Source: Eledone cirrhosa
Taxonomy: Eukaryota
Assembly: GCA_964016885.1 (NCBI GenBank)
Contig: OZ024746.1
Coordinates: forward strand, 19,220,001-19,284,000
Direction: 5' to 3'
Length of the DNA stretch: 64,000 nt
The notes under the pieces are model-generated. The model was not told the DNA's origin, made no database searches, and worked only from the letters and a program-made list of their open reading frames with translations. A program made the position numbers and the translations under genes. Every line of letters begins with the position of its first letter. The stretch's first letter is position 1. Of the stretch, positions 1-64,000 are shown one piece after another.

Positions 1-194
1 ACTAAAAGTAAGCAAATATGTTTGACCAAACTAAAACTATCACAGTCTATACCGTTGGATAGAACAATGCTATATAACATCCCACAGTTCAAATCTATAG
101 ACCTACTTACATATTAGACTTACATGTTCTCATGTCTTGAGACACATGAGGCAGTTAAAGTGCTCTAATGACCACAGTCACATTTATCAATACA

Positions 195-445
195 TCATTC
201 CAACTTTTGTTGAAGGGATTTAGGTCCTTGTCGATTGTCTACAGCCAGTGCAACTTGAGACGTCCTCTGCAGCTCTTTCCATGGGGGGCACCAATACAAA
301 ACCTGATTCCTTATTAGTACGTCTCTCACTTGGGAGTCATGTGATGTGTCCCAATCAGCTAAGTTGACACTTACACATGATGTTAGACAAACGTTGTTGA
401 TGGACTTCTTTGTTGGTGATGAAGTCATCCCATATTAGCTGCAGA
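195..445 (-). mobile_element. Decayed RTE-type LINE, 3' end of ORF
   Basis: Minus-strand translation across stops and frameshifts gives WDDFITNKEV...LGHIT.LP...RGRLKLHW, matching the RTE C-terminal pattern (W.D.ITN.EV / LGH..R / RGRP...W). Confidence 0.65.
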
Positions 446-619
446 CATATACACATGCAGACCAATCCTTTATATCGATTAACTTGCTATTTGTTTTTTT
501 AAAAGGTTACTTCATATTTTTACATGTATTTCATGCACAAAATACACTATGCCCAGCGTAATAATCTTGTAATAATCTGAAAGCTGTACTTTTTCCTAAC
601 ATTTTTTCATTTCTGGAAC

Positions 620-1165
620 TAGCTTGTTTTTCCTCCCTACCATGGACTGTATACACCTGAAAGCAATAATCTCCTTGTGTCACAAACCTCTGCTATATCA
701 TTTGAAGTTCAATATTCTCAGATCTGACCCACTACTTCTCAAACCATCATTAAATATTCTGCAAGCATTCTCCTTTCACTTCTTATACAATAATCCACTG
801 ATGAGACCTTCACCACATTCTTTCTCGTCATGTACAATCTATTTATATTTGTTTTAGGGTGTAAAACTCTGTACAATGTCATTAACTTCCTCATCTTTCT
901 ATCCAACTTTGTTGGTTCTTCTTCACTCCACCTGAGAATTGATGTACTATATCTAACCACTGCAACTTCCCAGATATTCATTGCAGTGACTAGATTTCTT
1001 GTATTCAGGTTGGATTTCAAAACTATTTTCGCTCTTTTTAAATGTCTCTCGAACTTTTTTTCATTTTAGCATGTAAAATATCATCAAGTTCTAACATCTC
1101 CAAATACTTGTATCCACCATCATCTGGTTCCCATGGTTTCTCCCGATGACAGTTGTAATCCACTA
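620..1165 (-). mobile_element. R4/Dong-like non-LTR retrotransposon fragment (end of RT and thumb)
   Basis: GYKYLEMLE near 1090-1120, then KSNLNTRNLVTAMNIWEVAVVRYS...W.EEE..KLDRKMRKLMT.YR.LHPKTNINRLY. This resembles the R4-clade LN..N.I.AINTWAV..RYS...LDRKTRK..LHP...RLY motif. Frameshifted. Confidence 0.7.
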
Positions 1166-1600
1166 TAGCTGCTTTTTTCCCTCTTTTCATATTGAGCACA
1201 GAGTATTTGGAAATGGTTGGCGAGGAACAGTTTAACCAAAGAGTTGAAGAGAAGGGAAAAGAAGACCTTGGGAGGAGAATACCAGCATATTAGGGTCAAT
1301 CTCATTGAAACTCCAAGACTTCGTAAAGCAGTTAGAAATACCATGCAAGATTGGTGTCCTACAAAAATCAACCTCGCGAGGCACTGCACACATTTTAAGG
1401 AAAGTAATATCTGAGGTTCTTATTGTGATTTGACAGATGACTAAATACTCCAGTGCATTTTCCATCTACCTTATGTGACAAAGTTATAACAATAATAAAG
1501 CATCAGTAATGCACTGGGGTCGATTTAATTGACATTCCCCTCCCAAAAAATTGTCAAAACTTGTGCATAAATCAGAAACCATTATTTACTAAACCCTTGA

Positions 1601-1794
1601 TGGCTGTGTGGGGAATTGGCAGTATCGGTAGAGGGTTGGATGCCATATTTTCTAGCATAGTTACATCCCTTTACAGTCAGAGTTCAAATCTTGGCGAGGT
1701 TAACTTTGCCTTTCATCCTTACGGGGGTCGATAAAATAAAGTACCAGTAATGTACTGGGTAATTGCTGGCCTTGTGCCTAAAGTAGAAACAATC
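1601..1794 (+). mobile_element. tRNA-derived SINE (Meta-domain-like core); representative of about 15 copies in the window
   Basis: A/B-box-like head (tggcagtatcggt...gagttcaaatc), core gaggttaactttgcctttcatccttacggggtcgataaaataaagtaccag, flanked by near-direct repeat atttactaaacccYtga. Other copies at about 6400, 13170, 14575, 16400, 16600, 17015, 17650, 18957, 30020, 36025, 40100, 40885, 41137, 44485, 50620 and 63755. Confidence 0.85.
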
Positions 1795-2747
1795 ATTTAC
1801 TAAACCCCTGAAGGTTGTGATATTGTCTATTCCTGACATTTAGATAAACTGGAGCACTTGGAATTTCATGAATTTCTCAAATCCACAATTCAATGCTGAC
1901 AGAACTCAAGACATGAGTTAATAGTCCAAAACTATGTCAAAGGGAGGGGGGGGACAAGGGGTTGTTCCCAGCGAAAAGACCCAGAGTTCAGCACACACAC
2001 ATGCGAGCAACTGAGCAGTTTGTCAAAGACGATATTCTCAATGGACACACTTACAATATTTGAATATAACTGAACCGTCATGTCATTTAATTTGAAAAGT
2101 GGAGCAAAGTAAAAGGAAAATAGTGAATTTGGAGTTTTTTTCCAATACCAGACTTAGTTTTCCAGGATTTATACTCATTTTTTTTTTTTTCTTCAAAAGG
2201 ATGGAGGCGTTTTATCTCCTCATGAAACTGACATTACTTAATGATGATCGTCATCTATGGCTTATTCATATGTATTATTTCATAACTCTATAGAACTATT
2301 AGAATGTTTGTGCAGTGTTCTGTGTCCAGCCAGGTTTGTACAACAGGTAAGAAAAATGATGATTCGGTGACAGTTTCTTCTGATAGGAGCCTCTTCCACG
2401 TCGGAAGATCGAAGTGTGTTTTCTTGTCTTCTTCAATACTTTCATAAATGGCTTCGGAGATTTAAAACTTATGTTTCAATTGGTGCTTCCATTTCCACAC
2501 GGTTCTATTGTCTTATTTACAAAAATATATATTTCTATATATTTCTTTATTTATTTCTCTTCTTTTAGAATATAGCGAGTTGTCACCAGTGATGTTTGAA
2601 GTTCTTTATTTTCCTCTTTCTCATCTATCATTCGGGAATATTTTTGTAATTCCTGTATGATATAGAGAACCAATTTAGATCTCATCCTGTGGAAGTATTT
2701 TATTTCAACATACTCGAATTTAAACCGTGGATCTGTGCAAACTTTAA

Positions 2748-2778
<31 letters not shown>

Positions 2779-3049
2779 TATGAAAAAACAAATTCAGTGT
2801 TTGAAGAATTAAAGTGTATTTATTCATACTTTAAATATAATTCATTTATATGAATTATATTTAAAGTATGAAGAATATGCACGAGAGGCGCCATTGTTTA
2901 CTGACTCCCTTTTTTCTTTTGTTTAAAAATTTCTAAAGATCTTTTCTTGATGTAAGTCCCTTTCTCAATGGTTTAAATACATCTGTAGAGATGCACTGTA
3001 GTTATAAACAGTTTGTAAACGTTGCTGTTGCTGTTACTTGGAGCGGCAA

Positions 3050-4323
3050 CGGCCACCAAGCTCTCTTTCTGTTGAGGAACTGCTTCACCATGCCAAAGCT
3101 CCTCTATACACTCCGCAGCGGTCCATGCTACACCCAGACATCTTTCTTCGCTGACCTCGATACTTGTATCCGAGCAGCAGCTGAGGGGATATGCAACGTC
3201 AAGTTTGATGACATAGGATGGCAACAGGCCACTTTACCAGTCAGGTATGGCGGCCTAGGCCTCCGGTTCCCGATCTCACTAGCTTTGCCGGCGTATCTTT
3301 CGTCGGTAACCTCGCGCCGCGTCCTCGTCAGCAGGGTTCTTCAAAACACAAAGGACCCTCTGTGACAGAACGTAAGGCCGCCTGTGAGACGTGGGACCGG
3401 CTGGTACTTAGCCCAGTAGACGTCCCTCCTCCTTCTCCCTCTATTGACGTCAAGTCCCCCCAACGCACTTGGAATGCCATCCAGTGCAGCCTGGCCTCAG
3501 ACAGGCTCACGCGCCAGCTCGACCAGCACCGCCTTGCTTGTTTTCTTGCGGCCTCCAAACCCCACAGTGGTGCCTGGCTCCATGCTCTGCCCTCCTTCTC
3601 CACTGGCACGCAGCTAGACAACCATAGCCTGCAAATTAGCGTTTCTCTGAGGCTCGGCCTCCGGATCTGCCAGCCACACCAATGTCGCTGCGGTTTCACC
3701 GTTGACTCTTTCGGCCTCCACCCACTTTCCTGTCGCCATACTGCCCTCAACGAGTTTATTAAGCATGGCTTGGATGCTGCAGGTTTCCCTTCCCAACTCG
3801 AGCCGGTGGGGCTGGATCGAGGGGACAGCAAAAAGCCAGATGGCATGACCATCTTCCCGTTCTGCGGTGGCAAGCCCCTCGTCTGGGATGCCACTTGCAC
3901 CGACACTTTTTGCAGCCACAACCTGGTGCAGTCTGCGACTGACCCAGGTTCTGCTGCACATCAGGCTGAGGGGGCCAAACTCCTCAAATACCGGTCGCGC
4001 TCCGACAGGTTTGCGGTCGTTCCCCTGGCAGTGGAAACTTCTGGTGTCCTCGGCCCAAGGGCTACCTCCTTACTCTGGCCAGCCGTAGGTGTGAGCCCCG
4101 CGAGTTGGAGTGGCTTTTCCAGCATGTCTCCCTTGCCGTCCTCCGGGGAAACGCCTTCTCCATTCTGTCCGCCGGGGCTGTGGGTGGACCCCATCGCGTA
4201 CCAATACATTAGTTAAATACCATTCTTTCATCTGATACAACACAATAAAGTCTGTATATATTAAATAAAAAAATAAATAAATAAATAAAAATAAATGTGG
4301 AAAAAAAAAAAAAAAAAAAAAAA
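3050..4323 (+). mobile_element. 5'-truncated CRE-clade non-LTR retrotransposon (RT thumb, CCHC, restriction-like endonuclease) with poly(A) tail
   Basis: HQALFLLRNCFTMPKLLYTLR, QATLPVRYGGLGLR, SGAWLHALP, C.CG..VD..GLH.LSC, EP.GL.RGD.KKPDG.T..P...GKPLVWDAT, PLAVETSG, WLFQHVSLAVLRGNA. AATAAA and A-rich tail at 4245-4323. Frameshifts and small deletions; visibly GC-richer than the flanks. Confidence 0.85.
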
Positions 4324-4373
4324 TTTGTTTTCAAGCAAACAAATGTGATGTAAGCTGATGTATAACCCGATCT

Positions 4374-4513
4374 ATAATAGCTGTAGTTGAAGTAAACCAA
4401 GAAAGACTTGTAAAGTAGACCAAACCCAAGTATATCAAACATGGTGGATAATAGCTGTAGTTGAAGTAAACCAAGAAAGACTTGTAAAGTAGACCAAACC
4501 CAAGTATGTCAAA
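4374..4513. repeat. Two-copy direct duplication, about 66 bp
   Basis: ataatagctgtagttgaagtaaaccaagaaagacttgtaaagtagaccaaacccaagtatRtcaaac occurs twice in tandem. Confidence 0.9.
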
Positions 4514-5682
4514 CCTCACATGATATCACATGAAAAACATGTCAAAGTTGTATTACAAGGTCAACCAGTTTAAATTAACAATGAAAAATTTAGCATTAAA
4601 AATGATTATGATGATGTTAAGTAGGGTTAAAAAAAAAAGAAGACTAGTTACACCCATTCTCACCAGGAGCAATGTGATTTAACAACAGCAAAAAAAAATA
4701 AAAAATAAAAAAAATAAAAATAAACTAAGGGTTCAAAATTACTTTTGTCTACAACGTTGAGTATACATACTTTTCAGAAAGTATTTTTAACTTCAAACAG
4801 TTCACAAGGACATTTTATATTACTAGAGTTCATCATCATCATCATCATCTTCGTTTAACGTCCATTTTCCACGCTAGCATGGGTTACATGTATAAATATG
4901 TAGTATATACATGTGTGTGCGCGTGCGTGTGCGCGTGCGTGTGCGTGTGCGTGTGCGCGTGTGCGCGCGTGCGTGGGCGCGTGTGCGTGGGCGTGTGTGT
5001 ATGTTTAGAACCCCGTTGGTCATGAATGACCATGGTTTGGCACCTAGAAAGTTCCCCTCTGAGGCACAAAACAGGGCAAGGTTTTTTTGTGGAAAACCAG
5101 CAATCACCCATGAAAACCATTCTCCCCTCTCCACACCACTGGTATTTTTCAAGGGAAAGGCCGATACAGCTTGGCACCAGTGGTGTCACAACTCATTTCT
5201 ACAGCTGAATGAACTGGAGCAACATGAAATAAAGGGGCTTGCTCAAGGAAACAACACACTGCCTAGTCCGAGAATTGAACTCACAACCTCGATAATGTAA
5301 ACCCAACTCTCTTACCACTAAACTATGTGTCTTCACTGTCATCATCATCATCATCATTTTACGTCCGCTTTTCCCTGCTTGCAAGGGTGGGATGTATGTA
5401 TAAAAATTAATATCCAGCCAGTCCATCCAGTAAGTTGCTGTGTTGGTGACAACAAAAAACACCCAGTCCACCCTGTAACGTAGTTACCATTGGGAAAGGC
5501 ATCCACCAGTAGAAACCAAGCCAAACTACAGATCCATATAAGAATTACATGGTCTCCAGAACTGACTTGTCTAATAACTTGATAACCTGTTTAACCCATG
5601 CAAGCATGGAAAATGAATATTAAATGATGACATACAAAGAAATACACATGTACACATATACAGACATGTTCACAAATGTGTG

Positions 5683-5736
<54 letters not shown>

Positions 5737-5917
5737 ATTTAATATAGAAACGGCTTTTGGGGCTTTCCTGACGATTTCTTTCGAATGAAACATTTCTAGT
5801 CCTGTAGATACATTTCTAGTCCTGTAATTTTGTATATACTCTACTAATGTATTGAGTACTTCACTTACTGTGGTTACCCTTGATTGAACCCATGACTCTC
5901 TCTCTCTCTCTCTCTCC

Positions 5918-5944
<27 letters not shown>

Positions 5945-5952
<8 letters not shown>

Positions 5953-6152
5953 GAACAAAGAATCAGTGTTGCATCGTATACATATTTAATTACATACGTT
6001 TCACTGCCGATCAGCTCAAGGAACAATTGATTAATGATCAATCCTGACTCAGAAATCAGAAGCTCCCGAGAAACGTGTTCACTTGTAGACTCGTGAATGA
6101 AACATATGTAATATGTATATGATGCAATACTGATTCTTTGTTCCCTTATATA
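5945..6152. mobile_element. Fold-back (MITE-like) element in (TA)n
   Basis: Inverted arms of about 55 bp: tataagggaacaaagaatcagtgttgcatc... / ...gatgcaatactgattctttgttcccttata. Confidence 0.7.
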
Positions 6153-7254
6153 TTATTATTGATACTCTGCTTCCCAGGAGCATCGAGTGCTCATCTTGGC
6201 ATACCGCCTACAGACGCAATTAATTTGCACCTCAAATACATACATACATATATATATATATAGTTACTGTCTAGTTATATATTGTTACTGTCTCTATCCA
6301 AGTGACATTACAGGTATACCTGTATTTATTACTGACTAATGCTTTATAGAGAAATGGTGCCACATCAAATTACTGTTAATAGTCATTTGCTAGTTGTCAA
6401 ATTAATTAGGCACAAGGCCAACAATTTTGGGGGAAGGGGAAAGTTGATTAAAACCATCCCCTGTATGTACTGGTACTTTATTTTATCAACTCCATCCGGA
6501 TGAAAGGCAAAGCTAAACTCAGTAGGATTTGAACTTATAACATAAAGGGACATAATTATGCTGCAAAGGATGGTATCCACCACTGATTCTGCCAATCTTC
6601 ACCCCTTGGTAGACTGGCAGTATCGGTAAAGTGTCGGACAATATGCTTTGCTGTATATAGTTATTTTCTATATCTATGTTATATACCAGTGGCATTGTTT
6701 AGTAATGACTAATGTTTTGAACAGATGGTACTATATCTTACTTGTGTTAAAATGTAGTCATTTGTTTAATAATGACTAAGAATTGTTGAAGTTAGTTTAA
6801 TAAAAAGAAACTATTAAGCCTTTTTTCCCCCCACATAAATAGCTCATAGTGTGTGGGAAGAGAGGGGTGGACAGTGAAGGTATGAGAGGCAGGGTGAGAG
6901 AAGGAGAAAGAGAAAGAATGAACAAGGAGAGAAAATGAGAGGGAGAGAAGGAGGGTAGAAAAAGAGAAAGTGGAGAGAGAAAGTGGAGAGAGAAAGAGGA
7001 GAGAGAAAGAGGAGAGAAAATGAGAGAAAATGACAGGGAGAGTGAGAGAAGGGGGAAGAGAGAGAATGAAAGAGAAGGAAGAAAATGAGAAAGAATTTTT
7101 TTTAAAGTGTGAGAAAGTCCTTGAGTGAAAGATGTGTATTACAGAGAAAATGGAAAATTACTTTGTTTGCTGATATAATTGAATGTCTTGTCTTTCTGTT
7201 AGTTAATAAACTACTGTGTATATTTTAACTATTGTCACTTATGAGCTTCTAACC

Positions 7255-7652
7255 CATGAAGTCAGCAACTAAACAGGGTCCCCCACCAGACCCTGGTCTG
7301 GGAGGAGGGTATGTGGAACCCCAGCAGCACAAAAAACAAGAGCTGTTAAAAGGCCAAATGAATTCCTCAGAGTCAACAACCATCCAACCCAACTCTGGGT
7401 TAAATAACCTCACCAACCTTGGTTCCCTCACCAGACCCTGGTTAAAAGGGTGGATGAATTCCTCAGAGTCAACAGCCCTCCACCTCAACTATGGGTTAAA
7501 TAGCTTTATCAATCTGCAATTGGCCAAGCATGCTGAGTATGGCTACATCCCTGACATGACCGAAACCAAATAGAAAGTGGTGGAGGTCAACCAGAGAGGG
7601 GTTCCTTTAACTGGAGTGAGAAGGCTCTGGATTGAATTGGATTGGATTAGAA
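7255..7652 (+). mobile_element. Interspersed retroposon-like repeat with (GGATT)n tail
   Basis: Homologous copies on the minus strand at about 42645-42910 and 50145-50480. Shared core gtggaaccccagcagcacaaaa...gagtcaa...ggtcaaccag...ggagtgagaagg. Confidence 0.65.
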
Positions 7653-7829
7653 CCCATAAAGTAGAAGTTTGTTTAGAGTAACGACCACATTAATTTCTTA
7701 TATTAGCTCAATGTAAAGAATTTTGGAGAAGAATTTAGTTGAATAATTTGACTTCCATACAGACCTTATTTTGTCAAGCCTCTTGATGAATGAAAGGCAA
7801 AAATAAACAACAGGAGAATATCAACTTAA

Positions 7830-8044
7830 CCCTTTAACATTTACATTACTCTATATTTACTATTGTATTTTCACAGTAAACACTTTATTTCACACAATAT
7901 CTCATAATATCGAATCTACGAGATTTTGATATTTATTTTAAGAACAATACCTTGACATAGATATAAGTAGCCAGTTATGGTCAGTTTGAACCGGAAGAGG
8001 TGAGAGAATTCTGGCCAGATATGGTCAGTTTAAATGCTAAAGGG
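7830..8044. mobile_element. piggyBac-like MITE
   Basis: TTAA|CCCTTTAACATTT...AAATGCTAAAGGG|TTAA. Related copies at about 49670-49887 and 59832-60036. Confidence 0.8.
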
Positions 8045-8272
8045 TTAAGGCACAGAAGGATAAAAGTAAAGAGAGTAAAATATTTAGTTTGGTGTTTTCC
8101 TGTTTCTGTTATACCATTACTCCAGAAAGGTAACTGTGTAATATTATTCATAATCATTCACTCTTTTACTTGTTTTAGTCATTAGACTGTGGCCATGCTG
8201 GTGCATCACTTTGAAGGGATTTAGCTCATCACATTAGACAAGGTGCCAGGCAGTGGAATTGAATTCCAAAAT

Positions 8273-10830
8273 ACAAGAAACTGGAATATATACACAAGAA
8301 ACTGGAATATATACACAAGAAACTGGAATATATACACAAGAAACTGGAATATATACACAAGAAACTGGAATATATACACAAGAAACTGGAATATATACAC
8401 AAGAAACTGGAATATATACACAAGAAACTGGAATATATACACAAGAAACTGGAATATATACACAAGAAACTGGAATATATACACAAGAAACTGGAATATA
8501 TACACAAGAAACTGGAATATATACACAAGAAACTGGAATATATACACAAGAGGCTGGAATATATACACAAGAGGCTGGAATATATACACAAGAGGCTGGA
8601 ATACATACACAAGAGGCTGGAATACATACACAAGAGGCTGGAATATATACACAAGAGGCTGGAATACATACACAAGAGGTTGGAATACATACACAAGAGG
8701 TTGGAATACATACACAAGAGGTTGGAATACATACACAAGAGGTTGGAATATATACACAAGAGGTTGGAATATATACACAAGAGGTTGGAATATATACACA
8801 AGAGGTTGGAATACATACACAAGAGGTTGGAATACATACACAAGAGGTTGGAATACATACACAAGAGGTTGGAATACATACACAAGAGGTTGGAATATAT
8901 ACACAAGAGGTTGGAATATATACACAAGAGGTTGGAATATATACACAAGAGGTTGGAATACATACACAAGAGGTTGGAATACATACACAAGAGGCTGGAA
9001 TATATACACAAGAGGTTGGAATACATACACAAGAGGTTGGAATATATACACAAGAGGTTGGAATATATACACAAGAGGCTGGAATATATACACAAGAGGC
9101 TGGAATATATACACAAGAGGTTGGAATACATACACAAGAGGTTGGAATATATACACAAGAGGTTGGAATACATACACAAGAGGTTGGAATATATACACAA
9201 GAGGTTGGAATATATACACAAGAGGTTGGAATACATACACAAGAGGTTGGAATATATACACAAGAGGTTGGAATATATACACAAGAGGTTGGAATACATA
9301 CACAAGAGGTTGGAATACATACACAAGAGGTTGGAATATATACACAAGAGGTTGGAATATATACACAAGAGGTTGGAATACATACACAAGAGGTTGGAAT
9401 ACATACACAAGAGGCTGGAATATATACACAAGAGGCTGGAATATATACACAAGAGGCTGGAATATATACACAAGAGGCTGGAATACATACACAAGAGGCT
9501 GGAATACATACACAAGAGGCTGGAATACATACACAAGAAACTGGAATATATACACAAGAGGTTGGAATATATACACAAGAGGTTGGAATATATACACAAG
9601 AGGTTGGAATATATACACAAGAGGTTGGAATATATACACAAGAGGCTGGAATATATACACAAGAGGCTGGAATATATACACAAGAGGCTGGAATATATAC
9701 ACAAGAGGTTGGAATATATACACAAGAGGTTGGAATATATACACAAGAGGCTGGAATATATACACAAGAGGTTGGAATATATACACAAGAAACTGGAATA
9801 TATACACAAGAAACTGGAATATATACACAAGAGGTTGGAATATATACACAAGAGGTTGGAATATATACACAAGAGGTTGGAATATATACACAAGAGGTTG
9901 GAATATATACACAAGAGGTTGGAATATATACACAAGAGGTTGGAATATATACACAAGAGGTTGGAATATATACACAAGAGGTTGGAATATATACACAAGA
10001 GGTTGGAATATATACACAAGAGGTTGGAATATATACACAAGAGGTTGGAATATATACACAAGAGGTTGGAATATATACACAAGAGGTTGGAATATATACA
10101 CAAGAGGTTGGAATATATACACAAGAGGTTGGAATATATACACAAGAGGTTGGAATATATACACAAGAGGCTGGAATATATACACAAGAGGCTGGAATAT
10201 ATACACAAGAGGTTGGAATATATACACAAGAGTTTGGAATATATACACAAGAGGCTGGAATATATACACAAGAGGCTGGAATATATACACAAGAGGCTGG
10301 AATATATACACAAGAGGTTGGAATATATACACAAGAGGTTGGAATATATACACAAGAGGTTGGAATATATACACAAGAGGTTGGAATATATACACAAGAG
10401 GTTGGAATATATACACAAGAGGTTGGAATATATACACAAGAGGCTGGAGTATATACACAAGAGGCTGGAGTATATATACACAAGAGGCTGGAGTATATAT
10501 ACACAAGAGGCTGGAATATATACACAAGAGGCTGGAGTATATATACACAAGAGGCTGGAGTATATATACACAAGAGGCTGGAGTATATATACACAAGAGG
10601 CTGGAGTATATATACACAAGAGGCTGGAGTATATATACACAAGAGGCTGGAGTATATATACACAAGAGGCTGGAATATATACACAAGAGGCTGGAATATA
10701 TACACAAGAGGCTGGAATATATACACAAGAGGCTGGAATATATACACAAGAGGCTGGAATATATACACAAGAGGTTGGAATATATACACAAGAGGTTGGA
10801 ATATATACACAAGAGGCTGGAATATATATA
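8273..10830. repeat. 21-bp minisatellite, about 120 units
   Basis: Unit acaagaggYtggaataYatac, with an aaactgg variant at the left end and a 23-bp variant (ggagtatatatac) at about 10460-10660. Confidence 0.97.
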
Positions 10831-10964
10831 CCACAAAACATTTCATTCTATACTTTAACACTTCTGTCTATTTGCCACACACTTGGAGGTTAGAGGCTGG
10901 GGTTCAATACTAACTGGTCTGTGACAATATGTCTAACTCTTGCAACAGGGAAAACTGACATTAA

Positions 10965-11206
10965 ATGATGATGATGGTGACGGTGGTGATGGTGGTGATG
11001 GTAATGAGGGTGATGATGATGACGAAGTTGCGGGTGGTGGTGGTGGTGGTGGTGGTGGTGGTGGTGGTGATGATGGTGGTGATGATGGTGGTGGTGATGG
11101 TGGTGGTGGTGATGATGGTGGTGGTGATGATGGTGGTGGTGGTGATGGTAGTGGTGGTGATGGTAGTGATGGTAGTGATGGTAGTGATGGTAGTGATGGT
11201 AGTGAT
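10965..11206 (+). repeat. (GAT/GGT)n trinucleotide microsatellite expanded from a retroposon tail
   Basis: Directly follows the RTE/SINE-type 3' end gcaacagggaaaactgacattaaatgatgatg. Confidence 0.9.
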
Positions 11207-14200
11207 TTATCCCTAATTTACAGTTAGAATAGAAAGAGACAAGTAAGGTAATGTCATGCAATATACTTTCAGTACATGGCCGCAACTGAAACTGAATTAG
11301 AACAAGGTTTCTTAGATAGCAATATACCTTCACACCACAACCAGCATCCCTTTCCATTAATGGATTAATTTTAATGCTTATCTCCTGGTAAAAGAATGAA
11401 AGTTTACTGTTTTCAACTATTAGCACACTTACCAACTTTTCCAAATTCACCTCAGTTTTAAAATCATCTGCCATCTTATCTATCTATTCCTGAATGCTGT
11501 CCTTGTGGGAGACATAAACTCTTGATAGTTTCCTTGTTTTGCTTTCACCACATTTTACACAAGAATCTCAGTGCCACATATGATCATCTCCTCCACTGTA
11601 ATATATATAGTGTTTCTGCATTTCTAAATTTGTTAGCTTAGAATCCAACCATTGAGCTTTGTGTTTCAATCTCCAGAATTCCCCCAAAGTTGTACCTACA
11701 TGTACACTTTGAATGTTATATAGATGGTTCTGCAATTACTGTGGCTTCATCTTCTCAATTGACAAAATCTTTCCACACAGCCCACATGGTAGTTGTGCAT
11801 ACACTCTTTTCATTGAAAAGTGACTGAAACAATATTGTAAATATGTTTCAACATACATCAGCCTTGCTAGCAGGGAAAGTAGATGTTAAATGATGGTGAG
11901 GATGATACATCTGTTAAATAATGTATACTTCATTTTCTAAGACATTAAAACATTATGCAATCATAAACGTAGATCTATAGATCTGTTGCAGTAACATTGA
12001 AGAAATCATCATCATCATTTAACATCCATCTTCCACGGTAGCATGGGTTAGACGGGAGTTGTCCCACTTGAGGCAAGGTTGGTCGGGTGACCGTGTCTCA
12101 CTCATATAGGACTATCTGGCAGGTTTTCTACAGCTGGATGCCCTTCCTAACACCAACCACATTTACAGTGTGGAACTGGGAACTTTTTACCGTGTTACCT
12201 ACACGGCCACATTACAGCGTGGGCTGTGTGTTTTTTTTGTTGTGACACCTACACAATCTTGATCTCATTATCTCATTTATTTGGACTGGATGTTATGGTA
12301 CCAACTTTACAGAGAGAGGGTGGTGTTAGTGGGAGGATAGGGTTGGGGTGTATATTTGGTTAAGAGGTGCCTACTGACTGTAGGTTTCGCTTTGTACGTT
12401 AGGCAAATTTCAACATAAAGAACACATCAATCTAAGATAAACTAACCTGGGTTGAGCTGAGCTAAGCCATCTTCCCATGTTACACTTAAGCTCTCATTTT
12501 AAGCACAAGTACGATTTTAAAAATATATTAGTGTCTGCTACACACTTCTACTTATGGTTTTGTGCTTTCTTTGTGGTTTTTATTTTTAAAGTGCAGAACA
12601 AAACACAAAAACAACAAAGACTGAAGAACTGTTCTGGATTTTAGATTTTCATTTCTTTGATGCACTTGAGACCTGTTCCCTTTCAATGAAGTATGAGATT
12701 CACCTTATGTCGAAAGGAAGTGGACTGAGACCATAGGGTCCTCTTGCTGCACCACTGATATCCTACCCAAATACAATTTTTTGCCCCAGTCGAGGTTGCA
12801 GTAATGTATAATGTATATTGTGAACATTTGGTGTAGTTTTATTTTGTTTACACATAGTCGACAACTGCAGTAAACAATGTCTGGTAACCAGAAGATTGGA
12901 TCAGCTGAAAGTTGTAACATGAAATCAATCATGATTTAGCTAAAAAAATACTCCAAGTAAGCCAAGTTCAAATGAGTTCACTAGGAAAAAAAATGTTAAA
13001 AGAGCTAATTTCACTATAGAAATCGCAGTCCCTTGATTTTTCTGTAGGACTTGCTGAGTTTATTCAGAGTTTTTCTTATATCCTTATTCTATATGTATTA
13101 AATTTGTTCCTGACTGTTGCTGTGACATTGAACAACAATTTACAAACTTCCTTATTTCTTATGTGAATTAGCGGTAGATTGGCAGTATCGGTAGAACATC
13201 GGACATGTTTTGCTACATATAGTTACATCCCGAGTTCAAACCTCGTCAAGGTTAGCTTTGCTTTCATCCTTACAGGGTCAATCAAATAAAGTACCAGTAA
13301 TGCACTGGAGTTGATTTAATCGAAACCCCCCCATCCCCACCCCCCAAAAAAATTGTTGGCCTTGTGCCATTATTTTGTATTACATATTAACAAAGTGGGG
13401 TCGATTTAATCAACTTTCTCTTCCCCACAAATTATTGGACCTTGTGCCTAAATCAGAAACCATTATTTGGTATAGCCAAATAATGCCAAGACATAAAAAA
13501 AAAACTCAAAGTTCTCTTAAAATTTTCATAATTCTTTCATTCATGCAAACAAATATTCACATATTACATTGAAATAGATTTGCAAAGCTGAAATATAATG
13601 GAGAGATTTGAAACGCATGTCATTGTTCAGTAACATCTGTATTTATTTTCACCATATATTTTTCATCAATAATTACTGAGAGGTGGAGGAGTAGGGGGGT
13701 ATTTTTCTTTTTGCTACTATCCCAGGATACCACCAGCTTTACTTCTCTCTACTTTAAATGTCTAGAACAAACATACATTGTTCTGCCATTTTGTTTCAAG
13801 ATACAATATAAATGAAAAGCTATGTGGGAAGTTCTAAATGGGTGGAACACTTTCATTCCTTCACTAATTGCCTCCAGTATAGAAAACAAAAGTGCTTTAT
13901 CTGTTTGAATATATAAATCTAACATTTGTTGCCAGGATACATTTCTACTGACATATTCAAACAGGTCTTCATGGACAATAAAGAAGAAAATCAATCTCCA
14001 TTTAAAACAGTGTGATATAAGCAAGGTGTTAATATATGTAGGATAGGAAAATCAAATCAACATTTATTAGAAAGGAAATTGGTATTTAGAATTAAAGGAT
14101 CTTGTATTTAAATTATTCAATGTCATTAAATGAGTAAATTACTTTAATCTCCAATTACTTTCAGATTACGACATCGATGAGAGAACTTTTAAAATTTATA

Positions 14201-15159
14201 ATTCGCTAGCAAAATAGGCACTTGAGAGTTTTTTTTACTATTTCCTTTTTAGAAATAATTTTGTTAAAATAGGTCAACTTAGTTGGACATGGGTAGTAAT
14301 GTAGAAAAAAACAATGTATGTATATATATAAATAACTGAGAAAATAACTAATTAAACAAAGGACTAAATAGCTTTTCAACTAGAGAAATTGAGAAAGGAA
14401 AAACAAAGGGGAGGATAAGTATTGAAGAATGTTGACATAACAAGTAAAGTGCTATTTATTTCAGAGTTTGTTTGTTTAGCATCACTCTATTGCTGTAATC
14501 AAATTAGTACAAAATACTGCAGCTTATTTCTACAATGTAAATTAACATAGTAGCATGAAAAGCATCAGCTTAATTGTTTCTACTTTTAGCGCAAGGCCAG
14601 CAATTATCCCAGTGTATTACTGGTACTTTATTTTATCGACCCCATAAGGATGAAAGGCAAAGTTAACCTTGGCTGGATTTGAACGCAGACGGTAAAGGGC
14701 CATAACTATGCTACAAAGCATGGCGTCCGACCCTCTACCGGTACTGCCAATCCACAGCCGTCGGCTTAATAATAACAGACAGCTTTATAACCAAGTTCCT
14801 CTAAATTCTTGATTATTTTCAAAATTAAATGAAAATCATAAGCAGTGAATTTTAATAGAAATATCGTAACAAAAGAGTGAATCAAAGTAACTGAGTCGCT
14901 ACAGATATAAGGAGAGGAATGGGGAAATCAATTAACAAGATCCCAGACCTCACTTACTGGGGTGGAACTCTTCCAATGTTTCCATCGGTCTTTCCATTGC
15001 TGGTACTGTATACTAGTTGCAACTCCAGGCAACTATAGTAGAATAGATTTAGACCTTATTGAACATTCAAATTTCAAAATAGACTAAAGTCTCTAAAGAC
15101 TCATTGTAAAAATAGTTTTAGCAGTAAGGGATCAAACTTTTGGTGAAACTCATAGCAGA

Positions 15160-15385
15160 TCACCAGAAAACACATCTAACATCTTGGTGTAGGAACCACC
15201 AAGTCTCCTTGAGCAAGTGACATAGAGTCCAGGATTCTGAACTATATAGTAAGATGGTTTCGACCATAGCTTTGAAGACTTTGCACTTCATAGACCTTGG
15301 AATGGGGGCTTTCCAGACTTTTTGTAGCAAATTTATTGCACTCCATGCTTGACCAATTTTCTTGTAGATCAATAACTGCTTAGAG
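15160..15385 (-). mobile_element. RTE-like LINE RT fragment
   Basis: IGQAWSAINLLQKVWK...KCKVFKAMVETILLYSSESWTL. Confidence 0.8.
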
Positions 15386-15477
15386 ATGAAATTGTTTCTT
15401 GTTTTTTTTTTGTTTTTTTTTAACATTTAAGTTTAGTCATACTGAAAATAAATTATTTCCAGCAGAAGTCTCTGCAA

Positions 15478-15671
15478 ATGGTGCATGAAAAGTTCATAGA
15501 CTAACTATGAAGAAATGATGCTTGCGCTGTGAAATCTTGCATGCATTAATTTCAACTTTTATTAATAACTGCATTGTTTCTTTCCAGTGACTATGTTGAA
15601 AAATAAATCTCATTTGGTCATTCCATGAGAGTATCTTGGTTAGCTTATGAACTTTTCAGTTGACCCTTGTA
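15478..15671. mobile_element. mariner-like MITE; family copies at about 18865-19250, 41868-42057 and 50510-50929
   Basis: Termini of the form tacRagggt..gctgaaaagttcatag / ctatgaacttttcag.tgacccttgta in TA context. Shared body ctcatttggtcattccatgagagtatcttg. Confidence 0.75.
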
Positions 15672-18138
15672 TATAATGAAGGGAAGTATTTTATCTAGTT
15701 GTTCAAATATGACAAGTGAGTATAATTGATGTAGATTACAAATAAGAACTACAGACGCGTGCGCGTGCGTGCGTGTCATGTATTTATTTGTAAGCTCAGT
15801 GTCCCCACCTCATGTGTGTTTATGTAATGTAGGCAATATTTCAGAGATAAAGTGGTCATGTTGGGAACACAGTAGTGTCCAACTTGTCAGTCATTTTGGT
15901 GCCATGATAAAAATCACCCAGTCCACAGTAAATAGTTGTCATTAGGAAGTGCATCCAGCCATAGAAACCAAGCCAGAAACAGTCCTGTGTGAGCAAGACA
16001 TGGTCACCTGATCTAATTTGTATTACAATGGGACAGGTTATCTAACCCAGGTTAGCATGGAAAAATGAACGTTGATGCTATCTATCCTTGTATTTGTGTG
16101 CAGATGTTTGGGTGAGTGGGTGAGTGGGGTGTACAATAAATTCATATCTGCATGCAACAGTATAAGATTTAACCAAAGCTGCAAGAAGCATGTGTAACCC
16201 CCCCCCACACACACACACACACATTTATAAATGTAAACATTGCCTTATTTATGTATTTCTCAGTAGATTGAAAAAAGATAAACATATTGACCCTAGTTTT
16301 AAACCTGGGGAGGGGAGACCTTTATCAGACACTATTGACATCGTTCACAATCCATAGAAAAAATATGTTACTAAAGGCTTTATATATCCAACATTATTTT
16401 GTGGATTGGCAGTATCGGTAGAGGGTCGGACGCCATGCTTTGACGCAAAGAGTTACAGCCCTTGCCATTCTGAGTTCAAATCTCGCCGAGGTTAACTTTG
16501 CCTTTCATCCTTATGAGGGTCGATAAAATAAAATACCAGTAAGACACTGGGTAATTGCTGGCCTTGTGCCAAAAGTAGAAACAATTATTTTATTGACCAC
16601 GTAAGGATGAAAGGCAAAGCTAACCGTAGCAGGATTTGAACTCAGAAAGTAAAGGACCATAGCTCCATAGCCACAAAGCATGTCATCCAATGCTCTACTG
16701 ATATTGCCAATCCACCACATTTTAAAATAATGAATGGAAAATGTTCCATGATTTAATTGTTGTACTATGTTGGTTTAGTTAATTAGTAAAGCTATTATAA
16801 TGTCTTTCTTTATATGTGCTACAAGTCATGGCACGATTCATTCTTCATTCATTGTTGTTAAGAATGTATCAAGAATGCAGGTGACATCTCATTCCTTCCA
16901 GACCTATGTGATGGAAGGTGAGTGTATATAATTTTAGGCCACACTTTTTAGGCCACAATTTTTAGGCCACAATTTTAGACCCAGATTATTATAATAGCAG
17001 TAATAGCAACAAAAGGTGACAAATTGGCAGAGTCATTAGAACTTCAGAACGCTTCGCAGTATTTATTCTGACTCTCTGAGTTCAAATCCCGCCGAGGTCA
17101 ACTTTGCCTTTCATCCATTTGAGGTTGATAAAAAAAAGTACCAAGCTAGTACTGGAGTCGCTTCTTCCTGTATCTCTTTCTCACTTCCTCTCTCTCACTT
17201 TCTATCCTTCTCTGGAAAGAATCAGCTGTATTCAAACCTGGAGAGGAGATGGGCTCTGCCAGGCTTAAAAATACCCTAAAAACACTATGTCAATATGACA
17301 CCCCTACAACTCCCACAAGAGTTACGAGATAAAATAAAATAGCATCAAAGAAAAGATGTCCTAAAATGGAGTTTATAACTAAGCAAACATTAGCTAATTT
17401 AGCAAAGGTAAAATAATCCATATATTACCATTCTTAGACGGAATAAACAAATGTACAAAAGATATATATAAACTAACTTAAATCTCTTGAAACTGACTCA
17501 GGCTAGATTAAAAGAAAAACAAAAAGACTTCTGGGGTTGAACATACAATGGTTCTGTGACACCTGAAGGAGTCATAGGGACACTGGATTAACATATGAAG
17601 GAGGGGGGGGGGGGACATTTTTCAGGACCCTTTGCATTATTTATGGTAGTATAAAGGTTAGAGGATCAACAGTAGAGTTATGGCCCTTTGCGTTCTAACT
17701 TCATATCCTGCCGAGGTTAGTTTTGTCTTTCATCCTTAAAGAGTTGATAAAATAAAGTACCAGTAATACACTGGGATTGATTTCATTGCCAGCCTTGTGG
17801 CTAAAGTAGAAACATTTATGGTAGCAAAAAATAACTTGGAGGCCTTTAGATATTGTGGGACCCCTAGCTACAACCTAGGCACACTTAATCCGCCACTGGC
17901 CCTACTTTATTTCTGATAAAAGAAAAAGATGGGAGATCAAAGCTGGAAAGCTTTTGATTATAGGTCTGCATGATATGTGAGAGAGAGAGAGAGCAAGAGC
18001 GAGACTGCATGTGTGTGTGTGTGTCACACACACACACACTTTACAGTTCAGGAGATCAAATGAAATTAATTATTCAAAGTCTCTATACAATATAATAAAT
18101 GCAGGTGAATCTATTCTACGTCTCACTATCTACCATAA

Positions 18139-18776
18139 ATGAAACTTAAGGGTCAATGCACTTCGTGGACCCAGCCAACAGGTTGGCGAGGGAGACATGA
18201 AACTTAAGGGTCAATGCACTTCGTGGACCCAGCCAACAGGTTGGCGAGGGAGACATGAAACTTAAGGGTCAATGCACTTCGTGGACCCAGCCAACAGGTT
18301 GGCGAGGGAGACATGAAACTTAAGGGTCAATGCACTTCGTGGACCCAGCCAACAGGTTGGCGAGGGAGACATGAAACTTAAGGGTCAATGCACTTCGTGG
18401 ACCCAGCCAACAGGTTGGCGAGGGAGACATGAAACTTAAGGGTCAATGCACTTCGTGGACCCAGCCAACAGGTTGGCGAGGGAGACATGAAACTTAAGGG
18501 TCAATGCACTTCGTGGACCCAGCCAACAGGTTGGCGAGGGAGACATGAAACTTAAGGGTCAATGCACTTCGTGGACCCAGCCAACAGGTTGGCGAGGGAG
18601 ACATGAAACTTAAGGGTCAATGCACTTCGTGGACCCAGCCAACAGGTTGGCGAGGGAGACATGAAACTTAAGGGTCAATGCACTTCGTGGACCCAGCCAA
18701 CAGGTTGGCGAGGGAGACATGAAACTTAAGGGTCAATGCACTTCGTGGACCCAGCCAACAGGTTGGCGAGGGAGAC
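18139..18776. repeat. 11 identical copies of a 58-bp unit
   Basis: atgaaacttaagggtcaatgcacttcgtggacccagccaacaggttggcgagggagac x11, with no spacers and no variants seen. Confidence 0.97.
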
Positions 18777-20025
18777 ACGCTGCTACTCCAGCTTGCAGGG
18801 CTCACAAAGATTAGATTAGGATGAGCTAGGTTCTTAACATTTTGACATCAGGGTTGCCAGATTTACAAAGGTTGGCTGAAAGGTTCATTGGCTGACTATG
18901 GAGGAGTAATGCTAGAGCTGTGAAATCTTGCATGCATTCATTTCAACTCTTAATAAGGGCGGTGGATTGGCAGTATCGGTAGAGGGTCAGACACCATGCT
19001 TTCCAGCATAGTTACGTCCCTTTACGATCTGAGTTCAAATCCCGCCGAGGTTGACTTTGCCTTTCATCCTTACGGGGTCGATAAAATAAAGTACCTGTAA
19101 TGCACTGGGTAATTGATGGCCTTGTGCCAAAAGTAGAAACAATTTCAACTCTTAATAATTGCATTGTCTCTTTCCAGGGATAATGTTGAAATATAAACCT
19201 CAATTGGTCATTCCATGAGAGTATCTTGATCAGCCTATGAACTTTTCAGCTTTCTGGTTACTAGTAGTGGATTACACTACTTTTTTTTTTATTTGGGCTA
19301 CTTGCTACTTTTATTTTATTAAAATATTTATATTAATGGTATTTAGGGCAATCAGTAAAAATTATAGGCAAATTAAGACGGTAAGATATTAATTAAGATA
19401 TTTGGCAGCTATTTGTATCAAGTCATACGACACAGCAATTATTCAATCACGTGGACAATCTTTGAAATATACGCTACGTTTCACAACGTGAATGCTTTTT
19501 CTATTTATGACGTGTTAAGTGGATTGAAAAAAAAAAATATTTGCTGTTCCCAAAAGAGAGGTTCACTATAATCTTTTAGATAAACTAACCATACAATTTT
19601 ATATTGCCTTTGTTTACATGACTTTTTCTTTGTTTGTTTTTATGTTCAATATATGAAGCTTGAAATAAATTTAGACGTTGAATCATAGTATTTCTCACGT
19701 GAAAAAATTATTTTGGATATGAGTATTTTTTTTTGGCTAATAAAATTTCATTAAAACAAATTTCCTAAGGACAAGGAAACACTACAAAAAATAGTGTCTA
19801 GAAGTTTTGAGACAGACATGCAAAGAATTATTGAACCATATGCCTAGAAATATTAAAATCCTTCAAATTCCCTAGAAAATATTTTTTAGGCCATACTCAT
19901 TCATCTTTTGGTTGATCACTCTAAAATTGGAGAAAGAGAACCAGTTGTGTAAACTACTAACACTCAATTGGAAAAGTATATTTTCTGAGGAAATTTTCAT
20001 TGACAAGTCAGAATTCTGGTATAGT

Positions 20026-20175
20026 CACGGCTGGACTTACCTATAAGTTAAATAAACTATGGCTTAGGGCCGCACACCTTCACAAACCTCAATTTTGAAA
20101 AAATATTTTATAATTTTATCAGTTTTTATTCTTTAACATTAAATCATCAGAAATTACATATACATTATGTATGCG

Positions 20176-20212
<37 letters not shown>

Positions 20213-20336
20213 TTGTAACCATTAATAAATAATAATCATGTATAATTATTAACAAATTTTTTACCCGACCTTTTTTTAGAGAAGGGCTTCAAATTTCATA
20301 TAGCTTAGAGCATCAGTAAGTGAAAGTCCAGCCCTG
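20026..20336. mobile_element. hAT-like MITE; related pieces at about 24285-24482 and 26098-26342
   Basis: Termini cacggctggactt...aagtccagccctg. Shared subterminal gaagggcttcaaatttcatatagcttag. Confidence 0.6.
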
Positions 20337-21485
20337 GGTGTAATTTTAAAACTGCAGCTGGTGAACTTAAATTGTCAGATTTGTTACAATATGCATCGAC
20401 TGTTTACAGAAGGCTAGTATGCAATGCCACGATTAAAAGAGCGATTTCAAGAGTAACATTCAAATTTAAACTAAGAAATAGCTTTCTCTTAATCAGTACA
20501 TACAACTTCTCATACTCAAGCTCCACTCCATATATATATATTTATTTAGGTTTGTTGGTTCGCCACTGGATAGAACTGGTCATTCCGTATGGTCAACCTC
20601 GATGTAATATTATGGAGAGCACTCGATGTAATGCAACTCACCCATCTTTGTTTGTGTTGTTGGTGGTGCAAGTACAGAGTTAATTATTATAAAATAAAAG
20701 GAGGCTGGACTGGTGTAATTCCTTAAAAGGTTTATTATACTATGATCATTTCAAAGACCGGGTTCAGTATGAATCTGGTGACATCATCAGGTATTCGAAA
20801 TATAATAAAGGAATATAATAGACAAAATCCATGGTACTGAAAATCAGAGACATGAGGGCGGCCAAACATTTAGCAGCTACCAGCCAGGTCAACCGCCCTT
20901 ATATATATCATGCACCCATGCATATAGAAAACAGTAATAGCGCATATGTGATTGGAAAATAGTTATGACAAACAAGTCATGAAATAACAATACTGACTTC
21001 AATTAATCAATAACCGTTTAAGTTGCCACACCCCACCATTGTTATCGATTAGACCAAAACGAGACAACACTGTGTCAATAAATAGCAGTAATGACAATTT
21101 ATGTTTCCTTCATAGTTATGTTCTTTTATTCACAATTGTATAAATAAAATTAGAAATTGTTTATAATTTTTACAAAATGACAATATACATCTAAATAATA
21201 TATACAATACTTAATTAAATAAATAAATATTCAACATTAAAATATAAATTGAAAACGAAAGAAAATATATTATAATCATGATGTTCCACATAAAAATAGA
21301 ATTCATGAAACCTTATAAATATAATTCACAAAAATATACAATCAAAGAGAAAAAAATAACATCAGTTTAACACTGAGTCAATCAGTCATGCACGACAAGG
21401 GGGAGGGACATTGCAAGTTCGTCTCCAAGATATATTTCAGGAACATTTATAGTATAATTTAAATTCCTCTCTCATTAGATTCCAG

Positions 21486-21543
<58 letters not shown>

Positions 21544-21941
21544 CAGGTATACCTCACACTACATTGTTAATTGGTTTCAGAAGTCAAGACTTAAGTTGAA
21601 AAAGGCAATTGTCAAATTACCTCCCTGCCATAAACCACTAATAGACATTCCCCAGTGCTGTATTTTAACTACAGTATACAGTATACTATTTTATATGGTT
21701 ATATTTAGTGTTTTTTATGATTTAGTGTTTTTTATGGTTTAATATTTTTGGTACTGACAAAGTTCAAATTTATTTTTGCCATATAATTTGCCAAGAATTA
21801 AGAAAAACTGCCATAACTTCAAAACAACGTAAGCCGAAGCATACGTACGTACGTATGTCTGTCTGTCACTGAAACCAGTAGTCATTAGGGAGATGCAGAG
21901 TGGATATAGAAATATGTAAAATCCTGGCCACTCAGCGCCGG

Positions 21942-21980
<39 letters not shown>

Positions 21981-22139
21981 TTAGAAAGTGAATATACGTC
22001 TAGACATAATATTGTCTAGGGTCCTGAAACCTTTGGTTATGGCGTAGTTATATTTTGTGTTCACTTTCTAATTAAATAGCTCTGTTCTATACATAGAGCA
22101 CTTTTTTTTTTCCTTTGCCTTCTTTTTGGAATTACCTTT

Positions 22140-22144
22140 GAGAA

Positions 22145-22207
<63 letters not shown>

Positions 22208-22224
22208 AAGAGAGTGAGAGAGAA

Positions 22225-22275
<51 letters not shown>

Positions 22276-22293
22276 ACGAGAGAGAGAGAGAAC

Positions 22294-22340
<47 letters not shown>

Positions 22341-22365
22341 AAGAGAGAAAGAGAGAGAGAGAGAA
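22140..22365. repeat. (AG)n microsatellite
   Basis: Direct inspection. Confidence 0.95.
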
Positions 22366-22742
22366 AGGCACATGGCTTAGTGGTTAGAGCATTGGCCTTG
22401 CAATCGAAAGGTTGCGAGTTCAATTCTCAGACCGGGTGATGTGTTATGTCCTTGAGCAAGACACTTTCTTTTACATTGCTCCAGCTTATTCAGCTGTAGA
22501 AATGAGATGATAGGGACTGGGGTCCCTATCATTCCACTGCAAAGTGGTCGTGGAGGTGCCACGGCAAAAAAGCACCCAGCAATCACTGTAAAATGGATGT
22601 GTAGGCGCCACAGCAAAAAAAGCACCCAGCACTCACTGTAAAATGAGGTTGGTGTTAGGAAGGGCATCCAGCTGTAGAAATAAAACCAGAATTAGTTCTC
22701 ATCCCATCCTTGCAAGCAGGGAAAAGCGGATGTAAAATTATG
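22366..22742 (+). mobile_element. tRNA-head CORE-like SINE with RTE-type tail
   Basis: A box tggcttagtgg, B box gagttcaattc, CORE-like ccttgagcaagacactt, ggtgttaggaagggcatccagctgtagaaa, and tail gcaagcagggaaaagcggatgtaaa. Confidence 0.85.
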
Positions 22743-22769
22743 ATACACACACACACACACATATACATC

Positions 22770-23109
22770 ATCATCATTCATCATTTCATTTTACGTCCGC
22801 TTTTTCCCTGCTTGCAAGGGTGGGACGGGAACCGATTCTGGCTTGATTTCTACAGCTGGATGCCCTTCCTAACACCAACCTCATTTACAGTGTGGGCTGG
22901 GTGCTTTTTTTGCCGTGGCACCTCCACGACCACTTTGCAGTGGAATGATAGGGACCCCAGTCCCTATCATCTCATTTCTACAGCTGAGTAAACTGGAGCA
23001 ATGTGAAAGAAAGTGTCTTGCTCAAGGAAACAACACATCACCCGGTCTGAGAATTGAACTCACAACCTTTCGATTGCAAGGCCAATGCTCTAACCACTAA
23101 GCCATGTGC
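22770..23109 (-). mobile_element. Inverted near-identical copy of the adjacent SINE
   Basis: Reverse complement of 22366-22742 apart from one internal repeat unit and scattered substitutions. Confidence 0.85.
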
Positions 23110-23319
23110 TTCCATATACATATTAAAGTTGGTAAATATTTCTTTAGCTTCATAACCATTATCTTTGGCTAATCTGTGATCATGTGTTCACTAATGATGT
23201 TTTGCCCCGAACTCAGACTTATGCTCAAAAGAAAAGAAAAGACATTCCAGTCATGACAATCTCATATTTTTCTATATCTAGGACTACATTATCTAATATG
23301 TTCTACCTTTCTTAAGATG

Positions 23320-23675
23320 GGTGGCGGTGCGGATGTTGGACTTACAATCAATCCCGTGGGTTCCATTCCTGGACTGGGTTGTATGTTACGTTCTTGAGCA
23401 AAACACTTCATTTCATGTTGCTCAAGTATACTCAGCTAAAAAATGAGTACCAGCAGCAGTAGCTGGAGCTTTAACCCTGTGATGGATTGGTGTCCTGTCC
23501 AAGAGGAAGTGTTGTACTCTCAGTTGCTTCATGCCATGGAAAACAAGAGAGACTTTAACCCTGTAATGGACTGGTATCTCCTCCAGGGTGGGAGTCTTGT
23601 ACCCTCAGTCACTTAATGCCACGGAAACTGGGATAAGCACCAGCCTGGTGAGCCTCTGGGCTCGAGACAGATTTT
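23320..23675 (+). mobile_element. tRNA-derived SINE with CORE-like and V-like domains; copies on the minus strand at about 34745-35025, 36430-36710 and 63100-63355
   Basis: ttcttgagcaaaacacttcatttca...ctcagct...atgagtaccagc...atggactgg.gtcctgtccag; internal duplication in this copy. Confidence 0.7.
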
Positions 23676-24534
23676 AGGCATTAGACTTCTTAAAATGATT
23701 GTGACCTTAAGGGGATTTCTTTATTATTTCTTAGCAAACAGGTTAAGGAAACTATTTATTTTGAAAACCAAGCATCAAAGCACTGCTAGCAAAAAGCTGG
23801 CCGTTTAAGAACAGTTGCTACAAGATTATAAATACATTTGGTTTCTTTTCAAGCTTACATGGAAATTTAATTCTATTATAAAGAATTGATTGTTCTAATT
23901 CTCAGCGAAACTTGTTTAAAGTTATTTTACAATGTTACTTCATTATATATAGCTACAAATTTTCGGCATTTCAGAAAAAAAAAAAAATTGTAATTTTCTC
24001 GTGTCTACTTGGGTATATTTCTCTAGCTATGAGTAGAGGTATTTCTTGTTGTAAGCCAAGGTCAACCATGACTGAGCATGCTGCCAGCTGTAATCATCCC
24101 CCTCATATAGGCAGAGACATAACTAGGGTATGGCAAGCATGGTACATGCCATGGGTGCTACTTGGACTAGGAGCAATTTCTATTAACGTCATAAGCTATT
24201 GTTAGAGAGTGAAAAAAGCAACTTCTTCAGATTTATGATCTGTCTTTGATTATCCTGGGTGAGAAGCACAAACTTTTTTTACAGAAGGACTTCAAATTTC
24301 ATATAACTTAGGGCCTCATCAGGCAGGGCCAGATTTAGAACTTGAGGAGCCCAGGGAATATCTATCTTACTAGGCCTCACTCCCTCGCTGATAGGGTCCC
24401 AAGCTGATTGGGAGCTTGAGGCAAATGCCCCATCTGTCCTGCTACAAATCCAGCCCTGTCAGTAGGTGAAAGTCCTGCCCTGGATGGGAAACATTATTCC
24501 AGACAAACTATCATCAAACAACAATGGAATGGTT

Positions 24535-25040
24535 GCTGCGCAGTATCGCATCGCTCTAGGTTGGGCAACTTTCAACAAGAACAAAGAAGTACTAACATCA
24601 AAACGAGTTTCCTATCATTTGAAGGCTAAGATCCTTGATACTTACATCCTACCAGTTGTGTTACATGGTCTTGACTGTGTTAATTGATGACAAAGTCAGT
24701 TCAGAACCATATCATGAGACTTATGACTGGCAAGCGGCTCAGCGGCTGTATCTGTATCAGTGAGCTGCTCAACATTACCAAACTTAGACCATCAATTGTC
24801 AAGTCAAGAGTACTCAAACTATACAGTCATATAAAAAGATCAACTCGTGGTGAGAGTAGGTTATTCCTGGAAAGAAAGTTGGCTGGTAAGAGAAGCAGAG
24901 GCCGGCAGCCAAAACAATGGCTTGATAATGTAAACTTATGGACTAGACTTGATCTTTGCTCATTAAAGTCTGCTGCTGGTGATCAAACTTTGTGGAGAAA
25001 AATATCTCATGATGTGCAGTCTGCAACTGGTGGAGTTTAG
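24535..25040 (+). mobile_element. RTE-like LINE 3' fragment
   Basis: RIALGWATF...LKAKILDTYILPVVLHG...RVLKLYSHIKR...GKRSRGRQPKQWLDNV...DQTLWRK. Confidence 0.8.
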
Positions 25041-27075
25041 CATCAAAGAAACCTGACTTCACTATTAACAGGGAGCTGCTAATAAAATATTTATATCACT
25101 TCTCGCCATATCACAATATTTTGAACACAGTAAGAATTCAATCAGAAAGAATTATTTAACATTGTTACATTTGTGCTTCACAATGTTGGCCAACATCAGG
25201 TTTATGGAGTCAGTTATAGTTAGCAGCTCACCTTACAGAGGTGTCAGGTTTTGCTCATGAGGGTGCTTGGGTGTTCCAGCAGCTTAGCCTCTCCATCATC
25301 TATGATAATGTGAGCATGTTGGCTTTCCACAAAAAGTATTAGAAGGTTCCGACACCCCTTGAGGTATGTGACCGATTAACATACATTAGCGTTGAATTAA
25401 TATTTTCTTTCGTTTTGATTTTATAGGTTTATGTGAAATATTTATGTAATCAAATATTGTATATATTATTTATGTGTATTTATGTCATTCTGTAAGAATT
25501 CATAAACAATTTGTAATGTTATTTATACAATTATGAATAAAAATTTTGCTATAGTAAACTTCTTTTGTTTTAATAAATTGTAGGAAAACATACTGAGCTG
25601 ATTATTACAGAACTTGAAACCTTAAAACAATAGCGAGGGAGTGTTTAATGTGACTGACATTAAACACTCCCTCGCATAGGAAAATGAAACCGGCTTTGTC
25701 AGCCCTGAACATACCGGTGTCTCACACTGCTTATATTTTAATGACATCGATTAAAAATGCCGTCTTTATGCAGTGTATTTCAGACAAGTCAATCCAACAC
25801 ATCAAGTATTATATGTACGATGATTGAATTCACAATAAACTCAAGCTCGTTAGTACTCCCACTGTCTATAGCTCTCAGTCTGGGTCGTTTGATAGTCAAA
25901 CGTTTACGATTTATAAACATTGCATCTTATATTTTTACAACTGAAACCATGTTCATCAAATGGTAAATTACACTTGATAGACACAGAAAATGATATAAAA
26001 TTGTTTAAAATATTGGTCAATAAGTAATGAGGACGCTAGTTGCAGGATCGGTCAGCACTCCAACGTTCTCAGATTTGACCAGCTGGTGCCTTCTTATCAG
26101 CGCTGGACTTACCTGTAAGCTAAATAAACTTTAATTTAAGGCCCCGGGGGGGGGGGGGGGGGGGGGGGGCTCATTAAAAAAAATATATTTTTATTTTATC
26201 AGTTTTTATTGTATAAAACTAAAGCATAAAAGAATTCTCTCTTTCCCCCTCTCTCTCTCTCATATATATATTATTCTTCATCATTGTCGGTATAAAAAAT
26301 ATTATATTTTAGAGAAGGGCTTCAAATTTCATAGATATCTTGGGCAGTGGCGGACTGGGTCTAAAAATATTGTTTTTCTTTTGGGGGGGGGGGGGCACCA
26401 ACATAATATAGAATACTATCATTTAATTTTTATAATGAATAAATAACATTTTCGAAAAATACATAAGTGGAAACAAAACAGTGCAATAAAATTTTTGCAG
26501 AAAAATATTACCTTCTCCAATAAAAAATATGTATTTTGCGAAATTCAGAGATTTTTCAATAATGACCAGAAGTCGACTTTAAATATTACTAATACCGCTA
26601 GGAAAGCCACATCTTTTAAAAGTAGGTTTATGATTATCAATTTTCAAAAATACAGTTGTAGCTGCTTCGGTGGCCCAATAGGGGGAATCATAGACGGTAG
26701 TGACCCTGGTCTGAAGTTCGATCCTGGTTGGGAGTAAGGTTTCCGGTAAACTTTTTCAGTTTTTAGTTTACAACCTCTTGACCAGGATTGAACCCAAGAC
26801 CAGGATCTCCATCTCTTAGTACCTACCGCAAGGCCAAAGAGACAACTACTAACATCTTATGAAAATTAATTCTTATAAACTTACCATCAACATTTTTAAA
26901 ACAAAGTGTTATGGTGTCGTTCGTATCTTTCTTAATGTTATTACTCCTACTTAAGGTTGACTTCTAAATCAGTAGGCACAGTGGTGCCAGTTCTATATTT
27001 TACCAATTAGCTAATTTAAAAAAAATTTTTTTTTTTTAGAAGTTTCAAAGATGTTATCAGCTTTATTTCATAAAA

Positions 27076-28395
27076 TTTTTTTTTTTAAAGGCTATATTCT
27101 TTTATTGTTGCAATATTAAAGAAAATGTAAAGGAAGTGGTGAACAACCGAGCCAACACCAGAGCAAAAGACAGCAGCGTCGCAAGGAGTACCGGGCAACC
27201 TCGCTAATGATTTCTGAGGCAAGCCATCAGACTTGCAGCATTGCCTCGGGTGATGGCGAGGCTAATGCGCTGGAACAACCAAGCGCCCTCGCGAGATTCG
27301 TCAGTTACCTCTATTAGGCGAGCCGGCAGTGAAGAGAGGAACCTCGCAGTCAGCGGCCCGACTCCCTCAAACGTCTCGAAAGCCACAGGCTGAAAAATGT
27401 AGCTGGCCGACAGATCACAGTATTTGAGGGTCTTACTCCGTTCGGTTGCGGAAGCTGTAGCTCTCGTCCTAACCCCACATCCAGGATGTGGGAAGAAGCA
27501 AGAGAGTCACTAGCAGTGACGTCCCAGACAAGGCACCTGCCTCTCGACCAGGGGAACAGGGTAAGGCCGTCAGGTCTTTTGCCGTCACTTCTGGACAACC
27601 CAGATTGTTCTAAGATTAAGGGGATCTTCGCCCGGGCCAAAGCTGTCTTGAGAATGAGGTTTAGCTCCATGTGACGTGCAAAGCAGCCGGCATTCAGGCA
27701 GCAAGAAAGACCGTGGAGGCCTGTGGAGTCGAGGAGTTTGCCGCATCGGCACCTCAAACCAAGACAGACGTCAGCTCCCACTGAGGGCGATGGAGACACG
27801 AAGTTCGTCCAGGCTGAGTAGGCCACCAACGTTGGCCATGGATAGGCCATCAACCCAGTCGCCTGAGTATTTGGCTCTTGCAGATAGTAAGCGACACCTT
27901 GCAAACCGATCCGACTGGACGAAGAGGGAGTCGAAGGTGGCCTTCGAACTTACGCTGTCCCAAGTTCTCTGACTTCGACTGTCCTCTACCTTCTCAGGAA
28001 GAGACAAGCCCAACTCACTCCACTGCTGGAGAGCTTCACCCAACTCCCTGTTGGAACTAGTCCATGCTGGAGAGGAGAGGATGCTGCTCACCAGGGTGGA
28101 GCAAGTGTGGGTGGGGGAAAGGAAGCAGGAGAGAGAGAGAGAGGGATGAACACTTACGAAGACCAAGACCTCCAAATCGCTTGGGCAACGCAGCCTGATC
28201 GCGGGACTCTGGAGAGAGTCTAACATTGACCAGGCACTCGAGTCGTCGAAGCGTTGGAGGCACGACGGAAATTTGTGAGAGGGTCTGACCCTGCGCAGAT
28301 ACAGAAGCTTAGGAATAGACAGGTAGTTCCTGAGTATGAAGAATTGATGGGGATCGATAACTTCAATTTACACGGTTGCGTCAAACAGGCGCACT
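27076..28395 (-). mobile_element. Second, divergent 5'-truncated CRE-clade retrotransposon
   Basis: PHQFFILRNYLSIPKLLYL, QAALPKRFGGLGLR, QRTWD, YSGDWVDGL, CRCGKLLDSTGLHGLSC...RHMELN, GLSRSDGKRPDGLTLFPWSRGRCLVWDVT, AFETFEG, WLFQRISLAITRGNAASL (stop at 27204). AATAAA and A-tail at about 27076-27106 on the minus strand. Confidence 0.85.
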
Positions 28396-28435
28396 TCTGA
28401 ACATATACATAAAAAAATCATTTGTTGTCGCATAA

Positions 28436-28962
<527 letters not shown>

Positions 28963-29129
28963 CATCCGCGTTTAATGATTTATTTTTTCCTTTTCCGAAA
29001 AGATTACAAACTCCAGAGAATGAAAATCAAAATCTAAAGTGCTATTTCAATAGGATTTAATCAAGTTTCCTGGTATCGTTATTCAATTAAAATTCCAAGG
29101 TATAACTTTTTTTTTTTTTCTGAACAAAT

Positions 29130-29400
29130 AGGAGAGCACAGCTCCGATACTATGGGTATGTGGTTAGAATGATTCAGGAAAGAATCGCTCGACAGTCTTT
29201 ACGAGCAAAACCAGCCGCCAGGAGACCTAGGAGTAGACCCTGAGCAAGATAGTTGGATAACATTCATGAGCTCTGCTGGTCTCGCTTGGGGATCCAGTAA
29301 GACCAATTGGAGACAGTTGCTTCTGACAGGACGCGCTGGAATGAGTATTTGAGGACTCTTCCCCCTCCCAGCAATAAATGGGCGAAGAAGAAGAATAGAA
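29130..29400 (+). mobile_element. RTE-like LINE 3' end
   Basis: QLRYYGYVVRM.QERIARQ....RRPRSRP...DRTRW, with a (GAA)n tail. Confidence 0.75.
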
Positions 29401-32237
29401 TTAAATTTGTATGATAGATCAATATACAAAAATATTATCTCAATCCCGTAATTATGGAATATTAAGAACTAAATACTTTGCCAGCACGAAGAAGGAAAAG
29501 GCAAAATTATAAAAACTAATTTTTAAAAATTTAATTCCGCCAACAGTTTGTCTTTACGAGCTCGTGGCAATGTTCTAGACACATTAAAAGACATTTTTAA
29601 AGAGAAATATATGAGTTTTTATTGTTATATTTGGAGAGGGTCATCTTGTCCTAATATCAGCGAGTATGTTTTGCTATTTTTCTTTCTGGCTATATTAAGA
29701 CAACATGACCCTCTCCAAATATAACAATATCTGTTTCAACACACGATTTCATATCAAAAACCTTGCAAAACAAATATATCTCCTCTAATTTGTGTAACTT
29801 CACAAAAAGGAAAAGTTATTTTTAGCGAATTGAGTTGAAAAAACTATTAACTTTAATTTAGAAACGAAATCAGTAAATTTGTAAAAAAAATAATTACCAC
29901 GAAATCTATAAAGTATTTTAAGTAAATGTCTCAGCATATTTTATATTAGATAAAACATCGAGCCCGGTTTTCTTTTTAAATTAAAAATAGCAACGCCCTT
30001 AAATTAATAAGGTCTACTATCGAATACCAGCAATTTGAGAAGGGAAAGTCGATAAAATCGAACCAGTGCATTACTGGTACTTTATTTTATCGGCCTTGTA
30101 AGGATGAAAGTCAAAGCTAATCTCGGTGGGATTTGAACTCAGAACGTAAAAGGCCGTAACTCTACCACGAAGCATGGTGTCCGACGTTCTACCGATACTT
30201 TATTCTTCATTTTCGGTAAATCACTTATTTAAAATTTAATTGACTTAAAATTGTGATAAATCTAACATGTTGATAATTGAGGGAAAATGAAAAAGTTGAT
30301 TCAGCAATAAGAATCTATTACACGTAATAAACAAACAAAAACAAAAAACAATATAATTATTTGTAATTATGAAAATTGGTTTATCGTGAATTTTTTTTTT
30401 TTTTATTTTAGTAAAAACAGGGAAATTCTGAAAACGTGGAAAAATGTGTTGTCACTTTGTTTGAATAAACTACAATTTAAAAAGTCCTTAATAAATTCCC
30501 AAGCTGGTGAGCGTGTTTTACAAGATTGTTGATGTGAAATCGTGTGTTGAAACCGATATTGTTATATTCGGGGGTGGAAGGGCAGTATTGTCAGTATTGC
30601 CAATAATAATAAACACACACGCATCATACGACTTTTACTTTTTCACTTTATTGTTACCAGTTATTGGTTAAATCATCAAACTAACCAATAACTAGAATAA
30701 AGAGAAAAATGATGGTATGCCTGTTTTTACTTATTATTAATATAACAATATATATATATAATTATTATAATAAACGAGTATAGCAATATCTCTTACCTGA
30801 CATAGTTGAGTCTTCTTATATGCTATTATATAATTGATAGTTAAATATCACACACAAGAGAATATGAGAGACGTGGTTTTTCACTGAGCTACTCTAGACG
30901 GTCTTGTTTCCGCAGTGATTGAGTGCAATATTGACAAATAGTTTTGACAGCTTTACACAGGAAAATTTTACTTGTAGTTCTGTCACTAAATAATCACACT
31001 ATGACAGACGACAAAAATTGCTTAGCTTTAGTTACACAACTATACCTGTCCCTCTCTTTACGTTTATTTCTTATAGACTCGTCCAACACCTTCGGCTTAA
31101 GTTTTCAGTTGAGCATATCTGTTTCAGTGCGTGTTTATATGTGTGAGTTTATTATACACATACATTTTAAGCCTTGCAATCTTTCTCTCAACGGGCTCTT
31201 TCCACGATTCTCTCTGTATTTTCCCCGCCACACCCCACTAACAATATGTTGCTTTTGTTACTGAATTCAAACAGTCTCAAACAAAATTCTCCTCACCGTT
31301 TCACATTATAATAAAATGTCCCGACTGCAAACAGGTTTGCCAAGCTGATAATATATATATATATATATATATTAAATCAATCTGTTTTAACCTACATTAC
31401 TGATCGTGAACAAGAAAAGGTAACATAGTATTGCATCGTAAAACACAACCACCATTTGTATGTTATAGGTAGAGAAGTAGATACTGCAGTAATTACTACA
31501 TGGACGAATTGATTGTTTTTGGTAGTGCCTGACCATTGTGACGCCTCTCTGTTCTAAAGTGAACCCGTGCTATGTCGTTAGAGCGGTGGATGAAATACCT
31601 GAGGTATTTAATTAAGCCCATACCAAGCTCAGTTTCGATTTTGATTCTTCTCAGAATGATGAAATTATTTACCAGTGAAGTAGTTTAGTCTTTTTAATGT
31701 TCTTATAAAGTATCTTCTTCGTGATTAGAATTGTAAAGAAGACGACTATACTTTTCTTCTCACTCTGCTGAAATAAATACCAGTAATATCCTGTACTCAA
31801 TTTAATAGACTTAACTCAGTCAGCAACAAATGAAATCAGGCATCTCACAACCACACTTAGCTCACGAACGTATCCATTTAAAAAAAAAAAGAGAGAGAGA
31901 GGGAGACCTAGGGCTCTGTTGACATACTACTGGCCTGATATCACTTCTGGCTCTTAACCCACCACACTACACCCCCACCCCATCTTGATCTAGAGACACA
32001 ACTACAATTAAATAAATATACTTACTGTATATACTTGAATATAAGTTGAGGAATATGTGACTAAAAAAATCAATGGTAGAAGGGGGTTCATTATATTTGG
32101 AGTCAATATTTTGACAATTTTCACCAACTTCAAATTCTTTGTAAATAAGGTTTCGATTTTTGCCCATTTCTCAGACATAAAATAATGGGGTTGGCTTATA
32201 TTCAAGTATATATGGTATATATATATATATATATATA

Positions 32238-32670
32238 GGGTGGGTAAAATTCCCGAGATCCATGGACGAGTTCTCTCCAGTGGTCTCTGTCCCTCATTAT
32301 CGCTGCCATGTCTTGTGTCTCCAAGAGACCAGTGTCTGTTCTTAGGGCATCAACATATGTTAACCTTGGTCTTCCTCTTCCAGTGTGTCCATGCAGGGGC
32401 TCCCACAGGAGCACTGAGTGCAGTGTCAACTCTAGATGCTGGTGGGCATGTCCAGCTAACCTCAGTCTCCTCTGTGCTACTCTCGAGCTGACTTTTGGGA
32501 GGCTCCCGTACAGCTCTGAGTTCTTCATCCTCAGTGTATACTGATTAATGTTCAGAGCCATCCTCAGCAATCTTGTGTAGCACCCATCCTCCATCTGAGT
32601 GAGTTTCTTGGTCAGTGTCCAAGTCTCAGACTCGTACAGCAACACCGACTCCACTACAGCAACGAAGATG
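32238..32670 (-). mobile_element. RTE-like LINE 3' fragment inserted in (TA)n
   Basis: FVAVVESVLLYESETWTLTK..DGCYTRLLRMALN...RRLRLAGH...LLWEP.HG..GRGRP.LTYVD.L..DTG...DRDHWR. Open frame, with (TA)n on both sides. Confidence 0.88.
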
Positions 32671-32703
<33 letters not shown>

Positions 32704-32756
32704 AATATACATCTATCTACAGTTGAAAGAGTTAGCCTCACTCCCCCTCATGCCAT

Positions 32757-33026
32757 TTCAATAGATTGATTGATACCAGTCACATCCTAGGGTCAATAGA
32801 CTGATTGATACCAGTTACAATCTAGGGTCAATAGACTGATTGATACCAGTCACAACCTAGGGTCAATAGACTAATTGATACCAGTCACATCCTAGGGTCA
32901 GTAGACTGATTGATACCAGTCACAATCTAGGGTCAATAGACTAATTGATACCAGGCACAATCTAGGGTCAATAGACTAATTGATACCAGTCACATCCTAG
33001 GGACACTTAACTGATACTAGTCACAA
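32757..33026. repeat. 35-bp minisatellite, about 7 units
   Basis: agggtcaatagactRattgataccagtcacaWYct. Confidence 0.92.
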
Positions 33027-33141
33027 CACCATATCCCTTTCTCAATACTCTCACTAGTGACACCAGTCAACTTTCTTGGCTAAAAATAAAGTTCTATTTG
33101 CCCCCATAGGGTGAAGCTGTGTAGTTTCCTTAAATTGAGGT

Positions 33142-33900
33142 CCCTCAACTACCACACTGTGGCTACCCTACCCTCAACTAACACACTGTGGCTGCCCTAC
33201 CCTCAACTAACACACTGTGGCTGCCCCACCCTCAACTAACACACTATGGCTACTCTACCCTCAACTAACACACTGTGGCTGCCCTACCCTCAACTAACAC
33301 ACTGGCTGCCCTACCCTCAACTAACACACTATGGCTACTCTACCCTCAACTAACACACTGTGGCTGCCCTACCCTCAACTAACACACTGGCTGCCCTACC
33401 CTCAACTAACACACTATGGCTACTCTACCCTCAACTAACACACTGTGGCTGCCCTACCCTCAACTAACACACTGGCTGCCCTACCCTCAACTAACACACT
33501 ATGGCTACTCTACCCTCAACTAACACACTGTGGCTTCCCTACCCTCAACTAACACCTTGTGGCTGCCCTACCCTCAACTAACACACTGTGGCTGCCCTAC
33601 CTTCAACTAACACACTGTGGCTGCCCTACCCTCAACTAACACACTATGGCTACTCTACCCTCAACTAACACACTATGGCTGCCCTACCTTCATCTAACAC
33701 ACTGTGGCTGCCCTACCCTCAACTAACACACTATGGCTACTCTACCCTCAACTAACACACTGTGGCTACTCTACCCTCAGCTAACACACTGTGGCTACTC
33801 TACCCTCAACTAACACACTGTGGCTGCCCTACCCTCAACTAACACACTGTGGCTTCCCTACCATCAACTAACACACTGTGGCTTCCCTACCCTCAACACT
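33142..33900. repeat. 29-bp minisatellite, about 26 units, with a local 85-bp higher-order repeat
   Basis: ccctcaactaacacactRtggctRcYcta; a 29+29+27 trimer repeats three times at 33229-33483. Confidence 0.93.
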
Positions 33901-35957
33901 GTGTGGTGGTGGTGGTGGTGATGTGTTTAGATGCATTTCACCCATTGTTCTCCTCCGACATACCTTCTATCATTTAGTTCCGCACTGTTTGCTGTTTCGC
34001 GTATTACTTAATTGAACTTACACTGATATTTTCTGCTTTGGGTTAAATGTCATAGTGTGTTTGCTTTATCATGATTTGCTCATAAAAAACACTTTTCATA
34101 TATGCTGTGAGCCAGTGTGTTTTACAGTTTAAAAAAAAAAAAAAAATGTTGCTATGCCTAAATACTTTACAAGAGGAGCGACATTTGTCAAGTATCACAG
34201 GTAAATTAAGAATATATTTTAAGTCATTCACTCTTGAAATCTCTTAACTCTTTTAATACCAAACTGTCTGAAGCTGCCCCTGGTTCTTTAAAGTGTTTTC
34301 ATTCATCTAAAATCCTTCCATCACAATTCTATGTAAGAACCTTCGTTAAGTTATGTTCCAAACACCAGATTAATAGTGGTTTCTGATTTAGACACAAGGC
34401 CAAAATCTTTAGATTTAGACACAAGGCCAACAATTTTAAGATATTGAGATGGGACATGGATCACAAAAGGTTGGGAACCACTGCTCTAGAGAGATGCTTT
34501 GAATGAGCCTACCAAGGACAAGTAAAGGAGATATTAAACCAGATGATGATGATGATGCAAATAATAATGATTATAAGGATGGTGGTGAAGGTGGAATGGT
34601 ACATATACGCACACTGTCATATTTAAAGGAAGAGATTGTATGATCATATTTTCCCCAAGACTAGAACTGAACTGAATAAAACTTATAATTAAAACATTTA
34701 CATACTCAAAAATTACCTCTGTAAAAATATTGAATCTAAGTCTAAAGGCTGTCTCAAGCCCGGAGTCTCATCAGGCCGGTGATTAACCCAGTTTCCATGG
34801 CACTAAGTGATTGAGAGTACAAGACTCCCCACTGGATAGGATGCCAGTCCATTACAAAGTTAAACTCCCAGCTATTGCTGGTACATATTTTCAGCTGAGT
34901 ATAATGGGACAACATGAAATGAAGTGCTTTTGTTTAAGAACACAACACACAACCCAGTCCAGGAATCAAACCCATGACATTATGATCCTAAGTCCAACAC
35001 CTTTACCACTAAGCCACACACCTCCTGCAAAATATTGAAATCTTTCATATTTCTATTTGAACCTTTGACTATTGTTAAGTGAAGATCTTTTTTACATTTT
35101 TTAAATTCTTCCCTCACTGCTCCTGTATAAAGAAAGTTTCAATATCAGTCATGGAAGGTTGGTAACAAAGTGGTCAGCAAATATAACCTACTTAATTTAA
35201 ATGTCTTTTTATTTATTGTCTGATATAAAAGAGCTGATTAAATAAATATGTGAAAACTATTGTTGACTTTCACTTAAAGGAAGTAGTGGATGTCACACCT
35301 ATTTCATTTAATCACTGACAATAATTAGTCTATTTTTTTTATTACTTGATATTTAATAGATTCTAAATGAGCCTTATGTTGTCTAGATTATTACACATAC
35401 ACACATTTTGTCTGATACCTACCCATGTATATGTGTGTGGGTATATGTGTGTGTCTTATGAAGTAGCAAAGTGCTGGATGACTTGGAATTTGAAAAATGT
35501 GGAAATCCCAAATGCAGAAATAACTGTAACAGCAGCCAATTGCTATAAATAATAGCTTAGAAAAGTGGGTAAAATACCCCTAAATTCTTATACATGACAA
35601 AAGTGTCCAGCAACTGCTACCCTGAATCAAACTCCATATTTCTTGAATATTGTGTGTTAACCATTACATTAAGGCACTAATGACCACTGATAATTTATAA
35701 GATTTTGTTTATTTCCACATCTAGCCACTAGCTGTTTAGTATATCACCTTAATTAAGAGAGTAGCCTCTTAGTATAATGGTCAATGCACTCATATGGTAT
35801 TCCAGAGACAAGGAGTTTGATCCTCCTTAGCAGCTGCTGGCCACATTTTTCTATCTATAAAGTTATTTGGTTATTTTACCCAATTTTCTAAGCTATTATT
35901 TAGTGAGCAAATGTTGTTACAGTTATATTCTGCATTTTGGATTCCCACATTTTCATA

Positions 35958-35999
<42 letters not shown>

Positions 36000-38489
36000 T
36001 TAGTGCATGGTCCCGTAACTCATTATATCAGTAGAGGGTCGGACGCCATGCTTTGACGCATAGAGTTACGGCCCTTGCCATTCTGAGTTCAAATCCTGCC
36101 AAGGTTAACTTTGCCTTTCATCCTTACGGGGTCGATAAAATAAAGTACCAGTAATGTACTGGGTAATTGCTGGCCTTGTGCCAATAGTAGAAACAATTGT
36201 ATTCAAGTAACCATTTTATTCATCAATGTGTGTATAGAGTGTGATAAACATCATTATTTTAAAATTATTTTTAATCAACAGAATCAGTTGTAATTAAAAG
36301 GGATGGTGTCACTATAGTTGTTATAGTCATTCTAGTTGGTGTTATTTTGAGATACCACACCCTTCTCAAACAAGCTTAGAGTATTGTGCTAACTCAGTTA
36401 ACTTTTGTCTACATTTATCTAAAATGTCTAAAGTCTGTCTCGAGCTTGGAGGTTCATCAGGCCATGTCTTATCTCAGTTTCCATGGTGTGAAGTGACTGA
36501 GAGTACAAGACCCCCTCTGCCCTGGACAGGACGCTAGTCCATAGCAGAGGTAAACCCCCACTCCCACCATAGCTATTGCTGCTGGTACTCATTTTCAGCT
36601 GAATATACTGGAGCAATGTGAAATGAAGGGTTTTGCTCAAGATCACAACACACAACCCAGTCCAGGAATCAAACCCATAACATTATGATTGTAAGTCTAA
36701 CACACTTATATAGCTCCCTCAAAAGTTAAATATAGCAACTATATATCATTATCATTTTAACGTCCACTTTCCCTGCTAACAAGGATTGGAGGGGTCAACA
36801 TAGACCAAGTCAGTACTGAAGCAGTGGCTACTGCTCTCCCTGACAAGCCAGGAATCAGTACAGTCTCACATTCTACCAAGTACACAGAAGTTGTCATGTC
36901 TTTAACACAACTGAAGGGTCCTCCCAACCCTTTGTTTGGCAATAAAATCAAATATCAGCAACCATTGATCTTATTTAACAATACCCACAGTAACAAACAA
37001 TAAAACTAGAAACTAGATTCTGAATACAGGGAAATATAAAACTCTAAATTTATGACAAGACAACTTGTGTAGTACTTCACTATTTTTACCAGCTCTAGTG
37101 TATTTTCAGAGCAGCACTTTAGAAATATTAACAGAATTATGAATAAAGGCTGTAACAGCTCTTTAAAGTTGTTTTAAAGATTTGTCTCATAACACCAACT
37201 CCACAGATATTAATGGCCTAAATGGAAATATGTCATGTGTGAAGGGATTGTTGAGATAATACAATAAAAAAGTCACATACATGTGCAAACACACACACTC
37301 ATACATGCATAAAAACACACACACACACATACACATAAACACACATACATATACATATGCATAAACACACAAACATTGACTCTTTCTCTTCGTTACACAC
37401 AGTTAAATATTGGTATGTGCATATACATATTCACAAATACAGTCTCTCTCATACATGCTCTACCACAAGCACACATTCTCAATGACACATGCATCATCAT
37501 CATCATCATCATCATCATCAACGTTTAACATCCGTGTTCCACGCTTGCATGGGTTTGGACGGGGGTAGTCCCACTTGAGGCAAGAGTGATTGTCTTGCTC
37601 GCATAGGGCTGTCTGGCAGGTTTTCTACAGTTGGATGCCCTTCCTAACACCAACCACATTTACAGTGTGGGTCTGGGAGGTTTTTACCGTGTTGCCTACA
37701 CGGCCACATTACAGCGTGGACTGTGTGTTTTTTTGTCGTGACACCTACACGATCTCATTTGTTTCGGCCTGGATGGTGTGGCACCAACACAACTTTACAT
37801 AGAACGGGGTGGTGTGGATGGGGTGGGGGTGGTGGGACGGGGAGGGGGGGGGGGGGTATTTTGTTAGAGATGCCTACTGGCATATACACATAAAAACACT
37901 TACACACACACAAATGCAGTCTCTGGCTTTCTCGCACACAAATACCTAAGCATACACACATACATATCCACAAACATACATTCTCTGTCATCCATACAAG
38001 AACACACATACACACACACTGTCTCTCAATCTCTCCCACATATATATACCCTCCCATGTCCCACATGCCTTTTTTACACAAATATGCATGCACTCACACA
38101 TTCTCTCTCTTTCTCTCCTAGATACACACATATTATTATTGATCTGAATTGACAAGATCCCAGACCTCATTCGCTCACTGAGTGGGGGTGGAACTCGTCA
38201 GAGTGGACCAAGGAAACAATGCTTCCATTGGTCTTTCCATTGCTGATATTATCTACCAGTCACAACTCCTGGCAGGAGCAATGTGAAATAAAGCGGCTTA
38301 TTCAAGGACACAACACATCACCCAGCCTGGGAATCAAACTCACAACCTTACGATTGTGAATCCAATTCCCACTAAGCTATGTGTCTTGTCCTTAGAAAAG
38401 TACTATCTAATTAAGGTATCTAATTTGACACTTCATAAATTTGTTTTCTATGTCACTATAGTTTTTTTTATTATTATATTAACATCATC

Positions 38490-38952
38490 TCTATGTTCTT
38501 GTAGTGACTTCCCAGAAACTCTATGGCACTATTTGTTCCAATGTAGAAACTATCAATCTGAGAGAGAGGACATTTTGAAGTCAATCATTAAAAAACTACA
38601 AAGATGGGAGATACAATATATTGTCAAAGATCTACCAACTATAAACAAAATCTTTGAGTACATGGAGGTTATGAAAAGATTCAACAACAGAACCTTCAAG
38701 CTGCTTTACACCTTACCTTGCTTCCCATTTTTTCTTTATATTTTTTATGCTTATTTTGCCTCCAGTTGGCCTTCAATATTTAAATTTATTGTTTTATTTA
38801 TTTATTTTTCAATTTTATTTTTATTTTCACTTATCTCTGTATATCTTGTTTTTTATTTCTCACTGTAAGAAGTATTAAATACTTCCCCTAGTCTGTCACG
38901 ACTTACTGGCTCTATACGGACGTTAACATTAATTAAATAAATAGATAAATAA
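38490..38952 (+). mobile_element. I-group (I/Nimb-like) LINE 3' end with CCHC knuckle; partial copy on the minus strand at about 60120-60460
   Basis: CSCSDFPETLWHYLFQCRNY zinc-knuckle motif, T-rich 3'UTR and (TAAA)n tail. Confidence 0.65.
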
Positions 38953-40652
38953 ATGATATTGTCTATTCAGTTGATTAGATCTAATTTACTAACATTTTCT
39001 TGAACTAAGTAAAATATTATTAGTAAATATATAATCTTCACTGAAAATTTTAGGTGTTTATTCCACACCTAGTTGTGGAATAGGGCTTAAAACAGTATCA
39101 AATCTCAAAAAGAACCAACCACTAAAAGCATCAGGGTTATTACGAAAGAAGGTGAATTGTATTGCGTGACAGTTTTCAAAGCACATCCAGTTTTTCTCGG
39201 GGCTAGGATAAGATTAACATCAATACTTCTTTCTTATCTTTCAAGACGATGTTTCATTTATAATTTAAATCTCAAAAGACCTTTACTTACTTAAATTAGG
39301 ATAAAAAAAATAAAATAGGAAAAATACAAAGTGAGATAGTAAAGCTCAGTATCGTAGCATGTTTATAAATGTATAAATGACAAATAATACATGAATATTC
39401 ATATAAACTGAATAAGTTCTTCTCGTCGTCGTCCTCCTAGAAGGGTTGTGGGGGAAGAGTACTCAACCACTCCTTCCAGCAGGTTCTGTCAGAAGAAAAT
39501 GAATTAGTTATCTGTTTGAAAATGTTTCTCTGACCCACCACAATGTTTTTTGTTTTTTTCTTCCTCTAAGTATAAAAATATACTTAATGTATCTTTAATG
39601 TTACATCTATTAAATATATTAAACATACTTAAATATTTATTTCACTTTAAATTCACTGATTGGGTAATAAGAAAGACAATAACACAGGTAAAAAGAGGAA
39701 AGATACGATGATATAACCTCATTTCTGACCAGCCGTTACTAAATGTATGACAAAAATGGATGGATGGTCACCGTAACTCTGTAGGGAGTGGTAAGTTTGC
39801 CGTGTTGACATATGGCGTTTCGAGGACATTTTAAAACCTGGCGAAGGCCATCCTTCTCAACGTCTGAATATAACAGATTTCTTCCAGAAAAGGATAGAGA
39901 GAGAATGGAAGTGTGGAAGAGTGCTCAGATGCACTACAACTCATCAAAGGTGCATGTATAGTACATAGAATAATGTATAAATGTCAGGAAAGTGAACAGT
40001 GTATGAGTCATGATATACATGTGTGCGTGTGTATGGACGGGAGATATCAAGTGTAGTGTTGGCGAATTTCAGGAAGCATTGAGGTTTTAAAGGATGGGAG
40101 TGGGAAAGTCGATTAAATCGACCTCAGTACGTTACTGATACTTTATTTATCGACCCCGTAAGGATGAACGGTAAAGCTATCCTCGGCGGGATTTGAACTC
40201 AGAACATAAAGGGACGTTCGGCATATATCTTATATCTTCTGATATATATAAGAAATTACATCGTTCTGTGCTCATGCTTTTGTTTTAGACCCATTAACAA
40301 CACGGACGACTGAACAAGAGATGATGATTGTTACAACCAGAAGTTGAAACTAGGAAACTAGATCATAAACGAAATACAACTGACTCTGGTGTTTCTACTG
40401 TCTAACGATGATTCTTCAATTTTTAAAGATTTCTGTTATTTGTTAGTCGTCTTCTGTGATCGATATTTTTACGGGGAGAAGATAAATTATTTTACCGTTG
40501 GTATTATCAATAATTACGTAACTCTATAAAGAAAGATCAAAGAAAGTTTATTTTTCTGCTCAAGAAACATGGTCCATCAAAATCAAAATATTTGCTAGTG
40601 ATCCATCAAATACAATAATATTCTTTATTTTTCTCTTAGACTTTATCAAATT

Positions 40653-40683
40653 ATGGAATCTGAAATTTCACTTGAAACATTAG
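40653..40683 (+). CDS. MEI4: MEI4 homologue, probable coding exon 1 (MESEISLETL-)
   Basis: Polypyrimidine plus AG acceptor at 40638-40639, ATG at 40653, donor G|gtatgt. Phase 1 matches the next exon. The acceptor implies an upstream non-coding exon. Confidence 0.6.
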
Positions 40684-43600
40684 GTATGTTTAAATATATA
40701 TCAATATTTAATATATAATGTTCTAGATTCATTTATTTTATATGAAATTACATAAAACTATATTTTAAAGATTTATAATGATTGGAACAATTTACAAAAA
40801 TATTAATGAAACAAATATATAAGGTTAAATAGAAGTACATACATGTAATTGATTAATTATTGCTTGGATCCTTATAAATATAATTGTTTCTACTTTAGGC
40901 ACAAGGCCAGCAATTACCCAGTGCATTACTGGTACTTTATTTTATCGACCCCGTAGGGATGAAAGGCAAAGTTAACCTCGGCGGGATTTGAACTTTAAAT
41001 ATAATACACAAAATATATAATCAAAGCAAAAAAGATCGATAAATTTAAAAAAGACCGATGTTTCTACGGCTTTGTATCGGAATTTTTAACCTTATCGGTC
41101 TTCTTGCTTTGATTATATATTTTTATGTATTATACTTTTCCTTTCATCCTTACGGGGTCGATAAAATAAAGTACCAGTAATACACTGAGTAATTGCTGGC
41201 CTTGTGCCAAAAGTAGAAACAATTATACTTTTAAGGTTCCCTAGCAATAATTAATTGATTATATGTATGTACTTCTAGTTAATCTTACATATTTGTTATA
41301 TATTATCAATATGGAAAATAATATAATAAAAGACCGATAAGTTTCTCCATTATTGTACCGGAATTTTTAAACGTAGTCATTTATTACATACCTCATAATA
41401 CTTCGTATTAACTATACTATTTTAATATATATTAATATATTTTTGTAAATCTTATCTACCTTGCTGTCCATCGATTATATATATATGATGTTTTAAAAAA
41501 TCAGATATCATTTGAAATGTAAATATCCTATATGTATGTATTTCTATATTTGTTATGATAATAAAAAAAAAAACACGTTTTATCTAAAAAAAAAAAAAAA
41601 ACACACTGTGAATTAGTGTTAAATGTCGACACATTTTGAGGAATAAATCTTGTTGTTCAACATTAAGCCTGCTTAGTCTTATTCTAGACATTGTAGTTTC
41701 TGTGATATTTACATCTCAAATGATATCTAAACAAGAACGTGTCGTCTGATGGTTAGACATGACCACATTTTGTCTGTTAACATTGATATAGTTCATATTT
41801 TCGTCGTTCACATCAATAATACTAAATTTTTAAAAGCAGTATAGTTATTACGAAGCATTGTGTGAAATACGAGGGTCGAGGGAAAAGTTCATAGGTCGAC
41901 CGAGATACTCTCATGGAATGACCAAATGAGGTTTATTATTTTTCTGGTAACAATGCAATTATTAATAAGAAGAGTTGAAATTAAAGCATACAAGATTTCA
42001 TAAGTCTAACATTACTCCTTCATAGTCAGCCTATGTTCTTTGAAGCCTGTCCTCATATAACAGAAGATGAAATAAAGACAATAACAAATATTCTATTCTT
42101 GACCTTTCTAAAAGTTACCCTAGTATATAATAAATGACTGATAAGTTTCAGATATATTTTAACAACGTTGTACTAGGTTTCTGAAACTTATCAGCCACTT
42201 AAAACACACACACACACACACACACATTGTCCGGTTATTATTTATAAATAAAGCCTTTTTTTTTTTAAATCAGCCGGGCCACTTAAAAACGACCCCCGGT
42301 GATTGTAAATGAAAACATATACAGGGTTTTCTAAGGAAGAATATATTGGAATGGCTTTATCTCCTATCTTTAAAAAAGAAAGGATACATGTTAGCTAGAT
42401 ACACAGTGTCTAAAAAAAGGGGGTCGGATCATCTAGACTGGAATGTCTCTGATCGCTCACAGTTGATCAACAAGAAACATGTTTATTTGTAGGCATAATT
42501 ATACGAAATAATTCTATGTATTTTTAACAAATAAATTTACTTTGGGAATTGAAAATTAGTAAAATTTTAATTTTGAATTTCAATTCTATAGTCTTAACTA
42601 CAGAGTGTATTTCTTTTTATCTTTTCTAAATGTTTCTATGTCTTCTAATCCAAGGTCTTCTCACTCCTGTTGGAGGAGCCCCTCCCTGGTTGACCTCCAC
42701 TTTCTGTTTAGTTTTTGGTCATGTCAAGGATGTAGCCATACTCACCACCTTGGTCAATTGTGGGTTATTGTGGCTATTTAACCCATAGTTGGGGGGGTGG
42801 ATAGCCATTGACTCTCAGGAGTTCATCTGCCCTTTTAATGGCTCTTGTGTTTTGTGCTGCTGGGGTTCCACTTACCTTCCTCACCAGATACTGGTCTGGT
42901 GGGGGGAGCTGAGTTGGCGAAGACTTGGCCAAGTAGGTTGTACCGGGTTACATGGTACCAGTAGAAGGCAGATGCCTGACCTGACTAAATTATTCTCTTC
43001 TAAATAAATATTATTTCCAAATTCCTCACCTTATGTGGTATTCCCTGCAAGTTATACACAGTCAGTAGACCATAAGTTGTTTAGGCCTGTTCCACAATGT
43101 TAACTCTACCCAATTCTGTCCTTGGTAATATCTCCTGTAACTTAATCTCTCTGAGATATTTTATTCCAGGCTTCATATTTTACAGGCTTCCATCACAATA
43201 CATATTGAATTATTTATGCTGAGCCAATATCACAACAACTAAAACACCCAGCCCACCCTGTAAAGTGATCATGCTGGTGACACAATAAAAAGCACCCAGT
43301 TTATCTTGTAAGGTGGTCATTTCAGTGCTATGATAAAAAGCACCTAGTCTACACTGTAAAATGGCTGGTGTAAGAAAGGGCATTCGGCTGTAGAAACCAA
43401 GCCAAAATATAAGTCTGTATGAGCATGATGTCATCTTTGCACCTGACTAGTCTCATAGCATGACAACCCATCTAATCCATCCAAGCGTGAAAAATGGAGG
43501 TTATATGGTGATGATGATGATGATGATGATGATGTGTGTGTACCTGGTAGTGTGACATTAGGAGTAAGCGTATGTACACACTGTTCACTGACAACAACTG

Positions 43601-44718
43601 ATTCTGAAGTCTATAAGTCAACATACACTAAAAGAAACTCTTCCACTGCCTTAACTTGTATTTATGTATGACCTTGTAGAAGAGGTCACTGATTTATAAA
43701 ATTACAGGAATGTCTAACTTATCACATCTCTCTTCAGTCTTTCAGTCTCTCTATACTTCTATGGTTTATTTAAAAGGGAGAAAAGATGAAACCACCGCTA
43801 CAACATTGCAGAATTCTCTCAGTGTAAAATGACAGTTTAGATTTTATATTTATATTTATCTATTTCATTGACCTGACATTAACTCCACACTCCTATTCTC
43901 ATTTTGTTTTGTTTCTAATTTAATTCTCTACATACAAACACCACAGAGCTTAAAAATACCTCACCAATCATCATCATCATCATTGTTTTTAAGGCTGTTT
44001 TTCCATGCTTGCATGGGTTGGACAGGTCCTTTTCAGCACAACATCTGTCCACTTGTTGTGTTCCTTCGTCATCTCCTCTGTGAGTTTCAGTGGTTTGAGA
44101 TCAGTCCTCAACACCTCTGCCCAGGTCTTCCTTGGTCTACCTCTAATGTGGCTTCCTTCCACTGGCATTTCCAGGCATGGAATGTCTTAATATAATTTAT
44201 TTTTTCTGCCTTCCTTTTTTTAAAAATAATCTGTTCTCGTATGTTTGTCCTCCTACACTCTTTTTTTCTTTCTTTTCACTATATGTATATGTGCCCCCAT
44301 CCTATCTCTTCTCTTCTTTTCCTGTTTGTATGGTCCTATTTCTATTCTGAAAAGAAAGTTAGTCAACCTTTCAAAACAGAAGCTAACTATTCCCCCTATC
44401 ACACTACCTTTTGTCACTGTTGAGAATGCACTCAATCTGTTAACCAGTTAAATTCAATTGTATCGTCCTCCTCAGTACAAATAATGGTTCCTGATTTAGG
44501 CACAAGGCCAACAATTTTGGGTGTATGGAAAGTCGATTAAATCAACTCCAGTGCATTACTGGTCCTTTATTTTATTGACACCTGTAAGGATGAAAGGCAA
44601 AGATAACCTGTAGAAATCATTCTATAATAAAATAAATATGCCTATACTCTATTAACATATTGAGTACTTTTTTTAAATGTGGTCATCTCCCGATATACAT
44701 ACATATACATATATATAT

Positions 44719-45145
44719 GACATGACAAAAATCGCCCACTCCACACTGTAAAGTGGTCATTCTGGTGACATGACAAAAATCGCCCAGTCCACACTGTAAA
44801 GTGGTCATTCTGGTGACATGACAAAAATCGCCCAGTCCACACTGTAAAGTGGTCATTCTGGTGACATGACAAAAAGCGCTCAGTCCACACTGTAAAGTGG
44901 TCATTCTGGTGACATGACAAAAAGCGCCCAGTCCACACTGTAAAGTGGTCATTCTGGTGACATGACAAAAAGCGCTCAGTCCACAAGGTAAAGTGGTTGT
45001 GTTGTTGACTCAACAAAAAGCGCCCAGTCCACACTGTAAAGTGGTCATTCTGGTGACATGACAAAAATCGCCCAGTCCACACTGTAAAGTGGTCATTCTG
45101 GTGACATGACAAAAAGCGCCCAGTCCACAAGGTAAAGTGGTCGTG
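44719..45145. repeat. 48-bp minisatellite, about 9 units, derived from the internal repeat of the SINE/RTE family
   Basis: gacatgacaaaaatcgcccagtccacactgtaaagtggtcattctggt; same motif as the SINE-internal aaaagcacccag..cactgtaaa. Confidence 0.88.
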
Positions 45146-45332
45146 TTGTAGTAACTGGCCTTTATAATTATATCATAATTATAATTATATGGTATTGATT
45201 TGCGCTATACATTGGATATTTCTACCTAGTTATTACCACTATATATGTAAGTGTGTATATATATATATATATTACATTTCATTTCATTTCATTTTACGTC
45301 CGCTTTTTCCCTGCTTGCAATATATATATGTA

Positions 45333-45374
<42 letters not shown>

Positions 45375-45449
45375 CATATATGTATAAGGGACAAACCCGT
45401 CTAATCCATGCTAGCATGGAAGAAAGACATTAAACAATGACGATGATGA

Positions 45450-45487
<38 letters not shown>

Positions 45488-45491
<4 letters not shown>

Positions 45492-45578
45492 TGGCCCCAA
45501 AAATGTAGACACTTGAACACCATTCTAATAAATATTGCTGGTACAGGTAATCAACGTGTGTATGCATTTTTGGGGACA

Positions 45579-45583
<5 letters not shown>
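45488..45583. mobile_element. Very short Tc1-like MITE in (TA)n
   Basis: cagtggccccaaaaatgta ... tgcatttttggggacactctg, flanked by TA repeats. Confidence 0.6.
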
Positions 45584-45645
<62 letters not shown>

Positions 45646-45706
45646 ACATTTTCATTCTACCTATCCGAAAATGTAAAAATGCTTTCATGTTTTTCTTCTT
45701 CTCAAG

Positions 45707-45931
45707 AACAACAATACATCCTTAAAATTAAAATAGCCGTTGCTTTTGTTATATTGAGAAACAAGCCTAAAGCGATTCCAACTATCCAATATGTTGATGA
45801 TCTTATGTCTACCTACCAAAGACAGGTTTTGGATTCATCAGATAATTCTCCTAGTATTGATCGGGACCATTTAATCAACTGCCAGCAAAAATTAATTAAT
45901 GAACTGGAATTGACTAATTTAATATTTCAGG
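45707..45931 (+). CDS. MEI4: MEI4 homologue, coding exon 2 (conserved N-terminal motifs)
   Basis: ttcttcttctcaag| ... G|gtaag. YILKIKIAVAFVILRNKPKAIPTIQYVDDL resembles the vertebrate MEI4 N-terminus WYLRTSKLALALAIIRSKPADKSSREYTEHL (recalled). Confidence 0.85.
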
Positions 45932-46277
45932 GTAAGAACATGTTTCTTTTTTATTTTTGTAAATCTCTTTATTTTGTAATTATTACCACTAACAATTATT
46001 TATTTGTGATCTACATGATAAACGTGCTCAGTATGCTCTGTAAAGTAATTGGTGTTAGGAAGGTCATCCAGCCGTAAATGGTTTGTCAAACAAAGGGTTG
46101 AGAGGACCCTCCAGTTGTGTCAAGGAGATGGCAGCCCCCCCCCCCCCCTAATGTTTTGTCACCAGCATAACCACCTTTAGATATATATATTTAATCAAGC
46201 GCAAAACTAATAATATTTTTCTTAATTGTACTGAGTCATTTGTTTTGTTTCGTCATTTCTGTTTGCCTTTTCCATAT

Positions 46278-46855
46278 ATCATCATCATCATCATCATCAT
46301 CATTTTACGTCCACTTTTCCCTGCTTGCAAGGGTGGGACGGGAACTGATTCTGGCTTGATTTCTACAGCTGGATGCCCTTCCTAACACCAACCACATTTA
46401 CAGTGTGGACTGGGAGGTTTTTACTGTGTTACGTACACAGCCACATTACAGCGTGGGCTGTGTGCTTTTTTGTCGTGACACCTACATGACCTCATTTGTT
46501 TCGGACTGGATGTTGTGATACCAACATAACTTTACATTGAAAGGGGTGGGGGTAGGTGGACGGGGTGTGTTTTTGTTAGAGGTGCCTACTGACTGTAAGG
46601 TTTCGCTTTGTACTTAGGCAAGGCGGGTCTTCTGTATTACTGTGTAGCGCCAAAGATCTCGGTCCAGTGACATTGTCTTGGAGAGGTGTAAGTATGTGAG
46701 GTCGGAATTTATCAAGTCATCCCAGGTTTTTCTGGGTCTGCCTACTCTGTGGCTACCGTCTATTTTTATCGCCCTGCACTTTTTTATACAGCTGTCGTCT
46801 TTCATGCGCATCACGTGACCATACCAACGTGGTCTTCTCTCGAGTAAACAACATC
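46278..46855 (-). mobile_element. RTE LINE 3' end with 3'UTR and (GAT)n tail
   Basis: RPRWYGHVMRMKDDSCIKKCR.I.IDG....GRPRKTW.D.I..DL......DRDLWR. The UTR is shared with fragments at about 12005-12405 and 37495-37880. Related RTE ends lie at about 43968-44180 and 62670-63070. Confidence 0.85.
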
Positions 46856-47079
46856 TTAGGTTTTTTTCTATTTAATTGCTAAACCTGTAGATATTGTTTT
46901 CTATAGAGTAGCGGTAAAAATCACTTGTAATAATATATATATATATATATACAAAATTAAGATAAATTGAATTGAATTAAATTAAATCAAATTAAATTAA
47001 GGGTGTCATGCCAGATAGACATGCGCCATATCACCCGTAAAATATGCTCCAAGATTCTAATCAGTAGATCCGAGCATTT

Positions 47080-47482
47080 TATATCAACTAGAAATTGATT
47101 GACATATAATTAAACATATGAAACAATCACAGGGGATAATTTGTAAAAGTGTGTAAGCACACATAGCTTGGTAGGTAACTAAATAAAGTTTAACTAGAAC
47201 TTCAAAAATAGATACCTTATAATTTGATTATAAGATGGTTGGACCTCTTCCTTGTTGAAAATCCAGGATCTGGCTACTGTCGTTTACCAATCGATTAATT
47301 GGTGAAATATATTTCTTTAATGGAATATATATGAGGAAGATTAATCAAATTATAAGGTATCTATTTTTGAAGTTCTAAAACTTTATTTAGTTACCTACCT
47401 AGCTATGTGTGCTTACACACTTTTACAAATTATCCCCTGTGATTGTTTCATATGTTTAATTATATGTCAATCAATTTCTAGT

Positions 47483-47488
<6 letters not shown>
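47080..47488. repeat. Long inverted repeat, arms about 150 bp, in MEI4 intron 2
   Basis: 47080-47230 is the near-perfect reverse complement of 47342-47488. Confidence 0.92.
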
Positions 47489-47523
<35 letters not shown>

Positions 47524-47626
47524 ATCGGAATTAAGAGTATTCTGCAGTTCACAGCAATAATAATAATATTAGCTCAAAGAAGAATAGAGAATTTTCTTCT
47601 GAGCTCAGAATATATAACTACCTGTG

Positions 47627-48180
47627 TTACACAAATAGAAGTGTGTTACACAGTGAAATGTGTGTAAAGGATTATTAAAAGTGATTTTTACTGTTACTGT
47701 ATAGAAAACAATATCTACAGGTTTACCAATTAAATAGAAAAAAACCTAAGTCAGAATCAAATCACTGAAGTAGGGTTTTAAATTACTAATCTTATAACTA
47801 TAAGTTTGCTGATACGAATTAAGTTCGTTTCGCCACAGAAATGTGCAGTTTAACAGCCACTACTGATTTCGCCCTACCCTGGGTTATATTAGCTTTCTCT
47901 CGATCCATGAGGTTAGATGTGTAGTAAACAGAATCCACATTTGCTGACTGATGGACCTGTGGCTGTTAAACTGCACATTTCTGTGACAAAACGAACTTAA
48001 TGTGTATCAGCAAACTTATAGTTATAAGATTAGTAATTTAAAACTCTACTTCAGTGATTTGATTCTGACTTAGGTTTTTTTTCTATTTAATTGCTAAACC
48101 TGTAGATATTGTTTTCTATACAGTAACGGTAATAATCCTTTACACACATTTCACTGTGTAACACACTTCTATTTGTGTAA
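47627..48180. repeat. Long inverted repeat, arms about 230 bp, in MEI4 intron 2
   Basis: 47627-47860 pairs with 47959-48180. An extra partial arm copy lies at about 46855-46930. Confidence 0.92.
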
Positions 48181-48356
48181 TATATTTGTATATATATATA
48201 TATAATAAACTTAGGAAAATTAACAAAGAGAAGACAAGACAATGGACGAAAGCAAGGCAAAACATAAAAAAAAATTTTGAAGGGAGAACTTTAAAAAAAT
48301 TATATATATTTGTGTGTGTGTATTTATATCTTTTCTTTTCTTTTTTTATCTTTCAG

Positions 48357-48751
48357 ATGCAGATTCTAACAATATCTTAACACCTCCTCTCTCTGGAAAA
48401 TGTATCACTTCTAACTCTATTTCATTAGATCGTATGTTAACAAAACATACCACTTTCCTGCAAAGTTCATTTAAATTAAGAAGTGTTTCGAATCTGATCA
48501 AAGAACAGCTTCAAATAGATAAAGTCATTGAACAAACAGTTATTGATAGTATCCAAATAGTTTATAATTTTCTCTCAACTGATATACATAAAATCACATC
48601 ACCTTGTGTTAGTTCAACAATAAAAGCAACAATGAAAATCTGTGACTTGGTACCTCAGAATTCAAATCTTCAGAAGATTTTAAAAACTTTCACTGCAGAT
48701 TTCCAGAATACTGTCATCAAGAAAGTATTATTTAATGATAATGTAACACAG
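48357..48751 (+). CDS. MEI4: MEI4 homologue, coding exon 3
   Basis: tttcag| ... CAG|gtagtt, phase 1 in and phase 0 out. LTKHTTFLQSSFKLRSV resembles MEI4 LSSHMQFLQYLLELKNL. Confidence 0.82.
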
Positions 48752-50974
48752 GTAGTTTTTGTCAAATTTCTTGATTTTCTTTTCTTTTTATCTTTATTAC
48801 TGTTAAAGCACATAGATTACCAATCGTGAGGGTGTAAGTTCGATTCCCAGACCAAGCAGTGCATTATGTCCTTCAATAAGACACTTTATTTCATGTTGCT
48901 CTTTCTACCAGGAGTTGCAACAGGTAGATAGTATCAGCAATTGTTTCCTTGGTTCAATTTGACAAGTGAGGTAGGATCTTGTTAAATTTTTCCTTTCCAT
49001 CCTTTATTAACTCTTAATATCCTGTAATGATTTAGTACAAAATGTTTAAAAACATGTTTATTCATTCAAATGTTTATAGTATATTTACCAGTGGGAAAAA
49101 TCATAGTGAAAAGTTTTAGAGTAAGGACTTCAATTCTTATTTAACAGCATGCAGTCATAGTGCTGTTTTATATTTTTCAAGAATCTCTTGCTAATGTGGT
49201 TTCATGTGGTACAGGATGTTAAGAGTTAACTACTTGATTTCATCAGCATTACTGCAACTCATTTCTACAGCTGGTTGAACTGGAACAACGTGAAATAAAG
49301 TGTCTTGTTCAAGGATACAAGGCATTATCCAGGAATTGAACTAACAACCTCACAATTGTGAATCCAACTATCTAACCACTAAGCCACACCACACCTTCAA
49401 GTTTATGAACATGTGACAGTTGTGTCCTTAGGTATTTCAGAAGTTTAATGGATATGGATTAAAAATTAATATTTAGTTATAGAGAAATTCATGGTAGTTA
49501 AGTTGATAATGTTATGTCAGGCTTCTGTGTTGATAGGGTCTGTTTACTTATTTCTGGTTACTAGGTTTTCTTTCTTTGTTGGCTATGTCAAGTGTTTGCA
49601 AAATTGGGGAAGGGTAGTTTGGATTGATGGTATCATATATATACACACACTCATACATTAATAGCTTAACCCTTTAGCATTTTCATTACTCTATATAAAC
49701 GATATTACTCTATATAAACTATTGTATTTTCATGGTAAAGGCTTTATCTCACATAATATTGAATCTATGAGATCTTGATATTATTCATTTTGAGAACAAT
49801 ACCGTATGAGTGGCCAGTTATGGCCGATTTGAACAGAAAGAGATAAGAGAATTCTAGCTGGATACAGCCGGTTTGAATGCTAAAGAGTTAAATAACACCA
49901 AATAGTTAAGGCATTTATACACCTACAATTGTTTCTACCTGTATTGAGCCATGTATAGTGAGTTATTTTGTTTAATAACTCACGATTAGTGTTCGACACA
50001 GGTGTCTTCAGAGTTTATTAAAATGCTTCTCTAATCAACTCAAAATAATATTTAGAACATATAAAACGTAAAATAACTCAATAGCATCATTATAAGTGTA
50101 TGTATAGCTGCTGTGCATACTTGTATTTATTTAAGAATATAGCATTCCAATCCAATCTATGACCTTCTCACTCCTGTTGGGGGAACCCTTCCCTGGTTGA
50201 CCGCCACTACTTTCTGTTTGGTTTTAGTCAGGTCTTCAGGAGTGTAGCTGTACTCACCACATTTGGCCAATTGCAGGTGATAAGGCTATTTAATCAATAG
50301 TTGGGGTAGTTGGTTGTTGACTTTGAGGAGTTGATCTGCCCCTTTAACAGCTCTTGTATTTTGTGCTGCTGGGGTTCCACTTACCCTCCTCACCAGACAA
50401 GAGTCTGTTGGGTAAGCCAGACTGCAATAGACTGGCATTCTATCAAGTAGGAAATTTACCTCTTATCCACTTCCACACCATTAAGCACTATATCTTGGGG
50501 GAGGGGGATACCCAGGTTGGCTGAAAAGTTCATAGGCTGACCAAGACACTCTCATGGAATGACCAAATGAGGTTTATTTTTCAACATAGTCCCTGGAACG
50601 AAACAATGTAGTTATTAATAATTGTTTCTACATTTAGTACAAAGGGAAGGTGAAAGTCGACTAAATCGACCCCAGTGCATTACTGGTACTTTATTTTATC
50701 GACCACATAAGGATGAAAGGCAAAACTAACTTCAGCAGGATTTGAACTCAGAACGTCAAGGGCCATAACTAAATACTGCAAAGCATTTTGTCTGATACTC
50801 TACCGATTCTGCCAATCCACTGGCCTCAGTTATTAATAATAAGAGTTGAAATTAATGCATGCAAGATTTCACAGCTCTAGCATCACTCCTTTATAGTCAG
50901 TCTCTGAACATTTCAGCTGACCCTTGTATATATAAATATTTTTTTGTATCAAAATATTTGAACTTTATATGTAC

Positions 50975-52097
50975 ATATATATAAAACTGTAGTTGTCTGT
51001 GTGTCCTCATTTTTGCAAAGTCTATACAAATCCACATTTCTACTCCGATTGACTTCAAACTTGCATTTATATATTCCTTGCGATCTAAAGATATTAACTG
51101 CAGCTTTTATTTTTCAATTTTCTATTGTTAAAGGAGTGTTAGGCGCCGGTTATCGATCTTCGTCGAGCCCTTATATCTGTCTGTATGTCTGGCAGTCTGC
51201 ATTACAACATTATTACAAACACATCATTGCTGACGTATTACGTTCACTTTTTTCCGTTCATTGCCAGGGAACTTCTTCACGAACCAAAGTATCATCTACC
51301 TGTTTTCCTTCGGTTGCAACGTTTTTCGAAATATTTACTTCTGCGTTCACAGAGTGATTTTTTTTAGTTTCAGAAAATCCCATTAAGGGTGAAAGCAGCG
51401 ATTCTTTGCTTAAACTTTAGTCTGTTATTTCAATATAAGCGAGGCAACCCTGCCCAGTTGCCACTTCTTGCCAATAAACATTAACCCTTTGTGAGCCATT
51501 CATCTAACTGTAGACCAACAAATACCAACTAAACGGAGCGTTAACAAGAATGATGGCGAATGAATCTTTGAGGTAAGCAATTTCCTCGCGGGATTCTCTG
51601 CTACACCTTTTCGTAATAATACCGTAGTCCTGGTCACTCCTTCCTCCAAAAGCCGTACAAAACGGACATGTGAATCGGTAGATGAATCGGGTGCAAATCT
51701 ACACCAGGCCTACGCGAGAAATTCGCGAGGGACTGCACCGAGAAGGATAGAGCGAAAGCTAACTTAGTGGAAAATGAACTTTTGAGGTAAGTAGCCTACG
51801 CCTTACTGCTATTGCACTGGAACCTTCTGCCAACTTAACCTGTGACTTTCTCTTTCACATTTACTCTAATAGGCCAAAACAGAGGAGTATGAAAAGAAGG
51901 GGCTCAACAATATTTCTATGAACAATGTATGTAGACAGCTAAACTGTACTTTCGACTTCTTAATTTTCTCCAAATAAAACAAGTTTCCTGTCGGTATATT
52001 TTTGTGAATTTTTAACAGGCACTCACAAATAAACGTTTCTCATTGGAGGTGCTATTACCAATGTTCTTACCCGTGCAATGCCGGGATACACTGCTAG
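50975..52097 (+). mobile_element. Non-autonomous Helitron in MEI4 intron 3
   Basis: 5' tatatataaaa...gtctgtgtgtcc. At the 3' end a subterminal hairpin cccgtgcaatgccggg (52070-52085) is followed by CTAG|T. No TSD. Confidence 0.7.
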
Positions 52098-52185
52098 TAA
52101 CTTATAACGTCAATAATATGCTGTATAGCAAATATCAATGTTTTGATAATTGTATACATTTTTTTTATTTTATTTTCTTTTGTAG

Positions 52186-52581
52186 ATTACAAAAAATGAA
52201 CTTGTCAAGCTGTTGTGCCAATTTATGCATTGCTATGAAACAAGAGATTTACTTCTAAATACTTTATATAACTATGCAGTGAAATTCTTCAAGTATATCA
52301 AAAGAATTTCTATGCAGATACAAAAGCTTCATGATCCATCTTTCTTTGAAAATAATTACTATATTCTTTCTTGCCTAACAGAATGTATTACTGAGAGCAT
52401 TGACAACCATGATTTGATGCCACCTCAAAACTATATTATTGATTTAACTACTGCTATAGAGAACTGTTTTCCTATAATAGAGGACACTTTTCCATTGATC
52501 TCTCATGCCTTGTGGCAAATGATGATTGTCATTAATAACGTTTCCCAGAACAGGAATGTTACCAATTCAAATTTCATTTGA
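52186..52581 (+). CDS. MEI4: MEI4 homologue, terminal coding exon
   Basis: ttttgtag|ATT, phase 0. FENNYYILSCLTECI and EDTFPLISHALWQM resemble the MEI4 C-terminal YENIFSLFWVLEQLL and SDAFPLFTFYLWRV. Spliced CDS is 31+225+395+396=1047 nt, or 348 aa. Confidence 0.87.
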   Translation: MTKNELVKLLCQFMHCYETRDLLLNTLYNYAVKFFKYIKRISMQIQKLHDPSFFENNYYILSCLTECITESIDNHDLMPPQNYIIDLTTAIENCFPIIEDTFPLISHALWQMMIVINNVSQNRNVTNSNFI

Positions 52582-55500
52582 AAGAATATTTGACCAACAA
52601 GCTGCGACTGCCAATGTATCTCTCACCTATCCTAATTTGAAAGAATATTTGACCAACAAGCTGCGACTGTCAATGTATCTGTCACCTATCCTAATTTGAA
52701 AGAATATTTGACCAACAAGCTGCGACTGCCAATGTATCTGTCACCTATCCTAATTTGAAAGAATATTTGACCAACAAGCTGCGACTGTCAATGTATCTGT
52801 CACCTATCCTAATTTGAAAGAATATTTGACCAACAAGCTGCGACTGTCAATGTATCTGTCACCTATCCTAATTTGAAAGAATATTTGACCAACAAGCTGC
52901 GACTGTCAATGTATCTGTCACCTATCCTAATTTGAAAGAATATTTGACCAACAAGCTGCGACTGTCAATGTATCTGTCACCTATCCTAATTTGAAAGAAT
53001 ATTTGACCAACAAGCTGCGACTGTCAATGTATCTGTCACCTATCCTAATTTGAAAGAATATTTGACCAACAAGCTGCGACTGTCAATGTATCTGTCACCT
53101 ATCCTAATTTGAAAGAATATTTGACCAACAAGCTGTTACTGTCAATGTATCTCTCACCTATCCTAATTTGAAAGAATATTTGACCAACAAGCTGCGACTG
53201 TCAATGTATCTGTCACCTATCCTAATTTGAAAGAATATTTGACCAACAAGCTGTTACTGTCAATGTATCTCTCACCTATCCTAATTTGAAAGAATATTTG
53301 ACCAACAAGCTGTTACTGTCAATGTATCTCTCACCTATCCTAATTTGAAAGAATATTTGACCAACAAGCTGCGACTGTCAATGTATCTGTCACCTATCCT
53401 AATTTGAAAGAATATTTGACCAACAAGCTGTTACTGTCAATGTATCTGTCACCTATCCTAATTTGAAAGAATATTTGACCAACAAGCTGCGACTGTCAAT
53501 GTATCTGTCACCTATCCTAATTTGAAAGAATATTTGACCAACAAGCTGCGACTGTCAATGTATCTGTCACCTATCCTAATTTGAAAGAATATTTGACCAA
53601 CAAGCTGCGACTGTCAATGTATCTGTCACCTATCCTAATTTGAAAGAATATTTGACCAACAAGCTGCGACTGTCAATGTATCTCTCACCTATCCTAATTT
53701 GAAAGAATATTTGACCAACAAGCTGTTACTGTCAATGTATCTCTCACCTATCCTAATTTGAAAGAATATTTGACCAACAAGCTGCGACTGTCAATGTATC
53801 TGTCACCTATCCTAATTTGAAAGAATATTTGACCAACAAGCTGTTACTGTCAATGTATCTCTCACCTATCCTAATTTGAAAGAATATTTGACCAACAAGC
53901 TGTTACTGTCAATGTATCTCTCACCTATCCTAATTTGAAAGAATATTTGACCAACAAGCTGCGACTGTCAATGTATCTGTCACCTATCCTAATTTGAAAG
54001 AATATTTGACCAACAAGCTGCGACTGTCAATGTATCTGTCACCTATCCTAATTTGAAAGAATATTTGACCAACAAGCTGCGACTGTCAATGTATCTCTCA
54101 CCTATCCTAATTTGAAAGAATATTTGACCAACAAGCTGCGACTGTCAATGTATCTGTCACCTATCCTAATTTGAAAGAATATTTGACCAACAAGCTGCGA
54201 CTGTCAATGTATCTGTCACCTATCCTAATTTGAAAGAATATTTGACCAACAAGCTGCGACTGTCAATGTATCTGTCACCTATCCTAATTTGAAAGAATAT
54301 TTGACCAACAAGCTGCGACTGTCAATGTATCTGTCACCTATCCTAATTTGAAAGAATATTTGACCAACAAGCTGCGACTGTCAATGTATCTGTCACCTAT
54401 CCTAATTTGAAAGAATATTTGACCAACAAGCTGCGACTGTCAATGTATCTGTCACCTATCCTAATTTGAAAGAATATTTGACCAACAAGCTGCGACTGTC
54501 AATGTATCTGTCACCTATCCTAATTTGAAAGAATATTTGACCAACAAGCTGCGACTGTCAATGTATCTCTCACCTATCCTAATTTGAAAGAATATTTGAC
54601 CAACAAGCTGCGACTGTCAATGTATCTGTCACCTATCCTAATTTGAAAGAATATTTGACCAACAAGCTGCGACTGTCAATGTATCTGTCACCTATCCTAA
54701 TTTGAAAGAATATTTGACCAACAAGCTGCGACTGTCAATGTATCTCTCACCTATCCTAATTTGAAAGAATATTTGACCAACAAGCTGCGACTGTCAATGT
54801 ATCTCTCACCTATCCTAATTTGAAAGAATATTTGACCAACAAGCTGCGACTGTCAATGTATCTGTCACCTATCCTAATTTGAAAGAATATTTGACCAACA
54901 AGCTGCGACTGTCAATGTATCTCTCACCTATCCTAATTTGAAAGAATATTTGACCAACAAGCTGCGACTGCCAATGTATCTCTCACCTATCCTAATTTGA
55001 AAGAATATTTGACCAACAAGCTGCGACTGTCAATGTATCTCTCACCTATCCTAATTTGAAAGAATATTTGACCAACAAGCTGTTACTGTCAATGTATCTG
55101 TCACCTATCCTAATTTGAAAGAATATTTGACCAACAAGCTGCGACTGTCAATGTATCTCTCACCTATCCTAATTTGAAAGAATATTTGACCAACAAGCTG
55201 CGACTGTCAATGTATCTGTCACCTATCCTAATTTGAAAGAATATTTGACCAACAAGCTGCGACTGTCAATGTATCTCTCACCTATCCTAATTTGAAAGAA
55301 TATTTGACCAACAAGCTGCGACTGTCAATGTATCTGTCACCTATCCTAATTTGAAAGAATATTTGACCAACAAGCTGCGACTGTCAATGTATCTGTCACC
55401 TATCCTAATTTGAAAGAATATTTGACCAACAAGCTGCGACTGTCAATGTATCTCTCACCTATCCTAATTTGAAAGAATATTTGACCAACAAGCTGTTACT

Positions 55501-57290
55501 GTCAATGTATCTCTCACCTATCCTAATTTGAAAGAATATTTGACCAACAAGCTGCGACTGTCAATGTATCTGTCACCTATCCTAATTTGAAAGAATATTT
55601 GACCAACAAGCTGCGACTGTCAATGTATCTGTCACCTATCCTAATTTGAAAGAATATTTGACCAACAAGCTGCGACTGTCAATGTATCTCTCACCTATCC
55701 TAATTTGAAAGAATATTTGACCAACAAGCTGCGACTGTCAATGTATCTGTCACCTATCCTAATTTGAAAGAATATTTGACCAACAAGCTGCGACTGTCAA
55801 TGTATCTGTCACCTATCCTAATTTGAAAGAATATTTGACCAACAAGCTGTTACTGTCAATGTATCTCTCACCTATCCTAATTTGAAAGAATATTTGACCA
55901 ACAAGCTGCGACTGTCAATGTATCTGTCACCTATCCTAATTTGAAAGAATATTTGACCAACAAGCTGTTACTGTCAATGTATCTCTCACCTATCCTAATT
56001 TGAAAGAATATTTGACCAACAAGCTGCGACTGTCAATGTATCTGTCACCTATCCTAATTTGAAAGAATATTTGACCAACAAGCTGCGACTGTCAATGTAT
56101 CTCTCACCTATCCTAATTTGAAAGAATATTTGACCAACAAGCTGCGACTGTCAATGTATCTCTCACCTATCCTAATTTGAAAGAATATTTGACCAACAAG
56201 CTGCGACTGTCAATGTATCTGTCACCTATCCTAATTTGAAAGAATATTTGACCAACAAGCTGCGACTGTCAATGTATCTGTCACCTATCCTAATTTGAAA
56301 GAATATTTGACCAACAAGCTGCGACTGTCAATGTATCTGTCACCTATCCTAATTTGAAAGAATATTTGACCAACAAGCTGTGACTGTCAATGTATCTCTC
56401 ACCTATCCTAATTTGAAAGAATATTTGACCAACAAGCTGCGACTGTCAATGTATCTCTCACCTATCCTAATTTGAAAGAATATTTGACCAACAAGCTGCG
56501 ACTGTCAATGTATCTCTCACCTATCCTAATTTGAAAGAATATTTGACCAACAAGCTGCGACTGTCAATGTATCTGTCACCTATCCTAATTTGAAAGAATA
56601 TTTGACCAACAAGCTGCGACTGTCAATGTATCTCTCACCTATCCTAATTTGAAAGAATATTTGACCAACAAGCTGCGACTGTCAATGTATCTGTCACCTA
56701 TCCTAATTTGAAAGAATATTTGACCAACAAGCTGTTACTGTCAATGTATCTGTCACCTATCCTAATTTGAAAGAATATTTGACCAACAAGCTGCGACTGT
56801 CAATGTATCTGTCACCTATCCTAATTTGAAAGAATATTTGACCAACAAGCTGCGACTGTCAATGTATCTGTCACCTATCCTAATTTGAAAGAATATTTGA
56901 CCAACAAGCTGTTACTGTCAATGTATCTGTCACCTATCCTAATTTGAAAGAATATTTGACCAACAAGCTGCGACTGTCAATGTATCTCTCACCTATCCTA
57001 ATTTGAAAGAATATTTGACCAACAAGCTGTTACTGTCAATGTGTCTCTCACCTATCCTAATTTGAAAGAATATTTGACCAACAAGCTGTTACTGTCAATC
57101 TGTCCCTCACCTATCCTAATTTGAAAGAATATTTGACCAACAAGCTGTTACTGTCAATGTGTCTCTCACCTATCCTAATTTGAAAGAATATTTGACCAAC
57201 AAGCTGCGACTGTCAATGCGTCTCTCACCTATCCTAATTTGAAAGAATATTTGACCAACTACTGTCAATTTATCTGTCACTTATCCTTAT
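52577..57290. repeat. 59-bp satellite: 79 full units plus one degenerate unit, starting on the MEI4 stop codon
   Basis: tttgaaagaatatttgaccaacaagctg(cg/tt)actgtcaatgtatct(g/c)tcacctatcctaa; period 59 from 52577 to 57238. Confidence 0.97.
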
Positions 57291-58654
57291 GGATGACATT
57301 ATGATTAATGAGAATGGGATATATAAGCTGGTAATTTTCTTTTTTTTATGGAAGTATTTAATATTGGTTATGATGTTTTTGAATTTGGGACTTGGTGGCA
57401 TGCACCATGCTGCATGTCCAATCTACAGTAGGTGACTGTACAACAGAGTAGGCTCTCCATCTCAAGTGAAGTTGGCTCTGTGGCCCCTCCTTTTAACAAT
57501 ATCTTCACCTACCCATTTAATATTTTTTCTAATTTTTTTGTTGCCCCTACAAAGAAGGGCAAAACTGTCTGAAAAGGTCTTCTGTGTGTTGCTGGAGACA
57601 GCTTCGAACCCACTCCACATCGTTATTGTCATTGTTTTTACTGTTATTCATGTTGCCATTTGTATTGTTTTTGTATTGTGTAGCTGTTATTTTTGTTTGT
57701 TTCTGTGTCATGTTTGTAATTGTAGCGGTGGTGTTTGTACTCGTGTTTTATTGGTTTTATTATTTATAATTATTTCTGGTGATTGTGTTGTCAGTTTCGA
57801 GTATTCCATTTCATATTGTTTTGTGCTATGTTGTTGCTGTCGGCGACAGGAAATTTAGAATATAAAGTTCAAATATTTGGGCCAAAAGCCCAAATATTAT
57901 GATATCTCACTTCTTGAGGGCAAAGGATGATATCTTATGTCCACTTTGAAACAAAAATTATAACAAAACAAACGTTTTAAACAGGTAAAAACTAACAAAC
58001 GTATGAGGGCAAATTACATCACATGTCAATAAAAGAACAAACAAAATAATAAATAAATTAATTAAAAGAAAAATGTAAATCAAACATTATCATTAGTAGC
58101 TGAATGATAATGATAATAATATTTATTTAAAAAAATATTACAAAGAAAATTTGACAAAAATAAAGTTTTATTAATTTTTTTATTTAAAATGGTTTTGTTT
58201 ATCTGTTAATTTCTATGAATAGTTTCTTATACAGAAATAATGTGAAGAAACTCAATTTGTTGAATGTATTTCATGAGATTACACCCAATGTAGATTAGGT
58301 TCTGTATTTACAGACAGAAGCTGCACAAAGGGAATGTATCATTATTACCCTTTTTTATTCTTGTAAAAAAAATTTATAAAAACTTAATTGCATTGACGTA
58401 AATTAATAATTCTTCTGATAAGAAGGCTGTGCTGAATTCAAAACATTTTCAAGACATGTTGTATGTCAGGATGGTATCCCTATGACTTCATCAGGGTTTA
58501 AGGGTCTGTGAACATAGATTTTCTGGGTATCAGAGATGAGCCTGGTCTGGTAGCACAGCTGATGAGATGTTGGGTTATCTGGCAAAGAATTTAAGTGAAA
58601 TGAGTCAGGGGGAACAGTTGATGCCATAGTTGAATTCAGCATATCACAAAGGCA

Positions 58655-58794
58655 TTAGTGAGGTTTCTTTCCTTCCACGATATCATAAATTGCATTAAGG
58701 CTTTGTTCAATTGCTGTGATCAAATCAGCTCCATTTCTGTGGGGACTGTAAGAAGTGATGATATAACCAGTAGCTTTGTCTCCAATTTGGTAAC
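58655..58794 (-). CDS. CPT2: Carnitine palmitoyltransferase 2, terminal exon
   Basis: aaag|GT TAC...: GYQIGDKATGYIITSYSPHRNGADLITAIEQSLNAIYDIVEGKKPH*. Matches the CPT2 C-terminus (GY.V.D..IG..VSSY..RN...F...VEK.L.D..D.LEGK). Confidence 0.9.
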
Positions 58795-59509
58795 CTTTTC
58801 AAACAAAAGGAGAATGAGATAAAGTATTACATCAAGGAAGTATGTTTAAAAAGTGGCAAATGGAGATTGAAAATAGAAGACTTTGCTCTAAATTTTTGAC
58901 TAAATAAAAAGTCAGGGTATATAGACCCACTGGACAGAAAAGATGGGCATCAGCATATGGGGGTTGAACTCATACCTCCTATTTACTGGACAAGTACACT
59001 ACCATTATGTCAATGAACACACACATTTGTCAAACCCATGCTAGTGTGGGAAAAAAATGGACGTTAAACAGTGATGATGATATATATATATATGCAAGGT
59101 AGGGTGGTGGATTGGTAGAGCATCAGACAATACACCACCTGGTCCGGGAATTGAACTCACAACCTCACGATTGCAAGCCCAACTCTCTAACTACTAAGAC
59201 ATGTGCCAAGTACAGAGGAAAGTAAGCTTGAACATGTCAATGAAGTATTAGATAATGAATCAAGCAGTGGAGTTAAATGATAAAAGACATGCTATGCTAA
59301 ACAAATGAAATGTTGCATATTTCATATCAACTATTAAAAACAAAGTCTAACATTACTTCCTAGTGTTTACATTAGCTAACAACAGGTTTCTTTTTTCTTT
59401 TTCTTGCAGTAGAGAAGATAATATTTCAGTGAAACCTTACTTCACTTTATGGTGAAATAAATAAAAACATTAATACAAGTAGTGCTAGAATCAACTAGAG
59501 ATTACGTAC

Positions 59510-59701
59510 CAATTCCAAAACCATTAGGTACTACAGGTCCAAAGCCACCAAACTGTGTGACTGCACTGCTTAGTGTAGATGTTGAAAGGATAATGTTGTT
59601 AATAAGTTTATAATTTGGATCTGTGAACAGAGCTGGCATTTTATTTTTGCTCTTTTCAGCAAGAATCCTCATTCCAAATAGATGTCTATCAAATGCTTGT
59701 C
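59510..59701 (-). CDS. CPT2: CPT2 exon
   Basis: GQAFDRHLFGMR...LFTDPNY..INNIILSTSTLSS....GGFGPVVPNGFGI, which includes the carnitine acyltransferase DRHL and STS motifs. Canonical AG/GT, phase 1/1. Confidence 0.95.
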
Positions 59702-61383
59702 CTGTAATGAAATAAGTAAAAACATTTTAACACAGCCTGTTTAATTCTATAATTGGTTTAAAAGTTCTTGTATTTGTTGGGAGATATGTGTTAGAATTTA
59801 TGGAAGGTTTAGAAGAAATTTAATCTTTGGTTTACCTTTTTAGCATTTACATTACCACAAAATACAATAGTATATATAGAGTAAAGGCTTTATCTCACAT
59901 AATATCGAATATATGAGATTTTGATATTTATTTTGGAAACAATTCCTTATCAGTATGAGTAGCAAGTTACAGTCAGTTTGAATAGAAAAAGGTGAGAGAA
60001 TTCTGGCCGGATACAGCCGGTTTAAATGCTAAAGGGTTAAAGTCACAGATTAGGTATTAGGCTAGAAGTTAAATATGTTTAGAGTAAGACCACAGTTTCT
60101 CTATTTATCACGAAAATCTAATATGTATTTATTTATTTAATCAATTAAAACATCTATATAGAGCTAGAAAGCCATAACAGACTAGAGGAAGGATCTAGTA
60201 CTTCTTACAGTTGAGAAACAAAAAGTAAGACAGAGATAAGTGAATATAAACATTAAAATAAAAAAATAAAAATTAAATTAAATAGGGAAGGTCAACTGGA
60301 GATAAAATAAGCATAAAAAAATAGGAAACAAGGTAAGGTGTAAAACAGCTTGAAGGTTCTGTTGTTGAATCTTTTCATAACCTCCATGTACTCAAAGATT
60401 TTGTTTATAGTTGGTAGATCTTTGACAATATATTGTATCTCCAATGATTGACTTCAAGATGGCATCTCTCTCTCTAAACAACTAAATAACTGGTGTTAAT
60501 CAAAACTAGAAATCTACAGTGTATACACTTACATGAACACTGCAAAAATACTTCTTTCTTGCAGTGTTACATACAGGCAATGAGATATGATTGGATACTA
60601 TTGTTCAAATTGGTTATCTCTATGACACAAAGAACATTAACTAATGTTTTATTAAATACTGGCTACTATACACTTTAATAAAAACAATTCATTTTAATAA
60701 ACCTGTGCCATACTCTAGGTGAGGAGTTGGCAGTGTCATTTGAGCATTGTATAAGATTCCCTGATGTATTTAATACAGATCTTTGTGTTCTGAGTTCAAA
60801 TCCCACTAAGGCCTGCTTGGCTGATGAGATGAAAATAATTTTTAAGACTTGACTTTTTACATTGATATACTTGTTAAACAGTATAAAATCTACAACACTT
60901 TCCATATTTTTTCAAATACTTTGTTGGAAATTATAGTTAAACTAGTTGAAAAATATAAGGAAAGAAGTATAAAAAAAATTGAGACAAATCTTTATTTTTC
61001 TAATGTTTAGTCATGGAGGGACATAACGCTTTTTTGACGCCTTTGAGATGGGTGAAAGGTACCCTTAAGTTAGAAACCAGCTCTAAATGATTCCAATAGG
61101 GTGAATTCCATTGAAGGCCACTAAGGGCTAGATCATGATGTTAAATTAAGCAACAAATTAAGTTTACCACTAAAGTAAGCCTTAGTGGGATTTGAACTCA
61201 GAACACCTAGTGAATCTTGTGCAATAATTTAATAACTCTGCCAGCTACCCACCTAGTAGTATGGCACAGGTTTATTAAAGTGCATTGTTTCAAAGAGATG
61301 GGGATATCTAGAGAAAGTGACCTGGGGAGTAGTTTTAGTCCTACAAACTTCAAAGAAAATTAAAAAAATGTTTACTTCCTTAC

Positions 61384-61615
61384 CCATTGCTGCTGATTTT
61401 GTAAGATTCATATGGACTTTACTGCATTCTTCAAGAATAGCTTGCATTTCTGCAAGGGTGGAAGTAGATTTAGATCCAAAAATAATTTCACAAGCTTTCT
61501 TTGTGGCTAATGTATTTGGTCTTATAGTCTCTGTGCGGCCATGTTTAAAAGCTGCAGTGCTACATGACTCATAACTTGCAGCAAATTCTCCAGAAGTCAT
61601 TTTGTAGAAACCCAT
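61384..61615 (-). CDS. CPT2: CPT2 exon
   Basis: YESCSTAAFKHGRTETIRP...ECSK.H..LTK.AAMG, a CPT2-diagnostic motif. AG/GT boundaries. Confidence 0.96.
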
Positions 61616-62146
61616 CTTTAATAGAAGAAAAAAAAAAATAAGACAAGTTAAATATATATACTATATCTTTAATTGTAGGCAGCAAATTGGCAGAGTCATT
61701 AGAACATCTTTAATTATAGGTGGCTAATTGGCAGTTTGTTAATCTTTCTCGCTTTTATTTTGTAAGTGCTATTAAACATCTTTATTTTCAAACAGTAAAA
61801 AGTAACATTTTGAAATACATTCTAACCTGATGAATAAATATTCTTACCTTGAAAATCAAGATGAAGCATGAGTTTATTTGAAATTCAATAGAAATAATTT
61901 GAAAACTTAAATGCATGAATAACTGTTAAAACAACCAAATGCCATTAATGACAGCATGTAAGTCTGGTAAAAAATATCTCGAGAAGTACGGCTATTCTTG
62001 TGTCCAAGAGATATTTTTAGCCAACTTACATGTTGTCATTAACGGTATTTGGCTGTTTTAACGGTTATTCTTGCATAAAAGTTTTCAAATTATTTCTATG
62101 AATTCTTACTTGAGAATAAAGTAGTATAGTTCTCAATCATTCTTAC

Positions 62147-62316
62147 CTGAATTGCTAACTGCATTACTGAATCAGGACTAAGGTTCTTTGCCTTTATAAA
62201 ATTTTTGTTAAACTTTTTATAGTCAATAAAATTCTTCTGCAAACGTCCAGTGGCTTCACTGAATCTCTCTTTGGCATCTGTAATACTTGCTTTAAGTTTG
62301 GCATCTAATTGGAAAT
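62147..62316 (-). CDS. CPT2: CPT2 exon; upstream exons probably lie beyond the window
   Basis: FQLDAKLKASITDAKERF...KNFIKAKNLSPDSVMQLAIQ|gtaaga. Confidence 0.93.
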
Positions 62317-64000
62317 CTAAGCAATGAAATAAAAAAACAACGGCCATTATTTTGTTTTAATATATTTATAAGAAATAAAAAGACATTTTTTATAAAAGTA
62401 TCACCATTATACATTGAACATTTCATTTCCTTTGTTTTGATGTTTTGATTATTAATGAAATGAGGACACTTCACTGACTAGGAAGATAACAGTTAACTCT
62501 GAATATAAACTCTACATGAACATGTTGGGCAGTCTCCTGATGGATACTCCAGCATACATGGAAGTTATGGATATGGTATGAGGAGGGATCAAGTGAAAAT
62601 TGGGCTTCTATTTCTAGCAGATCTATCAAACATGCTGAAGCTTCATCTTTGGTGCATCATGAAGGTAGTCATCATCATCATTATTATTTAACATCCATTT
62701 TCCATGCTTGCATGGGTTAGATGGGTCCTTCTCAGTACAGCATCTCTCCACTTGTAGCATTCCTTTGTCATCTCCTCCATGAGCTTTAGCAATCAGAGAT
62801 CAGTTCTCACCACTTCCATCCAGGTCCTCCTTGGCCTTCTACTGCAGTTTCCTTCCACTGGGATTATTTAGCACTTCTTCACCCAGCAATCATCATTTAT
62901 GCACATCTCATGTCCATACCAACAGTATCCTCTCTTGCACACTACTTCTGATTCCTCTTAAACCCAGTTTCTCCCTCAGTTCATCCAAGCTCTGCCTTTC
63001 TCACATTAACATTAACATTGCAAATCCATCGAAGCATGCGAGCCTCATGTCTCTCCAGCCTTGGCATTCACAGGATTAAACTTTGTCTCAAGATGGAGTT
63101 TCATTGTAGCAGTGCTTATCCCAGTTTCCATGGTGTTAAGCAACTGAGAGCACAAGGCTTTCCCCTGGACAGGACACCAGTCCATCACAGGGTTAAACCT
63201 TCAGTTACTGCTAGTATTTATTTTCAGCTAAGTATACTGGGGTAACGTGAAATGAAGTGTTTTGCTCAACAATATGACACAAAACCCAGTTGAGGAATCA
63301 AACCCACGATATTATGATCATAAGTCCAACACCCTAACCACTAGGCCACATGCCTTTACTTTTCCTTAATAGCTTTATTTAAAATTTTCTGTAGCCAGTT
63401 TTTGCATATCTATTAACAACCTGTGATACTTGTTTATCCAGCTGTATTGTATCACAAGCCTACACCCTTTCCTACATGTAATACTACTACCACTAATTTT
63501 TTTTATTGAGAAATATTTTAAAAATGTCTTACAACCCACACCCATAAACTACTCATGCAGAAAATAAAAGTATTAACAATGAATATTAGAACTCCTACAT
63601 GATTGGAACACACTTCTAATCTATACATACCCAACAATATATGAATGAGCAGTAACAGCAATAGTTTAGAACATTAGTACGAAACCTTCCTAAATGTCAT
63701 TGCCTATTTCAGATAAACATAAAACAAATTTGTACCAAAATATATCAACTATGAGGTGACAAATTGGCAGAGTTATTAGAACGTCAGATAGAATGCTTTG
63801 TGATATTTATCATATTCATTCTGACTCTCTGCTCTCTGAGTTTAAATCCAGAAGAGTTCAATTTTGCCTTTCATTCTTTTGAGATCAATAAAAAAAAGTA
63901 CCAGTCTAGTACTGGGGTCTATTCTTCCTCTATATCTCTTTCCCACTTCCATTCTCTCACTTTCTCTCCTTCTCTGGAAGAAACTAGCTGTATTCAGACC

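What the first reader, a model, noticed from the sequence alone, without database searches (positions are those of the whole stretch)
52577..57290. 4.7-kb, about 80 x 59-bp satellite that begins on the stop codon of the meiotic DSB gene MEI4
Seen: the MEI4 TGA (52579-52581) lies in the first bases of unit 1, so the array is a tandem amplification of the stop codon plus the proximal 3'UTR. The unit has no AATAAA or ATTAAA, and the first AATAAA I see downstream is at 58028. Established: MEI4 acts with REC114 and IHO1 to enable SPO11 breaks. Inference: the mRNA may carry a >5-kb repetitive 3'UTR with about 80 copies of any RBP, miRNA or piRNA site. Copy number could then tune MEI4 dosage, and recombination would in turn resize the array.
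Basis: partly seen in the sequence, partly recalled or inferred. Interest (0 to 1): 0.75.

Follow-up and report, generated by a model that had tools for sequence, protein, structure and literature searches.

The report
Minisatellite born from octopod MEI4 stop
In an octopus relative, the 59 letters around the stop codon of the meiosis gene MEI4 are copied 79 times head to tail, at this one place only; the protein is predicted to stay whole, and because kilobase repeats of this kind are common in this genome the array is likely a tolerated by-product that would lengthen the message's tail, not a dial for recombination.

Summary
There are 79 exact-period 59-bp units plus one decayed copy at 52576-57290, at a single locus. 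Raw-read depth is about 68 times that of the flank, so this is not an assembly artefact.

The gene is MEI4, with four coding exons and 348 aa predicted. Octopus orthologues end I-L-K-H-I*, and this window reads I*-K-N-I*. Each unit therefore carries the stop now reached first and the Octopus-type stop, which shows the unit was copied from the gene's own end. The Mei4 domain is complete. RAD reads suggest other animals also carry a multi-copy array.

Against a special function: a 950-kb sample held 4 similar arrays of 2 kb or more, so about 6 (2-16) are expected over some stop codon by chance. The scan noted a parallel case at CEP70 in this genome (unchecked). No RNA run was listed, so the 5.5-kb 3'UTR and the dosage feedback are untested.

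Best reading: an ordinary, locally born minisatellite of the 'mirage' kind, likely near-neutral.

The parts
40653..40683 (+). MEI4 coding exon 1 (predicted): ATG, 10 codons plus 1 nt, GT donor
   Evidence: 9 of 10 residues identical to the O. vulgaris N-terminus; BLOSUM score 42 against 22 for the next best ATG candidate in 14000-45640
45707..45931 (+). MEI4 coding exon 2 (predicted); holds the N-terminal helix that binds REC114 in mouse
   Evidence: Pfam Mei4 E 0.009, under the cut-off on its own; 62% identity to P0001; polypyrimidine-AG acceptor and GTAAG donor
48357..48751 (+). MEI4 coding exon 3 (predicted)
   Evidence: 69% identity to P0001, collinear; AG/GT ends in phase
52186..52581 (+). 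MEI4 terminal coding exon, ending in TGA 52579-52581
   Evidence: 60% identity over 132 aa to P0001 residues 221-352; 1 match in the genome
52576..57236 (+). 79 full 59-bp units; four main variants at two sites (CG/TT and G/C) interspersed; unit 1 holds the last codon and the stop
   Evidence: single locus; raw-read depth
52591..52593 (+). Second in-frame TGA, at the position of the Octopus MEI4 stop (window I*KNI*, Octopus ILKHI*); repeated in every unit
57237..57290 (+). Decayed terminal copy (7-bp deletion, 3 substitutions) joined to the unique 3' flank
   Evidence: unitig 57230-57620 in X2 with no differences
58028..58215 (+). Predicted polyadenylation region: AATAAA at 58028, 58048, 58052 and 58159, the last followed by a U-rich tract; minus-strand AATAAA at 58122, 58167 and 58179 could serve the convergent gene
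   Evidence: sequence scan only; no RNA
58655..62356 (-). Last exons of a convergent CPT2-like carnitine acyltransferase gene; predicted stop near 58655
   Evidence: Pfam Carn_acyltransf; best PDB match CPT2, E 2.5e-17; the last exon 58658-58798 has no Pfam hit and was assigned by frame and position

Best explanation
This is a single-locus minisatellite copied from MEI4's own last codons, stop and first 3'UTR bases, and it is likely a near-neutral by-product of a genome that often amplifies short local sequence in tandem. Shown: the unit matches the orthologous C-terminal codons, the array occurs only here, and the predicted reading frame is whole. Inferred history: a nonsense change created a stop four codons before the Octopus-type stop; a 59-bp segment spanning both was duplicated by slippage or unequal exchange; it then grew and was homogenised by exchange between units. 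Because unit 1 keeps the exon end intact, the protein is unaffected and the extra copies fall into non-coding sequence. Inferred consequence: most transcripts would read through to the poly(A) signals near 58030-58180, giving a 3'UTR of about 5.5 kb instead of 0.8-0.95 kb (about 60% likely). Otherwise they would be cut at weak sites in the early units. Either way MEI4 output is predicted to stay sufficient rather than to be tuned.
For: Local origin: Octopus MEI4 ends N-L-I-L-K-[H/R]-I* in 3 of 3 proteins; the window has N-F-I*-K-N-I* in frame. Single locus. Protein whole: the tail after the last FPL-like motif is 30 residues here, 35 in Octopus, and 16-26 in the 12 of 14 distant homologues that have the motif; 13 of those 14 pass the Pfam Mei4 cut-off. 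Turnover: all four combinations of the two main variants occur (42, 20, 12, 4; plus 1 TG unit); private variants lie mostly at the ends (units 1, 3, 76-79 and the decayed copy, but also 41 and 65); no higher-order period (P 0.83 against shuffles). Base rate: in 950 kb from 17 blocks outside the window, 13 arrays of 500 bp or more, 4 of 2 kb or more and 3 of 4 kb or more (period 20-200, identity at least 85%). With an assumed 25,000 genes, 6.2 (1.7-15.8) arrays of 2 kb or more are expected over a stop codon. The window holds 5 other minisatellites. Of 3 other arrays tested, 1 was single-locus and 2 had only diverged (71-89%) relatives elsewhere. In amphioxus, mirage arrays over exon boundaries reportedly do not disturb splicing and show the same homogenised interior with excluded ends (PMC3087553, passages).
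Against: Neutrality is inferred from a base rate, not measured. The arrays were clustered (4 of 17 blocks), so the Poisson intervals are too narrow; the blocks were chosen by hand and the gene number is assumed. The null ignores selection against 3'UTR expansion, which would lower the expectation. In mouse male germ cells long-3'UTR transcripts are removed by UPF2-dependent decay (PMC4858225, abstract), so an effect on mRNA level is plausible. The array seems shared by other animals, which fits drift but also retention. No clear 5-10 bp direct repeat flanks the unit, so the birth mechanism is not pinned down. The direction of the stop change (gain here or loss in Octopus) was not settled, because no closer outgroup was identified among the homologues found.
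Confidence: 0.72

Rival explanations
1. Accidental but effective regulator: the array is transcribed, and its length changes MEI4 mRNA stability or translation (long-3'UTR decay or repeated binding sites), so copy number acts as an expression variant for break formation.
For: No canonical poly(A) signal between the stop and 58028. Long-3'UTR decay in mouse male germ cells (PMC4858225, abstract). A 40-bp 3'UTR VNTR may affect SLC6A3 expression (PMC8502797, search listing).
Against: No RNA data. Length variation was not measured. No full Pumilio, CPE, ARE or UAG motif recurs in the unit (motifs recalled). Folding is weak, about -0.17 kcal/mol per nt, with no shuffle control run. The passage read names SPO11, not MEI4, as dosage-limiting (PMC10425845); one search listed no paper whose title or abstract opening concerns MEI4 haploinsufficiency.
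Confidence: 0.13
2. The array is mostly outside the mRNA: transcripts are cleaved at weak non-canonical sites in the first units, so the array acts as a spacer or spread-out terminator between MEI4 and the convergent CPT2-like gene.
For: Each unit has AACAAG (79 of 79; recalled as a weak poly(A) variant) and most have UGUA (75 matches). Male germ cells favour short 3'UTRs (PMC4858225, abstract). A 3% cleavage chance per unit would leave about 9% of transcripts after 79 units (arithmetic).
Against: These signals are weak, and a strong AATAAA with a U-rich tract exists at 58159. The scan's CEP70 note reports a spliced message reading into a similar array (unchecked). This reading is compatible with the best explanation and differs only in where the mRNA ends.
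Confidence: 0.1
3. Selected feedback device: MEI4-dependent breaks resize the array, and array length sets MEI4 dose.
For: The array sits in an essential break-formation gene; unit variants have been reshuffled; the scan noted another array at the meiotic gene SHOC1 (unchecked).
Against: No evidence that the locus is a break hotspot. Reshuffling is generic to tandem arrays. The scan notes similar arrays at non-meiotic genes (CEP70, UBE3C, RB1, SLC22; unchecked). My searches for SHOC1 and REC114 by Pfam family found nothing, so enrichment could not be tested.
Confidence: 0.03
4. Assembly artefact: a short duplication inflated by the assembler.
For: High unit identity (mean pairwise difference 2.4%); no long read spanning the array was seen.
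Against: Short-read depth ratio of about 68; interspersed variants also seen in reads of other animals; both junctions present in unitigs.
Confidence: 0.02

Closest known systems
'Mirage' minisatellites of amphioxus (Adh3, globins BflGb6 and BflGb9; PMC3087553, passages read)
   Same: Tandem copies of a gene's own boundary signal; the real copy stays at the edge; interior homogenised and ends excluded; gene apparently still works.
   Different: Mirages span exon-intron boundaries, with 3-6 copies in BflGb6. Here the boundary is the stop codon and there are 79 copies plus a decayed one. Length instability and harmlessness to the mRNA were not shown here.
Single-locus minisatellites born by slippage or unequal exchange (Taylor and Breden 2000; Haber and Louis 1998; seen only as described in PMC3389668, passages)
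   Same: 10-100 bp unit, one locus, incomplete terminal unit, interspersed variants as in human MVR arrays (recalled).
   Different: No perfect 5-10 bp flanking direct repeat; AT-rich unit (37% GC); overlaps a coding end.
SLC6A3/DAT1 40-bp 3'UTR VNTR (PMC8502797, PMC4472402; search listing only)
   Same: Minisatellite downstream of a stop codon, proposed to affect expression.
   Different: 3-11 copies and shown to be polymorphic in a 3'UTR. Here there are 79 copies, the unit includes the stop codons, and neither transcription nor length polymorphism is shown.
Animal MEI4 (Pfam PF13971; PMC10425845 and PMC13425402, passages)
   Same: Collinear, single-copy orthologue; N-terminal helix and C-terminal FPL-type motif present.
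   Different: C-terminal tail is 5 residues shorter than in Octopus (4 from the earlier stop, 1 from a gap); function in cephalopods untested.

Membership tests
Single-locus minisatellite | Head-to-tail unit of about 10-100 bp, array 0.1-20 kb | tested here: met
   59 bp x 79.4, 4.7 kb
Single-locus minisatellite | Confined to one locus | tested here: met
   79 of 79 pattern matches and 37 of 37 DNA matches lie in this array
Single-locus minisatellite | Interspersed variant units, more diverged ends | tested here: met
VNTR | Copy number differs between alleles or individuals | tested here: inconclusive
   RAD reads imply 4 unit haplotypes among 7 reads in X4 and at least 3 among 14 in X5; X6 gave 2 among 3 (uninformative). 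This suggests multi-copy arrays but gives no lengths.
Amphioxus 'mirage' repeats | Unit spans an exon-intron boundary | tested here: not met
   The unit spans the stop codon of the terminal exon; no consensus GTAAG donor or polypyrimidine-AG acceptor in the array. It works like a mirage but is not a member in the strict sense.
Amphioxus 'mirage' repeats | Unit derived from the host gene's own sequence, gene left intact | tested here: met
3'UTR regulatory VNTR (SLC6A3 type) | Array lies within the mature mRNA | not testable with these tools
   No RNA holder listed
3'UTR regulatory VNTR (SLC6A3 type) | Length alters expression | not testable with these tools
   Needs genotyped gonad RNA
Satellite DNA family (multi-locus or heterochromatic) | Large blocks or several chromosomal sites | tested here: not met
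   One 4.7-kb locus
MEI4 | Pfam Mei4 domain over the curated cut-off | tested here: inconclusive
   The joined window protein was not scanned. Exon 2 alone scores 15.9 bits (cut-off 25); the collinear orthologue P0001 passes at 26.9 bits.
MEI4 | Orthology by profile search and single copy | tested here: met
   The profile retrieves 17 proteins; 13 of the 14 scanned are Mei4 over the cut-off; the O. vulgaris member is named MEI4-like; one genomic match

The most novel reading that the evidence does not exclude
MEI4 mRNA in this octopod carries a natural 79-fold stop-codon repeat as a 5.5-kb 3'UTR whose length varies between animals and sets mRNA level through long-3'UTR decay. That would make it a mutable, heritable modifier of meiotic break number, and one of a class of arrays born preferentially at germline-expressed genes (MEI4, with SHOC1 and CEP70 from unchecked scan notes).
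Probability: 0.06. Interest if true: 0.75.

Novelty: new member of a known kind. Interest (0 to 1): 0.27.

Why it matters
As it stands, this is a clean example of a minisatellite whose birth can be read from the orthologous protein. It shows that an essential meiotic gene tolerates 4.7 kb of repeat placed directly on its stop codon. With similar cases in this genome it offers natural test material for long-3'UTR decay and poly(A) site choice in a mollusc germline. It would matter much more only if length variation changed MEI4 level and crossover rate, because that would be a fast-mutating recombination modifier. Nothing here shows that.

Tried and rejected
1. RNA evidence: no RNA holder was listed. 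This says nothing about expression.

2. Coding array: 59 is not a multiple of 3, and all three plus-strand frames hit stops within the 177-bp cycle. A frame after the array that looks open (57238 onward) has no support from homologue C-termini. Rejected.

3. Different terminal exon: homologues end within this exon. Rejected at the protein level; non-coding 3' splicing remains untested.

4. Higher-order repeat structure and clustering of variants: not above shuffles (P 0.83 and 0.20).

5. Outgroup for the direction of the stop change: word-indexed searches gave only the Octopus cluster; the profile search gave distant unnamed homologues.

6. Checking SHOC1 and REC114 in this genome by Pfam family: nothing rang anywhere, uninformative. 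The CEP70 case could not be located.

7. Tandem joints in RAD reads: none listed. The reads on the unit end at its AATT site and look like off-target ligation products, so they are weak evidence; duplicates or index hopping are possible.

8. Literature: MEI4 + octopus gave 0 papers; the searches listed nothing on this locus or on cephalopod gene-end minisatellites. The library lacks most subscription journals, and no supplements were read.

9. Five requested stretches on C16 did not exist, so the sample is 17 blocks.
Full report
Observation. The array is as described. TRF finds 79.4 copies of a 59-bp unit at 52576-57259 with 97% matches and no indels. All 79 spacings are exactly 59 bp, and a decayed last copy with a 7-bp deletion extends to about 57290. 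It occurs once in the 3.0-Gb genome: 79 of 79 matches to a 21-nt unit motif with up to one mismatch lie in the array, as do all 37 DNA matches. The tool cautions that its DNA search skips very common words. In short-read unitigs of a DNA run the invariant part of the unit has depth 457 against 6.75 for the flank, a ratio of about 68. A second run gives 357 against 5.2-11. Depth is only a rough guide, and these runs may be the assembled animal, but an assembler-made expansion is very unlikely. Unitigs without differences reach 30 letters into the array from both flanks, one short of the tool's bridging rule; the left one covers both TGAs.

The gene. Four predicted coding exons (40653-40683, 45707-45931, 48357-48751, 52186-52581) have GT/AG ends in matching phases and would give 348 aa (the total is my arithmetic). 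Exons 2-4 are collinear with Octopus proteins at 62, 69 and 60% identity, and exon 1 matches 9 of 10 N-terminal residues. The O. bimaculoides protein passes the Pfam Mei4 cut-off and the O. vulgaris member is named MEI4-like. A profile search retrieves 17 proteins, and 13 of the 14 I scanned are Mei4. The terminal exon has one match in the genome. The animal is therefore an octopod, not very close to Octopus. MEI4 binds REC114 through its N-terminus in mouse (PMC10425845, passages) and is needed for break formation in mouse and zebrafish (PMC13425402, passages).

Where the unit came from. All three Octopus proteins end I-L-K-[H/R]-I-stop. The window reads I-stop-K-N-I-stop in the same frame. 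Bases 1-18 of every unit are thus the orthologous last codons, holding the stop now reached first (52579) and a second TGA at the Octopus position (52591). The other 41 bases are the start of the old 3'UTR. This shows at the protein level that the unit was copied from the gene's own end; I had no DNA of relatives. The simplest history is a nonsense change followed by duplication, but the direction is not fixed without an outgroup. The shortening looks harmless: 30 residues follow the last FPL-like motif here, against 35 in Octopus and 16-26 in 12 of 14 distant homologues (2 lacked the motif).

Turnover. Units differ by 2.4% on average. Two main variable sites occur in all four combinations (42, 20, 12 and 4 of 79, plus one intermediate). 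This points to exchange between units or to recurrent mutation. Rare variants gather mostly at the ends, and there is no higher-order period. RAD reads of three other samples with the same species label fall on the unit (7, 14 and 3 reads), while exon 4 next to it had none. They imply four unit haplotypes in X4 and at least three in X5, more than a single-copy diploid locus allows; X6 is uninformative. These are few, off-target, possibly duplicated reads, so they only suggest that the array is shared. They give no lengths.

The 3' end. The array has no AATAAA or ATTAAA. The first AATAAA is at 58028, and the best-looking site, with a U-rich tract behind it, is at 58159. Use of these would give a 3'UTR of 5.5-5.6 kb, against 0.8-0.95 kb without the 79 units. 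A CPT2-like gene converges from the right and is predicted to stop near 58655. Its possible signals overlap the same region, so the array fills most of a 6-kb gap between two gene ends. Each unit also has AACAAG and usually UGUA, which I recall as weak cleavage elements, so early cleavage is possible. No RNA run was listed, and the mRNA end is unknown.

Is the position surprising? I sampled 950 kb in 17 blocks outside the window: two 100-kb blocks beside it and 15 arbitrary 50-kb blocks. They held 13 arrays of 500 bp or more, 4 of 2 kb or more and 3 of 4 kb or more (period 20-200, identity at least 85%), in 4 of the 17 blocks. The 15 arbitrary blocks alone gave 9, 3 and 2. Scaled up with an assumed 25,000 genes, about 6 (1.7-15.8) arrays of 2 kb or more should have a founding unit over some stop codon. 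The clustering makes these intervals too narrow, and selection is ignored. The window has five other minisatellites. A 4.1-kb, 63-bp array about 140 kb upstream of this array is also single-locus; two others have only diverged relatives elsewhere. One such gene is therefore expected, and that it is MEI4 is a choice made after the fact. The scan's own unchecked notes report the same anatomy at CEP70 and boundary arrays at UBE3C, SHOC1, RB1 and an SLC22 gene. My attempt to locate SHOC1 failed.

Mechanism and verdict. The most likely reading (0.72) is a locally born minisatellite that survives because its first copy leaves the gene whole, and that likely lengthens the 3'UTR as a by-product. An unselected effect on mRNA level is possible (0.13), since mouse male germ cells degrade long-3'UTR transcripts (PMC4858225, abstract). 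Early cleavage within the array gets 0.10, a selected feedback loop 0.03 and an artefact 0.02.

Comparison with known kinds. It works like the amphioxus mirage repeats (PMC3087553, passages) but spans a stop codon rather than a splice site, so it is not a mirage in the strict sense. It meets the tests for a single-locus minisatellite (birth models seen through PMC3389668, passages). It cannot yet be called a regulatory 3'UTR VNTR like that of SLC6A3 (search listing). I found no paper on octopus MEI4 or on this arrangement in cephalopods, within a library that lacks most subscription journals. Novelty: new member of a known kind. Interest 0.27.

Noticed in passing
window 58028-58215 and 58655-62356 (-): A CPT2-like gene converges on MEI4. 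Predicted poly(A) signals of both strands overlap in about 190 bp, so overlapping 3' ends (sense-antisense RNA) are possible.
   Followed up: partly
window 52576-52593: Two in-frame TGAs four codons apart. A-to-I editing of the first (UGA read as Trp) or read-through would restore an Octopus-length tail. Pure speculation, no RNA.
   Followed up: no
window 18139-18777: 58-bp x 11 array at 100% identity, so probably very young; single 83-89% copies of the unit lie on four other contigs.
   Followed up: partly
window 8282-10828: 21-bp x 120 array that is stop-free in three plus-strand and two minus-strand frames (about 870-890 codons). Probably a trivial result of unit composition.
   Followed up: no
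window 47627-48180: Inverted repeat with arms of about 230 bp (exact blocks of 51, 33, 36, 41 and 27 bp) in MEI4 intron 2, MITE-like; it could form a pre-mRNA hairpin.
   Followed up: partly
L021:5144-9258 (G000:C6 near 19.125-19.129 Mb): 63-bp x 66 single-locus array with a diverged older end.
   Followed up: partly
L051-L055 (C5) and L081-L085 (C14): Two of 15 arbitrary 50-kb blocks were entirely tandem repeat (19-bp and 84-bp units).
   Followed up: no
run X4/X5 reads on window 57179-57238: The TT-G unit variant, rare in the assembly (4 of 79), made up 3 of 7 reads in X4 and at least 2 in X5. Variant make-up may differ between animals, but counts are tiny.
   Followed up: no
window 10893-11483 (-) and 13752-14051 (-): Exon-like open frames of an unidentified minus-strand gene; no Pfam hit for the second.
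   Followed up: no
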